Assembly: GCA_965216875.1 (NCBI GenBank)
Contig: OZ244207.1
Coordinates: forward strand, 6,880,001-6,944,000
DNA length: 64,000 nt
DNA from: Rubripirellula sp.
GTDB taxonomy: Bacteria; Planctomycetota; Planctomycetia; Pirellulales; Pirellulaceae
Reading direction: 5' to 3'
Shown here: positions 1-64,000 of the stretch, piece by piece
How the letters are laid out: each line of letters begins with the position of its first letter
Position numbering within the stretch: position 1 is the first letter of the stretch
Made by a program: the position numbers and the translations under genes
Notes under the pieces: generated by a model
Databases searched by the model: none
What the model was told of the DNA's origin: nothing
The model's input: the letters and a program-made list of their open reading frames with translations, nothing else

Positions 1-727
1 GTACTTCGAACCGTTTCTTCCCTATTCGTCGATGGAGCTTCCCGAGAAGGTTGCGGGCGATTGGGATGACATTCCCAAGCCGGGCATCAACTACAAGACA
101 AGCGTGAATATGAAGATGGACATCCGCCGCCAAAAGAAAGCGGTTGGCGGTTACTATGCGTCCGTAGCCTACATGGATGCTCAGGTTGGCAAAGTCACCA
201 AGGCGCTGCGTGATAACGGGCTGGAGGACAAGACCATCGTTATTTTCACAAGTGACCATGGCTACCATCTTGGCGAGCATGACTTTTGGGCCAAGGTCTC
301 ACTGCGCGACGAATCGGCCGCCGTGCCTTTGATCATTCATGTTCCCGGCAAGCCGCCAGCCGTTTGCCATAGCCTTGCCGAATTGATCGATCTGTACCCG
401 ACCACCGCAGCCCTTTGCGGTTTGCCCGCGCAACCAAGATTGCAGGGTCGCGATCTTTCTCCGATGCTAGACGATCCGGATCACCAAGTGCGTGACGCGG
501 CATTCAGCGTTGCCCCGATGCGCAAAGGATTTCTGTTGCGAGAAGATCGTTGGGCATTCATCCAATACAACGAGAATGGTTCTGGCGGCATCGAATTGTT
601 TGATACCAAGTCGGACCCAAAGCAGTACACCAACCTTGCCAACGATCCGCGGCACCAAGCAACGGTTGCGGCGTTTCAAGCCAAACTCGCTTCGAAGCTT
701 GAAGCTGTGCGAGACAATGATCTTTGA
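1..727 (+). CDS. Sulfatase, iduronate-2-sulfatase/choline-sulfatase-like; C-terminal part, 5' end outside window
   Basis: Frame open from position 2; motifs YYASVAYMDAQVG, IFTSDHGYHLGEH, ELIDLYPT, ELFD..DP.Q..NLA typical of sulfatase C-terminal half. Confidence 0.9.
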   Translation, partial: YFEPFLPYSSMELPEKVAGDWDDIPKPGINYKTSVNMKMDIRRQKKAVGGYYASVAYMDAQVGKVTKALRDNGLEDKTIVIFTSDHGYHLGEHDFWAKVSLRDESAAVPLIIHVPGKPPAVCHSLAELIDLYPTTAALCGLPAQPRLQGRDLSPMLDDPDHQVRDAAFSVAPMRKGFLLREDRWAFIQYNENGSGGIELFDTKSDPKQYTNLANDPRHQATVAAFQAKLASKLEAVRDNDL

Positions 728-728
728 T

Positions 729-1904
729 TCAGTAGGTGTAGACGTTGTTGTTGGTGACAGGCGTGGGGTAAACGGGGATCCAGCTTTGATTGGCGGGGTA
801 CGTTTGGCCGGACGAATACATCGGCCACGCCGTGACTTGGTTGGGCGAGGCATCGAACGGTGGAATCGCCTGGCGCGATAGTCGCGGGTCGTCGGGCATG
901 CGGCGCCCATGACGCTTGCGTCCTCGACGCACGGCAACACCGTCAATTTTGCCGTCACTGCGAAAGACCAGTGGTTCCCAGTCAATCACGCATCCGGGCA
1001 ACGCGTCGGAAAGCTTCTTGACGGCCGCGGCCGATACGGGGCTGCGTTTGAGATTGATGTAACGAAGCTGTGACATCGAATAGAGATGCTTCAGCCCCGT
1101 GTCGGTGACAGCGGTCCGTTCAAGGTAGAGCTGCTGGAGCCCTTCGCAGTGTGAAAGATCGAACATCGCGCGGTCGCTAATCTTGGTATGCGACGCATTG
1201 AACCAACGAATGTCTTTGTCGCGAAGCCAATTCATCGCTCCGGCATCGAGTCCAGTCCGCGAAAGGTCAATCGATTGGAGTTGGCTGAGGTCGTCGAACG
1301 ACTTGAGTTCGGACGTTCGCAATTGCATGCCCTTCAATCGTAAACGTTCGAGATCGGTCAATTTCGAGATCGACTCGAGGATCGGCTTCTTCTGTTTATC
1401 GGCCGAGGGCGAGGTGCTGGTCGAAACATTGATCGCGGCGCGAAAAAAGTCGTCGCCAAACCAATCGACGAGTGACGCAGGTGGTTGCGCTGCTGTTCCG
1501 GGCATCATTGCGACGACAGGGCTTTCACGCGGCGAGTACATCACAAAGACGCTTTCGGTGATCAGCCGATCGACGGCGGCAGCTTGACGTTGAGAACGAT
1601 GATAGATGTTGCCCACCCAGGCGAAGCCGAGTGCAAAACACGCAAACGCCACAAGCAGGAACCGCAGTGTGAATTGTCGCCTTCGCTTTTGTTTCGATTG
1701 CGTCTGGACGGCAAGCAACGACGTGAGTTGCTCAAGCCGTTGATCGAGGTTTTGCATTTGATGCGCAACGCGGTCGAACGATTTCGAAAGTTCCGCCCCC
1801 TGGTGCGGCGGAACGCCGGGGTCGTTTGGTTCGGCTGGATCCTCTCGGTTCGACTTTGAGTTGGGCGCCATGGCGGGGTCCGGGGCTGGAGTCGAAGAAA
1901 CCAA
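729..1904 (-). CDS. Membrane-anchored leucine-rich-repeat protein (planctomycete type)
   Basis: Coiled coil, RRQFTLRFLL plus TM helix, then LRR units (LERLRLKGMQL, LQSIDLSRTGL, LQQLYLERTAVTDTGLKHL) and LPGCVI cap; start uncertain (1904 or 1871). Confidence 0.85.
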   Translation of the reverse strand: MVSSTPAPDPAMAPNSKSNREDPAEPNDPGVPPHQGAELSKSFDRVAHQMQNLDQRLEQLTSLLAVQTQSKQKRRRQFTLRFLLVAFACFALGFAWVGNIYHRSQRQAAAVDRLITESVFVMYSPRESPVVAMMPGTAAQPPASLVDWFGDDFFRAAINVSTSTSPSADKQKKPILESISKLTDLERLRLKGMQLRTSELKSFDDLSQLQSIDLSRTGLDAGAMNWLRDKDIRWFNASHTKISDRAMFDLSHCEGLQQLYLERTAVTDTGLKHLYSMSQLRYINLKRSPVSAAAVKKLSDALPGCVIDWEPLVFRSDGKIDGVAVRRGRKRHGRRMPDDPRLSRQAIPPFDASPNQVTAWPMYSSGQTYPANQSWIPVYPTPVTNNNVYTY

Positions 1905-2037
1905 TCAGTTCATGATAGGCGATTCACGCCGATCGGTGCTCTCTCAATTTGAGGGTTGTTTTTCAATCTCGACGAACTTTGCTAGGCTGATGTCGACCCT
2001 CCCAAGCACTCCGGCTCAGGCTAGTAGAGAACGTTCC

Positions 2038-2676
2038 ATGACGCGGCGATTCCTTGCGTTTGTTGTTGCGATCACCTTCATCGCCTCGACTCCGTTTGTC
2101 GATGCGGGAACCTACAATCTCGTGCTTGACATCGGCGACGACGCGCCTCATTGGAACGATCTGCCGGGGACTGACGGTGCAAAGCATTCGTTCGCGGACC
2201 TCGAAGACGCCAAAGCCGTGGTCGTGGTCTTCACTTGCAACTCCTGCCCCTACGCCGTCGATATCGAGGACCGTTTGCTCGAGTTTGACAAAGAGTTCTC
2301 CAAGCGTGGCGTGGCGCTTGTCGCTATCAACGTGAACAAGGTCGAGGATGACTTGATGCCAGCGATGAAGGAAAAGGCGGAAGAGAAGAAGTTCACTTTC
2401 ACCTACCTTTTCGACGAGACTCAGAAGATCGCCAAAGACTACGGTGCGAAGTACACGCCCGAGTTTTTTGTCCTCGATGGCGATCGCAAAGTCGCATACA
2501 TGGGATCGATGGACGATAGCCCTGACGGGACAAAGGTGAGCCAGAAGTACGTTCAACTGGCGGTCGAGTCGGTCCTGAAGGGCGAAGATCTCGAGAAGGC
2601 CGAGACCGTTCCCATTGGCTGCCGGGTCCGGTACGACAGGAAGCGGCGAACGCGCCGAAGTCGTCCCGCCGAATGA
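2038..2676 (+). CDS. Exported thioredoxin-family (AhpC/TSA redoxin-like) protein
   Basis: Signal peptide from ATG 2038; IGDDAP, CNSCPY CxxC, A..YGA..TPEFFV, GC near C-terminus. Confidence 0.9.
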   Translation: MTRRFLAFVVAITFIASTPFVDAGTYNLVLDIGDDAPHWNDLPGTDGAKHSFADLEDAKAVVVVFTCNSCPYAVDIEDRLLEFDKEFSKRGVALVAINVNKVEDDLMPAMKEKAEEKKFTFTYLFDETQKIAKDYGAKYTPEFFVLDGDRKVAYMGSMDDSPDGTKVSQKYVQLAVESVLKGEDLEKAETVPIGCRVRYDRKRRTRRSRPAE

Positions 2677-2821
2677 GTGCCAGGGTTTCTGCCCGTGGCA
2701 AACTTCTAAAATCTTCGGAACACCCATTCTCGGGCGGTGTTTGAAATCCAGCGGCCCGGATCCGTCATACAGGGTCGCGCTACGCGCTGACTTGTCTTTT
2801 TTCTCACTGGAAAGTGCTCTG

Positions 2822-4183
2822 ATGCCACGAATCAAGGTCTTTTTCGGGTTTGTCGCTCTCGGTTTGTTACTGGGTACATCGGCCGATGCTGATTGGTTGC
2901 GTTTTCGAGGGCCGAATGGATCGGGGATCAGTGGTGACTCGGCCGCGACCCCGACGAAATGGAGTCCCAAAGAGAATCTCAAGTGGAAAGTTCCCTTGCC
3001 TGGCGCCGGCGTTTCGAGCCCGATCGTCGTTGGCGATCGAATCTTTGTGACCTGCTATTCCGGCTACGGGCTCGATCGTCGCGAACCTGGTGACATCAAC
3101 AACCTGATGCGACACCTCGTTTGCGTTGACCGCAAGAGCGGTGACATCCTGTGGGACAAGTCGATCAAAGCGGCCCAGCCCGAGGACCCCTACTCGGGAA
3201 TGGGCGTGCCATCACACGGCTACGCTTCTCACACACCTGTTTCTGACGGACAAAACGTCTACGTCTTCTTTGGCAAGTCAGGCGTCGTTGCGTATGACAT
3301 GGAAGGCAACGAGAAATGGACCCGCAGCGTCGGTACGGATAGTGACCGCCGAAAATGGGGTTCGTCATCGAGTCCCATTCTCTACAAAGACATTGTCATT
3401 GTGACCGCGAGCGCCGAAAGTCGGTCGCTCGTTGGACTCAACAAGGAAACGGGAGAACAAGTTTGGCGTCAAGAAACCGATGGCCTCACCGATGTTTGGG
3501 GAACGCCCTTGTTGGCAAAGGTGGAAGACCGCACCGACTTGGTGATCGGAGTGCCCTATGAGTTTTGGGGTTTGAATCCTGAGTCGGGGAAACTCCGATG
3601 GTATAGCGAAGCGATGAATACCGACTCGTACAACTCAAGCGTCGTTGAATCCGACGGAGTGATCTACGGCATTGAAGGACGTGGTGGTGGATCGGCCGCG
3701 ATCAAGGCGGGTGGCAAAGGCGATGTGACGGATGCCAACACCGTTTGGACCGGATCTGATTCAGCACGATTTGGAACGCCGTTGGTGTATAAGAACCGCA
3801 TCTACTATTTCTCCAACGGTGTCGCGTCCTGCATCAGCGCCGAGGATGGGACATCGGTCTTCAAAGGACGCTTGCCTGGCTCGAGTTCGTCCGGGCGCGG
3901 CGGGAGTGGCGGATTTGGTCAAGGCGGCGGGTTCTCAGGCCGCGGTGGACGAGGCGGCTTTGGGTCCCAAGACTATTCTTCGCCCGTGGCCGCTGACGGA
4001 AAGGTCTACTACGTCAAGAGCAACGGAACAACGATTGTCTTGGAAGCCGGTGACAAGTTCAAACTGTTGTCGACCAACGAGTTGACTGATGACAAAGAGG
4101 TGTTCAGCGGCACGCCCGCGATCAGCAACGGCCAGATCTTCGTTCGCTCGGACAAGCACCTTTATTGCATCGCTGAGGAGTAA
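2822..4183 (+). CDS. PQQ-binding-like beta-propeller repeat protein (BamB-like, planctomycete family)
   Basis: Signal peptide then DWLRFRGPNGSG, WKVPLPG.G.SSPIV, repeated TPV/SSP blade motifs, GTPAIS...FVRS..HLYCI end. Confidence 0.9.
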   Translation: MPRIKVFFGFVALGLLLGTSADADWLRFRGPNGSGISGDSAATPTKWSPKENLKWKVPLPGAGVSSPIVVGDRIFVTCYSGYGLDRREPGDINNLMRHLVCVDRKSGDILWDKSIKAAQPEDPYSGMGVPSHGYASHTPVSDGQNVYVFFGKSGVVAYDMEGNEKWTRSVGTDSDRRKWGSSSSPILYKDIVIVTASAESRSLVGLNKETGEQVWRQETDGLTDVWGTPLLAKVEDRTDLVIGVPYEFWGLNPESGKLRWYSEAMNTDSYNSSVVESDGVIYGIEGRGGGSAAIKAGGKGDVTDANTVWTGSDSARFGTPLVYKNRIYYFSNGVASCISAEDGTSVFKGRLPGSSSSGRGGSGGFGQGGGFSGRGGRGGFGSQDYSSPVAADGKVYYVKSNGTTIVLEAGDKFKLLSTNELTDDKEVFSGTPAISNGQIFVRSDKHLYCIAEE

Positions 4184-4198
4184 GGTTGCTGTAAGGCG

Positions 4199-4224
4199 TG
4201 AGCCGTGATCGCGTAAGCGGCCGG
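4199..4224. repeat. REP-like dispersed repeat, identical to 57426-57451
   Basis: TGAGCCGTGATCGCGTAAGCGGCCGG occurs exactly twice, both times intergenic between convergent genes. Confidence 0.8.
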
Positions 4225-4305
4225 TCCTCATCGCGCCATGTAGCCTTGCACAGATTGTTGATGCCAAGATAGGACGATGAGTCGTTTATTGGCGTTTGGG
4301 ACCAA

Positions 4306-4344
4306 GCCGGATCTGCCTCGCTGTCGCTCCTTGATCCGGCCTAC
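4306..4344 (-). repeat. GTAG-type REP-like palindrome
   Basis: Minus strand reads GTAG-GCCGGATC-aaggagcgacagcgaggca-GATCCGGC: GTAG tetranucleotide followed by an 8-bp stem hairpin. Confidence 0.75.
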
Positions 4345-4349
4345 GTTGG

Positions 4350-5939
4350 CTACCTACCGGCTGATGCTGCCGAGCTGGATCTGCGAAAACGATTCAGACG
4401 TCCGATGACGATTTCCCTGAGTCGCTGACGCTCTCCGTCGGTCACAAACTCGTTATGGAAGACGGCTGCCAAGGCGATGGCCAGGATGAGCACCGATGCC
4501 GGAATGTAGCCACCGACCAGCGCGGACGGTAACGCCATCAGCACGTACGTTGCAAACGGAAAACAAAATCCAGCACGTGCGGCGAGCCAGAGCATCGCCC
4601 AGAGCACCAAGCTTGTCGCCATAAACGTGCCGACGGCAATGCCAAGGATCCCGAACGTTGGGAACAACACGATCCCAAACAACACGTTGGCGATCAGTCC
4701 GACCAAGAAGCAAGCCGACGTTGACCAGGCTTGTTTGGAACACCACGCCGCGTTCTGCGCGACGAACGCGATACTGAAGGTGATTCCAGTGGCCATGGCC
4801 CAGGGCAGCAACTCGACAGCGAGTTCAAACTTCCCGTCCATCAGAGTGGAGAAGAGCGTATTGCCCATTGCGAGCACACCGATTCCGGCGACACAAAAAC
4901 TGATCGACACAAACTTCAACAGTCGGCCGAGTCGTTGGATCGCAGCGGCGTGATTGCCTTGGTCCCAGTCTTGCACCAGATGCGGCGTGACCATGGCGGC
5001 AAGGCTCATCGCAAACTGCGCCATCAGTCGAGGAATGATTCGAGCGGCGTGATACTGGCCAACGAAGAACATCGCGAGTTGTTCGTTTTCGGTCAGGTGC
5101 ACCATCAACATTCGATCGCTCATGCGAAACGAATTGGCGATCAACGTTGCCAACCATATCGCCACCGCGAACGGCAGGATGTGTTTGATTGCTGCAACGA
5201 AGTGTGTCCAAAGTGGTTCTTTCGGCTCGTCGTCCGCTTCCGCTTCCGCTTCGGCGCCGAGTTCACGAAACGTTGTGCGCAATAGCCAAGCGGCGACGGC
5301 GGCCCCAATGATGCTTGCGACCGCATAGGCAACGACGACGCCGCCCGATCCATACGAGAAGGCGGGGACGAAGACGAGACACAAAGCGGCAAAGGCGATG
5401 CCGTGAACCGCTTGGATTCCAGCGAACGCACGGTGTTGGCGAAGTGCCGTCATCAGCGCCGTGAGGTAATTGAAAACCACGACGGTGACCAAGGTTGGGA
5501 TCAGCAACAGGTACCACGATGATCCCGAGGGGGCGTTCACTAGGAACGCGCCGAGTGGCTCGCGAAACAGAATCATTGCGCCAGTGCTTGCGGCAAGAAT
5601 GGCGGCGCATGCGATCGCAGTGATCTGAACGAACCGAATGAGCTGGTTCTTTTGACGGTACGATTCCGCGAATCGGCCAAACGCGCCCGGAATCCCTAGC
5701 ACGACCAAAGGCCCAACCGACAACAGGAACGTGAATTCGAGATCCCATTGGCCAAGCTCATCGGTCGGCAACCAGCGACAGAGGATGACCGATCGGCCAA
5801 GGCCAACGAACCGTTGAAACAAGGTCAGTACGGCGAGAAAGATGACGCCCGCCGCAAGTGTTTGAGTTCCTGATCCAAGCTTGGGGCGTCGAGACCATAC
5901 GCGTTGAATCGCATTGCGGGCATTCACGACTGGCGACAC
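4350..5939 (-). CDS. Polysaccharide flippase / Wzx-like (MOP superfamily) exporter
   Basis: About 12-14 hydrophobic helices; RWLPTDELGQW, LGIPGAFGRF, SDRMLM, VGQYHAA, PTFGILGIA patterns. Confidence 0.8.
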   Translation of the reverse strand: MSPVVNARNAIQRVWSRRPKLGSGTQTLAAGVIFLAVLTLFQRFVGLGRSVILCRWLPTDELGQWDLEFTFLLSVGPLVVLGIPGAFGRFAESYRQKNQLIRFVQITAIACAAILAASTGAMILFREPLGAFLVNAPSGSSWYLLLIPTLVTVVVFNYLTALMTALRQHRAFAGIQAVHGIAFAALCLVFVPAFSYGSGGVVVAYAVASIIGAAVAAWLLRTTFRELGAEAEAEADDEPKEPLWTHFVAAIKHILPFAVAIWLATLIANSFRMSDRMLMVHLTENEQLAMFFVGQYHAARIIPRLMAQFAMSLAAMVTPHLVQDWDQGNHAAAIQRLGRLLKFVSISFCVAGIGVLAMGNTLFSTLMDGKFELAVELLPWAMATGITFSIAFVAQNAAWCSKQAWSTSACFLVGLIANVLFGIVLFPTFGILGIAVGTFMATSLVLWAMLWLAARAGFCFPFATYVLMALPSALVGGYIPASVLILAIALAAVFHNEFVTDGERQRLREIVIGRLNRFRRSSSAASAGR

Positions 5940-7219
5940 TCGCTAATGGTTGAACGCACGCGTGGTCGTACCGAGACGACCTCTTCTTGCTGAGCGACCG
6001 AGGCCGATCGCTTTGCAAAGCGGCGTACCGGTCCGGCAAAGAGCTCGGCAAACACAACCAACGTTGGAACAGGATCACGCAACTGAAATGTGACGTGCGT
6101 CCTGCTACGCAAGTTTGCAGCGATCGTGTTCTTGATCCAACTGCCGATTTCACCAAATGAACGTTCTCTACCCGAGATTGCCTTTTTCAAACCCAGTACA
6201 TCGCCGTACAACCATGTGTAGCGCCGGCCGATGGGGGATCGAAACGGCTCTGGTATCGATGGCGTTGCGCCACATGATTGCTGCAACCACCAATGGGGAA
6301 GGTCAAGGTTGCAGCCGATCGCGCACGCGACGTTGGCACCGAGCCGCGCGTTGATTTCAAGGAATGTCGCTTGGCCAGTGGAAGGGTCGATCAAATACTG
6401 GAGGCATCCCGCACCGTGGTAGTTCAGCGATTCCGCGAGCGCCTCGAGGTGGTTGGACCAATCATGATCAGGCTCGACGGCATGACCTTCGACTGCGTAT
6501 CCCGTGCCGTCCCATTGGTCGGTCCGATCGATTTGGATTTCGACGCTTGCCTGGACCTTGCCGTGGTCGGCAAAAAAGTAAATGTTGCGCCGAGGGCACG
6601 AGTAATATCGCTGGACGATCGATTCGCTGGGGATCGCATCTAGTTGGCTGGAAAACTGATCGAGTCGTTCGCAAAGCGATTGGCGGCTCAGTGCGATGAA
6701 CGCCTTTTTACCGAAGATTCGTGAGGTCTCGTTTTCCGGTTTGATGATGCACGGAAACCCAATCTCGTCTGCAGCGGAAAGCAACTCCGGTGCGCCCCCT
6801 GCAACACTTGCGAAAGCTGCGTTGGGGATAGACAGCTGATCAACCCGACGAAACATCTCGGTCTTTTGTTGGCAGGCATCGACCACCTCGGATGTCGGCA
6901 TCACCCATGTGACGGACTTCGATAGTGACTCGCGATGTTGACATAGAAAGAGGATCTCGGAATCGCCAACGGGAAAAACTGCCGTGATCTCTGGGTGCTG
7001 CTCGATGAAGACGTCGAGAGCGGCGAGGAATTGGCCTGGATTCTCGGCGTCGATTTCGGGGTGTTGCCATGTTCGGCAAACGAATCGCGACCGATCGACA
7101 TAGGTTTTCGATTCGGTCCGACCGAGGATCACATTGCGCGAAGCGCCTAGCGACCGCGCCACCGCCAACGATTGTCGGTAGGCACCGAGCACGAGAACGG
7201 TTTGTTTGTCAGAATCCAT
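5924..7219 (-). CDS. ATP-grasp domain protein (carboxylate-amine ligase-like)
   Basis: LAVARSLG N-terminus, IGFPCIIKP, IVQRY, FLEINARLG ATP-grasp motifs; overlaps flippase start. Confidence 0.85.
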   Translation of the reverse strand: MDSDKQTVLVLGAYRQSLAVARSLGASRNVILGRTESKTYVDRSRFVCRTWQHPEIDAENPGQFLAALDVFIEQHPEITAVFPVGDSEILFLCQHRESLSKSVTWVMPTSEVVDACQQKTEMFRRVDQLSIPNAAFASVAGGAPELLSAADEIGFPCIIKPENETSRIFGKKAFIALSRQSLCERLDQFSSQLDAIPSESIVQRYYSCPRRNIYFFADHGKVQASVEIQIDRTDQWDGTGYAVEGHAVEPDHDWSNHLEALAESLNYHGAGCLQYLIDPSTGQATFLEINARLGANVACAIGCNLDLPHWWLQQSCGATPSIPEPFRSPIGRRYTWLYGDVLGLKKAISGRERSFGEIGSWIKNTIAANLRSRTHVTFQLRDPVPTLVVFAELFAGPVRRFAKRSASVAQQEEVVSVRPRVRSTISECRQS

Positions 7220-7358
7220 CGAATCGTTAGTCCTTGGTCGCAGAGTTGCCGGAACACTGCGAAAACATAGGTCAGCCGCGGTGTCCTGACCCGCGAAAAC
7301 CTACGTTTTCGCAGCGCATCAAAAGCACTTCCGAGCTGTGGACGACCCACTACGATCG

Positions 7359-8543
7359 ATGAACCCTTCCGAGCCCGTTCCGCAATCGACCGCTGGCTGC
7401 ACGCCCGTGGTCATCGTCCCTGGAAGTTCGCCTACGTTCCATTCGTGTCGATTGTCCGATTCAGAGGACCTGAAACGGTTGCGCGATGATTGGGCGCGAT
7501 TGGCAACCGATAGCGGGTACCCTTTTCATAGTTGGCAATGGCTCGAGAACTGGTGGCGGTTCTACCAGGACGAGTCGCGCGAACTAAGCCTGTTGGTTGC
7601 GAAGAACCAACGTGACGAGGTTGTTGGTTTGCTTCCGATGTACTTGCATCAGCAACGGCTTGGTCGACGCGTCTTGCGATTCTTGGGCGGCGACGATGTT
7701 TGTACCGACTACAACACGATGTTGGCGAGCGATGACGATCGCGCCGCAGTCGCAGCCTCATTCGCCGAGCTGATCTTCTCGGGCGGTCTGCCCGCATTCG
7801 ACCAAATCGAACTCGATAGCGTTCATCCCAGTGATGCGAACATCAACTCGCTCATCGGAGCGTTGGTTGAGGTTGATTTCGACGTTGATCGTCGGACTGC
7901 GCTGGGATGCTGGCGCGTGGAGCTAGACGAGGATTGGGATAAGTACCTCGCGACGCTGAGCAAAAGTCGTCGTTGGCGCACTCGGAAACTGTTTCGCGAC
8001 TACATCGAAACGGGCCGCACGACGATTCACTACGCCGACAGCGACGAGTCGTACGAACACGGGTTCAAAATCCTCGTCGAACTGCATCAAGATCGTCGCA
8101 ACAGCCTAGGCCAGCCCGGTTGTTTTCAATCGGAGGCCTTTACGAAGTTCCTGCATGCTGCCGGAAAAGACTTTTTGCATTCAGGGCAATTGAGTCTGCA
8201 ATGGATTGAACTCGAGGGCCAACCCGTTGCGGCCGAGTTTGATCTCCGCGGCAACGATACAGTGTTCTACTACCAATCTGGTTTTTCGACCGCGCAAGAA
8301 GAACACCGTCCCGGCTGGCAGGGTGTGATGTCGGCGCTACGCCGAGCGAGCGAGGATGGCGTTCGCTATTTCGATTTCTTACGTGGCGACGAGCCCTACA
8401 AAGCAAGTTGGGGTGCCGAACGTGTTGAGCAGGAGACCATCATCCTGACAGCGCCTCGGTTGCGGTCGCAAATCCACCAATGGGCGGACAAGTCGATCAA
8501 TCAGATACGCGATGTTGGCAAGAAGCTAAGTGGCCGAGGGTAG
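7359..8543 (+). CDS. GNAT-family acyltransferase (CelD/BcsL, Acetyltransf_6-like)
   Basis: PFHSWQWLENWW, VGLLP, TDYN, WDKYLATLSKSRR, YYQSGF, FDFLRGDEPYK. Confidence 0.9.
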   Translation: MNPSEPVPQSTAGCTPVVIVPGSSPTFHSCRLSDSEDLKRLRDDWARLATDSGYPFHSWQWLENWWRFYQDESRELSLLVAKNQRDEVVGLLPMYLHQQRLGRRVLRFLGGDDVCTDYNTMLASDDDRAAVAASFAELIFSGGLPAFDQIELDSVHPSDANINSLIGALVEVDFDVDRRTALGCWRVELDEDWDKYLATLSKSRRWRTRKLFRDYIETGRTTIHYADSDESYEHGFKILVELHQDRRNSLGQPGCFQSEAFTKFLHAAGKDFLHSGQLSLQWIELEGQPVAAEFDLRGNDTVFYYQSGFSTAQEEHRPGWQGVMSALRRASEDGVRYFDFLRGDEPYKASWGAERVEQETIILTAPRLRSQIHQWADKSINQIRDVGKKLSGRG

Positions 8544-8553
8544 GCGAAGAGCG

Positions 8554-8632
8554 GGTAGTGGACGAGGCTACGAGTCCCTGAACACTCTCGACGTCCAAGG
8601 AATCTCAGGGACTCGTTGCCTCGTCCACTACC
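8554..8632. repeat. Inverted pair of GTAG-type REP-like repeats; likely bidirectional terminator
   Basis: 28-bp arms 8554-8581 and 8605-8632 with one mismatch (GGTAGTGGACGAGGC[T/A]ACGAGTCCCTGA), 23-nt spacer, between convergent genes. Confidence 0.9.
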
Positions 8633-8645
8633 GAAGAGATGCCTT

Positions 8646-9869
8646 CTATCGTGCGGCGGCTTCGGCTTGCCGGAAAGCTCGCATCACATTCTTGCCCATG
8701 ACTTTGCGAATGTCCTGTTCGCTGTAACCACGCTCGAGCATTCCGGCCGTGATCACGGGGTAACAGCTGACATCTTCCATCTGTTTGGGAAGTGCTGGGA
8801 CGCCGTCGTAGTCCGAACCGATGCCGACGTGGTCGATCCCGGCAACAGCGACAATGTGGTCGATATGGTCCAGGATGTCGTGGACGGTGCAGAGTTTCGA
8901 GCGCGGGTTTTCAAGTTCCCAGCGTCGCAATGCGCCGTCGCTCTTTTCAGTGTCGTCCGGGTAGAGCGTCTCCAAACGCTCTCGTTCAGCCGTTCGCTTG
9001 GCCGATCGTTTTGCATCGACGGGATTGATGAAATCGCTGAAGAAATTGATCATCACGACCCCACCATTTGCTTTGGTCAGTTTCAAGACATCGTCCGGCA
9101 CGTTGCGCGGATGATCGGCGATCGTTCTGGCGGATGAATGCGAAAAAATGACGGGTGCCTTCGTTACCCTCAAGACATCTCGCATGCAATCGGGAGAGAC
9201 ATGTGAGATGTCAACCAACATGCCGAGCCGGTTCATTTCGCGCACAACTTCTTCGCCGAACGGCGACAGGCCGCCGCACTTTGATTTGTCGCTACAAGAA
9301 TCGGCCCATTCGAGCGACTTGGAATGAGTCAGAGTCATGTAGCGAGCGCCCTCGGCGTAAAGTTGCCTGAGGACGTTGATCGAGTTTTCGATCGAGTGCC
9401 CACCTTCGACACCAATCAAAGATGCAATCTTTCCCTCGCTGCGAATGCGGTCAATGTCGTCGGTGGTCAGTGCCAATTCAAAGACATCGCTATAACGCGC
9501 GGTCATTTTCTTGACCAATTCGATCTGTTCAAGCGTCGTCGAAAGAGCACTGCCCGACCCCATCGTCGATGTGGGGACATAGACCGACCAAAACTGAGCG
9601 CCAACGCCGCCAGCACGTAACCTCGCAATGTCGGTATGAAAGTTTGGCTGGGACTTCGAAATATCGAATTGGTCGAAGCCACCGCCCGCTTGACGTAGCG
9701 CCCACGGCAAATCGTTGTGTCCATCGACGACTGGAAAGCTGCGGTGGATTTTTAACGCTTTTTGGCTTACCGCGATTGGGTCGCGTTCGGTGTCGGATTG
9801 AGCACTCACGGGTTCGATTGCGGAAAGCAACACCAACGCAGCAACGGCGGTCAGGATTCGAAGACGCAT
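8646..9869 (-). CDS. Exported membrane dipeptidase (peptidase M19)
   Basis: Signal peptide from ATG 9869; DGHNDLP, GAQFWSVY, GVEGGH, VDISH, FSHS, HVGIGSDYDG. Confidence 0.95.
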   Translation of the reverse strand: MRLRILTAVAALVLLSAIEPVSAQSDTERDPIAVSQKALKIHRSFPVVDGHNDLPWALRQAGGGFDQFDISKSQPNFHTDIARLRAGGVGAQFWSVYVPTSTMGSGSALSTTLEQIELVKKMTARYSDVFELALTTDDIDRIRSEGKIASLIGVEGGHSIENSINVLRQLYAEGARYMTLTHSKSLEWADSCSDKSKCGGLSPFGEEVVREMNRLGMLVDISHVSPDCMRDVLRVTKAPVIFSHSSARTIADHPRNVPDDVLKLTKANGGVVMINFFSDFINPVDAKRSAKRTAERERLETLYPDDTEKSDGALRRWELENPRSKLCTVHDILDHIDHIVAVAGIDHVGIGSDYDGVPALPKQMEDVSCYPVITAGMLERGYSEQDIRKVMGKNVMRAFRQAEAAAR

Positions 9870-9921
9870 CAAAGTTGTTGGGAAAGGAGGCAATTGTTCA
9901 TAGGTCTTGTTCGTGAGCATC

Positions 9922-10845
9922 TTACGCTTCGCGACCAAGCCAATCCTTTAGAACTGCGAGATCTCGTTTGCAGGCGGCAAGGTGATTGGGAACGAGTTCA
10001 GGCTTGCGATGGTCAAGGTATTCTTCGTGCAGTGAGATCGGCCCGGTAAAGTTGAGATCACGGAGCATCTTGAAGAATTTGGAATCGACGCGGCCTTCGC
10101 CGAGAGGGACGTTGGTCGGGCGGTTTCCTTTTTCGGGCCATACGAAATCTTTCACGTAGACCGTATCCACTTTTGGCTGAATCATTCGGAACGTTGTTGG
10201 CCAGCTCATGCCACCTTCTGCGGTAGCGTGGCGAATGTCATAGGCGACCGCGATTTGTTCTTTGGGGATGCCTTGCAAGAGTTTGGCGATGTCCCAAATC
10301 GGTGATCCAAGGTAACGGTCGCCAGCATGGTTTTGGTAGAGTCCAAGTATCCCTATCTCGCCGTTAAGTGCAGCAAGGTCAGCGAAGATCGGTTTCCACT
10401 GTTTGAGTTGTTTCGCGACTGCAACGGTTGGGTCGTACTTGAAGTACTTCATGCGGTAGCGTTCGATTCCCAAACTCGCCGCCGTCTTCAATACCGATTC
10501 GGTATGTTTGTCGGTTGCGTTGTTGATGCTCGACGTCATGATGGTGATTTCCAGCCCGCGTGCTTTGAGGGCTTCAACCATCTTGGGAAGTTCGTCCGGA
10601 ACCTCGTGCGGTTCGATGTGTCCACCATCACGGATCGTTGCTTCGATACCGTCAAAGCCCATTTCGGCGATGCGGTCGGCCAATTCATCGTATGAGAGCG
10701 ATTGAAATGGCTTGGTGAAAACACAAATCTTGTTTTTCGCCGGTGCAGCGGCGCTGGCGGTCGTGGTGGCCGCCGCCATCGCTGCGCCCGTTGCCGCGGC
10801 AAGAAAGGTTCGACGCTTCATGGATGTTGACTCGGGTTGATTCAC
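9922..10845 (-). CDS. Tat-exported sugar phosphate isomerase/epimerase (AP endonuclease 2 TIM barrel)
   Basis: KRRTFL Tat motif; GFDGIE, YQNH, YDIRHA, VYVKDF, PLGEG.VD, F.GPISLHEEY. Confidence 0.9.
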   Translation of the reverse strand: MNQPESTSMKRRTFLAAATGAAMAAATTTASAAAPAKNKICVFTKPFQSLSYDELADRIAEMGFDGIEATIRDGGHIEPHEVPDELPKMVEALKARGLEITIMTSSINNATDKHTESVLKTAASLGIERYRMKYFKYDPTVAVAKQLKQWKPIFADLAALNGEIGILGLYQNHAGDRYLGSPIWDIAKLLQGIPKEQIAVAYDIRHATAEGGMSWPTTFRMIQPKVDTVYVKDFVWPEKGNRPTNVPLGEGRVDSKFFKMLRDLNFTGPISLHEEYLDHRKPELVPNHLAACKRDLAVLKDWLGREA

Positions 10846-13800
10846 TTTTTTGCTCCTTGGACGAGATAGGCGAACAGATCTCGCAACTGTTGATCGGTGA
10901 TTTCTTTTAGCACGTCATCGGGCATCAGCGATGTTTTCATCGCCTGCAGTCTTTCGATTTCATCCCGCGCGATGACGGTCAATTGGTTGTCGGCATTGCG
11001 AAGGGTGACAGTCTTTGGATCTTGAGCCGCGATCATACCGGTGATGGTGCGACCGTCGTCGGTCAAAACAAGATAACTCTGAAAGCCTTCGCGGATCTCA
11101 AGGCTCGGATCAACGATGGCGGGAAGCCAGAAGTTGAGGTTCCCGCGTTCATAACCATCCAGAGGCGGGCCAACCTTTTTGCCTTCCCCGAAAAGTTGGT
11201 GACAGTTGCCGCATCGTTTTGCAAAAACCTCTTTGCCCGCGGTGGCGTTGCCGACGTCTCGTGTGAGGATGGCTTTGAGTTGCTTGAGCTTCTCAAGTTT
11301 TTCGGGGGCAGACCCACTTAGCGACTTGCCGAACGCCTGTTCAACCGCGGCTACCATTTCTGGGGTGTCGTAGGCGCGTAGTTGCTGGATCACATCTGGG
11401 GGAACATGCTCAGGCCGAACTCGCCATGCATTGACTTCGTCCAGTAACGCGATCGCCCACGAAGGACGACTGGCGAGCGTTCGACAGGCCGTTGATCGCA
11501 GGCCATGTTCGGCTGAAATGGAGCTGCCGAAACGGCTGACGAGGGACTTGGGGATCGTCTCGTTTTTGTATTGACCGAGCGAACGCATTGCGACGCGTCG
11601 TAGCGCCGGATCGATTGATCCACCCGTCGCAAGTTTCAACAAGGTTCCGACCACTCGGGGTTGGTCTACTTCACCAAACACGCGCGCCAGTTCGATCCGG
11701 ATTCCGAGTTCGGTCGCGGAACTGGCCAACGCCTTGATCGCTTTGTCGACACCCGTGTCACTTCCCTGTCGCAGCCCCAAAACCAAACCGGAATCGCCCA
11801 ATTGTGATTGGTAGTCGGCCAACGCTCGGGCAAGCTGATCGGGAAGTGGCGGAATCGAAAGCCCTTGAAACGCCCGGTTGAGACCCGTCATCAGTTGTTG
11901 TTTCGAATCGTCATCATCGGCGAGAGCCAATAGTTTGCCGCAGTTTTCAAGATCCGATCGCTCGCCGGCAGAGGCATAACGTTGCATCAGCCGGCTCAGA
12001 AGGTGTTCTCGCACGAGCGGACGTCTCCAAACGGATTCGTTCTCCAGGAGTTTTTCGATCTCGAGCCATGAGTCGGCATGGCTCTCCAGTGCCCACCAAA
12101 TCATCAATGGCATGTGTGGGTCTGACGCGTCGTCATCGTGACGCACCAATCCGCCGATGATCGGAATTGCGACCGAAGCGCGAAGTCGTTTTGCGGTCGA
12201 AGCAAGCTGGCTGCGGACTTGGACGTCTTGTTCTTGGCGAGCGAGTTCGACGAGGCCAGGAACACTCTCGCGGCGATCGCCTAGCAAACGCACGACCCAG
12301 CGGCGAATGTGTGGGTCGTCTGACGCCAGCCATCTGCTTGCTCGCGACGACGAGAGTTCTCCCATGATGCTTAATGCCCACAACGCTTCGAGCGTGGATT
12401 GCTCATCGATGTGTTGCTCTAAGATTGCCACAACCGACGGATCGTTGCGCCAGCCAAGTTCGAGGGCAGCTCGCTGACGCACCCATTTATTGGGATGCGA
12501 AAAGAGTTCGATCAGCCGCTCGCTTTTCAAATGATGCAGGTCGCCTTCGCGATACACCGCGTCGCCCTTTTCGGGAACGACTCGATAGACCCGGCCACTT
12601 TCTTTGTGCCAATCGTCGATCGGCGAGACATGACTCAGTCGAGTGTCATACCAGTCGGCCATGTAAACTGCGCCATCGGGCCCAACGCCGCAATAGACTG
12701 GGCGAAACCAGCGATCAGGACTCTCAACAAGATTTTCGTTGTCAATCGTTCGGTAGGTCGATCCGTCGGCGATGCGTTTGCTGCTCCAAACAAGGTTGTG
12801 CAACGCGTTGGGCGCGATGATCGAGCCCGCATCGGAACTGGGGAACAGTCCTCCCTCGTAAATACAGAAGGCTTGTGGGAAGCGTCGGCCGTCGCCTTCG
12901 AATTTCATTGGCGGAAAGAAGCCAAACGCGTAAGGGTTGGTCAGCGGGCCATGTTTGCCCCAGTTCTTTTGCGAGTAGCTGCCTTGGGGAAAGTACCAGC
13001 CACGCGTGTTACCGCCGTTGGTTCCCGTAAAGACGCGGCCTTTCGAATCGATATCGAGACTGAACGTGTTGCCGCCACCCTCGGCATAGATTTCAAACTC
13101 CTTTGTCGTGGGGTGGTATCGCCAGACACATTGACCTTGGAATCGCACGCCCTTGGTCACTGCCGAGCTTACATCGCCAACGGTCGTGCTTCCGTTGCAG
13201 GCATACAGCCAACCGTCGGGGCCAAACATCAAGCTGTTGGCAACCGAATGTGTGTCTTGCAATCCGAAGCCTGATAGGTGCACTTCCGGTTCGCTGTCGG
13301 GAACGTCATCCCGATCGGCGTCGGGATAGAACAGCAAGTAAGGCGGGTTCAGAACCCAGATCCCACCCTGCCCGACGGCAACCGAACTGGTGATGTTCAA
13401 CCCTGTGATCACCTCTTTGTGAACGTCGTAGATGCCATCGCCGTCGGTGTCTTCGTGGACCGTGATTTTGTCGGCACCGGGCGTTCCATTTGGCGGCGGA
13501 TCGGGAACGCGGTCGAAGACGGCACGCAAATGCTGGTCATACCGAATCACCTTCAAACCGGCCGGGTATTGGTATTGGCGGTAGTGCACGACCCACAGGC
13601 GACCGCGCGAGTCCCAGGAAAGGAACAATGGCTGTGAGACGACTGGTTCACCGGCGACCAATTCGATTTTGTACCCGTCGCGGACTCGGAATTGTTTGAC
13701 CGCTTCGCTTGCCGCTGTCGGCGGAGTGTCGTCGGCCATCACCCCACGCCCCGCAAAGCTCTTCATGATTTCGGCGACCTGGTCGTTGCCCGCTCGTGAG

Positions 13801-13874
13801 GTATCACGCTCTTGGGCCGGCGCGACAGTCGAGAAGAACACAAGGATCGAAAGCGAAATGAAGGGAGTTCGCAT
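10842..13874 (-). CDS. PVC-type heme-binding CxxCH protein (membrane-bound dehydrogenase-like propeller, HEAT repeats, cytochrome c)
   Basis: ELVAGEP.V..P, WDSRGRLWV, EDTDGDG, GPDGWLY, FRPV...GPDGAVYMADWY; C-terminal G..VF...CGNCH, GPPL, SLMP. Confidence 0.93.
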   Translation of the reverse strand: MRTPFISLSILVFFSTVAPAQERDTSRAGNDQVAEIMKSFAGRGVMADDTPPTAASEAVKQFRVRDGYKIELVAGEPVVSQPLFLSWDSRGRLWVVHYRQYQYPAGLKVIRYDQHLRAVFDRVPDPPPNGTPGADKITVHEDTDGDGIYDVHKEVITGLNITSSVAVGQGGIWVLNPPYLLFYPDADRDDVPDSEPEVHLSGFGLQDTHSVANSLMFGPDGWLYACNGSTTVGDVSSAVTKGVRFQGQCVWRYHPTTKEFEIYAEGGGNTFSLDIDSKGRVFTGTNGGNTRGWYFPQGSYSQKNWGKHGPLTNPYAFGFFPPMKFEGDGRRFPQAFCIYEGGLFPSSDAGSIIAPNALHNLVWSSKRIADGSTYRTIDNENLVESPDRWFRPVYCGVGPDGAVYMADWYDTRLSHVSPIDDWHKESGRVYRVVPEKGDAVYREGDLHHLKSERLIELFSHPNKWVRQRAALELGWRNDPSVVAILEQHIDEQSTLEALWALSIMGELSSSRASRWLASDDPHIRRWVVRLLGDRRESVPGLVELARQEQDVQVRSQLASTAKRLRASVAIPIIGGLVRHDDDASDPHMPLMIWWALESHADSWLEIEKLLENESVWRRPLVREHLLSRLMQRYASAGERSDLENCGKLLALADDDDSKQQLMTGLNRAFQGLSIPPLPDQLARALADYQSQLGDSGLVLGLRQGSDTGVDKAIKALASSATELGIRIELARVFGEVDQPRVVGTLLKLATGGSIDPALRRVAMRSLGQYKNETIPKSLVSRFGSSISAEHGLRSTACRTLASRPSWAIALLDEVNAWRVRPEHVPPDVIQQLRAYDTPEMVAAVEQAFGKSLSGSAPEKLEKLKQLKAILTRDVGNATAGKEVFAKRCGNCHQLFGEGKKVGPPLDGYERGNLNFWLPAIVDPSLEIREGFQSYLVLTDDGRTITGMIAAQDPKTVTLRNADNQLTVIARDEIERLQAMKTSLMPDDVLKEITDQQLRDLFAYLVQGAKK

Positions 13875-13957
13875 TGCGCAGTTGCTTGGTCAGGATGGGT
13901 TTCTTGAGGCAGGATCGCACGGGTGCGACGATCGGGGACGCTGGCGAGCGGTGTTGG

Positions 13958-15391
13958 TCACACGATATCTCGAATCACGTTGCCGTGGACGTCGGTGAGG
14001 CGGAAATCACGGCCACCGTGGCGATAAGTCAGCTGCTGGTGGTCAATGCCGAGCTGGTGCAGAACGGTCGCCCACAAGTCGTAGACTTCGCATTTATTTT
14101 CGACCGCGTGATACCCTAGCTCATCGGTGGCACCATAGATCGACCCGCCCTTCACTCCACCACCCGCAAGCCACACCGAGAATCCGTACGGATTATGGTC
14201 GCGACCATTGCTGCCTTGTGAGAAGGGAGTTCTGCCAAACTCGCCAGTCCAAACGATCAGCGTTTCGTCGAGTAGCCCGCGCTGACGCAGGTCTTTGATC
14301 AGTCCGGCGATCGGTCGATCGACTTGCATTGCCATTGCCTGATGACCGCGCTCGAGGTCGCCATGTTGGTCCCACGGGTTGGCTGCACCGCCGGCACCGA
14401 TTCCTTTGGTCAAACAACTCAGTTCGATGAAGCGAACGCCGCTTTCAACCAACCGTCGGGCGAGCAAACACTGTCTCGCATAGGCGGCAAGTTCTTTGTC
14501 GCTTGAGTCGAGGCCATAAAGTTGACGCGTCGCTTCGGATTCGCCCGATATATCGCACAATTCGGGAACGGCGGTTTGCATTCGAAACGCGGTTTCATAG
14601 TTGGCGATCGCCGCTTCAATCTGTGGGTCCTTTCCAGCGGTTGCCGAAAACGTTTTGTCAAACGACTTGGCGAGATCGAGCCGACGTCGCTGCAAGATCG
14701 AAGCATCGCGTGGGCGTACATTGGGGATCGCAACTTCGGCATCCGCTTTTAGCACAGAACCTTGATGCTGGCCGGGAAGGAAACCATTGCTAAAGAGAGC
14801 GACACCGCCGTGAGGCGGGACGGCACCACCGCTTTGCAGGACAACGTAGGCGGGAAGGTTTTCGTTTTCTGTTCCCAAACCATAACTGCACCAGGCGCCC
14901 GCTGTTGGGTGCCCCATGAACGGGAACCCGCTGTGCATGAAGAAGTTGCCCTGGGCGTGTTCGTTCACGGGGGTTGTCATTGAACGCACCACCGCAAGCT
15001 CGTCGGCGACCGTCGCTAGCTCTGGAAACATGCTGCTGATGGGAATGCCGCTTTCGCCATGCTGTTTGAACGCAAACGGACTGGCCATCACGTTGCCGTT
15101 GTTGTTGAACTGAGTTCTCTCAACCGTCACGGGCATCGGCTTGCCGTGCAATTCCTTCAGTTCTGGTTTGGGATCGAAGGAATCGACCTGCGATACCCCG
15201 CCGGACATGAAACAAAAGATCACGTGCTTGGCTTTGGCCACATGATGCGATACAGAACCGCGTCCTGATTGCTGCATCATCGAAGCGAGTGCCATCGCGC
15301 CAAAACCAGTCGAGCATCGCTGGAGCATTTGGCGACGCGTTGGCAACATTGTCGATCGCAGTTCATGCGTTGCGTCACCGAACATAGACAA
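13958..15391 (-). CDS. DUF1501 family protein (Tat-exported)
   Basis: [66 protein letters not shown]; start uncertain (15391/15385/15349). Confidence 0.95.
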
Positions 15392-18300
15392 ACTCCTTGA
15401 AAGTGATCATTGCTCGCGCTAGTTCGATCCAAAGATCGGATTCGTTCATGGACTTGGGGACTTCGCCCAGCGCACTCCGCCGTGTCTGCAACGCGTCGAT
15501 CTCGCGAAGCAGTTTGCGATGCTCGTCACGCTGTGCATCACTGAGGGCGTCCATCACTTGTTTGTTCGAGACAAAGACGCCACCGCCGCGTGCCGACGAC
15601 GCGATCTCTTCGGCCGACAATGCGCGATCGTAAAGGTTGGCCTTTAGGACGCGGCCGCTGAGCAGACGATTGCCACCGGCGGGAAGATGCCGCACGCCGA
15701 AGCTGACAACGGCGTTGCCGGCTTGGTAGTTTTGCAGTCCACGGCTCTTGTAGGGTTTGCCGTAGGGGCGGCCATCCCGAAACCCGGTCACTTGGCCGTC
15801 GGCATGGTACGAGATCGCGACGTGCACGAAGCGATCGACAGCGTCTGATTCTTCGCTGCCCGAAAACGGTTCGGTGCGAGCGAAGTTGTTACTGCCGGCA
15901 AGCCACTGTCGCGGGCGTTGTTCTGCAAAGACGATGGAATCAAAAACGACGCCGTCACGCGTTTGCAGCGTCATGACCCCGCCGGATCGCTGGTCAAGCC
16001 TGTCGAGTTGCACCCACGCTTCGAGCGTCTTTTCGGACAAGTCGAATTCGAGCGGGTCGGTGACAACGTAACCGCCTTGCCGGACGGACAACGCGCCGCC
16101 GTCGAGCTTCGCACCCCCTTGCAGCTTGACGTTCGCTTTGCCGACGAGGTCTTCGAGTCCTTTCGAAAAGTCCCAGTGGGCGATCGGTTTTAGTGATGGC
16201 CCGTTGGCATCGTCGGACACATCGGCTTGGGCCGTCGCAACCAATTGTTCCCGCACGGGACGCAGGATGGAGGACGCTTGCTCGGTGGCTGACGCGATCT
16301 GTTGGTCGAGACGCTCAGCTTTTGCGATCAGCTTCTTCCTTGAGGCCAATGTTGAATCGAAAAAGGCTTGCACGGATTCGATCTCAGCGTCGCTTGCCCT
16401 TCGAGAAAAGGCCGACACAAAGAGTTGGTTGACGCGTTGCTCGGTCGAATCGGTCGATTCCAGAACTTTCCGAGCGAATTGAGCCGCATCGCTGGCCACT
16501 CGCGGGTCATTCATCATCATTAACGATTGAGCTGGGACGTTCGTCACATCTCGCCGACCCGTCGCACTGAACGGTTCGGGAAAATCGAAAGCGCGAAGAA
16601 ATGGATCAAGAGAGTTTCGAATGACACGAACGTAGACGCTGCGCCGTGGAGATTGACCCGAGACGGGTGGCCCAAACACGTTGCGATCGAGACGCCCGGA
16701 AACAGCGAGCAGCGAGTCGCGTATCACTTCGGCATCCATGCGCCGGACGTTCGCACGCGCGAGGAAGTTGTTGCTCGGATCCGTTTCCATTGCATGTGAA
16801 TTCGGCGTCGAATCGAGTTGCCAGGTCTTCGAGGTCACGATCAGACGAATCATCTCCTTGAGGGACCAATCTCGCTTTTCAACTTCACCGGCGAGCCAAT
16901 CAAGCAACTCGGGGTGGGTCGGTTTCATACCGAGGCGACCCAGGTTGTCGGGGGTCGCGACAATGCCCTTGCCAAAGAGGTGATGCCAAAGCCGATTCGC
17001 AATCACGCGTCGAGTCAGCGGGTTGTCGTCGCGAAGCAAATCCTCAGCAAGCTGCAATCGGCTGCTTCTCGATGGATCGTATTCGGATTCGTCGATCGCC
17101 TCCAAGAACCTCGCGGGAACAATCTCGCTTGGCTTCTTGTGGTTTCCTCGCACGAACAACGGCTGCTTTCGGCCTTGGGTTTCGTCCAAGCCCGGAACGC
17201 GTGTTGCTACCGGAACGGTCGCTTCTATCTTGCGATAGGAACGCACGAATTCTCGTGCGCTGGGGAGCCTTGAAAGTTCGTTGGGAAGGAGACCATCACG
17301 CACGCATCGATCAAGCAATTCGGCTTGTGAATCGGAACTCTTGCCATCGCGCCACGCCTCGATCGCAGACTTGGTCGTTGCCGCAACAAGTTGTGTGACT
17401 TCATCGATAGAAGCCGGCGATGACGGTGCGAGAAGATGCGCGAGTGGGTGAAGCGAACGTGGCGGTGCACCACCCTTTGTTTGCAACCGCACTTCAGTCG
17501 CCCCGAACCAAGACCTGGGCTGGTTTTTGACAAGCAACGGCGCATCGAGTCCTGTGGTGAGTTCGACGTGAAGACGATCTCCGGTCCAATATTTCAGGTC
17601 ATAGCGTTGCCACCGCCACTGGGGTTTCAACTGAGTGACCGGAAAGACGGTTCCGTTGCGTGGATAGTCTTGAACGACGTAGCGCAAGAACGCATCCCGA
17701 TCGCCGATGGCCCGCACCCAAAGTTCCGCGTTCTCGGGGACATCAATGTCTTCCGACGTGAGTCTGCCAGGAAGCTTGTCCGAGAGTGCGTGCGAATAGA
17801 CACCTGCGGGATAGATGCCTTCGAGTGCCCGTTCCTCCTGAGTAGCGACACGGTACTCGCCGGCAGGATTGAATGCTGCCGACAAGCCCAGGCCATGTTT
17901 GTACCAACGCGATGTTTCGCCGGCTTCAGACAACTTCCAATCGTGAATCAGGTGGTCGGCGTCGATCGTCGCTTGCGACCGCCAATGATCCGCCATCGCC
18001 CGCCATTGTTTATCGAAGGACTTGTCGTCCTTGATACGTTGACGGACCTGATGCAGAGGATGGAGCGAGTGCTGTTTGTCTTTTGCTGCTTCCAACCAAT
18101 CGCCGTCGTCTACAAGACGTTGCTCGAGTTTGTCGAAACTGGTGAGCCAATCACTTGCAATGGCTTTTCGGATTTGCGGTTTGAGTGCTTTGAGTTTGTC
18201 CAACTGCGACGCAAACGCATCAGGAAGGTCGATCGTTTGTCGCGCTGGTCGACAGGCGGCAAAGATTCCAAACAACGCGTAGTAGTCGCGTTGGCTGATC

Positions 18301-19421
18301 GCATCGAATTTGTGGTCATGACACCGCGCGCACGAGACGGTCAAGCCCAGGAAGGCTTTTGAAAATGCATTGACTTGGTCATCAACAAAACGCACTTTTT
18401 CGTCCAGGGCATCGGTTGGGGCGAAACCGTGAAAAACCATTCGCCAATGAATGGGTCCGTGAATCGATTCGTTCCATCCCAATGCTCGATCGATGCGTGG
18501 GTCTTCAAGTAAGTCGCCCGCAACGTGCTCACGCACCAACTGGTCATAAGGCACATCGCGGTTAAGAGCGCGGATTAAGTAATCACGGTACCTCCAGGCC
18601 CCTTCGATCCCTGGATCGCCTTCACTGCCATGTGATTCGGCATAGCGTATCCAGTCCATCCAGTGGCGAGCCCAGCGTTCGCCAAAGTGCTCGCTTGCAA
18701 GCAGGTCGTCGATCAATTGCCGCGTGACATCGTCGCGGTTTTGCGAGCGTTCGTATTTGGCGATCCATTGATCGAATTGTTCCGGCGTGGGTGGTAGTCC
18801 AATCAGCGTGATGAACAAACGCCGAATCAAGACGGGTGGATCCGCTTGCCCAACAGGTTGAAGGTCATGTTGCTTCCAGCGGTCGGCGATGAATCGATCG
18901 ACGGGATGATCCGACCAGTTCGAAGTCGCCGGAGGCTGTGTCGACTTGATCGGTTGAAAACTCCACCAAGCTTTCCGGCGCTGAAGTGTTGCCTGCCACG
19001 ATGTTGCCTCCTTGAGCGTGTCGGGCGATGGAGGTTTGTCGCGCGGATCGAATGCGCCATCGGTGATCCATTTTTCGAAGTCTTCGATCACACGATCGTC
19101 AAGCTTGGGGCCATCCTGAGGCATCTCCAAACCATCGATCTCATGTTTCAAAATGGCGATAAGCCGATTGGAGCCCTCCTGGCTTGCGAGGAGTTTTCCG
19201 CCATCGCCACCGGCCGCCATCGCCTCGCGATGATCGACAGCGAGTCCCCCTTCGGCGTTGTCGGTGGAGTTGTGGCAGGCATAGCAATGTTCGACCAGAA
19301 CAGGACGAATCCGGCTTTCAAAAAATGCGAGCTTTTCTTCGTCGGCGGGGCCAGCAAACACGGAGGCCGTCATCAAGACGGCAAAGCAAATCGAAGCCTC
19401 AAGACGAGAGAGGGCGACCAT
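15375..19421 (-). CDS. Planctomycete cytochrome c / DUF1549 / DUF1553 (PSD1) protein with inserted LamG-like domain
   Basis: [72 protein letters not shown]; LamG-like TLEAWV...HVAISY...[11 protein letters not shown]. Confidence 0.95.
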
Positions 19422-19462
19422 AGAAACAACCGCGACAGGAGGGACAAAAGGTGGGAGCTCCC

Positions 19463-19468
19463 ATTCTA
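19463..19468 (-). promoter_or_regulatory. Putative -10 box (TAGAAT) for the DUF1553 operon
   Basis: TAGAAT on minus strand about 45 nt upstream of 19421; the same hexamer lies upstream of 41815 (41926-41931, minus) and the kinase (63153-63158, plus). Confidence 0.35.
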
Positions 19469-19669
19469 GTCATCTCGCTACCGCTGTGCCCTGTTCGTGG
19501 ACTCTGGTTCAAACGACCGTGAAGTAAGAGTTTCTCGCAAGAAATTGTGACCGCGCGGTGTTCTCGCGGAATAAACAATGGAGGCGGAGACTAGGCAAGC
19601 CTCCGTTGGCCGGCGGAATCACCCAAAATCCGGCTCCAGATTCTGATTTGCCCGGAATTGACTTCATCT

Positions 19670-20188
19670 ATGTCGCCACGAGACGAAACCCGCTTCATCG
19701 AAGCCTTGAGTCGCAACCAGCCGGCTTTGGAGGCGTTCTGTCACGCGAATCTCGCCAATCGTGATGATGCGCGCGAGGTCATGCAGGCAACTTGCGTGAA
19801 GCTATGGCAAAAGGCGGCAGACTGGAACCCAGAGACGGAATTCTTGCCGTGGGCATTCACCGTGGCGCGATTCACGATTCTTTCGCATTACCGCGACCAG
19901 AAACGCGACCGCTTGGTGTTCGATGAAGACGTGATCCACGCGATGACGGATGAAGTCGAAGAGGCCGCAGTTGCCTTTGATGGTCGGCGCGACGCGCTTT
20001 CCAAGTGCATGAAAAAACTCGATCAACGGCACAGGGCTCTGCTTCATGACCACTACACCGTCAGCCAGAGTTTGCGAGAAATCGCTGAAGCATCGGGGCG
20101 AAGCTTGAGTGCAGTAAAGATGACTTTGTTGCGAATTCGCCAGCAACTCAGCGCGTGCATTGAAAGCGAAATGAGGACCAACTCGTGA
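19670..20188 (+). CDS. ECF RNA polymerase sigma factor (Rhodopirellula/Verrucomicrobium type)
   Basis: DAREVMQAT.VKLWQK, FLPWAFTVARF region 2; L..CM.KL...R.LL..HY, S..EIA...GRS..AVKM.L.RIR region 4. Confidence 0.93.
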   Translation: MSPRDETRFIEALSRNQPALEAFCHANLANRDDAREVMQATCVKLWQKAADWNPETEFLPWAFTVARFTILSHYRDQKRDRLVFDEDVIHAMTDEVEEAAVAFDGRRDALSKCMKKLDQRHRALLHDHYTVSQSLREIAEASGRSLSAVKMTLLRIRQQLSACIESEMRTNS

Positions 20189-21168
20189 TGGAAGAGAGAC
20201 TGCTCAAATTACTTCAGAAGGTTCGAGACGAAGGTGACGATGACGCGCGAACCGAACTGAACGAGCTGCTTCGTAAGGATCCGGAAGCTCGAAAGATCAT
20301 GGCAAAGACACTGGTCGACGAACAGGCTCTGGTGAGTTGTTTGCGCGATGAATCGATCGTTTCCATTCTGAATGCGAAAACAGAAGTGGCAACCAGTCGG
20401 CCATCGATGAATCCTTCAAGGCGTCTCCTTCCATGGCCGAAGCAGGTCGCAGTGGCTTTGGCGGCCGGTGCGATCGTTGGACTGTTGGGAGTTGGAGTGG
20501 TCTGGGCTGTCCACTCGCCTCAATCACAGGCGCGAGTCATTCAGCTTGCGAACGGCGACTTCGAGGCATTTTCGGGGCCGGTTGAAATCGGCTTTCCGTC
20601 GCACTTTGGTCGATGGGGTGGCAATCCTGCTGAGGTGATTGAAGAAGCTGATGGAAATCGAGTGTTGCGTTTTCTGAAGACCGGGGATGTCCGTGGCGGG
20701 CCTGACGACTTGGCCTCGAACTGCTCCGTCTTTCAGCTGGTTGATTTGTCGCCGCTGCGGCAGCGATGGGGAAAGACAGATCCTGAGACTCAAGTCACTC
20801 TCAGCCTCTCGGCCCGCTTCCACCGAAAGGCTGCTCCGACTGATGCGGAACTGCCGAAGCTCGGAGGAAGTTGTCGCATCTACCTTTTCAATGCGGAGGC
20901 TGAAGCGATCGGAAACGGATGGCCTCGTGTGATCAACGAGGACGGTGTCGGCTATGGCAAAAAGGGAATCAAACTCGCTCCCGGAGACGAGCCAGAGACG
21001 ATAACCGCATCCTGCCTTCTCGAATCGGATGCGACCGTTGCACTTATCGTCGTTGTCGCGGGCACCCGCTCGCGTGCGGCGCCTGTCGATTTGGGTGGTT
21101 ACTTTGTCGATGACGTCCAGCTCACCGCGATCAGGCAACCGGCCCTACCCGTCCGCTTTGTAGAGTAG
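20185..21168 (+). CDS. Putative anti-sigma factor with TM helix and CBM4/9-like C-terminal domain
   Basis: Overlaps ECF stop; N-terminal LNELLRKDPEAR helix, one TM, then LANGDFE ... YFVDDVQLT bracketing a beta-rich domain. Confidence 0.7.
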   Translation: MMEERLLKLLQKVRDEGDDDARTELNELLRKDPEARKIMAKTLVDEQALVSCLRDESIVSILNAKTEVATSRPSMNPSRRLLPWPKQVAVALAAGAIVGLLGVGVVWAVHSPQSQARVIQLANGDFEAFSGPVEIGFPSHFGRWGGNPAEVIEEADGNRVLRFLKTGDVRGGPDDLASNCSVFQLVDLSPLRQRWGKTDPETQVTLSLSARFHRKAAPTDAELPKLGGSCRIYLFNAEAEAIGNGWPRVINEDGVGYGKKGIKLAPGDEPETITASCLLESDATVALIVVVAGTRSRAAPVDLGGYFVDDVQLTAIRQPALPVRFVE

Positions 21169-21234
21169 AAATGTTCCCTTGGGGTCAGCATTCACGTACG
21201 CAAGATTGCACCCGTCAAGACCAGAATCAAATCC

Positions 21235-22668
21235 ATGAAACTTCAATACGCACTTAACGCACTGAGCTTGAGCCTGATCGCGATACCCTCAATCCTCTTC
21301 GCGGAAGCCAAGCCGAACATTGTCATCATTCTGACCGATGATCAGGGTTACGCCGATGTCAGCTACAACCCGCACTCTCCGCCGGAAGTCAGTACGCCGA
21401 ATATCGACGCCCTCGCACATTCGTCCATCATCTGCACTCAGGGTTACACCAGCGGGCACGTCTGTTCGCCGACTCGCGCGGGACTGATGACAGGTCGTTA
21501 CCAGCAGCGATTTGGAATCTATACCGCAGGGGAAGGAGGCTCTGGTGTTCCGCTTGATGAAGTGTTTATTCCTCAGCGGCTAAAGCCTGCCGGCTACGTT
21601 TCCGGAGCATTGGGTAAATGGCATCTCGGACTCACCGAAGAGTACCACGCGATGAAGCGCGGGTTCGATGAGTTCTATGGCTTTATGGGACGTGGTGCGC
21701 ATCCGTACTTTGACCACTCAGACATGAACCATCCCATCTACCGTGGTCTCAAGCCCATCAAAGAGGAAGGCTACCTGACCACACGAATCACAGAAGAAGC
21801 GGTCGACTTCATCGACCGTCATAAGGAGGAGCCCTTCTTTCTCTATGTGGCGTACAACGCCGTGCATTCTCCTCCCGAGGCCCCCGAGGAAGACATCAAG
21901 CGTGTGACCGGGGATAAGACGCGCGACACGCTGATGGCGATGATCAAGCACCTCGACATGGGCGTTGGCGAAATTGTGAGTTCGCTAAAGAAGCACGACA
22001 TTTTCGACAACACACTGCTGATCTTTCTGACAGACAACGGCGGTTCAGGTGCCATGCACGCCAACAATGCACCGCTTCGCGGCTTCAAGCAGATGGACTA
22101 CGAGGGTGGCATTCATGTCCCGTTCATTGTGTCGTGGCCGGCACAACTCAACGGCGGGAAGAAGTGTGACGTCCCAATGTGGTCGATCGATTTGTTTGCC
22201 ACGGCTCTCGACGCTGCCGGGCTTCCCATGCCTGAGGACAAGCCATTGGACGGGAAAAGCATTCTGCCCGCACTTCGAGGTGAAACTGACAAGCTTCACG
22301 AAGAATTCTATTGGAGCTCTGCGGGGGACAAAGGAAAGTGGGCAGTTCGCAGCGGAAACTGGAAATTGGTCGCCGAAAAGAAGAGAGTAGAACTCTTTGA
22401 TCTTGAAAAGGATCTCAGCGAAACGAAGGACCTCTCTGCAAAGCGTCCGCATGTGGTCTCCGAACTCACAGCCAAATACAACACGTGGCTCGATGAAATG
22501 GCGGAACCGATAAGCAAGCAGAAAAAGCGCTGGAGTGCTGATGCTCCCGCGCCAGCCAAAAAGATGAGCAAAGAGGAAAAGAAAGCGGCACGCGAGAAAG
22601 CGAAAGCCGAACGCATCAAAGCACGTGAAGCAAAGCACAGAAGCCAAGCTCGGGAATCATCGAAGTGA
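21235..22668 (+). CDS. Exported arylsulfatase A-like sulfatase
   Basis: KPNIVIILTDDQG, CSPTRAGLMTGRY, GKWHLG, TDNGG, YEGGIHVP. Confidence 0.95.
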   Translation: MKLQYALNALSLSLIAIPSILFAEAKPNIVIILTDDQGYADVSYNPHSPPEVSTPNIDALAHSSIICTQGYTSGHVCSPTRAGLMTGRYQQRFGIYTAGEGGSGVPLDEVFIPQRLKPAGYVSGALGKWHLGLTEEYHAMKRGFDEFYGFMGRGAHPYFDHSDMNHPIYRGLKPIKEEGYLTTRITEEAVDFIDRHKEEPFFLYVAYNAVHSPPEAPEEDIKRVTGDKTRDTLMAMIKHLDMGVGEIVSSLKKHDIFDNTLLIFLTDNGGSGAMHANNAPLRGFKQMDYEGGIHVPFIVSWPAQLNGGKKCDVPMWSIDLFATALDAAGLPMPEDKPLDGKSILPALRGETDKLHEEFYWSSAGDKGKWAVRSGNWKLVAEKKRVELFDLEKDLSETKDLSAKRPHVVSELTAKYNTWLDEMAEPISKQKKRWSADAPAPAKKMSKEEKKAAREKAKAERIKAREAKHRSQARESSK

Positions 22669-22722
22669 TGCTCTTTGCAAGCAGCGCGATCCACCACACA
22701 TACTGAATCAAACAAACTCGCC

Positions 22723-24474
22723 ATGAAAACCTTGGTAGCATTTTCAAGCTTCTGTTTGTCGGCACTGGTTGCCACAGTTGCTCAGGCGGATCGACCAAAC
22801 ATCATCATGTTTCTGATCGACGATCAGAACCCGTCGAGCATCGGCGCGTTTGGGGGCGATACCTACACTCCCAATCTCGACCGCATGGCCGAGGAAGGCA
22901 TGAAGTTCACGCGAGCCTACGTCAGTAGCTCGGTCTGCACTCCGTCTCGCTACAGCTTCCTGACGGGTCGGTTCGCTGGTAACTCGCACAGCAAACTGTA
23001 CGCCGAAGCGGTCGGCAGCAAAGAGCATCAGGGGCTTCCCAATTTCAATGTCGCACTCGAACGCGACAAGATGAATGTTGGAAATGTTTTGCGTGAAGCC
23101 GGGTATACCACCGGATTTGTCGGGAAATTCCACCTTAGTTCTCGGTTGGATTTTCCTGAGTTCTACAAAGGCAAAGACGGCTGGATCAAAATCGCCAAAG
23201 ACGCCAGCCCTGGTCCTGAAACGTCGGCTCAGTTCAAACACAACGAACGCTGGATGCGGCACTACCTTCAAGCACTTGGCTTTTCGTGGGCGAAGAACGT
23301 CTATCCGGAGAACATTCATTCGCCCTATTCCTCGCACAACCCCGAATGGACGACGGTAGCAGCGTTGGAGTTCATTGAAGAGAACAAGGAAGGGCCCTTT
23401 TACCTTCATCTTTGCAGCACGCTGTTGCATGGGCCGGATCGGTCCTGGCGAAAGTCCATGGATCATCCGCTGGTCACCGGTGAAGGAGAAGTCCCTCGTC
23501 TTCCAAGCGTCATGACGCCTCGCGAAGAGCTTCTCAAAACGATCGCCGAAGAAGGTTTCGATCCCGACAGCCATGTCGCTGGTGAAGCGTGGATCGACGA
23601 TTCACTCGGGGCCATTCTCCGAAAGCTGAAAGAACTTGGAATCGATGACAACACGCTGGTTGTATTCGCGCCGGATCACGGTCGCGATGGCAAAGCCTCT
23701 GTCTTTTCACGCGGTGGCTGCCAAGTGCCCATGATCATGCGTTGGCCCAATGGAATCCCCGCTGGACAGGTTTGTGACGAACTCGTGCAGAACATCGACC
23801 TCGTTCCTACGTTCTTCGATCTGGGGAAAACGCAAGCACCCAGCTCTTACCGAATCGATGGCCAGAGTCTCACCCCGCTGTTCAAGAACGGAACGACCGA
23901 AGGTTGGCGGAAACATCTCTATCTCGAAATGGGAGCTGCGCGGGCAACGGTCACGAAAGATTGGTCCTACATCGCCGTCCGCCACACCAAAGACCAGATC
24001 GCGGCCATCAAGAATGCGAAGCCCGAGAACTTACCGCGTGCAATGTCCTACATCGGCCGTCTGGGGATCGGAGTGCGGGGAGCTGATCGCCCCGGTTTCT
24101 TCGATGAAGATCAACTCTACAACCTTCGGAGTGATCCGAATGAAATGAAGAACCTGGCTTACAAGAAGGCTCTTGCGCCTCGCATTCAAGAGATGCGTGA
24201 TCTCATGCAACAGGACCTTGAAGCGATCGGCCGTCCCTTTGGTGAATTCATCCCTGGAGGCAACGCAACCGGACCCGGCCAGATCGACAAGCAAATCGAA
24301 ATCGTGAAGCGACTCGATATCCGAGGCAAGAAGGTAACGGTGCCATCCGCGTTGAAGGGAAAGGTTTCCGTCGCCGATCCATCGCCTTCTGATGACAAAG
24401 CGAAGAGGCAAGCGAAACGCGAGGCCCGCAAGAAAGCACGGCAGGAAGGCAAATCGGGAGCAGGAACAGAATGA
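22723..24474 (+). CDS. Exported sulfatase
   Basis: Signal peptide from ATG 22723; RPNIIMFLIDD, CTPSRYSFLTGR, GKFH, PDHG, DQLYNL..DP.E..NLA. Confidence 0.95.
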   Translation: MKTLVAFSSFCLSALVATVAQADRPNIIMFLIDDQNPSSIGAFGGDTYTPNLDRMAEEGMKFTRAYVSSSVCTPSRYSFLTGRFAGNSHSKLYAEAVGSKEHQGLPNFNVALERDKMNVGNVLREAGYTTGFVGKFHLSSRLDFPEFYKGKDGWIKIAKDASPGPETSAQFKHNERWMRHYLQALGFSWAKNVYPENIHSPYSSHNPEWTTVAALEFIEENKEGPFYLHLCSTLLHGPDRSWRKSMDHPLVTGEGEVPRLPSVMTPREELLKTIAEEGFDPDSHVAGEAWIDDSLGAILRKLKELGIDDNTLVVFAPDHGRDGKASVFSRGGCQVPMIMRWPNGIPAGQVCDELVQNIDLVPTFFDLGKTQAPSSYRIDGQSLTPLFKNGTTEGWRKHLYLEMGAARATVTKDWSYIAVRHTKDQIAAIKNAKPENLPRAMSYIGRLGIGVRGADRPGFFDEDQLYNLRSDPNEMKNLAYKKALAPRIQEMRDLMQQDLEAIGRPFGEFIPGGNATGPGQIDKQIEIVKRLDIRGKKVTVPSALKGKVSVADPSPSDDKAKRQAKREARKKARQEGKSGAGTE

Positions 24475-24509
24475 ACCGAAAACGCGATGACTCGCGACGA
24501 GAGTGCACT

Positions 24510-25802
24510 ATGAAATCACAAGTTAGCCGCCGGCATCTGCTTCGTGGAGCCGGAGCGCTGATCGCATTGCCTGGACTCGAGTCGATTGGCTTCCGCCGAT
24601 TTGCTTCGGCATCCGAGACGGCCGCGCCAAAGCCACCCAAGCGGATGGTCTGTCTCGGTTTGGGGTTTGGTGTGACGCAGGAATCTTGGTTTCCGAGCAT
24701 CGATCAAACTGGAACCGAATACAGCCTACCGGAAGGTCTCAAGCCACTTGCGCGGCACAGGAATGACTTTACGGTCGTCCAGGGGTGCTCGAACAAGTTC
24801 AGCAATGAAGCTCACTGGGGAAGCACGTTTTGGTTGACGGGTGCCAATCGATTTGCTGTGCCCGGCCAAAATATGTCCAACAGCATCTCTGCCGATCAAG
24901 TGGCGGCGCAGGGACTCGGCCAGGACACACGCTTCTCATCGATTCAACTCAACAGCACAGATGGTAGCTCGTCCGGCCATGGGCCAGGTCTCTCGTTGGC
25001 CTGGGACCAGCGCGGCAAGCCGATGGCGGGATTCAATGATCCGGTGCAACTGTTCCACAAACTTTTTTCCGCCGACGATCTGCCATTGGAGCAACGGCAG
25101 GCCGCCATTGCCGAAAACCGAAGCGTGTTGGATGCCGTCCTCACAGAAGCCAGTCGCGTACGACGCGGTCTGACGAAGACCGACAAAGACAAGCTGGAGG
25201 AGTATTTTCAGGGCATCCGCGACATCGAAACGCGACTGAGCAAGGATGAAACATGGCTTGAAATCCCAAAAGCGAATGCGCCCATCGACGAGCCAGAACC
25301 GGGTCTCAAGGGACGCGACGAAATTGCGGTGATGTACGACCTGATTGTCGCCGCCCTGCAGACGGACAGCACACGTGTGATGACCTACCGCATGCCGGGC
25401 CAAGCACTCCTACAGAGCCTGGGAGTTACGCTGAGCGCTCATAACGTAAGCCATTACTCTCCGGGTGAACGCATGCAGGCGTCACAGGCTCGCGACAAGG
25501 CCCACTGCGCGTTGCTGGCTGGGTTAATCGACAGACTCAAGACGACCAAAGAAGCCGACGGCTCGAGTCTCTTTGATCATGTGGCGTTGGCATTCGGATC
25601 GAACATCAGTTCCATTCACTACCTGACCAATTGTCCAACCATTCTCACAGGCGGCGGGGCCAACCTGAAGCTGGGGCAGCATCTCGTCCTGCCGAAGGAC
25701 ACACCACTGTGCAACGTATGGTTAACGATGCTGCAGGGACTTGGGATCAACACAGAACGGCACGGTGACAGCACCGGCGTCGTAAAGGAACTGCAGGCAT
25801 GA
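24510..25802 (+). CDS. DUF1552 (HXXSHH-family) Tat-exported protein
   Basis: SRRHLLRGAG..IALP.LES, ISADQVAA, RSVLDAV, KLEEYF..IRDIE, ALQTDSTRV, HNVSHY, PLCNVWLTML. Confidence 0.93.
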   Translation: MKSQVSRRHLLRGAGALIALPGLESIGFRRFASASETAAPKPPKRMVCLGLGFGVTQESWFPSIDQTGTEYSLPEGLKPLARHRNDFTVVQGCSNKFSNEAHWGSTFWLTGANRFAVPGQNMSNSISADQVAAQGLGQDTRFSSIQLNSTDGSSSGHGPGLSLAWDQRGKPMAGFNDPVQLFHKLFSADDLPLEQRQAAIAENRSVLDAVLTEASRVRRGLTKTDKDKLEEYFQGIRDIETRLSKDETWLEIPKANAPIDEPEPGLKGRDEIAVMYDLIVAALQTDSTRVMTYRMPGQALLQSLGVTLSAHNVSHYSPGERMQASQARDKAHCALLAGLIDRLKTTKEADGSSLFDHVALAFGSNISSIHYLTNCPTILTGGGANLKLGQHLVLPKDTPLCNVWLTMLQGLGINTERHGDSTGVVKELQA

Positions 25803-28549
25803 TGATCTCACCCAAAGTCACAAGGACTCGAAGGATTGCACTTGCCGCATGCAATGTCTGCGCGCTGATTACGTGGTCTTGTTCTGCTGCACATTCCGCC
25901 TCGCCAGAAGTGAGTCTTCCTGACAAACACCGGGCATTTTTCAAAGCACACTGCCTCGACTGTCACGACTCCGCGACGCGAGAAGGCAAAGTGGATCTCG
26001 AATCGTTACCTTTCCAGATCGAGACGCTCGAACAGGCGGAGCAATGGCAGAAGGTCCTAAACGCACTGAACTCTGGTGAAATGCCCCCAGAAGATTCCGA
26101 GCAGCCGGGCAACACTGAAAAGGCCGACTTCCTCGATGACCTTGCTCGGACGATGGTCGCCGCGCGGAAAGCACTATCGGATTCCGGCGGCAAGATCACC
26201 ATGCGGCGACTCAACCGGCGCGAGTACCGCAACACAATTGAGCATCTGACCGGTGTCAACGTTGACGCTAGCTCGCTGCCAACCGATGGCGGGGCCGGAA
26301 GGTTTGACACCGTCGGGGCATCGCAGTTCATTTCGAGCGACCAATTCGAGCAGTATCTCAAACTGGGGCGTCAGGCGATTGATGAAGCGTTCGAGCGGGA
26401 GGTCGCACTGCGACATGGTTCGCGAGTCTTCCGCGTCGAGCCGGAAACGACGGTCAACGTCCAAAGTCTCAAAAGCATGCGAAAGATGGAGGAAACCCAA
26501 GACCGCTTCATGCGTTGGAAAGAGGGTGTCGATAAAGCCGCGGCTGCGCCCGAGAACAAAGACATCATGGCAACCATTCTCAAGGAGAACCCGAAGTTTG
26601 ATCTGTCCGCATGGCCGTCAGCGTCAGCCTTCTTGTTCTACCGACACGCCCATCAATTGAGCGGAGCACCTGACCCGAAGGCGTTTGGATTCAAAGATGA
26701 CAACGATGCGACCTTCTCTTTCCAAGGTGGCTACTCCCGAAAACACGCTTACATCAAGCACTACGCCGAGCTGCCTCACAATGATCGTGGCACCTATCTT
26801 AAGCTCACTTGGGGCATTCAACGCATCGACGTCACTCCAAAGCCAAAGAATCTGCCGCCCGGGAAGTACAGGATGCGTGTGCGAGCCGGAGTCGTCGAAG
26901 GATCTCCGTCATACCGTCACTTCATCGAAATCGGACACCCACAGCGCGTCAATGGTGTGCAGGCAGGATTCGCAAGTTTGCCGATTAGCAGTCATCAGGT
27001 GACTGGAACCATCGAACAGCCGGAGATCATTGAGACGCAACTTGAGGTTGGCCTACTGACCCAGAAGGAGTTTGGAATTCAGGAGCGGCAGCCCACCAAT
27101 GGCAAGAGCCTCCGAGATGCCTACAACCGAGACAAACGCAGTAACGGCTATGGAACGCCGCCTGCTCTCTGGATTGACTGGATTGAACTCGAAGGTCCGC
27201 TTCCGAACACCGGACCGCCTTCACCGCTGCGGGCGACTCTCGACAGGTATTCTGCGACGACCACGCATTCCGAAGCGGAACGCGCTCGCGCAATCCTCAC
27301 CGATTTCGCAGTCGCCGCCTTTCGCAAGGCAAAGCCCGACGCGAAGTTCATCGACAAGCTCTTGACAATTTTTGAAATGCGTCGACAAGCCGGTGATTCC
27401 TTCGAAGTTGCCATTCGCACGCCGCTCAGCGTCATTCTGGCTTCGCCCGGTTTTCTCTATCTCAACGAACCGGGCGATGATTCTGAACGACGTCAGCTCG
27501 ATGACCGTGAACTTGCCGTGCGTCTGGCCTACTTCCTTTGGAGTGCTCCTCCCGATCGGGAACTGTGGGAGCTTGCCGAACGCAACGAGTTGCACCGACG
27601 CGATGTGCTTCGCGAGCAGGTATCTCGTCTGATCGCCGATCCGCGTTCGGATGAATTCGTCTCCGGCTTCGTGCATCAGTGGCTTGATATGGAGCGGCTC
27701 GACTTCTTCCAATTTGACGTATCACTGCATCGCGAGTTCGATGAAAACACCCGCGCTGCGGCCCGCAATGAGGTCTACCAGTCGTTTGCCCATCTGCTGC
27801 GTGATTCGGACAATGGCCAGCTCGGCTCACTTCTGAAAAGCGACTACGTTTTCATTAACGGACTGCTCGCGACGTACTACGGTATCGAAGGTGTTACCGG
27901 CGACGAGTTCCGCAAAGTCAATCTCACGGCCGACTCGCCTCGGGGCGGACTACTCGGAATGGCCGCCATCCATGCGATGGGTAGCGATGGTGTTGTCAGC
28001 AGCCCGGTTGAACGCGGAGCCTGGGTGCTTCGTCATCTGTTGAATGATCCTCCGCCACCAGCACCGCCCAACGTCCCGCAAATCTCACGTCTGGAAGGGC
28101 AGATCCTTACCACGCGAGAACGACTCATCGCACATCAGGAAGAAGCCCAGTGCGCAAGCTGCCACCGTAAGATTGACCCCATCGGGTTCGGCCTGGAGAA
28201 CTTCAATGCGGCCGGCAAATGGCGAATGGAAGACAGCTATCAGCTGCGAGACAGGCGAGGTCGAGGAATCGGCAAACGCAAGACCTGGGCGATCGACACT
28301 GCGGGAGCATTCCACAAGGGACCAGAGTTCAGGAACTATCGCGAACTACGCAACCTCATCGCCGACCGAAAAGAAGACTTTGCTCGCGGGTTCACTGAGC
28401 ACCTGATCGAATACGCCTTGGGCCGGCCGTTTGGATTCACCGATGAAGACCTGGCCGCCGAAATCGTCGATTCCGCACGCAACAAAGAGTTCGTTGTCAG
28501 CGAATTCATTCACGCGCTGACTAATAGTGAGGCGTTCCGGACGAAATAG
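25799..28549 (+). CDS. DUF1592-type (PSD2-5, PSCyt3) cytochrome c protein with large central insertion
   Basis: HCLDCH, GEMPP, RRLNRREYRNT, ELAVRLAYFLW..PPD, SSPVERGAW, CASCHRKIDP.GFGLENF, YALGR. Confidence 0.93.
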   Translation: MMISPKVTRTRRIALAACNVCALITWSCSAAHSASPEVSLPDKHRAFFKAHCLDCHDSATREGKVDLESLPFQIETLEQAEQWQKVLNALNSGEMPPEDSEQPGNTEKADFLDDLARTMVAARKALSDSGGKITMRRLNRREYRNTIEHLTGVNVDASSLPTDGGAGRFDTVGASQFISSDQFEQYLKLGRQAIDEAFEREVALRHGSRVFRVEPETTVNVQSLKSMRKMEETQDRFMRWKEGVDKAAAAPENKDIMATILKENPKFDLSAWPSASAFLFYRHAHQLSGAPDPKAFGFKDDNDATFSFQGGYSRKHAYIKHYAELPHNDRGTYLKLTWGIQRIDVTPKPKNLPPGKYRMRVRAGVVEGSPSYRHFIEIGHPQRVNGVQAGFASLPISSHQVTGTIEQPEIIETQLEVGLLTQKEFGIQERQPTNGKSLRDAYNRDKRSNGYGTPPALWIDWIELEGPLPNTGPPSPLRATLDRYSATTTHSEAERARAILTDFAVAAFRKAKPDAKFIDKLLTIFEMRRQAGDSFEVAIRTPLSVILASPGFLYLNEPGDDSERRQLDDRELAVRLAYFLWSAPPDRELWELAERNELHRRDVLREQVSRLIADPRSDEFVSGFVHQWLDMERLDFFQFDVSLHREFDENTRAAARNEVYQSFAHLLRDSDNGQLGSLLKSDYVFINGLLATYYGIEGVTGDEFRKVNLTADSPRGGLLGMAAIHAMGSDGVVSSPVERGAWVLRHLLNDPPPPAPPNVPQISRLEGQILTTRERLIAHQEEAQCASCHRKIDPIGFGLENFNAAGKWRMEDSYQLRDRRGRGIGKRKTWAIDTAGAFHKGPEFRNYRELRNLIADRKEDFARGFTEHLIEYALGRPFGFTDEDLAAEIVDSARNKEFVVSEFIHALTNSEAFRTK

Positions 28550-28641
28550 TCATTCGCGATCGACCCATCGAGCAGCAACCTGCAGCGCTGACAGAACAGG
28601 TCCGAAGCACCGGAATTGCACGAGCGTTCGATCGTCGAACC

Positions 28642-28686
28642 AAAAAAACGAGCCCACACTTCGCTCGTTGAGCAAAATGTGGGCTT
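28642..28686 (-). terminator. Intrinsic terminator oriented on the minus strand
   Basis: Minus strand: AGCCCACA-TTTTGCTC-aac-GAGCGAAG-TGTGGGCT followed by CG and T7. Confidence 0.75.
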
Positions 28687-28775
28687 GCGTTAGGCAGCCG
28701 TTACTTCTGTTGAGAGGAGTCGAGGCTCTTGCGCGGCAGGTGTCCCGACTGTCGCCGCACAACAAAAGAACAACT
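28642..28775 (-). ncRNA. Candidate small RNA or leader transcript (about 130 nt)
   Basis: TTGCAA (28804-28809) and TATGAT (28779-28784) upstream, 5' hairpin, CU-rich stretch and strong terminator, with no credible minus-strand gene to terminate. Confidence 0.4.
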
Positions 28776-28867
28776 AAAATCATACCGGTGAGCTGCCCCT
28801 TACTTGCAATAAGAAACTCTCTCACCTGCCAATCCAATCCGTACCGCTTTTCGAGAAGGGTGTCGCA

Positions 28868-29689
28868 ATGTTCCGCTCGAGTCATGCACTGCTTGGCGTC
28901 TGTTTTTTGGTCTGCTCGTTGGTCGCCGGCAACAATATGTCCCCTGCCGAAGAATCGAATGCTGAACTTGCGCACATGGTTTTCTTTACACTCGCTGATG
29001 ATTCGGAGGAAAACCGCAAGACATTGATCCAAGCCTGCCACCGCCACCTTTCCGGCCATCAAGGCACGGTTTACTTTTCGGTCGGCGCGATTGCGGAAGA
29101 GCTTCAGCGCGAGGTGAACGACCAAAGTTTTGATGTTGCCCTCCATCTCGTGTTCGCCGATCGAAAGGCTCACGATCGCTATCAAACTCACCCACGGCAC
29201 TTGCGATTCATCGATCAAAACAAACACCTGTGGAGTGCCGTTCGGGTGTTTGATTCCTACGTCCAACCTGCGAATTCAAAGGACGGTTCGGCCGCAGTCG
29301 ACCGGTTTCTTGAGAGCCGTGTCGAACGAGGGCTCAAAGGGGATGCCTTGTTTGAGGTGGTTAACGATGTGGCGGCTGCGGCCTCGTTTGCGGACGCTGA
29401 AAGGATTCGTGTTGAACTCGATGGACGTTCTCTACAGATGGAAGGGATCACAAAGAATCAACGCGTTCGATTGAGCGATGCAAGTGGCAAAACGGTCGCC
29501 GACCTGCTGACGGCAATTGTGGTTGCTGCGAACCCAGACCGCCGGGCGCGCGATCCGGCGTCAAAGTCGCAAATGTTGGTTTGGGTGAAGGCCGCGGATG
29601 GCAAGTCGATCAAAATCACGACGCGTCGAGCCGCAACAAAACAAGGGATCGAGTTGCCCAAGGTGTTTCGTACCAACCCCCAGCTGTGA
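28868..29689 (+). CDS. Exported Dabb (stress-responsive A/B barrel) protein with extra C-terminal domain
   Basis: Signal peptide; AHMVFFTL, FDVALHLVF, AHDRYQTHPRH, VRVFDSY; about 135 further residues follow. Confidence 0.85.
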   Translation: MFRSSHALLGVCFLVCSLVAGNNMSPAEESNAELAHMVFFTLADDSEENRKTLIQACHRHLSGHQGTVYFSVGAIAEELQREVNDQSFDVALHLVFADRKAHDRYQTHPRHLRFIDQNKHLWSAVRVFDSYVQPANSKDGSAAVDRFLESRVERGLKGDALFEVVNDVAAAASFADAERIRVELDGRSLQMEGITKNQRVRLSDASGKTVADLLTAIVVAANPDRRARDPASKSQMLVWVKAADGKSIKITTRRAATKQGIELPKVFRTNPQL

Positions 29690-29710
29690 CGCCGCGTCAC
29701 ACCGTTTTTT
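29685..29710 (+). terminator. Intrinsic terminator after the Dabb gene
   Basis: TGTGACG-ccg-CGTCACA stem then CCG and T6. Confidence 0.55.
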
Positions 29711-29737
29711 AGGCGATTAAGGGGGCGCGTTGCGGCT

Positions 29738-29766
29738 TTGCGCATCCGAACGAGAGGGGGTACAAC
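29738..29766 (+). promoter_or_regulatory. Putative sigma70 promoter for the TonB receptor operon
   Basis: TTGCGC-N17-TACAAC immediately after the upstream terminator. Confidence 0.3.
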
Positions 29767-29978
29767 CGGCACAGCCGGTACGATGGGCCCGAAAAACTAC
29801 GAATCAATCTGCGGGATCCCGCCTTCGAGCGACAATGGGTCACCCGCGGGACGAATGACCCCGATAGCACCGAAACGTCGGGGGAAGGCGATCCCACATT
29901 GTGGGCCTTTTCGAAGGGCGGCAAGTTTTGGTGCACCTGTGCTGAAACAGAAAGGGCACGGTTGCGGCGAGGGGTAGC

Positions 29979-29999
29979 CAATCACATCGGATGTGATTG
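29979..29999. promoter_or_regulatory. Perfect 21-bp palindrome, operator-like
   Basis: CAATCACATC-G-GATGTGATTG, 36 nt upstream of the likely ATG at 30036. Confidence 0.5.
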
Positions 30000-30035
30000 C
30001 AGATGCCGCGATCGATAATTACAAGGGGCAATCGG

Positions 30036-32195
30036 ATGCACGCCAAGGATTGGTGTTTCATCATCACGACGATCGTCGTTTTGGGCGGAGGAGAACACCT
30101 CTATGCCCAGACCAGCGACGGGCAATCTCGGGAACGGATACCGAACGATCACCAAGTTGCGCTGACCTCGGCAGTCGAGTTGGCTGTCGAAACGCTTCAT
30201 GCCGAAGCCGCGATTCCAGAACCGATTCTCGATCCCGAGCCAGCGGCCGACGAAGGATTCGAAGACGACGAGCTGGACGCTCTTCTCGATCAAGACATCA
30301 CCAGCTTGCGGCGCGAATCAGTCGCCCCCGCGTTGGACATGGAAGTGTCAACGGTCTCGCGGCAAACGAGCACCGTTGGCCGATCACCCGCAGCGGTGTT
30401 CGTTATCAGCGAAGAGATGATTCGTCGCAGTGGTGCGCGAACCATTCCCGAGACGTTGCGAATGGTCCCGGGGCTTCACGTCGCTCACATCGATGGCAGC
30501 AAGTGGAGTATCAGCAGTCGAGGGTTTGCGAGTCGGTTTGCCAACAAGCTGCTTGTTCAAATTGACGGGCGCACGGTCTATACGCCACTTTTCGGCGGTG
30601 TCTTTTGGGATGTTCAAGACCTGCTGTTGGATGATGTCAAACGGATCGAGGTGATCCGAGGGCCCGGCGGTACGATTTGGGGAGCCAACGCGGTCAACGG
30701 CGTGATCAACATCATCACCAAGTCAGCCGCAGAAACTCATGGCGCCTATGCACATGCCGGGGGCGGCAACGTCTTGCAAGGATTCGCAGGCGCACGACTT
30801 GGCAATCGAACCGAAAAAGGTGTCGATTGGCGCGTCTCAGGAAAGTGGTACGACCGCGATCAATTTCATGACCCACAAGGTCGCGCCGATGACTACTCCC
30901 AGCAGGGACGACTCAGCTTTCGTACCGACTGGACGACCAAGAGTTGTGATCAGGTGACGTTTCAGGGGGACTACTACAACGGCGATAACGGGCTGTCGCA
31001 CGATCGCCCTGTTTTTGGATTCGCGTTGGATGAAGAAGAACTCGGCGGTGGGAACGTTCTCGGACGTTGGACGCGGGTCCTGAGCGACGATTCGGACATG
31101 TCGCTTCAGCTCTACTATGACCGCACGGATCGACTGCTGGCTGGATTTGACCAAGACACCAACACGATCGATATCGACTTCCAGCACCGATTCTCGCCTT
31201 GGCAATACCATCAGGTGATCTGGGGATTGGGTTATCGAAATATCTGGGACCGACTCAAGAACACCCGTAATCCGGCCTTTGTCAACGTTAGTCAAGAACG
31301 TCGAACGCTCGAACGCATCTCGGCATTCATTCAAGACGAGATGACGTTGATTGAAGACGAGCTCTACCTGACCATCGGCACCAAGCTATCGAACAACACG
31401 TACACCGATTTTGAAATTCAACCGAGCGCGCGATTCCTGTGGTTGCCACGCGAAGATAGCGTCGTTTGGGGTGCCGTCTCGCGAGCGGTTCGAACTCCGT
31501 TCCGAGTTTCCGAAGACTTGGTGGCCCTCGGCCCTGCTTTGCCTTCACCGCCATTCCCGGCCAACACGCCAACGGTGGTTCGCGGCAATCGCGACATGGC
31601 TTCCGAGGAAGTGGTTGCATTCGAATTGGGTTTCCGTCGCCAAGTCAGTGAAGATTTTGCTTGGGACGCGGCGCTGTTCTACAACATCTACGACGAACTG
31701 CTCTCGACACGCAACGTTGTGCCAGGAGCGGGGTTCCCTTTTGTTGATTTCTTCAACGGAGGCGAAGCGGACACGTGGGGCGTCGAGATTTCAGCACTCG
31801 CTCGGATGACGGATCGTTGGACGCTGCGAGGCTGGTATTCGTACTTGAACATCGATGCGAGATTGAGCCCGCTGTCAAACACGACGCCAGCTGAAACAAA
31901 CGATGCCACACCGAAGAACCAAGCCTACTTGATGTCGACCTGGAACCCGCGGTGCAACATCGATATCGACTTGATGGCTCGATACGCCGATGTGATTCCA
32001 TTTCACAACGTGCCAAGTTACATCACGATGGACTTGCGTTACGCATGGCGACCAAACCGAAACCTCGAGCTTGCGGTTGTCGGACAAAACTTGCTCGATA
32101 CCTATCATCCCGAGTATCGAGGTAGCCGCTTTACGAGCGAGATTTCAACCGAAGTTCCGCGCGGTGTGTATGGGATGTTCACGCTTCGATACTAG
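30036..32195 (+). CDS. TonB-dependent receptor (plug plus beta-barrel)
   Basis: EVSTVSR, PAAVFVIS.E.IRRSGA..IPE.LR.VPG, ISSRGF, RIEVIRGPG..IWGANAVNGVINIITK, QNLLD, C-terminal GMFTLRY; AAGGGG RBS before 30036. Confidence 0.93.
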   Translation: MHAKDWCFIITTIVVLGGGEHLYAQTSDGQSRERIPNDHQVALTSAVELAVETLHAEAAIPEPILDPEPAADEGFEDDELDALLDQDITSLRRESVAPALDMEVSTVSRQTSTVGRSPAAVFVISEEMIRRSGARTIPETLRMVPGLHVAHIDGSKWSISSRGFASRFANKLLVQIDGRTVYTPLFGGVFWDVQDLLLDDVKRIEVIRGPGGTIWGANAVNGVINIITKSAAETHGAYAHAGGGNVLQGFAGARLGNRTEKGVDWRVSGKWYDRDQFHDPQGRADDYSQQGRLSFRTDWTTKSCDQVTFQGDYYNGDNGLSHDRPVFGFALDEEELGGGNVLGRWTRVLSDDSDMSLQLYYDRTDRLLAGFDQDTNTIDIDFQHRFSPWQYHQVIWGLGYRNIWDRLKNTRNPAFVNVSQERRTLERISAFIQDEMTLIEDELYLTIGTKLSNNTYTDFEIQPSARFLWLPREDSVVWGAVSRAVRTPFRVSEDLVALGPALPSPPFPANTPTVVRGNRDMASEEVVAFELGFRRQVSEDFAWDAALFYNIYDELLSTRNVVPGAGFPFVDFFNGGEADTWGVEISALARMTDRWTLRGWYSYLNIDARLSPLSNTTPAETNDATPKNQAYLMSTWNPRCNIDIDLMARYADVIPFHNVPSYITMDLRYAWRPNRNLELAVVGQNLLDTYHPEYRGSRFTSEISTEVPRGVYGMFTLRY

Positions 32196-32295
32196 AGACC
32201 ACTACACGAACAATCAAAACACTTCCTGAGTTGAACACCGCGTTTGCGACCTGAGAGTCCTTGCGACGAGAACGAATTGAGACCTGACGAAAAGA

Positions 32296-32949
32296 ATGAT
32301 CCACTACGCTAACCAACAACCGACGACGCCAGCGAGCGAGCGGAACGCTTGTACCGCTCACGCGCGTCGAGGCGCGCCACGGGGCACGCGCTGGGGAGTG
32401 CTGTGGGTGTGCATGGTGTTGTTGGCGGCAGTGTCATGTCCGGAGCGTGCGCCCGCACAACAAGCGGCGATGGCTCGCGAGTACAAGGTGAAGGTTGCCT
32501 ACATCTACAACTTCACTCGCTACGTCAAATGGCCGAAACGAGCGTTTTCCAACGATCAATCACCCTTCGTGATTGCTGTGTTCGGTGCCGATCCGTTGGG
32601 GTCAACGCTCGACAAGCTCCAGAAACGCAAAGCGTCTGGTCGGCCTATCATCACGCGCCGCTACCAATCGCTCGACGAAGTCGGCCAGGCACACATTCTG
32701 TTTATCGCCGGGCCACGCGATGAAAGTGTTGACGAATTACTCGCTGGTCAGCTTGGCAATAAGCCGATTCTCGTTGTCTGCCAACAGCCCGGCTTGGGCG
32801 TCTCGGGTGCTCCCGTCAATTTCTTTCTCGATAACGATGGGACGGTGGGTTTCGAATTGAATGTCGACGCGATTCAACGACGAGGTCTTAGTGCCGACGC
32901 ACAACTGATGAACATTGCTCGAGTGGTTCGTGATGGAGGGAAGCAATGA
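32296..32949 (+). CDS. YfiR-family (DUF4154) periplasmic regulator
   Basis: EYKVKVAYIYNFTRYVKWP, I.VFG.DP, HILFI, VGFELN...RRGL..DAQLM.IA; true start may be downstream. Confidence 0.9.
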   Translation: MIHYANQQPTTPASERNACTAHARRGAPRGTRWGVLWVCMVLLAAVSCPERAPAQQAAMAREYKVKVAYIYNFTRYVKWPKRAFSNDQSPFVIAVFGADPLGSTLDKLQKRKASGRPIITRRYQSLDEVGQAHILFIAGPRDESVDELLAGQLGNKPILVVCQQPGLGVSGAPVNFFLDNDGTVGFELNVDAIQRRGLSADAQLMNIARVVRDGGKQ

Positions 32950-34700
32950 GATTCCTTCGAAATCTATCAATACGCTACAAGCTTCCGGCGCTGACGGCGA
33001 TCACGACAACGATGGCATTGGCCATCTGCTGCATTGTCTTCGTTAGCAAAGACATTCGCTTGATGCGTGAGTCAAAGGTAAGCCAGCTGACCGCGATTGC
33101 TGACATCCTAGCCGAAAATAGTTCTGCGGCATTGTCGTTTCATCAGCAAGATGCTGCCGTGGCGCTGCTGGAGTCACTTTCCGAGCGACCAACGATCATG
33201 TCGGCTTGGATGCTCGATGACACATCCGAGGTCTTTGCCCAGTACAGCCGCGAAGAAGGCGGCAAATTCCCAGCGTACGTTGACGACCGCTTGTACCACT
33301 ACGCCGAGGATGGTTCGCTCTTTGTTTGGGTGCCGATCGAGGATGAAGGCGAAACGTTGGGCATGATCGTCGTGCACGATTCGCTGGACGATCTGCACGC
33401 AAACATCAACGACGCGATCTGGATCACGGTCGTCGTGTTGGTGATCTGCATCATCGTCGGTCTTAGCCTTGCCCTGCCGATGAACCGAATCCTTTCGAAG
33501 CCGCTTCTGGATCTTGCGACAACGGTCCAGCAAATCTCGGCTGGTTCTGATTTCTTTACGATTCGAGCCCACCATGAATCGCACGACGAAATCGGAGTGC
33601 TCTACGACGAATTCAATGCCATGTTGCAGCGGATTCAAGAACGCGACGAGGTGATCGGAAAGGCGCACCACGAGCTGAAGGCCGCAAACGACCAGCTCGA
33701 GGAGCGAGTCAAAGAACGGACGCAGATGCTCGAGCACGCCAACGACAAGCTAAAGCTCGAAATGAACGAACGCGTCGCAGCGTCCAAAGCGTTGTCGGAT
33801 GCTCAGGATGAATTGATCGAAGCATCACGAAAAGCGGGTATGGCCGATGTCGCCAATAGCGTCCTGCACAACGTTGGCAACGTCCTGAACAGTTTGAACG
33901 TCTCCTCTGCGGTGATCACCGAACGCGTCAAGGAAATGCGGGTCACAAAGCTTCAGCAGTGTATCGCGATGATCTTGAACTACGAAGGCGACCTGACCGA
34001 CTTCCTAACCAATGACGCCAAGGGAAAGATCATCCCTGAGTACCTTCCGAACTTGGTGGATAACATCACTTCGGATCAACAACACGTTCTTTGTGAACTC
34101 GAGTCGTTAACAAAGAACGTTGAACACATCAAAGACATTGTCCGAGCCCAACAATCGCATGCGGGTGCATTCGGCGTGATCGAAGTCTGTGAAGCCGAGG
34201 AGTTGATGGAGGATGCATTGCAATTCTCAATCGATTCGATCAAACGCCATGGGATTGAACTGCAACGCGAATATGAAGAGGTCGGTGACATTCAGGTCGA
34301 AAAGGCGCGGCTACTTCAGATCCTTGTGAACCTCATCAAGAACGCTAAGGAATCGGTCTTGTCCGATGAGAACTATGACCGAAGCGTTATCTTGGGGGTT
34401 GGTCCGGCCGATGACGAACACGTGCGCTACTATGTTCGTGACTCAGGAATGGGAATTGAGCCAGCGAAGTTGACCAAGATCTTTTCGCACGGCTTCACGA
34501 CAAAAGCCAATGGGCATGGGTTCGGTTTGCACGCGTCAGCTAACTTTGCCCGCGAGATGGGCGGAAGCCTTACCGCCGATAGCGACGGCGTTGGCCAGGG
34601 CGCCACTTTCACAATCGTACTGCCGCGGCGACGCGACAAAACCACCAGTCCGATGGTGAAGTCACCCGCCCCAGTGAACCAGGCGGCGTCCTGTCTGTAA
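32946..34700 (+). CDS. Sensor histidine kinase (TM-CHASE8-like-TM-HAMP-HisKA-HATPase)
   Basis: [14 protein letters not shown]...AA..LL.SL, HAMP DEIGVLY..FNAML, H-box [38 protein letters not shown]. Confidence 0.93.
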
Positions 34701-34826
34701 CGATTCTCGCGAATGCGACGGTATTATTTGTTCGGCATTCCGAAAGGAAATCCCGATCCATTTGTTGTTGCGTATTCCTGGTCGTAGTGTTTCGCGTCTG
34801 GTCGGTTTCTGAACACCGATGCGGAT

Positions 34827-36116
34827 ATGAATACGCAACACGACTGGGGCAGGTCAGTGGGAATCCTTAATCTAGAAAACCGACGCATACTCATTGTGGA
34901 TGACAATACTGCCATCCATGATGACTTCAATAAGATCCTTGGGGCAACCGAATCCTCAAGTGACCTCGATGCGCACGAAGCCGCATTGTTCGGTGAAGCG
35001 TCATCGACGACACCAAGTTCCGTTCCCGATTTTGAGCTGAAAAGCGCATTTCAAGGGCGCGATGCGATCAACATGGTGCAAGACGCCACCGAGATCGGGA
35101 CCCCTTTTGCATTGGCTTTCGTCGACATGCGAATGCCACCAGGCATCGATGGTCTGGAAACCATTCGAGGGATCTGGGAAATCGATTCGCGACTCCACGT
35201 TGTGATCTGTAGCGCCTACAGCGACTACACCAGTGGCCAAATCTTGGAAGAGCTTGGCCAAACCGACCGCCTACTGATCCTGAAGAAGCCATTTGAGCCC
35301 GATGAGGTTCGACTTGCGGCGGTCACCATGACACGCAAGTGGTACGAGGCTGCATTGGCGAGTCAAAAGACCGAGGGACTTCAACGCGAAGTGTCGCGCA
35401 AGACGGAACATGTCGAACGCACACGCGACGCCATGATGTTTGCTCTGGCGCAGCTCGCCGAATCGCGTGATACAGAGACCGGACAACACCTCGATCGCAT
35501 GCGAGCTTATTCGCAGATCCTCGCTGGCCAACTTGCCGCCGTGGGGCCTTACAAGAATGAAATTGATCAGCAGTTTCTCGACGACCTTTACCGCAGCAGC
35601 CCGCTGCACGATATCGGCAAGGTCGGGATTCCAGATGCGATCTTGCTGAAGCCGGGGCGGCTGACGTCTGAAGAATATGACGTGATGAAACAACACGTTG
35701 CGATCGGCACGAGTACGATCCGCGATGCGATCGAACGAATTGGCGACAAAACGTCATTGCAGATGGCCGCGGAAATCGTCGAATTTCATCATGAACGATT
35801 CGATGGCACCGGCTACCTGCAAGGGCTGAAAGGGATCGAGATTCCGCTTTCGGCAAGAATCGTTGCCTTGGCCGATGTCTTTGATGCGATTTCGTCACGT
35901 CGCGTCTACAAAGACGCCGTCGACCCGAACAAAACGAAAGAGATCATCGTTTCCGAGAGTGGAAAACACTTTGATCCCGTGATTGTCGACGCATTCAACC
36001 AATGCTTCGACAAGTTTCTTGAAGTGGGAAGCTTTGAAAAGCGCGAAGAAGCGTCGGCATTGCCGCTGCCGTTTCCAGCGCCGCCGATGTCGGCTTCCAC
36101 GGCAGCAGCCATCTAA
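34827..36116 (+). CDS. Response regulator with HD-GYP domain (putative cyclic-dinucleotide phosphodiesterase)
   Basis: RILIVDD, FVDMRMPPG.DG, KPF receiver; ETGQHLDR, PLHDIGKVGIPD, HHERFDGTGYL, ARIVALADVFDA. Confidence 0.93.
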   Translation: MNTQHDWGRSVGILNLENRRILIVDDNTAIHDDFNKILGATESSSDLDAHEAALFGEASSTTPSSVPDFELKSAFQGRDAINMVQDATEIGTPFALAFVDMRMPPGIDGLETIRGIWEIDSRLHVVICSAYSDYTSGQILEELGQTDRLLILKKPFEPDEVRLAAVTMTRKWYEAALASQKTEGLQREVSRKTEHVERTRDAMMFALAQLAESRDTETGQHLDRMRAYSQILAGQLAAVGPYKNEIDQQFLDDLYRSSPLHDIGKVGIPDAILLKPGRLTSEEYDVMKQHVAIGTSTIRDAIERIGDKTSLQMAAEIVEFHHERFDGTGYLQGLKGIEIPLSARIVALADVFDAISSRRVYKDAVDPNKTKEIIVSESGKHFDPVIVDAFNQCFDKFLEVGSFEKREEASALPLPFPAPPMSASTAAAI

Positions 36117-36162
36117 ACAAAAGGCTGTCGGTCGACAGAATCAATGGCGAGTGATCGGCGAG

Positions 36163-38499
36163 TCACTCGTCCGACGGCTGGATGCTGTCGATTGCCTTAC
36201 GAACAAAGTCGCGAAAACGTCGATCTCGATCGTTTTCGAATTCTTTGAGAAGCGGGAGCGCCTCTTTGGCCTCTGGTCCGATTTTTCGTAGCAGCGAGAC
36301 GGCATAGTATCGCCGCCTGCGGTCGCCGGATTTGAGTCCTTCGATCAGCACGGGGATCGCGTCGGCGTCGGCGTCGTCGATATCGCGAAGAGCCCCACGA
36401 GCGGCATCTTCGTCTTCGTCGTTTTCGAGCATTCGAAACAACGTCGGCACTGCCGACTTTGCGGCTGGACCAATGTCACCCAATGCAAGGGCTGCGTCGC
36501 GACGAATCACCCATTGGTCATCTCCCAATGCTTCGATCAAGTGCGGCACGGCGGATTGAGGCTGCGGTGCAATCTTTGCAATGGCGTTGACGGCGGCGAT
36601 CCGAAGTTCGGGTGAATCATGTTTGATGAAGGGAGCGATTTCGGGCACGCAATTGCTGGCCGACTTCCCGAACTTTTGCAAGCTCGATAGCGTCGCTGCG
36701 ATGGCGGATTCATCGTCATCGGCGAACAGTTTTTTGAGTTGACCGATCGTTTCGTTGTCGCTTGCCCCGATGTTGCCAAGCGCCGTTGCGGCCGCGGCCC
36801 GCACATCCCCGTTGTCATCGGACAAGCAAACCCGCAGTGCTTCGATCGAATCTTTCGCTTCCGTTCCGGCGCGACCCAACGTGTGAGCGGCTTGAGCGCG
36901 AACGGCAGGTTCCGGATCGCCGAGTGCATCGGTCAGTGGCTTTGCCAACGACTTGATTAATCCGTCGTGTTTTCCAACCGCCTCCATTGTCGATCGTCGA
37001 ACCGAAGGCGTCTCGTCGACGAGTGTGGTCGCGAAGACTTCCGAAAGCGAATCGGGTTGGCTACTGATTTCGGCGAGCGCGATGACTGCGGCAGCACGGA
37101 TTTCAGGTGATTCGTCGGTTGCCGCGTCACGCACCTGGGCTGTGAATTCAGAAGCGGCGCTCGATGCGTTGCCGATTGCCCAGATCGCTGCCGCGCGGAC
37201 TGAGTCGGATGAATCGTTCATGCGTTCCGCAATCGGTTCGATTGCTTCCTTGGGCATCGGCATGATTGCACCAAGAGCACGCAGGCTGCGAATACGAACG
37301 TCAACGCGATCACTTTGAGTCGCTTCGATCAACGGTGGGACTGCCCTTCCGCCGACAGCGGCCAAACAATCAGCAAGCTTGACATCGTCGCCGGTTGAAT
37401 CGAGCAAGACGGGTACGGCGTCGGGACCAATCCTTGCGATCGCGCGGACCACAGCCGCATGAATCGGTTCCGCATCTTCGTCGGCACTCACGTTCATCGC
37501 CACCAACAGGTCATCGAGTGCCGGCGCTCCCTCGGGCCCCATCATCCCAACCGCTGCTGCAGCGAGTTGCCGCGTCTGCAGATCGTCGCCACGAAGCATT
37601 TTGGCAAGGTGCGGCATCAAGTCCGACGAGGCGGAACCGAGATGTTGCATGCCAACAAATCCAGCGCCGCGGACTGCGGCGTCTTCGTTAGCCAATCCGC
37701 GAGCGACCACGGGAACGAGTTGTTCACGATCCACCTTTGACTTGGCCAAAGCAATCAAGAGCGATGCATGCGTCTGTCCCGCCGATGGGTCACTTGCCAC
37801 GGCTTCAATAGCGGTTTCAATTTGAGCGATGCCACCCTCATCGGAGACAACCATTCGGCTGAGCGCAAAGGCGGCTCCCTGCTTGGTGTTTTCACTGCCC
37901 TGTTGGAGGGTTTTCAGCAGTTTCGACTGGACGTGCGGCATTTGCGACAACGTTTCGGCAGCGGTCTGCCGCACCGTTTCCTCACGGTCGTCGAGGGTGG
38001 TGATCAGACGGTCGATCACGTCATCCGATTTGAGGTCGCACCAACCCAATGCCCGGGCTGCACCGGAGCGGACGCGTGATGAGTCGTCTTGGAGTGCTTC
38101 GACCAAAGCGGGAACGGCATCGTCGCCAATCATGCCGAGCGCATATGCAGCGCGGTAGCGGCGTTGATCCTCGGAGTCCGAAAGGCATCGTATCAGCGGT
38201 TCGGTTGCGGAATGGGCGTCGGGACCAATCTTGGCGAGCGCCATCACCACCAAGTTGGCAAGTTGGTCATCGCGATCTCTCACCAATTCACTTAACGTCG
38301 GCACAGCGGCCGCCGCCGAAGGGCCGAGCTTGCCAATGGCAATGGCGGCATCGCGGCGCACTTGCAGGTCGTTGTCCTCGAGTTGGCCAATCAGATCTTT
38401 GACCGACGGTTCGTCGCCACGCAAAGGTCCGACTGCAAACACCGAGAGGGCAATTGCGATGACAAAGGCGCGCATGGAAAGGGTGGGTAGGTGGCTCAT
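36163..38499 (-). CDS. Exported HEAT-repeat (PBS lyase-like) protein
   Basis: Signal peptide then many L.D....VR..AA.ALG.IG..A..AVP.L repeats over the whole length. Confidence 0.93.
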   Translation of the reverse strand: MSHLPTLSMRAFVIAIALSVFAVGPLRGDEPSVKDLIGQLEDNDLQVRRDAAIAIGKLGPSAAAAVPTLSELVRDRDDQLANLVVMALAKIGPDAHSATEPLIRCLSDSEDQRRYRAAYALGMIGDDAVPALVEALQDDSSRVRSGAARALGWCDLKSDDVIDRLITTLDDREETVRQTAAETLSQMPHVQSKLLKTLQQGSENTKQGAAFALSRMVVSDEGGIAQIETAIEAVASDPSAGQTHASLLIALAKSKVDREQLVPVVARGLANEDAAVRGAGFVGMQHLGSASSDLMPHLAKMLRGDDLQTRQLAAAAVGMMGPEGAPALDDLLVAMNVSADEDAEPIHAAVVRAIARIGPDAVPVLLDSTGDDVKLADCLAAVGGRAVPPLIEATQSDRVDVRIRSLRALGAIMPMPKEAIEPIAERMNDSSDSVRAAAIWAIGNASSAASEFTAQVRDAATDESPEIRAAAVIALAEISSQPDSLSEVFATTLVDETPSVRRSTMEAVGKHDGLIKSLAKPLTDALGDPEPAVRAQAAHTLGRAGTEAKDSIEALRVCLSDDNGDVRAAAATALGNIGASDNETIGQLKKLFADDDESAIAATLSSLQKFGKSASNCVPEIAPFIKHDSPELRIAAVNAIAKIAPQPQSAVPHLIEALGDDQWVIRRDAALALGDIGPAAKSAVPTLFRMLENDEDEDAARGALRDIDDADADAIPVLIEGLKSGDRRRRYYAVSLLRKIGPEAKEALPLLKEFENDRDRRFRDFVRKAIDSIQPSDE

Positions 38500-38507
38500 C
38501 GTTTCTA

Positions 38508-39869
38508 TTAGATTTGCAAACCTGGCAAACGGCCCGTGCTGTCACCAATAAACGGTGCGGGAGCACCGACGCGATCGAGCATCGACATGAACAGGTTGCA
38601 CATCGGTGTTTCGGTCGAATGGCGAAGGTGACGCCCCGGATCGATCGTGCCACCGCCGCGTCCGGCCAACAGAATGGGAAGGTTTTCGTTGTTGTGGCGA
38701 TTGCCATCACTCAATGCGCTGCCGTAGCAGATCATTGAATGATCCAGCAACGTTCCCTCGCCTTCAGGAATCGACTGCATGCGTTCAAGAAGGTACGCCA
38801 ACTGCGAAGTGTGGAAGCGATTGATTTCCGAGATCTTGGCCAGCTTTTTAGGGTCGCCGCCGTGGTGTGACAGGTCGTGGTGACCGTCGGGAACTTCGAT
38901 TTGGCGATAACTGCGATTGCTACCCGCGTTGGCGAACATGAACGATGCAACTTGGGTCGTGTCGGTTTGGAATGCCAGAACCATGATGTCTGACAACAAC
39001 CGAATGTGCTCGCCGTAGTCTTTGGGAATTCCAGCTGGCGCGGGATAGTCGACTGTTGCGTTGATCGGCTCCAGACCGTCTTTTTCACTTCTTTCGATGC
39101 GACGTTCAATTTCGCGGACGCCCGTTAGGTATTCATCGAGCTTTCTTACGTCGCCCATGCCAAGCTTCTTCTGCAGCTGGCTTGCATCCTCTTTGATGAA
39201 ATCGAGGATGCTCTTGTTCAGGGCGTCGCGGCGTTGTTGATTCTCGTCGACTTCTTTTTTCGTGCCGCCTGCGAACAGACGTTCAAAAGCCAAACGAGGG
39301 TTGATCTCTTTACTGACCGGCGTCGAATCCGAGGACCAAGAAATGTTGTTCGAATACGCACAGCTATAGCCTGAATCGCAGTTTCCGGCGTTACGGCCTT
39401 GCTCGCAGCCGAGTTCAATGGACGCAAATTTGGTGCGTTCACCAATCGCTTGAGCTGCCCATTGATCGACCGAAATGCCCGAGCGAATGTTCGCCCCGTT
39501 TGTTTTTCTCGGTTGCGAACCGGTCAAAAAGACCGAAGCACTGCGAGCATGGTCGCCCGGTCCGTCGCCATTGCTGCGTCCTTTGTCGTGAGTCAGCCCG
39601 CTGATCACCAACAGCTCATCGCGAACGCGCGATAGAGGCTCGAGGATGTAGGGCAAGTCATACCCGTAGCCGACTCGCTTGGGCGTCCATTGTGAAAGGT
39701 GAACGCCGTTGGGAACAAAGATGAATCCCATGCGCGTGGGGACGCTTGCTGTCGCACTCGAGGCGAGCGCCGGTGTCGGCAGGAGCGAATCGAAGAAAGG
39801 CAGCCCCAACGAGACGCCAAGACCTCGAAGCACATTGCGACGAGAAAGTTTGGATGGTTTGTCGTTCAT
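38508..39869 (-). CDS. DUF1552 (HXXSHH-family) Tat-exported protein
   Basis: SRRNVLRGLG..LGLP, GDHAR, CDSGYSCAY, HHDLSHH, GTLLD, PMCNLFMSML; TAATG overlap with upstream gene at 39869. Confidence 0.95.
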   Translation of the reverse strand: MNDKPSKLSRRNVLRGLGVSLGLPFFDSLLPTPALASSATASVPTRMGFIFVPNGVHLSQWTPKRVGYGYDLPYILEPLSRVRDELLVISGLTHDKGRSNGDGPGDHARSASVFLTGSQPRKTNGANIRSGISVDQWAAQAIGERTKFASIELGCEQGRNAGNCDSGYSCAYSNNISWSSDSTPVSKEINPRLAFERLFAGGTKKEVDENQQRRDALNKSILDFIKEDASQLQKKLGMGDVRKLDEYLTGVREIERRIERSEKDGLEPINATVDYPAPAGIPKDYGEHIRLLSDIMVLAFQTDTTQVASFMFANAGSNRSYRQIEVPDGHHDLSHHGGDPKKLAKISEINRFHTSQLAYLLERMQSIPEGEGTLLDHSMICYGSALSDGNRHNNENLPILLAGRGGGTIDPGRHLRHSTETPMCNLFMSMLDRVGAPAPFIGDSTGRLPGLQI

Positions 39870-41815
39870 TATTCGCTCGCCGATTCGCGTAGCAGGAATG
39901 GTGGACTGGTGACGATCTCGGTCACGATCGTGGAAAAACGATGATCGTTTTCTTCTAGCTTTTTGACGATGTCTTTGACGGTGCATCGGTCATAGGAACG
40001 TAGTCCGCGACCCAATGCGTACGTTAGCAGTTTCTCTGTGAGGCAACGACAAAACGCGTCGCTCTTTTCTTCGGCAAGGATATTCATCAGTTCGGCGGCG
40101 TCGCCAAAGTGACGTCCGCCCGGCAGTTGCCCCGAGGGATCGATGTCAAACCGCCCGTCTTTGTCGCGCCATGCGCCGGTCGCGTCAAAATTCTCGAGCC
40201 CAAAGCCAAGTGTGTCCATTTTTTGGTGACAGACGGCGCAGCTTTGGTTGTCCCGATGTTGCTGCATCCGCTCGCGAAGCGACCCAAAGGTCTCGGCATC
40301 GTCACTGAGTTCGGGGACATCCGGTGGTGGCGGTGGAGGGGCTTCGCCAAGGATGTTGTCCAGAATCCACTTGCCACGTTTCACTGGTGAAGTGCGTGTT
40401 GGATTGGAAGTCAAAAGCAAAATGCTCGCATGTGTCAGCACACCTCGACGACGACCATCAAGCTGGACGCGGTGAAAGTCATCCCCTTTGACATCGTTGA
40501 TGCCATAGTGCTTGGCTAGCCGCGCGTTCACATACGAGTAATCGGCGTTGAGGAAATCGAGCACACTCCGATCTTCACGAATCACCGATTCAAAGAAGAG
40601 CTCGGTTTCGCGACGCATGGATTGACGCAAGTCATTATCAAACGACGCGAATTGTTCGGGGTTTGGGTTGAGCAGTTCGACGTCACGTAGTTGCAGCCAT
40701 TGACCGGCGAAATTCTTGACCAATGCGTCGGCCTTGGGATCGGCCAACATCCGTTTGACTTGACCCTTGATCACCGAGTGGTCTTGCAGTTTGTCTTCAC
40801 GAGCGAGGGAAAAGAGTTCCTCGTCCGGCATACTGCTCCACAAGAAATACGACAGCCGAGTCGCGATCTCGTAGCTGTTGAGCTCACGAACGCGATCTTC
40901 GTCATCGGGTGCCGGGTCGAGTTCGACACGGAAGAGGAATTGTGGTGACGCCAAAACAGCAGTGACTGCTGTCTTGAAAATCTCGTCTTCGGCACTTCCT
41001 TTTTGAAACGCGATCACCATCAAGCGAAACAACCGATCCACTTCGTCGTCGCTCAACGGACGACGATAAGCTCGCTCGGCGAAGGCACGAATGTTCTTTC
41101 GCGCCATTTCGATCTTTTCTTCATCGTTTGATGCTTGATGAATCAAGATGCGGTTACGCGCGGCCTCGTCGGCAAAGGCAGCATCGCTTGCGAGTCGAGC
41201 CGCAGCGACATACTTCTCCAACAGGATCGGCGAGATCGTCAGAACATCGCCCATGTTGTCAAAGCCATTGCCAACATCATCGGTCGGAAAGTCGGCGGCC
41301 AGGTCGAGGTCCAAACCGAGCAGGTCGCGCAACGTGTTGTTGTATTCCACCCGATTGAGTCGCCGGATCGTCACCCGACCAGGATGTTTGGAAGCATCGC
41401 AGTCGAACGCCTCGAGCTGCTGGTCAATTGCCTCGATGCAATCCATCACTTCAGCTTGACTGGGCTGGTCGTAATCGGATGGCGGCATTTGACCTTCGGC
41501 CATCATCCGACGAACGCGTTCCCAAATCGCATAGTCGGTTTGGATCAACGCGGAATCTTCATAACGGTCCAGGTTCAACTTCGCTTCAGCTTCATCGCCG
41601 CTGTGGCAATCGAGGCAGTAGCTGTTGAAAAAGGGAACGATTCGATCGCGGAAGGCCTGCCCCACTTCGGCGGCGGCGGTCTCTTCACCGGCTGTCGTTT
41701 CTTCGGGTTCGGCGGCACGAATGGGGGCAATTGAAAACGATACGACCACCAGAAGGGCCAAGTGCAAGGCCCAGCGGAAGGTCGTGAGGGAAAGGTTGGC
41801 GAGCTGATTTGGCAT
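39869..41815 (-). CDS. DUF1592-type cytochrome c protein, compact form
   Basis: YCLDCH, QMPP, RRLNRVEYNNT, RLSYFLWSSMPD, TSPVKRGKW, CAVCH, LTYALGRG. Confidence 0.95.
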   Translation of the reverse strand: MPNQLANLSLTTFRWALHLALLVVVSFSIAPIRAAEPEETTAGEETAAAEVGQAFRDRIVPFFNSYCLDCHSGDEAEAKLNLDRYEDSALIQTDYAIWERVRRMMAEGQMPPSDYDQPSQAEVMDCIEAIDQQLEAFDCDASKHPGRVTIRRLNRVEYNNTLRDLLGLDLDLAADFPTDDVGNGFDNMGDVLTISPILLEKYVAAARLASDAAFADEAARNRILIHQASNDEEKIEMARKNIRAFAERAYRRPLSDDEVDRLFRLMVIAFQKGSAEDEIFKTAVTAVLASPQFLFRVELDPAPDDEDRVRELNSYEIATRLSYFLWSSMPDEELFSLAREDKLQDHSVIKGQVKRMLADPKADALVKNFAGQWLQLRDVELLNPNPEQFASFDNDLRQSMRRETELFFESVIREDRSVLDFLNADYSYVNARLAKHYGINDVKGDDFHRVQLDGRRRGVLTHASILLLTSNPTRTSPVKRGKWILDNILGEAPPPPPPDVPELSDDAETFGSLRERMQQHRDNQSCAVCHQKMDTLGFGLENFDATGAWRDKDGRFDIDPSGQLPGGRHFGDAAELMNILAEEKSDAFCRCLTEKLLTYALGRGLRSYDRCTVKDIVKKLEENDHRFSTIVTEIVTSPPFLLRESASE

Positions 41816-42082
41816 CAAGATTGAGGATTCCTGGGGAATCACGTCGTGGCAGGTAGGGGCGTGCGTGGTGTGGGCTGCCATGGGGTGCACGGCTGAAACG
41901 TGCTAGGTGGGGATTCAGCCCCTTTATTCTACACGGAACGGCGTATCATGTAGAGATTGGATCTGCCGATCAGAAATGAGGCTCGAAACCGCAAAAAACG
42001 GGCAAATGCGGTCTCTTGCGACGCTGTGTCGGCTGAAACACCCCAAAACCACTCCCTCATCACGACATGCCCGGACCGAGAC

Positions 42083-42853
42083 ATGATTGATCCTAGGCAA
42101 CGGCAGCTCGACGAAGATGGGTTTCTGGTGCTGCCCGATCTGATGTCACCGCGGCTTCTCGAGGAGGTCCGCACGCGGGTGGACGAGCTACTTGATGCCG
42201 AAGGCACTTCCGCAGGAAGCGAGTTCAAGCAGGAAGCCGGTTGTCGGCGACTGGCCAACCTCGTCAACAAGGGCGAAGTCTTTCAACGCATCATCGCGCA
42301 TGAAGCTGTATTGCCACTTGTTCGCTACGTCCTTGGTGATTTCAAGCTAAGCAGTTTGAACGTTCGAAGTGTGCTGCCCCATGGCACGGTCCGCCAGCCC
42401 TTGCACGCGGACATGGCGGCAGTCGCCGATGACCAAGGCTATTGGGTCTGCAATACGCTTTGGATGTTGGATGACTTTACCGACCGCAATGGCCCACTGC
42501 GTGTCGTGCCTGGTTCGCATTTGCTCCGCCAGCTTCCACAGGATGTTTTGGACGACCCGTCGGCAACGCACCCGCGTGAAACACAAGTCACTGGCCGAGC
42601 GGGGACGGTCGTGGTGATGAATGCTCACCTTTGGCACGGTGGGTTAGAAAACACGTCCGATCAACCACGGACTGCCCTGCATGGTTTTTTCTGCCGCTAC
42701 GACAAGCCTCAACAGCAATATCAGAAAGCACTGCTATCGGCGGACGTCAAGGAAAGTCTCACACCCAAGCTTCGCTCGTTGCTGGCACTTGATGATCCTG
42801 TGAACGATCAACTCAGTTCGTCCAATGTGCAGCGCAGCGGGTTTCTTAATTGA
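42083..42853 (+). CDS. Phytanoyl-CoA dioxygenase family (PhyH) Fe(II)/2-oxoglutarate oxygenase
   Basis: DGFLVL, QPLHAD (HxD), LDDFT..NGP.RVVPGSH, LWHGG..N.S..PR. Confidence 0.92.
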   Translation: MIDPRQRQLDEDGFLVLPDLMSPRLLEEVRTRVDELLDAEGTSAGSEFKQEAGCRRLANLVNKGEVFQRIIAHEAVLPLVRYVLGDFKLSSLNVRSVLPHGTVRQPLHADMAAVADDQGYWVCNTLWMLDDFTDRNGPLRVVPGSHLLRQLPQDVLDDPSATHPRETQVTGRAGTVVVMNAHLWHGGLENTSDQPRTALHGFFCRYDKPQQQYQKALLSADVKESLTPKLRSLLALDDPVNDQLSSSNVQRSGFLN

Positions 42854-42962
42854 GCAACGGTGAATTTGGTGGGTCCCCCAAATTGGAGTTGAGCCCCGCC
42901 CCCGAGATTTGTTAGCTGTCGCGTCTTATGTAGTGCGAGGCACATACGAAGACGGGGACACC

Positions 42963-44138
42963 ATGAAACTGACTGCTCTTTTCGCGATCGTTTTGTTCAT
43001 CAACGCAGGGCTGCTTGGAGCGACGAGTGCGCGCTCGGCCGAATGGCCACCGGCGTTCGATCTGCAGCCGACAATTCAATCAAACGATCGACCGATCGGT
43101 TTGGTGGCAGGCTATTTTGATCAAGCCGAGCTTGCCTATCCGGCAACCCAAGCCGTTGACGGAACGACGAACACGTCCAACGTGATTGCGGCCAGTCATC
43201 AAGAGCCAAACCCGACAGACACCCAGAACGCTGCTAGCAGCAACCAGAGCGTTGATAGCAGGAACCAGAGCGTTGATAGCAGGAACCAGAGCGTTGATTA
43301 CGGGAACCGGGGCCTTGATCATGAGGGCCCGGTTGTTGAACAAATCGAGTTTGTTGAACCGGCCGCTGAGCAGATCTACGTGCCTGGCGAACTTCTGGAT
43401 CACTCCAAGAATTCCAAACGCAAACGTTGGTCGAACTTCGAAGTTTCTGGCGACTATCTTTCGCTATGGCGACGCGATTATCGTCTCATTGACATTCGAA
43501 GCGACGCCATAACGGGGTTCCGTGTTCGCGTTGCGGGAGACTTAGCTTTTGCTCCCTACTCTGACCATACGGTCTTCTCTGTCTCGCATGTGGGTTTCGA
43601 AGAAAACCAACAACTACGCGACGGCAGTGTTACGTTCCAGGCCCAAAGCAGCATCGTCAACCTGGATTCCGTCATCTCGAAGTCCCATTCAAGGCCTTTC
43701 GATCTCATCACTGGATTGAGGTACACGCGGCTGGGAAACCGGTTCAACGCGCTGTCGAATTCGGCTGGTGGAGTCGATATCGAATTGACCAACCACCTGT
43801 TCGGCGCACATGTGGGAGGACGGTTTGCGGTTCAATCCACGAAGTCCATTCAAATGACCGGCTACGGTGTGGTTGGCGGCGCGTTCAACGAGATGCGTGG
43901 TGGCATACAAGATTTGGCTAGCAACGCTCAGGTAGCAGGTACGGACTCGGAGTTCAGTCCCTATTGGGACACTGAGTTGGGGATCAAGTATCAAGCCACC
44001 AAGATTCTGCGACTGGGAGTCGGCTTTCGCGCGATGGCCTACTACGAAGCCCCCGACTTGCTGGAGAACTTGGAAGGCGATACTCAGGAACGATGGCTTC
44101 TCGTCGGCCTCAACACGCAGGCGATGCTTCATTTCTAG
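42963..44138 (+). CDS. Putative outer-membrane beta-barrel protein (planctomycete BBP7/Lpg1974-like)
   Basis: Signal peptide, disordered linker, amphipathic strands (GLRYTRL, NHLFGAHVG, ELGIKY, LGVGFRA), C-terminal Phe. Confidence 0.65.
   Translation: MKLTALFAIVLFINAGLLGATSARSAEWPPAFDLQPTIQSNDRPIGLVAGYFDQAELAYPATQAVDGTTNTSNVIAASHQEPNPTDTQNAASSNQSVDSRNQSVDSRNQSVDYGNRGLDHEGPVVEQIEFVEPAAEQIYVPGELLDHSKNSKRKRWSNFEVSGDYLSLWRRDYRLIDIRSDAITGFRVRVAGDLAFAPYSDHTVFSVSHVGFEENQQLRDGSVTFQAQSSIVNLDSVISKSHSRPFDLITGLRYTRLGNRFNALSNSAGGVDIELTNHLFGAHVGGRFAVQSTKSIQMTGYGVVGGAFNEMRGGIQDLASNAQVAGTDSEFSPYWDTELGIKYQATKILRLGVGFRAMAYYEAPDLLENLEGDTQERWLLVGLNTQAMLHF
43242..43319 (+). repeat. In-frame 21-bp tandem repeat (NQSVDSR)
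   Basis: AACCAGAGCGTTGATAGCAGG twice exactly, plus two degenerating copies. Confidence 0.9.
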
Positions 44139-45484
44139 GTCGACCTGAGGCACGGAAACCTCTGACGATCTTGGTCCATCAAGGCGGCCTTCAGCTTGTT
44201 GAACAGGTGCCCGTCAACTTTGGACCGTTCGGCTTCGGTTGGATCGGCATGTAAAAACTTTTCGAGGCGACCACGTTCGGCAATCGAAAGCCGATAGACC
44301 GATTCGGACAGCGACATTGTGTTGAGAAGCCTTTGGACAAAGGTCTCGAATGAGAGATTGAAATGGGTCGCGGTTTCCAGGATCGAACGCGAAAGAATTG
44401 CGCGGGATGCTTGAGGATCGGCTCGTAGGAAACGTCCAAATCGCGGCGAATCGGTCGAGAACATCGCAGCGAGGAAACGGACCAGCAACCGGGCTCGACG
44501 ATTGCGAAGACTGCCTGCTGACAAGCTCGCAGCGATCTGGTCGAAGCAGAGCTTGTCGTAGGCCAAGTCGAGTCGCTCAAGGACGATCGCACATTCCGTC
44601 TCGTCAAATCCGGCACGCTCGATCGCGCCGCGAATCTTGCTGAGCATGAACTCGAATTCATCCTGTTCGTCGACGCCCGACGACGATTCCGACCGCGCAC
44701 AAGCTCCGGGGGCAATGGTTTCGGAAAGGTCCTTTTCGATCGCCTCATGGTAAATCGAAGTCGTCGCTCGCTGGGTACGCGCGACAGCGGCGATCGTGCG
44801 CATCGTCCCTTGAGAAAACTGAGCACGATGATTCGACAAAAAATGAATGACCACCGCATCCGATTCGTCTGGTGTCAGTCGACGACTGAGGCGAAGTGTT
44901 TCCTGGTCGAGCATCCAGAAGATCTGCGGGAGTAAGCGACCAGCAGACAATGGCAAACAGTACTGATCGGCAAGGGCTTGCCCGCGAAGGTTCTTGACCG
45001 ATTCGCGAAGTGTCTTGTCCAAATAGGAGAAAAACTTGACGCGTCGTTCCTTGTCGAACAACAAGATCGCCCTGCCAAGCACATTGCCCAACGCATCAAT
45101 GTCGACTTCAAATCGATCGGCATATTTGTGAAGTAGCGGTTGAAAGCGATAGTAGATTTCCCAAAACGAATCGAGCGCTTGGGACTCGAGCTCGGCATAA
45201 GCCCGTTGTTGGCGTGCGGTGAGTTGTTGGACGCGTGTCGAAAGGAGTGGCGTAAGCTCGGACAGATAATTGAAGAGGACGCCCTGACGCCGGCCGTCGT
45301 CGGCGGGAGTGAATGTGTTTTCTCTCAGGTCGACGCCAAACGAGTTGCGCAAACCAAGTTTGAAGACAAAAATCGCCTCGAGATGACGTTGCAATGTTCC
45401 ACCGTCGAGGTGATCAATCGGGCGATCACCCGCTGCGTTGATGAGGATCGCTTCATCGACGGCGGTAGGGTTGCGTTTCTTCAT
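44135..45484 (-). CDS. Hypothetical protein, divergent sigma70-like (regions 2-4) with C-terminal extension
   Basis: LGRAILLFDKERRVKFFSYL resembles region 2; LSRRLTPDE resembles region 3; FDETECAIVLERL...FDQIAASL...LRNRRARLL resembles region 4. Confidence 0.6.
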   Translation of the reverse strand: MKKRNPTAVDEAILINAAGDRPIDHLDGGTLQRHLEAIFVFKLGLRNSFGVDLRENTFTPADDGRRQGVLFNYLSELTPLLSTRVQQLTARQQRAYAELESQALDSFWEIYYRFQPLLHKYADRFEVDIDALGNVLGRAILLFDKERRVKFFSYLDKTLRESVKNLRGQALADQYCLPLSAGRLLPQIFWMLDQETLRLSRRLTPDESDAVVIHFLSNHRAQFSQGTMRTIAAVARTQRATTSIYHEAIEKDLSETIAPGACARSESSSGVDEQDEFEFMLSKIRGAIERAGFDETECAIVLERLDLAYDKLCFDQIAASLSAGSLRNRRARLLVRFLAAMFSTDSPRFGRFLRADPQASRAILSRSILETATHFNLSFETFVQRLLNTMSLSESVYRLSIAERGRLEKFLHADPTEAERSKVDGHLFNKLKAALMDQDRQRFPCLRST

Positions 45485-45534
45485 TCCATCAAGAAAAGAA
45501 GATGAGGGTGATTCAGGTCCCGGACGGTCGCAGG

Positions 45535-45828
45535 TCAGGAGGTCGCGGCGGGATCTTCAATCCACTTTGCGAAGCATCGATTGCAGAGCGAAATCGTGAC
45601 GTGGCGATGCACTTGATCTTGCGCTTCCTGGGCCGATGTGTTTTGAAACGAATCGGCGAGCTGCTGGTATTCATCACGAAGATGCTGTGGATCCAGATCC
45701 GACCGAATCTCAAGCACGGGCGGCGTCGGGTCTGCCACGGCGTCGATCGTCACTTCGTAAAACTCGCCGTGGCCCTCTGATAGAGTCGATAAGCAGCGGG
45801 CGCACAGGCGAGTGTTGTCGTCGTTCAT
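45535..45828 (-). CDS. Small putative zinc-finger protein
   Basis: CARC at N-terminus and LCNRC near C-terminus; fits between co-oriented genes. Confidence 0.75.
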   Translation of the reverse strand: MNDDNTRLCARCLSTLSEGHGEFYEVTIDAVADPTPPVLEIRSDLDPQHLRDEYQQLADSFQNTSAQEAQDQVHRHVTISLCNRCFAKWIEDPAATS

Positions 45829-45881
45829 GTTGACTCGATGTGGCTGGTGGACATCGCGAAATGTCTCTCTTCTACGACGAT

Positions 45882-46274
45882 TCAGTCACAAAGGTTTAAT
45901 AGGGCCGTCAGGTTATCGACCAAATCTTCGCAAGAGAGCGGCTTGGCGAGCACACTGTCGGGTCTCAAATCGATCGGTTGGCGGTCTTCATCGACTGAAA
46001 ACCAGCCCGAAAGAACGATCACCGGTTTTGCCGGGGTGCGACGCTTGATCGCCGCAGCCAGCTCAAGTCCATCCATTCCCGGCATACTCATGTCTGTAAT
46101 CACCACGTCATGCTGGTCTTCGTCAAAATGAGCCAGACCCGAATCGCCGTCTTCGGCTGTTTCCACTTCCATCCCAAGTGATTTCAGTAGGGCGACCGTT
46201 GAAGAGCGAGCGGCGTGGTTATCGTCCACGTAAAGAATGCGTTTGCCGCGAAGGTGAGTTGCCAACTGTGTCAT
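45882..46274 (-). CDS. Single-domain response regulator (receiver only)
   Basis: RILYVDD, DVVITDMSMPGMDGLEL, PVIVLSG, LAKP. Confidence 0.92.
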   Translation of the reverse strand: MTQLATHLRGKRILYVDDNHAARSSTVALLKSLGMEVETAEDGDSGLAHFDEDQHDVVITDMSMPGMDGLELAAAIKRRTPAKPVIVLSGWFSVDEDRQPIDLRPDSVLAKPLSCEDLVDNLTALLNLCD

Positions 46275-46437
46275 GACATTCTGCCTCAGCCTCGTGAAGA
46301 GATAATGACAGCCAATAGCGGGGTGGATAAGATAAATATTCCCTTTATCGGCTGTGAATGGTGAATTATTCACCCTTATGGGGCGTGTTGCAAGTCTGAA
46401 TGTCTGTTGGGTGGTGCGGCGCCGACCAATGTTACTG

Positions 46438-46660
46438 CTATGGACTTGCGGGCAGACGCGGTCTTGTTGCGGCTAGCCGCGGCGCTGGAGACCGTTTTTT
46501 CACCGTGTTTTCTGGGCCGATTCGAAACGCGACGCTGCTCGTGAAAGTGTGATCAAGAGCACTCAACGGGGACGCGATTGCGTGTTGGTTTCCGTTGCTA
46601 TCGAAGCCCGCTGAGATTTTGAAAGTTTTTGTTGGCCGGTGATTCAGCAAGCCTTGTTTG
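46438..46660. repeat. Possible MITE-like non-coding element
   Basis: Long intergenic stretch starting CTATGGACTTGCGG; near-identical motif at 63101-63114; assignment rests partly on recollection of Pirellulaceae intergenic repeats. Confidence 0.25.
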
Positions 46661-46841
46661 TCGTCCCGCCTTTCGTCGGAAAGGCCTGATGATTCGGGTT
46701 ACAGCTCGGTACGACGAACCAGCGGCTCAAGGAATCATTGCCCCTCTTGAGTCGATGGCGCCCGAGGAACGGGAGCAATGGGGTGATCGACTACAATCGT
46801 CCGCTTCGTTTCAAACACCCTTTGCCTTAATCGAAAACGCG

Positions 46842-48293
46842 ATGTCTTTGCTCCACCACAGCTCACCAAAGACCAGCGTCGTCAAACATTTGGCGTTCAT
46901 GCTGCTGGTTTCGATCCCACTTTCCCCCTTTGCCACTGCGGACCGGCCACCGAGCGTCAAGAACGTGTTGTTCGTCGTTTCGGATGACCTGAAAGCGAGT
47001 GTGCTGGGGTGCTATGGGGACAGACACTGTCAAACGCCAAACATCGATGCGCTCGCCGCTCGGGGTGTGGTGTTTGACCGAGCCTATTGCCAAGGCACTT
47101 GGTGTGCACCGTCGCGGCAATCGTTCATGTTCAGCCGCTACCAGGGTCAAAGCGACATTAACTTGGGGCAGCATTTTCGCGAGAACGGTTGGTACACGGC
47201 GCGCGTCGGCAAGATCTATCACATGCGCGTGCCCGGCGACATTATCGCGGGCACAAATGGCTTGGATGTTGCGTCGAGTTGGACGGAGCGTTTCAACGCG
47301 CCAGGTCCCGAAGCACATACGCCGGGCGATTATGAGTGTTTGAATCTGAATGTGTTCACGACCGACCTCGAGAATCGGCAATCGACACGGATGCCGCATC
47401 GCATGTTCGTATCGGTCAAGGATGCGGGCGACGGTTCAGGCCAAGCCGATTACAAGGCAGCGACCAAGGCCATTGAACTGCTGAGCGAGCATCGTGACGA
47501 ACCCTTCTTTCTTGCCGTCGGGTTCGTGCGGCCACACTACCCAATGGTGGCTCCACATCGTTTTTACGAACCCTACCCTTGGCAACAGATGGACCTTCCA
47601 CGTGCGATCGAAGGGGACGTGGACGACATTCCCAAGCTGGGATTGGCGGGAACACGGTCCAGCAAGAATGCGATCGGAAAGTACCCCGACAACCAAAAAC
47701 GAATGTGGAGTGCCTACTATGCATCCGTGCAATTCATGGATGAACAGGTTGGGCGGATCGTGTCTGAGCTTGATCGGTTGGGATTGCGCGAATCGACCGC
47801 GATCGTGTTCACGAGCGACCATGGTTATCACCTCGGCGAACACGGGTTCTGGCAGAAATCGAATCTGCACGAAGAAGTGCTCCGTGTGCCTCTGATCATT
47901 GATGCCCCTGGTTACGAATCAGGTCGTTCGGATTCGATTGTCGAGTTGATGGACATCTTCCCCACACTCACCGACTTGGCTGGAATCGATCATCCCGAGT
48001 CGGTGCAAGGATCGAGTTTGCGATCGATCCTCGCGGACAATGGGGCGACGGTCAAAGAGGGGGCGCTGTCGTTCAACAAGGGCTTTTCGTGGCGTACGCC
48101 CGATTGGCACTACATGCTTTACAACGATGGAACGCAAGAGTTGTATGACATGCGCGAGGATCCTGAGCAATTCACGAATCTCGCAACCCATTCGTCGCAC
48201 CGCGAGCATGTCGCGCGGCTTGATGATGCATTGAAGCGTCGATTGAAAGAGGTGGGCGTGAAGCTCCAAACCCGAAAGTCGAAAAAGAAATGA
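46842..48293 (+). CDS. Sulfatase (iduronate-2-sulfatase-like), paralogue of 1..727
   Basis: NVLFVVSDDL, CAPSRQS, GKIYH, PFFLAVGFVRPH.P, AYYASV.FMD.QVG, FTSDHGYHLGEH. Confidence 0.95.
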   Translation: MSLLHHSSPKTSVVKHLAFMLLVSIPLSPFATADRPPSVKNVLFVVSDDLKASVLGCYGDRHCQTPNIDALAARGVVFDRAYCQGTWCAPSRQSFMFSRYQGQSDINLGQHFRENGWYTARVGKIYHMRVPGDIIAGTNGLDVASSWTERFNAPGPEAHTPGDYECLNLNVFTTDLENRQSTRMPHRMFVSVKDAGDGSGQADYKAATKAIELLSEHRDEPFFLAVGFVRPHYPMVAPHRFYEPYPWQQMDLPRAIEGDVDDIPKLGLAGTRSSKNAIGKYPDNQKRMWSAYYASVQFMDEQVGRIVSELDRLGLRESTAIVFTSDHGYHLGEHGFWQKSNLHEEVLRVPLIIDAPGYESGRSDSIVELMDIFPTLTDLAGIDHPESVQGSSLRSILADNGATVKEGALSFNKGFSWRTPDWHYMLYNDGTQELYDMREDPEQFTNLATHSSHREHVARLDDALKRRLKEVGVKLQTRKSKKK

Positions 48294-48354
48294 GTTCGAC
48301 GATGAGGTTTGCCGCCCAGACGAACACGCCCGTTGACCGACTTGAGAAAGAACG

Positions 48355-48873
48355 ATGCTCGCAACATTCAAAACCTTGATCGGTAATCAATTCGAAGCAG
48401 CCTATTGCACGCTTGAGCATTGTCGTCGCGAGTGTCCGGCGGAGCTTTGGCAAACGCCTGTTGCGAAGGCCCCTTTTTCCCAGGTCATGTTCCACACGCT
48501 GTTCTTCTGTGATTTCTACCTTGGTGATTCGCCACAAGATTTGCACGAGCAAACCTACCACCGCGATCATTCGGATTGGTTTGGCGACTACGAGCAGTTA
48601 CAGGATCGCATGCCAACATCGGTCTATACCAAAGAGTCGATTGAGGACTATCTGCAACACTGCCGTACAAAGACGGTTCGCCAGCTTGATCGGGAAACGG
48701 CCGCGACGCTTGAAGCAATGTGTCGGTTTCCACGTCGAAAGGTAACGCGAGCAGAGCTGTACGTTTATAACCTGCGACACGTCTATCACCACGCGGCCCA
48801 ACTCTCCCTGCGGCTTCGACTCGATTCGGAGGTTGATGTGCCCTGGGTTGATTCAGGTTGGCAACTCGACTGA
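48355..48873 (+). CDS. DinB-family protein
   Basis: QVMFHTLFFCDFYL and YNLRHVYHHAAQL His motifs, PWV end. Confidence 0.88.
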   Translation: MLATFKTLIGNQFEAAYCTLEHCRRECPAELWQTPVAKAPFSQVMFHTLFFCDFYLGDSPQDLHEQTYHRDHSDWFGDYEQLQDRMPTSVYTKESIEDYLQHCRTKTVRQLDRETAATLEAMCRFPRRKVTRAELYVYNLRHVYHHAAQLSLRLRLDSEVDVPWVDSGWQLD

Positions 48874-48893
48874 AAACCGATCGACGATGCGAA

Positions 48894-49817
48894 CTAGCTT
48901 TTGCTGATCGATGCGAAGAATTCGTCAGGTCGATCGAGCTCGCGTTCATTGGCTTGTGGCGGATCAGCTTCGCGTATTCGAGTCCGTATGATCGAATAAG
49001 GCATGTAGGCGGCGACAACAAGTTGTTTCCCATCGCGAAACACTTCGACTTCGCAGCCTTGCATCAGGTTAGGGCCCGATTCTACGGTTCCAGCGATCGA
49101 ACGCCGTCCTTTTCGAATCATTTCTTTTTGGTTGGACATCACCAAACCAATACGAGCGATCAAGGTCTCTAGCTCGTACGCGTCTGCGCGCAGCGATTGG
49201 TTGTAGATGACCGTCAAGACATATTGCGAACCTGATTCCGAGCGGACTCCCGTGATACGTTGCTCGACGTTGCCTGCGTTTTCGTCATCTTCAGTGAAAC
49301 GACTGTCGTCGCCCGGTGGAAGCTGCAGGTCGTATCCCGAGAAGGTGACCGTTTCCCAGCCTTGGTGTTTGGCAGGCATGTTGGAATAGACCACGGCGCC
49401 GCCGATCGTGCCCAACACCAATAGCGACGTCACTGCGATTCCCACAACGATCCAAAGTTGTTTGGATCGATCATTTGCTTGCCGGCGCTGTGCCTGTTGG
49501 CGGTGATGCGGGTTTACCGATAACCGACTCGGCGCGGGCGGTGGCGGGGGTTGGATGGGTGGTGGGGGTTGAATCGGAGCGATGGGGGCGACAACCGGAG
49601 GTGCGGCGCCAACCCGGGCGGGCGCAGGCGTCACAGGTTGGGTGGAGCCGACGGGCACAACGACGGGTGCCTTGGGCAGCGGTTGGGTTGTTCCGGAATC
49701 ATTGCGGACGACGAGCACTTGGGAACACTTTGGGCAATCGATTTGCACCTCGTCGCCTGGAAACTCGACCTGCATCTTTGACCCGCAATTGGGGCAGACG
49801 ACTTGTTTGCAGCTCAT
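48894..49817 (-). CDS. Zinc-ribbon, proline-rich, single-TM protein
   Basis: CPNC...CPKC, Pro-rich linker, TM helix, extracytoplasmic domain ending FFASI. Confidence 0.8.
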   Translation of the reverse strand: MSCKQVVCPNCGSKMQVEFPGDEVQIDCPKCSQVLVVRNDSGTTQPLPKAPVVVPVGSTQPVTPAPARVGAAPPVVAPIAPIQPPPPIQPPPPPAPSRLSVNPHHRQQAQRRQANDRSKQLWIVVGIAVTSLLVLGTIGGAVVYSNMPAKHQGWETVTFSGYDLQLPPGDDSRFTEDDENAGNVEQRITGVRSESGSQYVLTVIYNQSLRADAYELETLIARIGLVMSNQKEMIRKGRRSIAGTVESGPNLMQGCEVEVFRDGKQLVVAAYMPYSIIRTRIREADPPQANERELDRPDEFFASISKS

Positions 49818-50116
49818 TCCGAATGCCCCGGAATTTGATGGGAATCGATGGCTAGAGAAAAGGACTGACAGGTCCGCAAAGGGGTGTCAGAACGACTATC
49901 TTCGCAATTTTCCTAAGTTGATGCCAACAAAAACGATCCAGAATCGTTGCCAATCACGGTGGCTGCCGTAAAGCCAGTTTGGCTGTGCCCACGCAGAATC
50001 GGATAGGCTGGCACGCCGAGTCGGTTTCGTAGCACGTCACCGTCAAGGGCGACACCAAGCCCATAAAATGAACAGGCATTTGCGAGTAGGGTTTGGAAGC
50101 GATGAAGGAGAGCAGC

Positions 50117-52048
50117 ATGCGCATTCACTTCGCACTCTTGTGGGGCATCTTGATTCCCGCGGCATTGGTTGGCTCAGGCCTGTTCATGGGTCGTGCGCTC
50201 GCCATCGAGGGCGACAAGCAATCGGCTGTTGCGGATTTCAAACAGAAGAAGCCATTCGACCTCAAGCTTCACAAACCGTTTATCGATCACGATCTGAGTC
50301 GCCCGAAGCCAAGCAGTAGCTTGCGGGACATGGGTTTGCCAGGACGCGACGTTGCCGGAACCTTGACGGATCATGCAGGCAATCCGATTCAAGATGCGTT
50401 GGTGGCGATTGTCGAACCGATTGGCTATTCGCGGCATTGTTACTTCGACAATTTCGACATGACGGACAGCGAGGGGCGTTTTCGCGTCAGGGGAGGTACC
50501 CAGAAGACGCGTCTCATTTTCCGTGTTGCAAGTGGCAAGTTGTGGGTGCATCACGTTGGCGAATCGACACCGCCATCGCCAATCGACGTCACTTGGCCAG
50601 AGTCTGGCGGAGTGTTGATTCAGGCTCCAGAGAGTCTTGCGAAACCAGGCAGCGATGTCGTCGTGCGCTCGAAAGCGTATTGGTCAGGCATGTCGGTGAT
50701 GAGCCAATCCGCCAAGCTGAGTGAATCGGGCATCGCTCGCGTCGATGAATTGATGCCTGCAGACTATGTCGTGACGGTTAGTCAGGAGGTTGTCATCGGC
50801 GGTAAGACCGAACAACGACAAGTCGACATCGGTCACTTTCGATTGAAGGCTGGCGAAATCAAACAAGTCAAATGCGTCCCTGGAAAAACAACCCTGACAG
50901 GCCGTCTTTCAGCCGGCGGTGTCATTCAACCGAGCTACGTTGTGATCGAGCGGATTCAGGAGTCGTATGTCGACCAACCCGTTGCCGCCGATTATGTGAG
51001 TTTGTCGAAAGAGGGTTCGTTTCGGTCACGACCTTTGCCGGCGGGGACCTACAGCGTTCGCGCGATGATGGCCAACGTTGGGCAACCTGGTCGATTTGGG
51101 TTTGGAGGCGCCACGGTTGCGGTTCAGCAGTGGCTCGTCACGATCGACGAATCGCAAGACTTGGTTGACCTTGATGAACTGCCCGCTCGAAGTGACGTCT
51201 TCTCGATCATTGATCAGGAAATTGATCGAGCGTTGCGCGGAACCGGTCGACGCAGTTCGTCGTCATCGGCCGGTCGTTTGGTCAAGCATGAAAAGCGAGC
51301 CGAAATCGAGCTCGAGTTGTTGCGCCTGATGACCGATGCTGGCTATCCCTACAACAAGCGACGCCAGATTCCGACGATCTTAGGCGGGATGCTCGATTCG
51401 CCCGCGGTTGTCATGGGACTTATTGGAGCGATCGAGCATCCACTGAATGTTCGCGAGCGGCGCGAGTACTTGCGCGCTGTCGGGCAATCGACGGTCCACG
51501 TAGATGCCATCGTGGATCAACTCGAATCGCTATTAGAAGATTCGGATCACATCGCGCGTGGGATCGTCGTCCGCGGGCTAGGGACGTTGGCGGTGCGGAA
51601 TCCAGAGCATCGTCCTCGGATCGAAAAGCTGCTGGTGCGGTGTTTAGATGATGGCATCGCGACAACACGCAGCACTGCGATCGATTTTCTCGGCCAAATC
51701 AACGCTGCTGATTCGGTTCCCGCCTTGATGGCAGCGGCCGAAGATGAATACCGACCGGCGGCGGTGATGGCTGGTTACGCGATCTGGAAGATCACCGGTG
51801 ATGCCGATGCAACCTACGGAGTGATGACGCGTGTACTCGGCAGTGAGGGGCTTTCAGGGATGTGGGAGGCGGCCTACTTCATGCAGCAAGTCGCAGAAAA
51901 ACACCCCGTCCCCGACGATACCAGGCGCGTGTTGCGACGTGTCTCCAAAATGGCAGGCAAACCGCCGTTTCGAAACAGCTTTGAATATGAGCAATCTCGC
52001 GCTGCGAAGGCAGCTCAGAAAGTGCTTGATCTTGTCGCAGAACGATGA
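50117..52048 (+). CDS. Exported protein with carboxypeptidase-regulatory-like beta-sandwich domains and HEAT repeats
   Basis: VAGTLTD.AGNPI..ALV, TDSEGRFRV, LPAGTYSV; C-terminal HEAT-like helices; start 50102 or 50117. Confidence 0.75.
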   Translation: MRIHFALLWGILIPAALVGSGLFMGRALAIEGDKQSAVADFKQKKPFDLKLHKPFIDHDLSRPKPSSSLRDMGLPGRDVAGTLTDHAGNPIQDALVAIVEPIGYSRHCYFDNFDMTDSEGRFRVRGGTQKTRLIFRVASGKLWVHHVGESTPPSPIDVTWPESGGVLIQAPESLAKPGSDVVVRSKAYWSGMSVMSQSAKLSESGIARVDELMPADYVVTVSQEVVIGGKTEQRQVDIGHFRLKAGEIKQVKCVPGKTTLTGRLSAGGVIQPSYVVIERIQESYVDQPVAADYVSLSKEGSFRSRPLPAGTYSVRAMMANVGQPGRFGFGGATVAVQQWLVTIDESQDLVDLDELPARSDVFSIIDQEIDRALRGTGRRSSSSSAGRLVKHEKRAEIELELLRLMTDAGYPYNKRRQIPTILGGMLDSPAVVMGLIGAIEHPLNVRERREYLRAVGQSTVHVDAIVDQLESLLEDSDHIARGIVVRGLGTLAVRNPEHRPRIEKLLVRCLDDGIATTRSTAIDFLGQINAADSVPALMAAAEDEYRPAAVMAGYAIWKITGDADATYGVMTRVLGSEGLSGMWEAAYFMQQVAEKHPVPDDTRRVLRRVSKMAGKPPFRNSFEYEQSRAAKAAQKVLDLVAER

Positions 52049-53344
52049 CTATTCGTGCACGCCCTTGATCATGCTGGGTGCGAGAAAGACTCCACTGAAC
52101 ACCTCACTCGGGTGAAGTTCAACTTCGTTGTTTCGATACCCGGTTGCATCGAGTTGATCTTCCGTCAACGTGCCAGGAATCGGGAACCCAGGATTCAGAT
52201 AAAGGTCGCCGTTGCGATCACTGAAGCTTCGCACTGAACCGTCGGCAAAAAGCAAGTTAATCGCAAAGCCGCCCGAACCTGCATGGGTACCAGCCCACGC
52301 GAGTGTCGATTGAAGGTACATCCGGTTTCCTGCTCCACCGGTTGGTGGCTCACAAGAGCCATCCAATTCGCGCTTCCATTGCGTTTCCAATCGAGAGCCG
52401 TTGGATCCGATGCGTTTGATTTCCCGATCGCCCGTGTGATAGTAGGTCGGTCCTTCGCTGGCCGATTCACACAAAATTGTTCCCGCAGCGGCGAAGGTGC
52501 GTTCCGTCGAGTCGCCTCGCGCGAAGATGTCGGTCGAGTCATATGCGAAGGCGATTGGCGTGATCGCCTCATCGATATCACCTGGGCTCGCATCGCCTAG
52601 GAGCGGGATGTTGCTTTGCGGGATGTCGGTGACCGCAAGGAAGTCAACGCTCAACGGACCAAGCGTTTCGCGTTTGCCTCGTAAACCTTGTTGGGCAGCC
52701 TGGCCAGCCGTCCGAATGCTGTTGTCGCTTTCGCGGTATTGGATCCTTGGTGCAGTGTGAATCAGGAACCAGCTTGTTGCGTAGTTCGTGTTCAATCCTG
52801 ATTCGACGAAGTAACGCGTTACCAGAGCACGTCGTTCATCGGTCAACTCGTCAGTACTTGCAAAGCCCGAACTGGGTGAACCGGAACCTGAAATCCCATC
52901 CCAGTCTTGTTGGCCACACATGCCGTGGTTGTATCGGGCTCGTAGCGGCCCGGTCAGATCGTTCAATCCATCATTCGTTGGCAAACCATAAGCGTCGAGT
53001 AGTTTCTCGTTGACTCTCATCGTGTTGCTGGGACAGAGGACTGTCTCGGCGTCGGTCATGCCGACGTTGCGCAAGTCAGCCACCCAACCGTATCGGTCCA
53101 TGCAACCTTCACGCGAGTGGTCAAAGGCACCACTGCACAAGCGATTGTTGGGTGAACGTTGTGCATACCGCATCATGCCCACGCCCGCGTTTCGCAAATT
53201 GGCTTGGCATAGACTGCTGCGCGCCGCCTCTCTCGCTTTCACCACCGATGTGCTGATGAGGGCGGTTAGCAACGCGATGATCGCGACCACGACGAGTAGC
53301 TCGATCAACGTGAATGCAAATCGCCCTGTTGCCGAAGGTCTCAT
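52049..53344 (-). CDS. DUF1559-type prepilin-like protein (N-terminal methylation motif)
   Basis: AFTLIELLVVVAIIALL, AREAAR..CQANLR, CPS, C-terminal H...NLLFADGSV. Confidence 0.92.
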   Translation of the reverse strand: MRPSATGRFAFTLIELLVVVAIIALLTALISTSVVKAREAARSSLCQANLRNAGVGMMRYAQRSPNNRLCSGAFDHSREGCMDRYGWVADLRNVGMTDAETVLCPSNTMRVNEKLLDAYGLPTNDGLNDLTGPLRARYNHGMCGQQDWDGISGSGSPSSGFASTDELTDERRALVTRYFVESGLNTNYATSWFLIHTAPRIQYRESDNSIRTAGQAAQQGLRGKRETLGPLSVDFLAVTDIPQSNIPLLGDASPGDIDEAITPIAFAYDSTDIFARGDSTERTFAAAGTILCESASEGPTYYHTGDREIKRIGSNGSRLETQWKRELDGSCEPPTGGAGNRMYLQSTLAWAGTHAGSGGFAINLLFADGSVRSFSDRNGDLYLNPGFPIPGTLTEDQLDATGYRNNEVELHPSEVFSGVFLAPSMIKGVHE

Positions 53345-53669
53345 TCTTTTGGTTCCCTGACGACGTTGGTGGCTGCCCCAATGCAGCGAAGTGTAGAGCC
53401 AACTTTCAAGCGGTCAAACGATTTTCATCGACTCTTCATTCGCACGCTTACTCAAGAAGCAAGTGCGACAAGCTAGGAAACTAGAACTGCTCGAGTTAAT
53501 GAAGATTTCAAGAATTCAACGGCGTCAAAACGCGTTGGGTCTGGACAGAAAGTCGTCGGTTTTAAGAATCCGTACTGGCTGTGACGCGGTGGCTCAGTTG
53601 TGTGATGACTGGTGTCGCTTCACATAGGAAATGAATGCGTCAAGACTCATCAGGAGGCGGATTACGCCG

Positions 53670-54134
53670 ATGTCACTACTCATCCAACTTTGTGGGTTCC
53701 CACTACTGGGAATTCTGACAATTACATCGATCGGCTTGTCTGTGTTCGCGTGGTTCTTGGCGTTTCGCGTCCGCAACCAGCACTTGCTTGCCGCATATCT
53801 GCCGCTCACAGCACTTCCAATCCTTCCGGTGTTGTTTGTGCTGCTCACCGGCAACGTCTCCTCGATTGCGCTTCAAGTCAACGCGGACGCCGACATTGCA
53901 ATCGATTCGGGATTGGCATTTCAAATGAATCTCATTCCGCTCTTCGTCGGATTGCTTTTTGCGACGCCGGCCGCCGCAATCACAGTGACGGGCCGGTGGA
54001 TACTGGTCTGGCGCGAGAGTGGCGTGGAGTTGTTTCCCAAGAGTGATGAGCCCGAATCTCAGGTGATCGATCCGGCCGACTACGATGCCAAAGAAGCAGA
54101 AGACTACCTCGAGCAGCTGATTCGCCCTCGATAG
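53670..54134 (+). CDS. Hypothetical membrane protein (three TM helices)
   Basis: Hydrophobic segments and acidic C-terminal tail; start 53631 or 53670. Confidence 0.7.
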   Translation: MSLLIQLCGFPLLGILTITSIGLSVFAWFLAFRVRNQHLLAAYLPLTALPILPVLFVLLTGNVSSIALQVNADADIAIDSGLAFQMNLIPLFVGLLFATPAAAITVTGRWILVWRESGVELFPKSDEPESQVIDPADYDAKEAEDYLEQLIRPR

Positions 54135-54153
54135 GTTTTCGATCCAGAAGGCA

Positions 54154-54873
54154 CTACACGCCAAAATGACGTCGAAGCGCCATCGAAGCGGCGTCTTTTG
54201 AGTCGGAGGGGCCTTTGGGGCGGAGGTGTTCAGGGATCTTTTGCGGTCCCTTGGTTTCAGGTTCTGCCCCATCCGAATCTGCGACATTTGCATCCTCATC
54301 CGGCTTGTCTTTGGCGGCGGGTTTTGGAGGTTTGGCGACCGTTTCCGATTCAGCAGCTTGTTGCTGTGCCGTGTCCGCAGGATTGAGTTTGGATTCCTCC
54401 TCGAGTCGACGCCATTTCTCGTTGGCTTGATCGCGCGGTGGAACAAAGTCCAGGTTGGTGGTCAACGCGTCAAGTTCTCGTATCAGGTCTTCAGCGGATG
54501 AGTTGCCAGGCTCGGGGACCGCATCGGCGGTTGATTGGCTGTGTTCGGTGATGGGCTTGCCAGTATCCGCATCCCGTACGGAAATGCGAAACTTCCAATC
54601 GCCGATTTGGATTTTCTCGCGATGCGCCAGGACGCGTTCTTCGTTTTCGGCTAACCGTTCTCCGTCGACCAACGTCCCGTTGCGGCTATTCAAGTCCTGG
54701 ATGGTCACACGCGCGTCTGACACGACAATTACGCAATGGCGACGAGAGACCTTGTCACCTTTGAGGCAGAGGTCGCAATTGACGTGCCTGCCGACCAAAA
54801 ACTCTGCGACCTCGATCGGGACGCGCTGACCGCGACGACCACCGTTTCGATAGACAAGTTTGGAATGGATCAC
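54154..54873 (-). CDS. FHA-domain protein
   Basis: VGR...CD, VSRRHC, DLNSRNGTLVDG; C-terminal SKDAASMALRRHF; GTG start at 54873 inferred. Confidence 0.92.
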   Translation of the reverse strand: MIHSKLVYRNGGRRGQRVPIEVAEFLVGRHVNCDLCLKGDKVSRRHCVIVVSDARVTIQDLNSRNGTLVDGERLAENEERVLAHREKIQIGDWKFRISVRDADTGKPITEHSQSTADAVPEPGNSSAEDLIRELDALTTNLDFVPPRDQANEKWRRLEEESKLNPADTAQQQAAESETVAKPPKPAAKDKPDEDANVADSDGAEPETKGPQKIPEHLRPKGPSDSKDAASMALRRHFGV

Positions 54874-55233
54874 GTCAGCTGACTTCGCCCCGAATGCAGC
54901 GTAAGAGGATGTCTGATAGTGAACAATCAAGCACGTCCGGCTGCGAAGTCAAGGTTACAATACGCGAATCTACCCCACCCGCTGGTGAAGGATTTGGATC
55001 TGGCATTCAGTATGTCGAGGAAAACGCGGCGATCCCATCTCGTCGGTCACGAAAACTTAAACGTTTCATCGAACAACATTCACATTGCCGAGGGAAAAAG
55101 GAGGCGTGCTTCGTGACGTGCGGGTGAGAGGTTGATGAAGACTTTGCGAGCATGCCAAAGCATTGCTCAGCTTGGCTTAAATTGATCGTCTTTCACTGCG
55201 AACTTAAGTGGTCAAACCAGACAACTGAGAGCG

Positions 55234-55815
55234 ATGTCCAAACTTGATCGACAGCTCGACGGACTCACTGGAGACGGACGCGTCGAGATTGAAATTTCAG
55301 AAGGACAGGACGTTGATGTCGGAGAGCTACATCAGCTACTTCGAAACGAAATCGATCGGCGTCACCATCGAATTCCTATCGATTTGCGTCGAGTTCATGG
55401 CGCTCCCGTCGAATTGATTGACGTGTTAATCAGTGCAGAGAAGTACGCGCGAAAGCAAGGTAAGATCCTAACGATCAGCTACGCGTTACCGCCGATGCAA
55501 GAAGCGCTCGATCCGATGCGACGACGAGCAACGAAATCGGCTCAGAAAGGGGACGAGGACGCCGGAGCTGCCGCCAAATCGTTGCTCGATGAGCAAAACG
55601 CGAGCGAGCATCGCTACGACATCACGAGAGCTGAGAAAATAGGACGCAAGCGAACGCGAAGGAATACGGGCAAGCAGTACGCGATCAAGCGGTACATTGT
55701 CTTGGGCTCGATTATCGCGGTCGCAACGCTTGCGATCGGCTGGATTGAATACGTGATTCTGTTCAACGAAAGTCCATCAACGGTTGTGCCTTCCAAGATT
55801 TTGGAAAGGCGGTAG
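55234..55815 (+). CDS. Hypothetical protein with degenerate STAS-like domain and C-terminal TM helix
   Basis: IDLRRV...LIDVLISAEKYARKQGKILTI...PPMQEAL follows STAS spacing; TM near the C-terminus. Confidence 0.55.
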   Translation: MSKLDRQLDGLTGDGRVEIEISEGQDVDVGELHQLLRNEIDRRHHRIPIDLRRVHGAPVELIDVLISAEKYARKQGKILTISYALPPMQEALDPMRRRATKSAQKGDEDAGAAAKSLLDEQNASEHRYDITRAEKIGRKRTRRNTGKQYAIKRYIVLGSIIAVATLAIGWIEYVILFNESPSTVVPSKILERR

Positions 55816-55962
55816 CCGACGCACCCGGTCGCTGCGACGCTTGCCAAGCGAAGGCAGTGACGGCCGTGACCAAACGAACTTCAGTGATGACGTGCGAAGT
55901 CGAGTTGGCTCAGATACACTGGTTGGCTTCAACCATTTGCCACCACCAAATCTGAAATCCTC

Positions 55963-57363
55963 ATGCTGCGCACATTCTGTTTCCTCACGATCGCTTTCTG
56001 TTGTCTGTCGCTCCACGCGAACCGTCCCAATGTCATCTTGGTGATGTGCGATGATCTGGGATACGGCGATCCACAAAGCTTCAATGCCGATTCGCCCATC
56101 CAGACACCCCACATCGATGCGATGGTCAGCGACGGGTTGAAGTTCACTCGCTTTTACGCGGCAGCGCCAGTCTGTAGCCCGACGCGCGGAAGCTGTTTGA
56201 CGGGACGCCATCCCTATCGCTACGGGATCTACACCGCAAACGCAGGACACATGAGAGAGGGTGAGATCACGTTACCCGAGATCCTGAAGGAACAGGGGTA
56301 CACAACGGGCCACTTTGGAAAGTGGCACTTGGGAACGTTGACCAAGACGATCAAAGATGCGAATCGCGGCGGTCCGAAAGGCGCCAAGCACTTTGCCCTT
56401 CCTCAAACACACGGTTATGACACCGCGTTCGTGACCGAGTCCAAAGTGCCAACCTATGACCCGATGATCAAACCCGTTGGTGCAGGTAAACATGCTTGGG
56501 ATGCCATCGAGGATCGGTCGAAAGCACAAGCCTACGGAACCCGCTATTGGGATGAGGCGGGAGCCGAGGTGACAACGAACTTGCAGGGTGATGATTCAAA
56601 GTTGATCATGGATCGCGCCGTCGATTTCATTCAACAAGCTTCCAAAGAACAACAGCCCTTCTTCGCAGCGGTCTGGTTCCACGCTCCACACTTGCCCGTC
56701 GTGGCTGGCAAAGAGCACGTCAAACCCTATCAGCACTTCTCGGTCTATGAACGAAACTATTACGGCTGCATCACGGCGCTCGATCAACAAGTCGGGCGGT
56801 TGCGCGACACGCTCAAACGCCAGGGCGTCGACAGGAACACGATGATTTGGTTTTGCAGCGACAACGGTCCTGAAGGCCAGTCAGGGAAGGCACCGGGATC
56901 GGCGAGCGAATTTCGCGGACGCAAGCGATCTCTTTATGAAGGGGGAGTTCGAGTTCCCGGCGTGCTCGTTTGGCCCGGCCGAGTCAAACCGGGCGAAACC
57001 GATTTTCCATCGGTGACCAGCGACTACTTGCCAACCGTTCTGGATGCACTCGGTATCGGGTACCCGGACGGACGACCGCTTGATGGGGAGTCATTGCTAG
57101 GAGTGATTGAGGGCACGAAGTCCGAGCGGACCAGACCGATCGGGTTTCAATCTGCAAAACAGATTGCATGGCACGTTGGCAAACACAAGCTCTATAGCGG
57201 CAACGCCGGCAAGAACTGGGAGCTTTACGATTTGAGCGTCGACCCTCGCGAGGCCAACGACATCGCGAAAGATCACAAGTCGTTGGTGAAGCAGATGGTC
57301 AAAGCGGTGCGCGATTGGCAAGCCTCTTGCAAAGAGAGCGACAACGAGGCTGACTATCGCTAA
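55963..57363 (+). CDS. Exported sulfatase
   Basis: RPNVILVMCDDLG, CSPTRGSCLTGR, GKWHLG, SDNG, YEGGVRVP. Confidence 0.95.
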   Translation: MLRTFCFLTIAFCCLSLHANRPNVILVMCDDLGYGDPQSFNADSPIQTPHIDAMVSDGLKFTRFYAAAPVCSPTRGSCLTGRHPYRYGIYTANAGHMREGEITLPEILKEQGYTTGHFGKWHLGTLTKTIKDANRGGPKGAKHFALPQTHGYDTAFVTESKVPTYDPMIKPVGAGKHAWDAIEDRSKAQAYGTRYWDEAGAEVTTNLQGDDSKLIMDRAVDFIQQASKEQQPFFAAVWFHAPHLPVVAGKEHVKPYQHFSVYERNYYGCITALDQQVGRLRDTLKRQGVDRNTMIWFCSDNGPEGQSGKAPGSASEFRGRKRSLYEGGVRVPGVLVWPGRVKPGETDFPSVTSDYLPTVLDALGIGYPDGRPLDGESLLGVIEGTKSERTRPIGFQSAKQIAWHVGKHKLYSGNAGKNWELYDLSVDPREANDIAKDHKSLVKQMVKAVRDWQASCKESDNEADYR

Positions 57364-57393
57364 CGATTGTTGTCATCGGTGAGAAGAAAGTAC

Positions 57394-57420
57394 CACGAAT
57401 GACACGAATGACACGAATCA
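57394..57420. repeat. 9-bp tandem repeat (CACGAATGA x3)
   Basis: CACGAATGA CACGAATGA CACGAATCA directly before the REP-like pair. Confidence 0.8.
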
Positions 57421-57425
57421 AGAGC

Positions 57426-57529
57426 TGAGCCGTGATCGCGTAAGCGGCCGGGCCTTCAGCGCTACTGCGCTTTGGCGTATGATTCGGCGGGTGGGGCAAG
57501 GGCCCGAGGCCTCACGGCCGGCGGCTCAC
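57426..57529. repeat. Inverted doublet of (G)TGAGCCG-type REP-like elements
   Basis: TGAGCCG...GGGCC at 57426 and GGCCC...CGGCTCAC at 57501-57529; left unit identical to 4199-4224. Confidence 0.75.
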
Positions 57530-58447
57530 GGGCGATTTCCGCCTTCCGATTGCCGAACAGACTCGGTCGACCAGCACGGCGGCGAGCGTTGCGGGAATAA
57601 GCATCAACAGTCGAATCGTTCCCATCGGCGCGTCATAGAATTGAAGCAGTGCCCCGATCAAGGCGACAGAACCTGAGAAGGTAAAGGCTGCCGCGATCCG
57701 CGCCGGGACGGTGACGATGTGAGTGCGGCGGTAGGGTAGACTTGCCAAGCCATAGCATGCCGTCCCCAGTAGGCAGAGCAGTGCTGCGGTAAGCACGGTG
57801 CTGATCACGGCACTCTGCCAACTCATGTTGGGTTGCAATGCAAACCCGCTCAAGGCACCAAAGAAAAGGCAGCCAGCCGAGAACCAAAAGATGCTTGCGT
57901 GAGTCTGGTTGCCTGTTTCAGGAACGGGTCTTCGTGGGACCGGCGAATTGTTGGACCGCCTGACCTGAACGGTGGCGACGATGGCGGATGCAATCAGGGT
58001 TACCATCAAGGTTAAGCCCCAAGAGGTGTATTCTCTTTGGAAACGCAGCAGTGACAAACACGTGTAAGCAACGCCCACGACCAAACCAAGCACGACGCCG
58101 GCAACCAATTGTGCGTTGCGATCGGCATTGGCTCGTTTGTGATCGAGAATTCGCAGGAGGAGGAAATAGAGGGCGACGACAAGCACCGATAACAGAGCCG
58201 TCGGAACGAGGCTCGAAACGAGCGTCAGGCCCAACGTGTTGAACGAGAAGAACCACCAGTAAGCCACACCATTGATGATGGCCAACACGGCCGCCGCAGC
58301 CCCGGCCATCCAGACCAAATCGGTGTTGCCCTGTTGAGGGACGACGATTTCCAGGTCTTCGACAGCTTCGGGGCTTTGATATGGATTTGCTGCGACATCG
58401 CCGGTTGATTCGGCAACCGACTGTGTATCGTCGCCCTGCTTGCTCAT
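57512..58447 (-). CDS. Hypothetical multi-pass membrane protein with NPYQSP motif
   Basis: About 8 TM helices in two halves; 4-nt overlap with upstream gene. Confidence 0.75.
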   Translation of the reverse strand: MSKQGDDTQSVAESTGDVAANPYQSPEAVEDLEIVVPQQGNTDLVWMAGAAAAVLAIINGVAYWWFFSFNTLGLTLVSSLVPTALLSVLVVALYFLLLRILDHKRANADRNAQLVAGVVLGLVVGVAYTCLSLLRFQREYTSWGLTLMVTLIASAIVATVQVRRSNNSPVPRRPVPETGNQTHASIFWFSAGCLFFGALSGFALQPNMSWQSAVISTVLTAALLCLLGTACYGLASLPYRRTHIVTVPARIAAAFTFSGSVALIGALLQFYDAPMGTIRLLMLIPATLAAVLVDRVCSAIGRRKSPVSRRP

Positions 58448-59829
58448 CGGATTCGTTTAGCCGTTTGGCGAATGCCGTTTTGGAACAGGGTCAGCGATTC
58501 GCACTCGCCGTCGCTGTTCATCTTGAACGTCAGCGAAGCTTGGACTTGCTTGTAGAACCATTCCGTTTCGGACTTTGGGTAGACGCGAAGTGTGGGTTGG
58601 TTTGCCAATCGTACCATCAGTTTCTTGTCGTCGACTTTGACATCGAAGACGAATCCAGGTGCGAGTTGGTACTTTCCCTCGTACCGCTTCATGACGTCCT
58701 CGGCGACTTCGATGGTCTTTTCAAATGTGCGAGGTTCGACCTCAGCACCGATCGCGACGCGGATCAGGTCGTTCGCGAGACGGTCGACCTCTCTTGTTGC
58801 GGTGTTGCAAAGGACAACCACAGCGGTGTTTTGTTGTCGATTGACAAGCAGCATGCTGTGATAGCCACCGGTTTGTCCATTGTGCCAACGTGTTTGGCCA
58901 TCACCAGCGAAGTGCCAACCAAGACCCATTTTTTGGCCAGCGTTAGCGTGTTCTTTCCATGCCAGTTCAATCGCTTTGCCGGTTGCATTGTCAGGCGGCG
59001 AGAGTTGCGCGGCGGCAAAGCGGAGCATGTCGTCGATCGTGCTTCGAATCCCACCAGCACCAGGCAGATCGGCAAAATCCCAGTTGTGATTAGGGGTGTT
59101 GCCCGTCGAATGCGGCAGGGCCAAACGTGACTTCATCGAATCAGTCATCGCAACCGAGGTGCTTTCCATCTTGAGCGGCGCGGTGATTCTCGCTTCAAGC
59201 ATCTCGTCGTAACTCACGCGGGAGGGTTGAGCGACGAGGTAGCCCAGTAGCGATGCGCCCAGATTCGAATACTGGTATTTCGAGCCGGGTGCTCGAATCA
59301 GCTTGTGATTGCTGACGAATTCGAATCCGAGTTTCGAAGTGTAATCGTGATACGGGTTGTTGCTCCGCAAACTTGGCATGTTGTTGCCAAGACGCGGTAG
59401 TCCAGATTGATGTGTCGCTAAGTCAAGGAGTGTGATCTCGCGATCTTCCCATTTGGGAAAGGTAGATCCCTTGGGTGCCAGTTCGGTGGCGGGTTGATCG
59501 AGTTTCACCTCGCCCGCTTCGACGGCGCTGGCAAGCAGAAGGCCGGTAAAGACTTTCGAAATGGAGCCGATTTCGTACACCGACTGATCGTTTGGTGTCA
59601 CACCTGGACGTGCTTCGCCAAAGTGAGCGGTCGTCCGATCGCCGCGACTGAGCACGCCAATCGAAATCGCTTTGGCGACTTCCGCATCGATATAGGGCTG
59701 AGTGTGAGCAGCGATGTTCTTCTTCAGGTCCGCACTTTGAGCAAATGCCGTGCTTCCAAAGAGGGCGAGTCCGATCGTGAAGGCTGAAAAGGAACGCCGA
59801 TGGATGAGGGCCAGGGGTGTTCGTCTCAT
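58444..59829 (-). CDS. Serine hydrolase, beta-lactamase class C-like, with DUF3471-like C-terminal domain
   Basis: EIGSISK (SxxK), LATHQSGL, YSN, WHNGQTGGY; YEGKYQLAPG C-domain. Confidence 0.93.
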   Translation of the reverse strand: MRRTPLALIHRRSFSAFTIGLALFGSTAFAQSADLKKNIAAHTQPYIDAEVAKAISIGVLSRGDRTTAHFGEARPGVTPNDQSVYEIGSISKVFTGLLLASAVEAGEVKLDQPATELAPKGSTFPKWEDREITLLDLATHQSGLPRLGNNMPSLRSNNPYHDYTSKLGFEFVSNHKLIRAPGSKYQYSNLGASLLGYLVAQPSRVSYDEMLEARITAPLKMESTSVAMTDSMKSRLALPHSTGNTPNHNWDFADLPGAGGIRSTIDDMLRFAAAQLSPPDNATGKAIELAWKEHANAGQKMGLGWHFAGDGQTRWHNGQTGGYHSMLLVNRQQNTAVVVLCNTATREVDRLANDLIRVAIGAEVEPRTFEKTIEVAEDVMKRYEGKYQLAPGFVFDVKVDDKKLMVRLANQPTLRVYPKSETEWFYKQVQASLTFKMNSDGECESLTLFQNGIRQTAKRIR

Positions 59830-60131
59830 CGTTGTCTAACTCCGGTGGAAAGGGACGCCTTTGAAGCCAAGCGGCTATCGATCACTTCGCATTCGTGCAA
59901 AGGGTTCGTGTCTTGGGAATGAATGGGATTGTTCAGATATTTTGCGAAAACTTTATGAGAGCTACCATCTGAGTGCCAATGTAACAGCCACACAAACGAA
60001 TCGGGCGGTTTTGTAGGTCCTGCGCCGCATGCTCAAGCCACAGCAATGCGTGCCGCACCGACCTGCGTCGCCAATACGAAACGATACCAAACACGTCTGT
60101 TGGTTTGCCCGCATCCGGGCAAAATCAAAAC

Positions 60132-61940
60132 ATGAGCGAAACTGAACAACCGATCAATCCGCACGAATCAGGCACGGGCGAAAACCAAACAGCGGCCCCG
60201 ACACAGGCAGTCGCGGAGACCGATCCGGTTACCGAATCGGACATCGATCCGCAAGTTGTGGCACCCACGGAACTAGCCTCACGGATGGCACGCCGACACG
60301 ATCTCGACGCACTGCGAGCGATCGCGATGTTGATGGGGATTCTGCTGCACGGCGCGCTTGCCTACGTGCCCATGCAAGAAGGCGGGTGGGCAGTTCAGGA
60401 TATCAATCAAAGCAAAGCCTTCGCGGTTGCGATGGCGATGGTGCACGGCTTTCGAATGCCATTGTTCTTCCTCATTAGTGGTTTCTTTACCGCGATGTTG
60501 TGGCGCAAACGCGGACTGAAGGCATTGATGTGGCACCGCACCAAACGCATTCTGTTGCCGCTGGTATTGGGTACCTTCACAATCGTGCCGGCGGTTTGGA
60601 TTTCGGTGCTGGGTGCCAATGCCTATATCGAAAAGTCAAATCGAATGACAGGGATTTGGCGGAGCGTCCAACAAGCAGATTTTCAAGCCACCAAAGAGCA
60701 CATCAATAGCGGCATCGACCTTGACCAACGCGAGCCAAGAAAGGGAATGACGGCGCTAACAATCGCGATGGGCAACAAGGACGTTGGAGCAAAAATGGCC
60801 GAGTTGTTGGTGGCTGGGGGCGCAGATGTCAACGCGCGCAACGTGGATGGCACGACGGCTCTACACGATGCGGCTCTGCTTGGAAACGTTGCCGCCTTCG
60901 AGTTCCTGATCAACGCGGGAGCTGATCCAACGTTAAAGGATCGTCTTGGAGAAGATGTTGCACAGAAGCTTCAAATGAGTTGGGGACGTACGTACGTCGC
61001 GGCGGGAATGCGGCAGAAACAATTGGCACCCGAGGCAACTTATGAGAATCGACTCGCCTGCGCTGCGATGATCGTTGACGATGTTGACCAACTGAGCATT
61101 GGCAGCGGCAATCCTCAGCTCGCCGGATTGTGGCTGATGGCGACGCTCTTTCCAGTGTTTCACCATCTGTGGTTCTTGTATTTCTTATGTTGGCTCGTGC
61201 TCGCGTTTGCACTGTACGCTTTGATTGCGCAGCGCACGTCGTTTCGATTGCCGCGTTGGATGATTGTCTCGCCGCTGCGCTACGCATGGCTGATTCCGTT
61301 AACCTTCTTGCCGCAAACGATGATGGGAGTGCTGTATCCCAACTTTGGGCCCGACACGACGACAGGATTGATGCCTGGGCCAGAGATCCTGTTCTACTAT
61401 GCGATCTTCTTTTTCTTTGGCGCGTTTTACTACGACGCCGACGACAAGACAGGAACGTTGGGGCGGTTTTGGCCCGTAACGCTTGCGCTAGCTTTGGCGA
61501 TCGTGTTTCCGATTGGTTACGACATGGTGTCGGGTAATTGGGGATTCACCGACCGCTGGCTGACCCACGATTGGTTCCGGTACGCGGCTGTGGCGATGCA
61601 AGTGTTGTACGTCTGGCTGATGACGTTCGGATTGATGGGGATGTTTCGTCGTCTCTTTGCGAACGAGAGCCCGGCGATGCGCTACATTTCCGATTCGTCT
61701 TATTGGCTGTACTTGATTCACTTACCGGTGATGGTCGTGATGCAGGCTGCCATCTACAACTGGCCGATCCCGGCGCTGGTCAAGTTCACGCTGATCTGTT
61801 TGGTAACGACCGTGATGTTGTTGATCAGTTATCGGTACTGCGTGCGTTACACACCCATCGGGACGCTGCTTAACGGGAAACGCGAGCGGCCAGAGCGTTC
61901 TCCGATCGAGGCAACGCTTGCTGGGCCGCCCACGACATGA
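60132..61940 (+). CDS. Acyltransferase 3 family (OpgC/MdoC-like) with ankyrin-repeat insertion
   Basis: RRHDLDALRA, HGFRMPLFFLISGFF, RTKRILLP, HHLWFLYFL, SSYWLYLIHLP; GADVNARN.DGTTALH.AA ankyrin repeats. Confidence 0.9.
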   Translation: MSETEQPINPHESGTGENQTAAPTQAVAETDPVTESDIDPQVVAPTELASRMARRHDLDALRAIAMLMGILLHGALAYVPMQEGGWAVQDINQSKAFAVAMAMVHGFRMPLFFLISGFFTAMLWRKRGLKALMWHRTKRILLPLVLGTFTIVPAVWISVLGANAYIEKSNRMTGIWRSVQQADFQATKEHINSGIDLDQREPRKGMTALTIAMGNKDVGAKMAELLVAGGADVNARNVDGTTALHDAALLGNVAAFEFLINAGADPTLKDRLGEDVAQKLQMSWGRTYVAAGMRQKQLAPEATYENRLACAAMIVDDVDQLSIGSGNPQLAGLWLMATLFPVFHHLWFLYFLCWLVLAFALYALIAQRTSFRLPRWMIVSPLRYAWLIPLTFLPQTMMGVLYPNFGPDTTTGLMPGPEILFYYAIFFFFGAFYYDADDKTGTLGRFWPVTLALALAIVFPIGYDMVSGNWGFTDRWLTHDWFRYAAVAMQVLYVWLMTFGLMGMFRRLFANESPAMRYISDSSYWLYLIHLPVMVVMQAAIYNWPIPALVKFTLICLVTTVMLLISYRYCVRYTPIGTLLNGKRERPERSPIEATLAGPPTT

Positions 61941-62008
61941 GGACTTTTCGCAGCGCGCGACGAGTTTGTCTCTCCGGTGCAAGCTAAACTGAACGATTGT
62001 TGCGAAGC

Positions 62009-63007
62009 ATGTACGCCAACGATCTTCAAATTGTCAAAGCCGTTTTGAAAAGCCTGGGTTCCTACCGTCGAAAAAGAGTCTCGCTTGTTGTCGGGGCTTT
62101 GCTTGTACCTTGGCTTTCAGGGTTCTTGGTTGCCTTGGTCGCAGATGCACAGGGATCATTGATGTGGGGCCAATACTCTGCCGGGTTGGTCTTGGCGGAG
62201 CTGGTGACGTTCATTCCGGTGATGGGTTGGTGTAGTTGGTTTGTTTTTCGCGATCCCTCGAGCACATCCGTTCGCAGGAAATTCTTGGTGTACGGTGCCG
62301 TTTTCCTTTACTGCATCGTGTTGGGCGATTTGATCGCTACGAGGTGCGAGTACGGATTTGACGGCCTTCTCAATGCGCGGATGGGGTTTCTAGCGATCTC
62401 CTATGGCGAAATCGAGGCGGTGGCGTGGAGATCTGTGTTCTTGGTTCCGATGCTTGCCGCGATGACGTTGGTGCGATGGGGCTTCGGCATGACACTGGTC
62501 GATATCGATAGTGATCAGCCACCAAAGAGAATGAGGATCTCGATTGGGAAGCTATTGATCGCGACCGCGGTCGTCGCCGTGATGATCACCTTGGTCAAAG
62601 CGATTGGCATGTTGTTTGAATCGCAGCTTATCGATTCGACGTTTTCCAACAGCGACCGCCTGATGATGCGAATCGATCTTTATCTCAAACCGCCGTTTGC
62701 GGGTGTCGTGACAGGAATCATCTTCTACCTCGTCGGTTTAGCGACGACCAAACGAAGGCTGTGGACATTGTTGCTGATGCTTGCCTTCAGTTTGTCTTAC
62801 GGGTTCAACTTGCTGTTCGATTGGTTGACGGGTCTGTTGATTCCAAGTGTCGGATTCAATCCGGCGCCAACGTTGTTCCGAATACTTGACGCGGCAGCGC
62901 CGGTGGTTGCGATGCTGGTCGTGTTTGGTTGCCTTCGTTGGGCGGGGCTCGTCGTCCGTTTTGCAAGCCACAAGAACTCGCAGCAAAGCGTCAGTTCCAG
63001 CGGATAG
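62009..63007 (+). CDS. Hypothetical multi-pass membrane protein
   Basis: About 8 hydrophobic helices; internal RISIGKLLIATAVVA motif. Confidence 0.75.
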   Translation: MYANDLQIVKAVLKSLGSYRRKRVSLVVGALLVPWLSGFLVALVADAQGSLMWGQYSAGLVLAELVTFIPVMGWCSWFVFRDPSSTSVRRKFLVYGAVFLYCIVLGDLIATRCEYGFDGLLNARMGFLAISYGEIEAVAWRSVFLVPMLAAMTLVRWGFGMTLVDIDSDQPPKRMRISIGKLLIATAVVAVMITLVKAIGMLFESQLIDSTFSNSDRLMMRIDLYLKPPFAGVVTGIIFYLVGLATTKRRLWTLLLMLAFSLSYGFNLLFDWLTGLLIPSVGFNPAPTLFRILDAAAPVVAMLVVFGCLRWAGLVVRFASHKNSQQSVSSSG

Positions 63008-63032
63008 GACGCTTGCTACAGCTGCGTTGACA

Positions 63033-63068
63033 AAATGAAGATTTCGAGTGTTAACGAAATCTTCATTT
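63033..63068. promoter_or_regulatory. Perfect AT-rich inverted repeat (operator or terminator)
   Basis: AAATGAAGATTTCG-N8-CGAAATCTTCATTT directly after TTGACA (63027-63032). Confidence 0.5.
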
Positions 63069-63225
63069 CAAGGGAGCCGAAAGCACTCGTATGCTAAGCG
63101 CTATGGGCTTGCGGTTGGCATTTCTCGTTACATCGTTTTCGGTTCGAAGCGTTAGAATAGCGCCGCGTCTCTGATCGCATCAACATCCCGCAGGTGAAGG
63201 GATGTTTCCTTTTTTAAGAGCCGTT

Positions 63226-64000
63226 ATGTCAGGCGATTCCACAGTCACCCAGAACCCCATTTTGAGCGGTGAAACGCGCGTTTTCGTGCGCCGTTGCTTG
63301 GCTGCTGGTCTGGTGGAAATCGACGAACTCAAGAAGGTCGTCGTCTCGCTGATGACCGAAAGTGAAGCGTTCACACCTCAGCGGTTGGCCGAGGGCTTGG
63401 TCGGTGCCGAGATTCTGACTCGCTGGCAGTCAAACAAACTGCTTGCCGGTAAGAGCCGCGGCTTTTACCTCGGCAGCTATCGGTTGTTGCGACCACTCGG
63501 CAAAGGTGGGATGGGGGTGGTGTACCTCGGTGAACACCACGTGATGAAAAAGCTGGTGGCTCTTAAGATTCTGCCGCCTGAAGCGACCAAAGACGCACGT
63601 CGAATCGCACGATTCAAGGAAGAGGCACGAGCCTGTGCCCAGCTCGAACACAAAAACATCGTCAACGCTTATGACTTTGCCGAGGCGGGGGGCAAGCTCT
63701 ATATCGTGATGGAGTTTGTCGATGGCATCGACCTTCAACACGTCGTTTGCCGTGATGGTGTGATGTCTGTCGCAGACGCAATCGATGCACTGACCCAAGC
63801 GGCAGAGGGGCTGGCGCACGCCCATGAACGCGGCATCATTCATCGAGACATCAAGCCTTCGAATCTGTTGCTTCGCACGGACGGTGTTGTCAAAGTCAGC
63901 GACCTTGGATTGGCCAGGATTGGTTGGGCTGGCGACGAAGGACGCGAAAAGAGTCGCTTGACCGGAACGGCCGATTTTGTTGCACCTGAACAGGCGATCA
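63226..64000 (+). CDS. Hanks-type Ser/Thr protein kinase, runs off the window end
   Basis: Translated by hand (absent from the ORF track): LTRWQ..KLLAGK, LGKGGMGVVY, VALKIL, HRDIKPSN, DLGLA, GTADFVAPEQ. Confidence 0.95.
   Translation, partial: MSGDSTVTQNPILSGETRVFVRRCLAAGLVEIDELKKVVVSLMTESEAFTPQRLAEGLVGAEILTRWQSNKLLAGKSRGFYLGSYRLLRPLGKGGMGVVYLGEHHVMKKLVALKILPPEATKDARRIARFKEEARACAQLEHKNIVNAYDFAEAGGKLYIVMEFVDGIDLQHVVCRDGVMSVADAIDALTQAAEGLAHAHERGIIHRDIKPSNLLLRTDGVVKVSDLGLARIGWAGDEGREKSRLTGTADFVAPEQAI

Follow-up and report, generated by a model that had tools for sequence, protein, structure and literature searches.

The Locus and Its Neighbours

The window (the whole stretch of 64,000 nucleotides of the Rubripirellula sp. 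contig OZ244207.1 that was analysed) contains, on the minus strand, an open reading frame of 449 codons that runs from 45484 to 44135 and that encodes a sigma-like protein, P0001 (449 aa); the gene is delimited by this frame and by full-length homologues with 41-59% identity. The frame is identical to a public contig (zero differences), which possibly comes from the source sample, and its GC content is 0.547 versus 0.563 for the genome. A preliminary description, made from the letters of the DNA, had quoted a series of sigma70-like motifs for this frame, all of which are indeed present in the order given. P0001 itself matches no Pfam family (0 families) and no relevant NCBIfam family; the Sigma70_r2 model gives a hit to 2 of the 34 aligned homologues (best E 0.085), and the Pfam and NCBIfam cut-offs are not reached. 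The gene is single-copy in its own genome, which has 93 Sigma70_r2 matches and also encodes an ordinary FliA. A separate frame of 620 codons, at 2712843-2714702 (-), matches Sigma70_r2 weakly close to its start; a long unrelated stretch comes after it, and the product is possibly a fusion of a sigma-like domain with another protein.

The neighbours of the gene are conserved within genus only, and no recurring anti-sigma-like partner was found at the loci inspected. Upstream, at 45535..45828 (-), lies a gene for a protein of 97 aa that has two CxxC motifs and reaches the cut-off of no Pfam family. This gene occurs in 43 of the 251 genomes of the host's family, in varied contexts; in the three g1 genomes examined it adjoins the sigma-like gene, which it does not do at the other loci inspected. 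Its product is a neighbour in the host's genus only, not a dedicated partner. On the other side, a convergent gene at 42909-44138 (+), the stop of which overlaps that of the sigma-like gene, encodes a protein of 409 aa with a weak BBP7 beta-barrel match and has a short tandem repeat near 43240-43290.

Two further features were seen around homologues. An ECF sigma and Ser/Thr kinase pair lies directly 3' of the homologue in genome G066 (L014:10200-12576), with homologous genes in G663 (L096). Upstream of the homologue in 4 of the 6 g66 genomes (L014:8507-8550 in G066, L095, L096 and L021) there is an A-tract together with the element TTGAC-N18-GATAAA, which has conserved ends and a divergent spacer, with a G at the presumed -12 position and no T at -7. 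This promoter-like element, which is not enriched genome-wide, suggests that the homologue is transcribed in those g66 genomes.

Family, Range, and Selection

Protein searches returned 34 proteins, and 41 with a profile, at identities of 41-61% excluding the query. The named homologues come from planctomycetes (e.g., Stieleria and Rhodopirellula species), and every one is annotated as hypothetical. A full search with HMMER over 1.84 billion representatives gave 16 clusters and no bridge linking the family to ordinary sigmas, and no description of the family was found in the literature searched. Within the host's taxonomic family, the gene is present in 10 of 251 genomes and 4 of 126 genera, and it is found in 0 of 400 other genomes across the phylum. 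Counted by genus, it is present in all six g66 genomes, in 13 of 19 g60 genomes, and in two of five g15 genomes; two g60 genomes that are each a single contig have no match.

Broken copies also occur: G137 (L020:8660-8883) retains a deletion remnant, in which two short C-terminal pieces, each in its own frame, come right behind the intact 97-aa gene; the G135 homologue (L019:11400-13042) is cut at residue 133, with an RNase H gene following it; and an internal deletion in P0040 removes regions 2.2-3.2. The 35 full-length intact rows, by contrast with these, have invariant surface residues at identities down to about 36%. The dN is 0.36-0.48, and for 8 of the 10 pairs compared dS is saturated. 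Given these figures and the scattered losses and broken copies, the gene is under purifying selection yet dispensable. All residue counts for the family below refer to these 35 rows, the 3 partial rows of the 38 aligned having been dropped.

A Predicted Sigma Fold with a Conserved Tail

The family profile is colinear with sigma regions 2-3-4 over 173 columns, at an hhalign probability of about 95%. The structural comparison with sigma70 domains that the preliminary description had called for gave the same answer: the predicted model (pLDDT 85) has sigma70-family chains as its top matches in two independent structure searches, and its residues 13-345 align to full-length sigmas in superposition. 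The model has a sigma2 fold, a colinear sigma2-sigma3-sigma4 arrangement with a flexible 3.2 linker, and a sigma4 helix-turn-helix. P0001 is thus a very divergent sigma70-family protein, with the predicted domains 1.2-NCR-2-3-4 (NCR, non-conserved region) and a unique C-terminal domain, and the earlier proposal of an unclassified alternative sigma is backed by both profile and predicted structure.

From the N-terminus (all coordinates being on the minus strand), the structural alignment begins at model residue 13, which corresponds to residue 96 of Thermus sigmaA, and residues 13-49 (45338..45448) form a predicted region 1.2 of two helices; this region is not significant by sequence profile alone, and in clade B its first helix is lost or diverged. 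The superposition places a short predicted NCR, with approximate boundaries at residues 50-100 (45185..45337), after 1.2 and before 2.1, and the model shows helices there. An extra N-terminal domain had been proposed, for which sigma1.2 plus this short NCR must now be substituted; the extra C-terminal domain proposed with it stands and corresponds to the tail described below.

Sigma2 (regions 2.1-2.4; residues 101-175, 44960..45184) is identified by both hhalign, which gives this part alone a probability of 80% (E 1.3e-5), and structure, the model matching pro-sigmaK and RpoS fragments with an rmsd of 1.7-1.9 Å over 87-89 residues. Sigma3 (3.0-3.1; residues 176-241, 44762..44959) is colinear in the full profile alignment and not significant alone by hhalign; its P178, R183, and W190 are invariant. 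At the position of sigma3.2 (the sigma finger), residues 242-272 (44669..44761) form an acidic, disordered linker (pLDDT <50) with a mean of 6.8 acidic residues, which in most rows is 31-34 residues long and starts with S-L-D. Sigma4 follows (residues 273-345, 44450..44668), and its helix-turn-helix has a turn that is two residues short in 35/35 full-length homologues.

Behind sigma4, residues 346-449 (44138..44449) form a helical C-terminal domain of about 104 residues that is conserved in all 35 full-length homologues. It has no confident match, and no SnoaL, TPR, or cysteine-rich Pfam model matched it; the fold search gave a weak match, which serves as a lead, to the POU-specific/CUT-like (lambda-repressor-like) DNA-binding fold. 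The short internal repeat once read in this tail (RFGRFLRADP / RLEKFLHADP) finds no support.

The Missing Tryptophans and the Shortened Helix 2.2

Regions 2.3-2.4, the predicted surface for -10 recognition and melting, occupy residues 143-168 (44981..45058). The tryptophan dyad W433-W434 is replaced here by K157-T158, with K157 in 35/35 rows and T, S, or C at 158 in 35/35, so that the absence of the dyad, which the preliminary description had pointed out, holds throughout the family. In the hhalign-anchored mapping, much of the surrounding surface is retained: K414 corresponds to R138 (35/35), F419 to F/Y143 (35/35), R423 to R147 (30/35), Y430 to Y154 (35/35), R436 to R160 (34/35), and P453 to P178 (35/35). 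Q437 corresponds to E161 (33/35) and T440 to K164 (35/35), and the K418 position is L in 35/35 rows.

Outside groups 1 and 2, the loss of the dyad is nothing unusual. Tryptophan is absent from both dyad positions in 21/21 FliA rows, E. coli FliA carries QR there and RpoH carries HW, and 4 of the 8 long sigmas in the host genome lack WW. PMC10216364 ranks the dyad variants WW > HW > QR, each being active, and PMC12784957 describes sigma28 as lacking the tryptophan wedge, with the -11 base stacking on the Y430 equivalent and a conserved arginine, R82, being needed. Because working sigmas lack WW, its absence does not imply a melting-dead protein. The argument for a melting-deficient mimic from the missing tryptophans is therefore not supported. 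The equivalents of Y430, F419, R423, R436, and K414 are kept.

Three other long host sigmas with non-WW dyads have QV (sigma2 match at 1717011-1717205), WA (7209228-7209404), and YW (3764758-3764952). Those with QV and WA have no Sigma70_r3 match and keep group 1-like regions 2 and 4.

The true anomaly, which the preliminary description overlooked, is the predicted deletion of one turn in the core-binding helix 2.2 (residues 126-142, 45059..45109). This helix is four residues short, as measured by the D403-F419 span, which is 13 in 35/35 family rows and 17 in 8/8 group 1/2-type, 21/21 FliA, and 39/41 ECF rows; the turn is lost in none of the 70 comparator sigmas. Clade A keeps the D-x-D-D of region 2.2 in most rows, while the acidic motif of clade B is defective, and no Ser or Thr is conserved at residues 127-137. 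In regions 2.3-3.0 and 4.2 the residues that face DNA hardly vary, and this side is better conserved than the helix that faces beta-prime; the flap-facing hydrophobics of sigma4 are conserved as well. This pattern favours contact with DNA and argues against a decoy that would purely sequester core polymerase.

A Proposed Mechanism and Its Alternatives

On balance, we lean towards a dispensable, stringent alternative sigma with a weak affinity for core polymerase, likely tuned by its own tail. Sigma4 would dock on the beta flap via its conserved hydrophobics, and the shortened helix 2.2 would hold the beta-prime clamp helices less firmly. Regions 2.3-2.4 could then flip the -11 base by means of the equivalents of Y430 and F419, which are retained, and K157 and R160 would replace the tryptophan wedge, as in sigma28. 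The changed residues at 434, 437, 440, and 441, together with the altered region 4.2, would restrict the protein to a small, strict, non-housekeeping set of promoters. Since an anti-sigma gene is absent nearby, control is assigned to the fused tail, which might inhibit the protein or serve as its sensor, or might add a further DNA-binding module upstream of -35; in ECF sigmas that lack anti-sigmas, it is C-terminal extensions that exert control (PMC8999054). A bolder form of this idea, which we hold only tentatively and judge unlikely, is a new architectural class: a group 2-like sigma with a shortened core-binding helix and, behind sigma4, its own lambda-repressor-like DNA-binding domain. Such a sigma, equipped with a built-in activator, would be recruited to promoters by an operator upstream of -35; clade B may then be a core-independent promoter regulator.

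The conserved DNA-facing side also leaves room, most plausibly in clade B, for a sigma-derived DNA-binding regulator that can no longer dock productively on the beta-prime clamp and that binds promoters or operators via 2.4/3.0, 4.2, and the tail, as a repressor or as a co-activator for other holoenzymes. This is a doubtful reading in that polymerase-specific parts are kept, namely the acidic 3.2 linker, the hydrophobics that face the flap, and the Y430/F419 pair for base flipping, and in that the fold match of the tail is weak. The mimic originally proposed, a melting-dead decoy that dampens other sigmas by sequestering core RNA polymerase or by titrating an anti-sigma, is improbable. The absent dyad, the lost K418, and the conserved flap-facing hydrophobics are consistent with it, and the abundance of Sigma70_r2 domains in the genome makes competition for core plausible; yet such a decoy should keep its core-binding helix and let its DNA-facing side drift, which is the opposite of what is observed, and neither an anti-sigma gene nor any other conserved partner gene lies nearby.

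A protein that is intrinsically inactive, needing a helper in trans for core loading or melting (an assembly factor, an activator, or a kinase as for EcfP), is more improbable still. In its defective acidic motif, clade B resembles EcfP, which lacks DAED and requires phosphorylation (PMC8999054), and the ECF-kinase pair downstream of the gene in G066, with its homologues in G663, would fit such a helper. Clade A, however, mostly retains D-x-D-D, residues 127-137 include no conserved Ser or Thr, and the kinase pair, seen at 2 of 5 g66 loci that were compared, turned up in no other genus. The remnant in G137, the truncation in G135, the deletion in P0040, and the two g60 genomes without a match could be taken for signs of a decaying relic with no present function; this is hardly credible given the 35 intact rows with their invariant surface residues, the saturated dS, and the presence of the gene throughout g66.

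Comparison with Known Sigma Groups

As this family illustrates, sigma70 factors of the long, four-domain type can escape Pfam and NCBIfam, so counts of planctomycete sigmas are incomplete. In helix 2.2 the family also offers a natural experiment on the most conserved contact between sigma and polymerase. Named homologues exist in Stieleria species that are in culture, so that core binding, the specificity for promoters, and what the tail does are open to direct test.

The best structural and profile matches are in groups 1 and 2 (Thermus and mycobacterial sigmaA, E. coli RpoD and RpoS, and M. tuberculosis sigmaB), with which the family shares the order 1.2-NCR-2-3-3.2-4 and the equivalents of Y430, F419, R423, R436, P453, E555, and R562. 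It differs from both groups in its structural identity of 12-16%, its lack of WW, its short helix 2.2, a shorter 2.1-2.2 loop, a helix-turn-helix two residues short, and the extra tail. Unlike group 1, it lacks sigma1.1 (region 1.2 starting at residue 13) and W433-W434 and is absent from two g60 genomes. Lack of sigma1.1 and dispensability are likewise features of group 2 (PMC4598750), a group from which the family departs in the dyad, positions 437, 440, and 441, and the sequence of region 4.2.

FliA/sigma28 (TIGR02479) and sigma32 also lack the tryptophan wedge, have a similar acidic start to helix 2.2, and have no Q406/E407; the family matches the FliA profile with a probability of 91.6%. 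FliA, however, has R at 434 in 21/21 rows (T, S, or C in the family), a full-length helix 2.2, and no NCR, and no flagellar or FlgM-like neighbours were found at the loci examined. Group 3 is described in PMC10216364 as lacking 1.2 and NCR, the position that residues 13-100 fill in the model. Among ECF sigmas (group 4), the ones to compare are those with regulatory C-terminal extensions (ECF41, ECF42, CorE) and EcfP (ECF43), which is activated by phosphorylation (PMC8999054). The family resembles them in having no cognate anti-sigma gene and a C-terminal extension of about 100 aa; in addition, the region 4.2 helix aligns to the ECF profile, and the acidic 2.2 motif is altered in clade B. The family nevertheless has sigma3, 1.2, and NCR, which ECF sigmas lack, and matches the ECF profile with a probability of only 7%. 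In its predicted architecture, then, the family has a group 2 layout and fits none of groups 1-4 fully.
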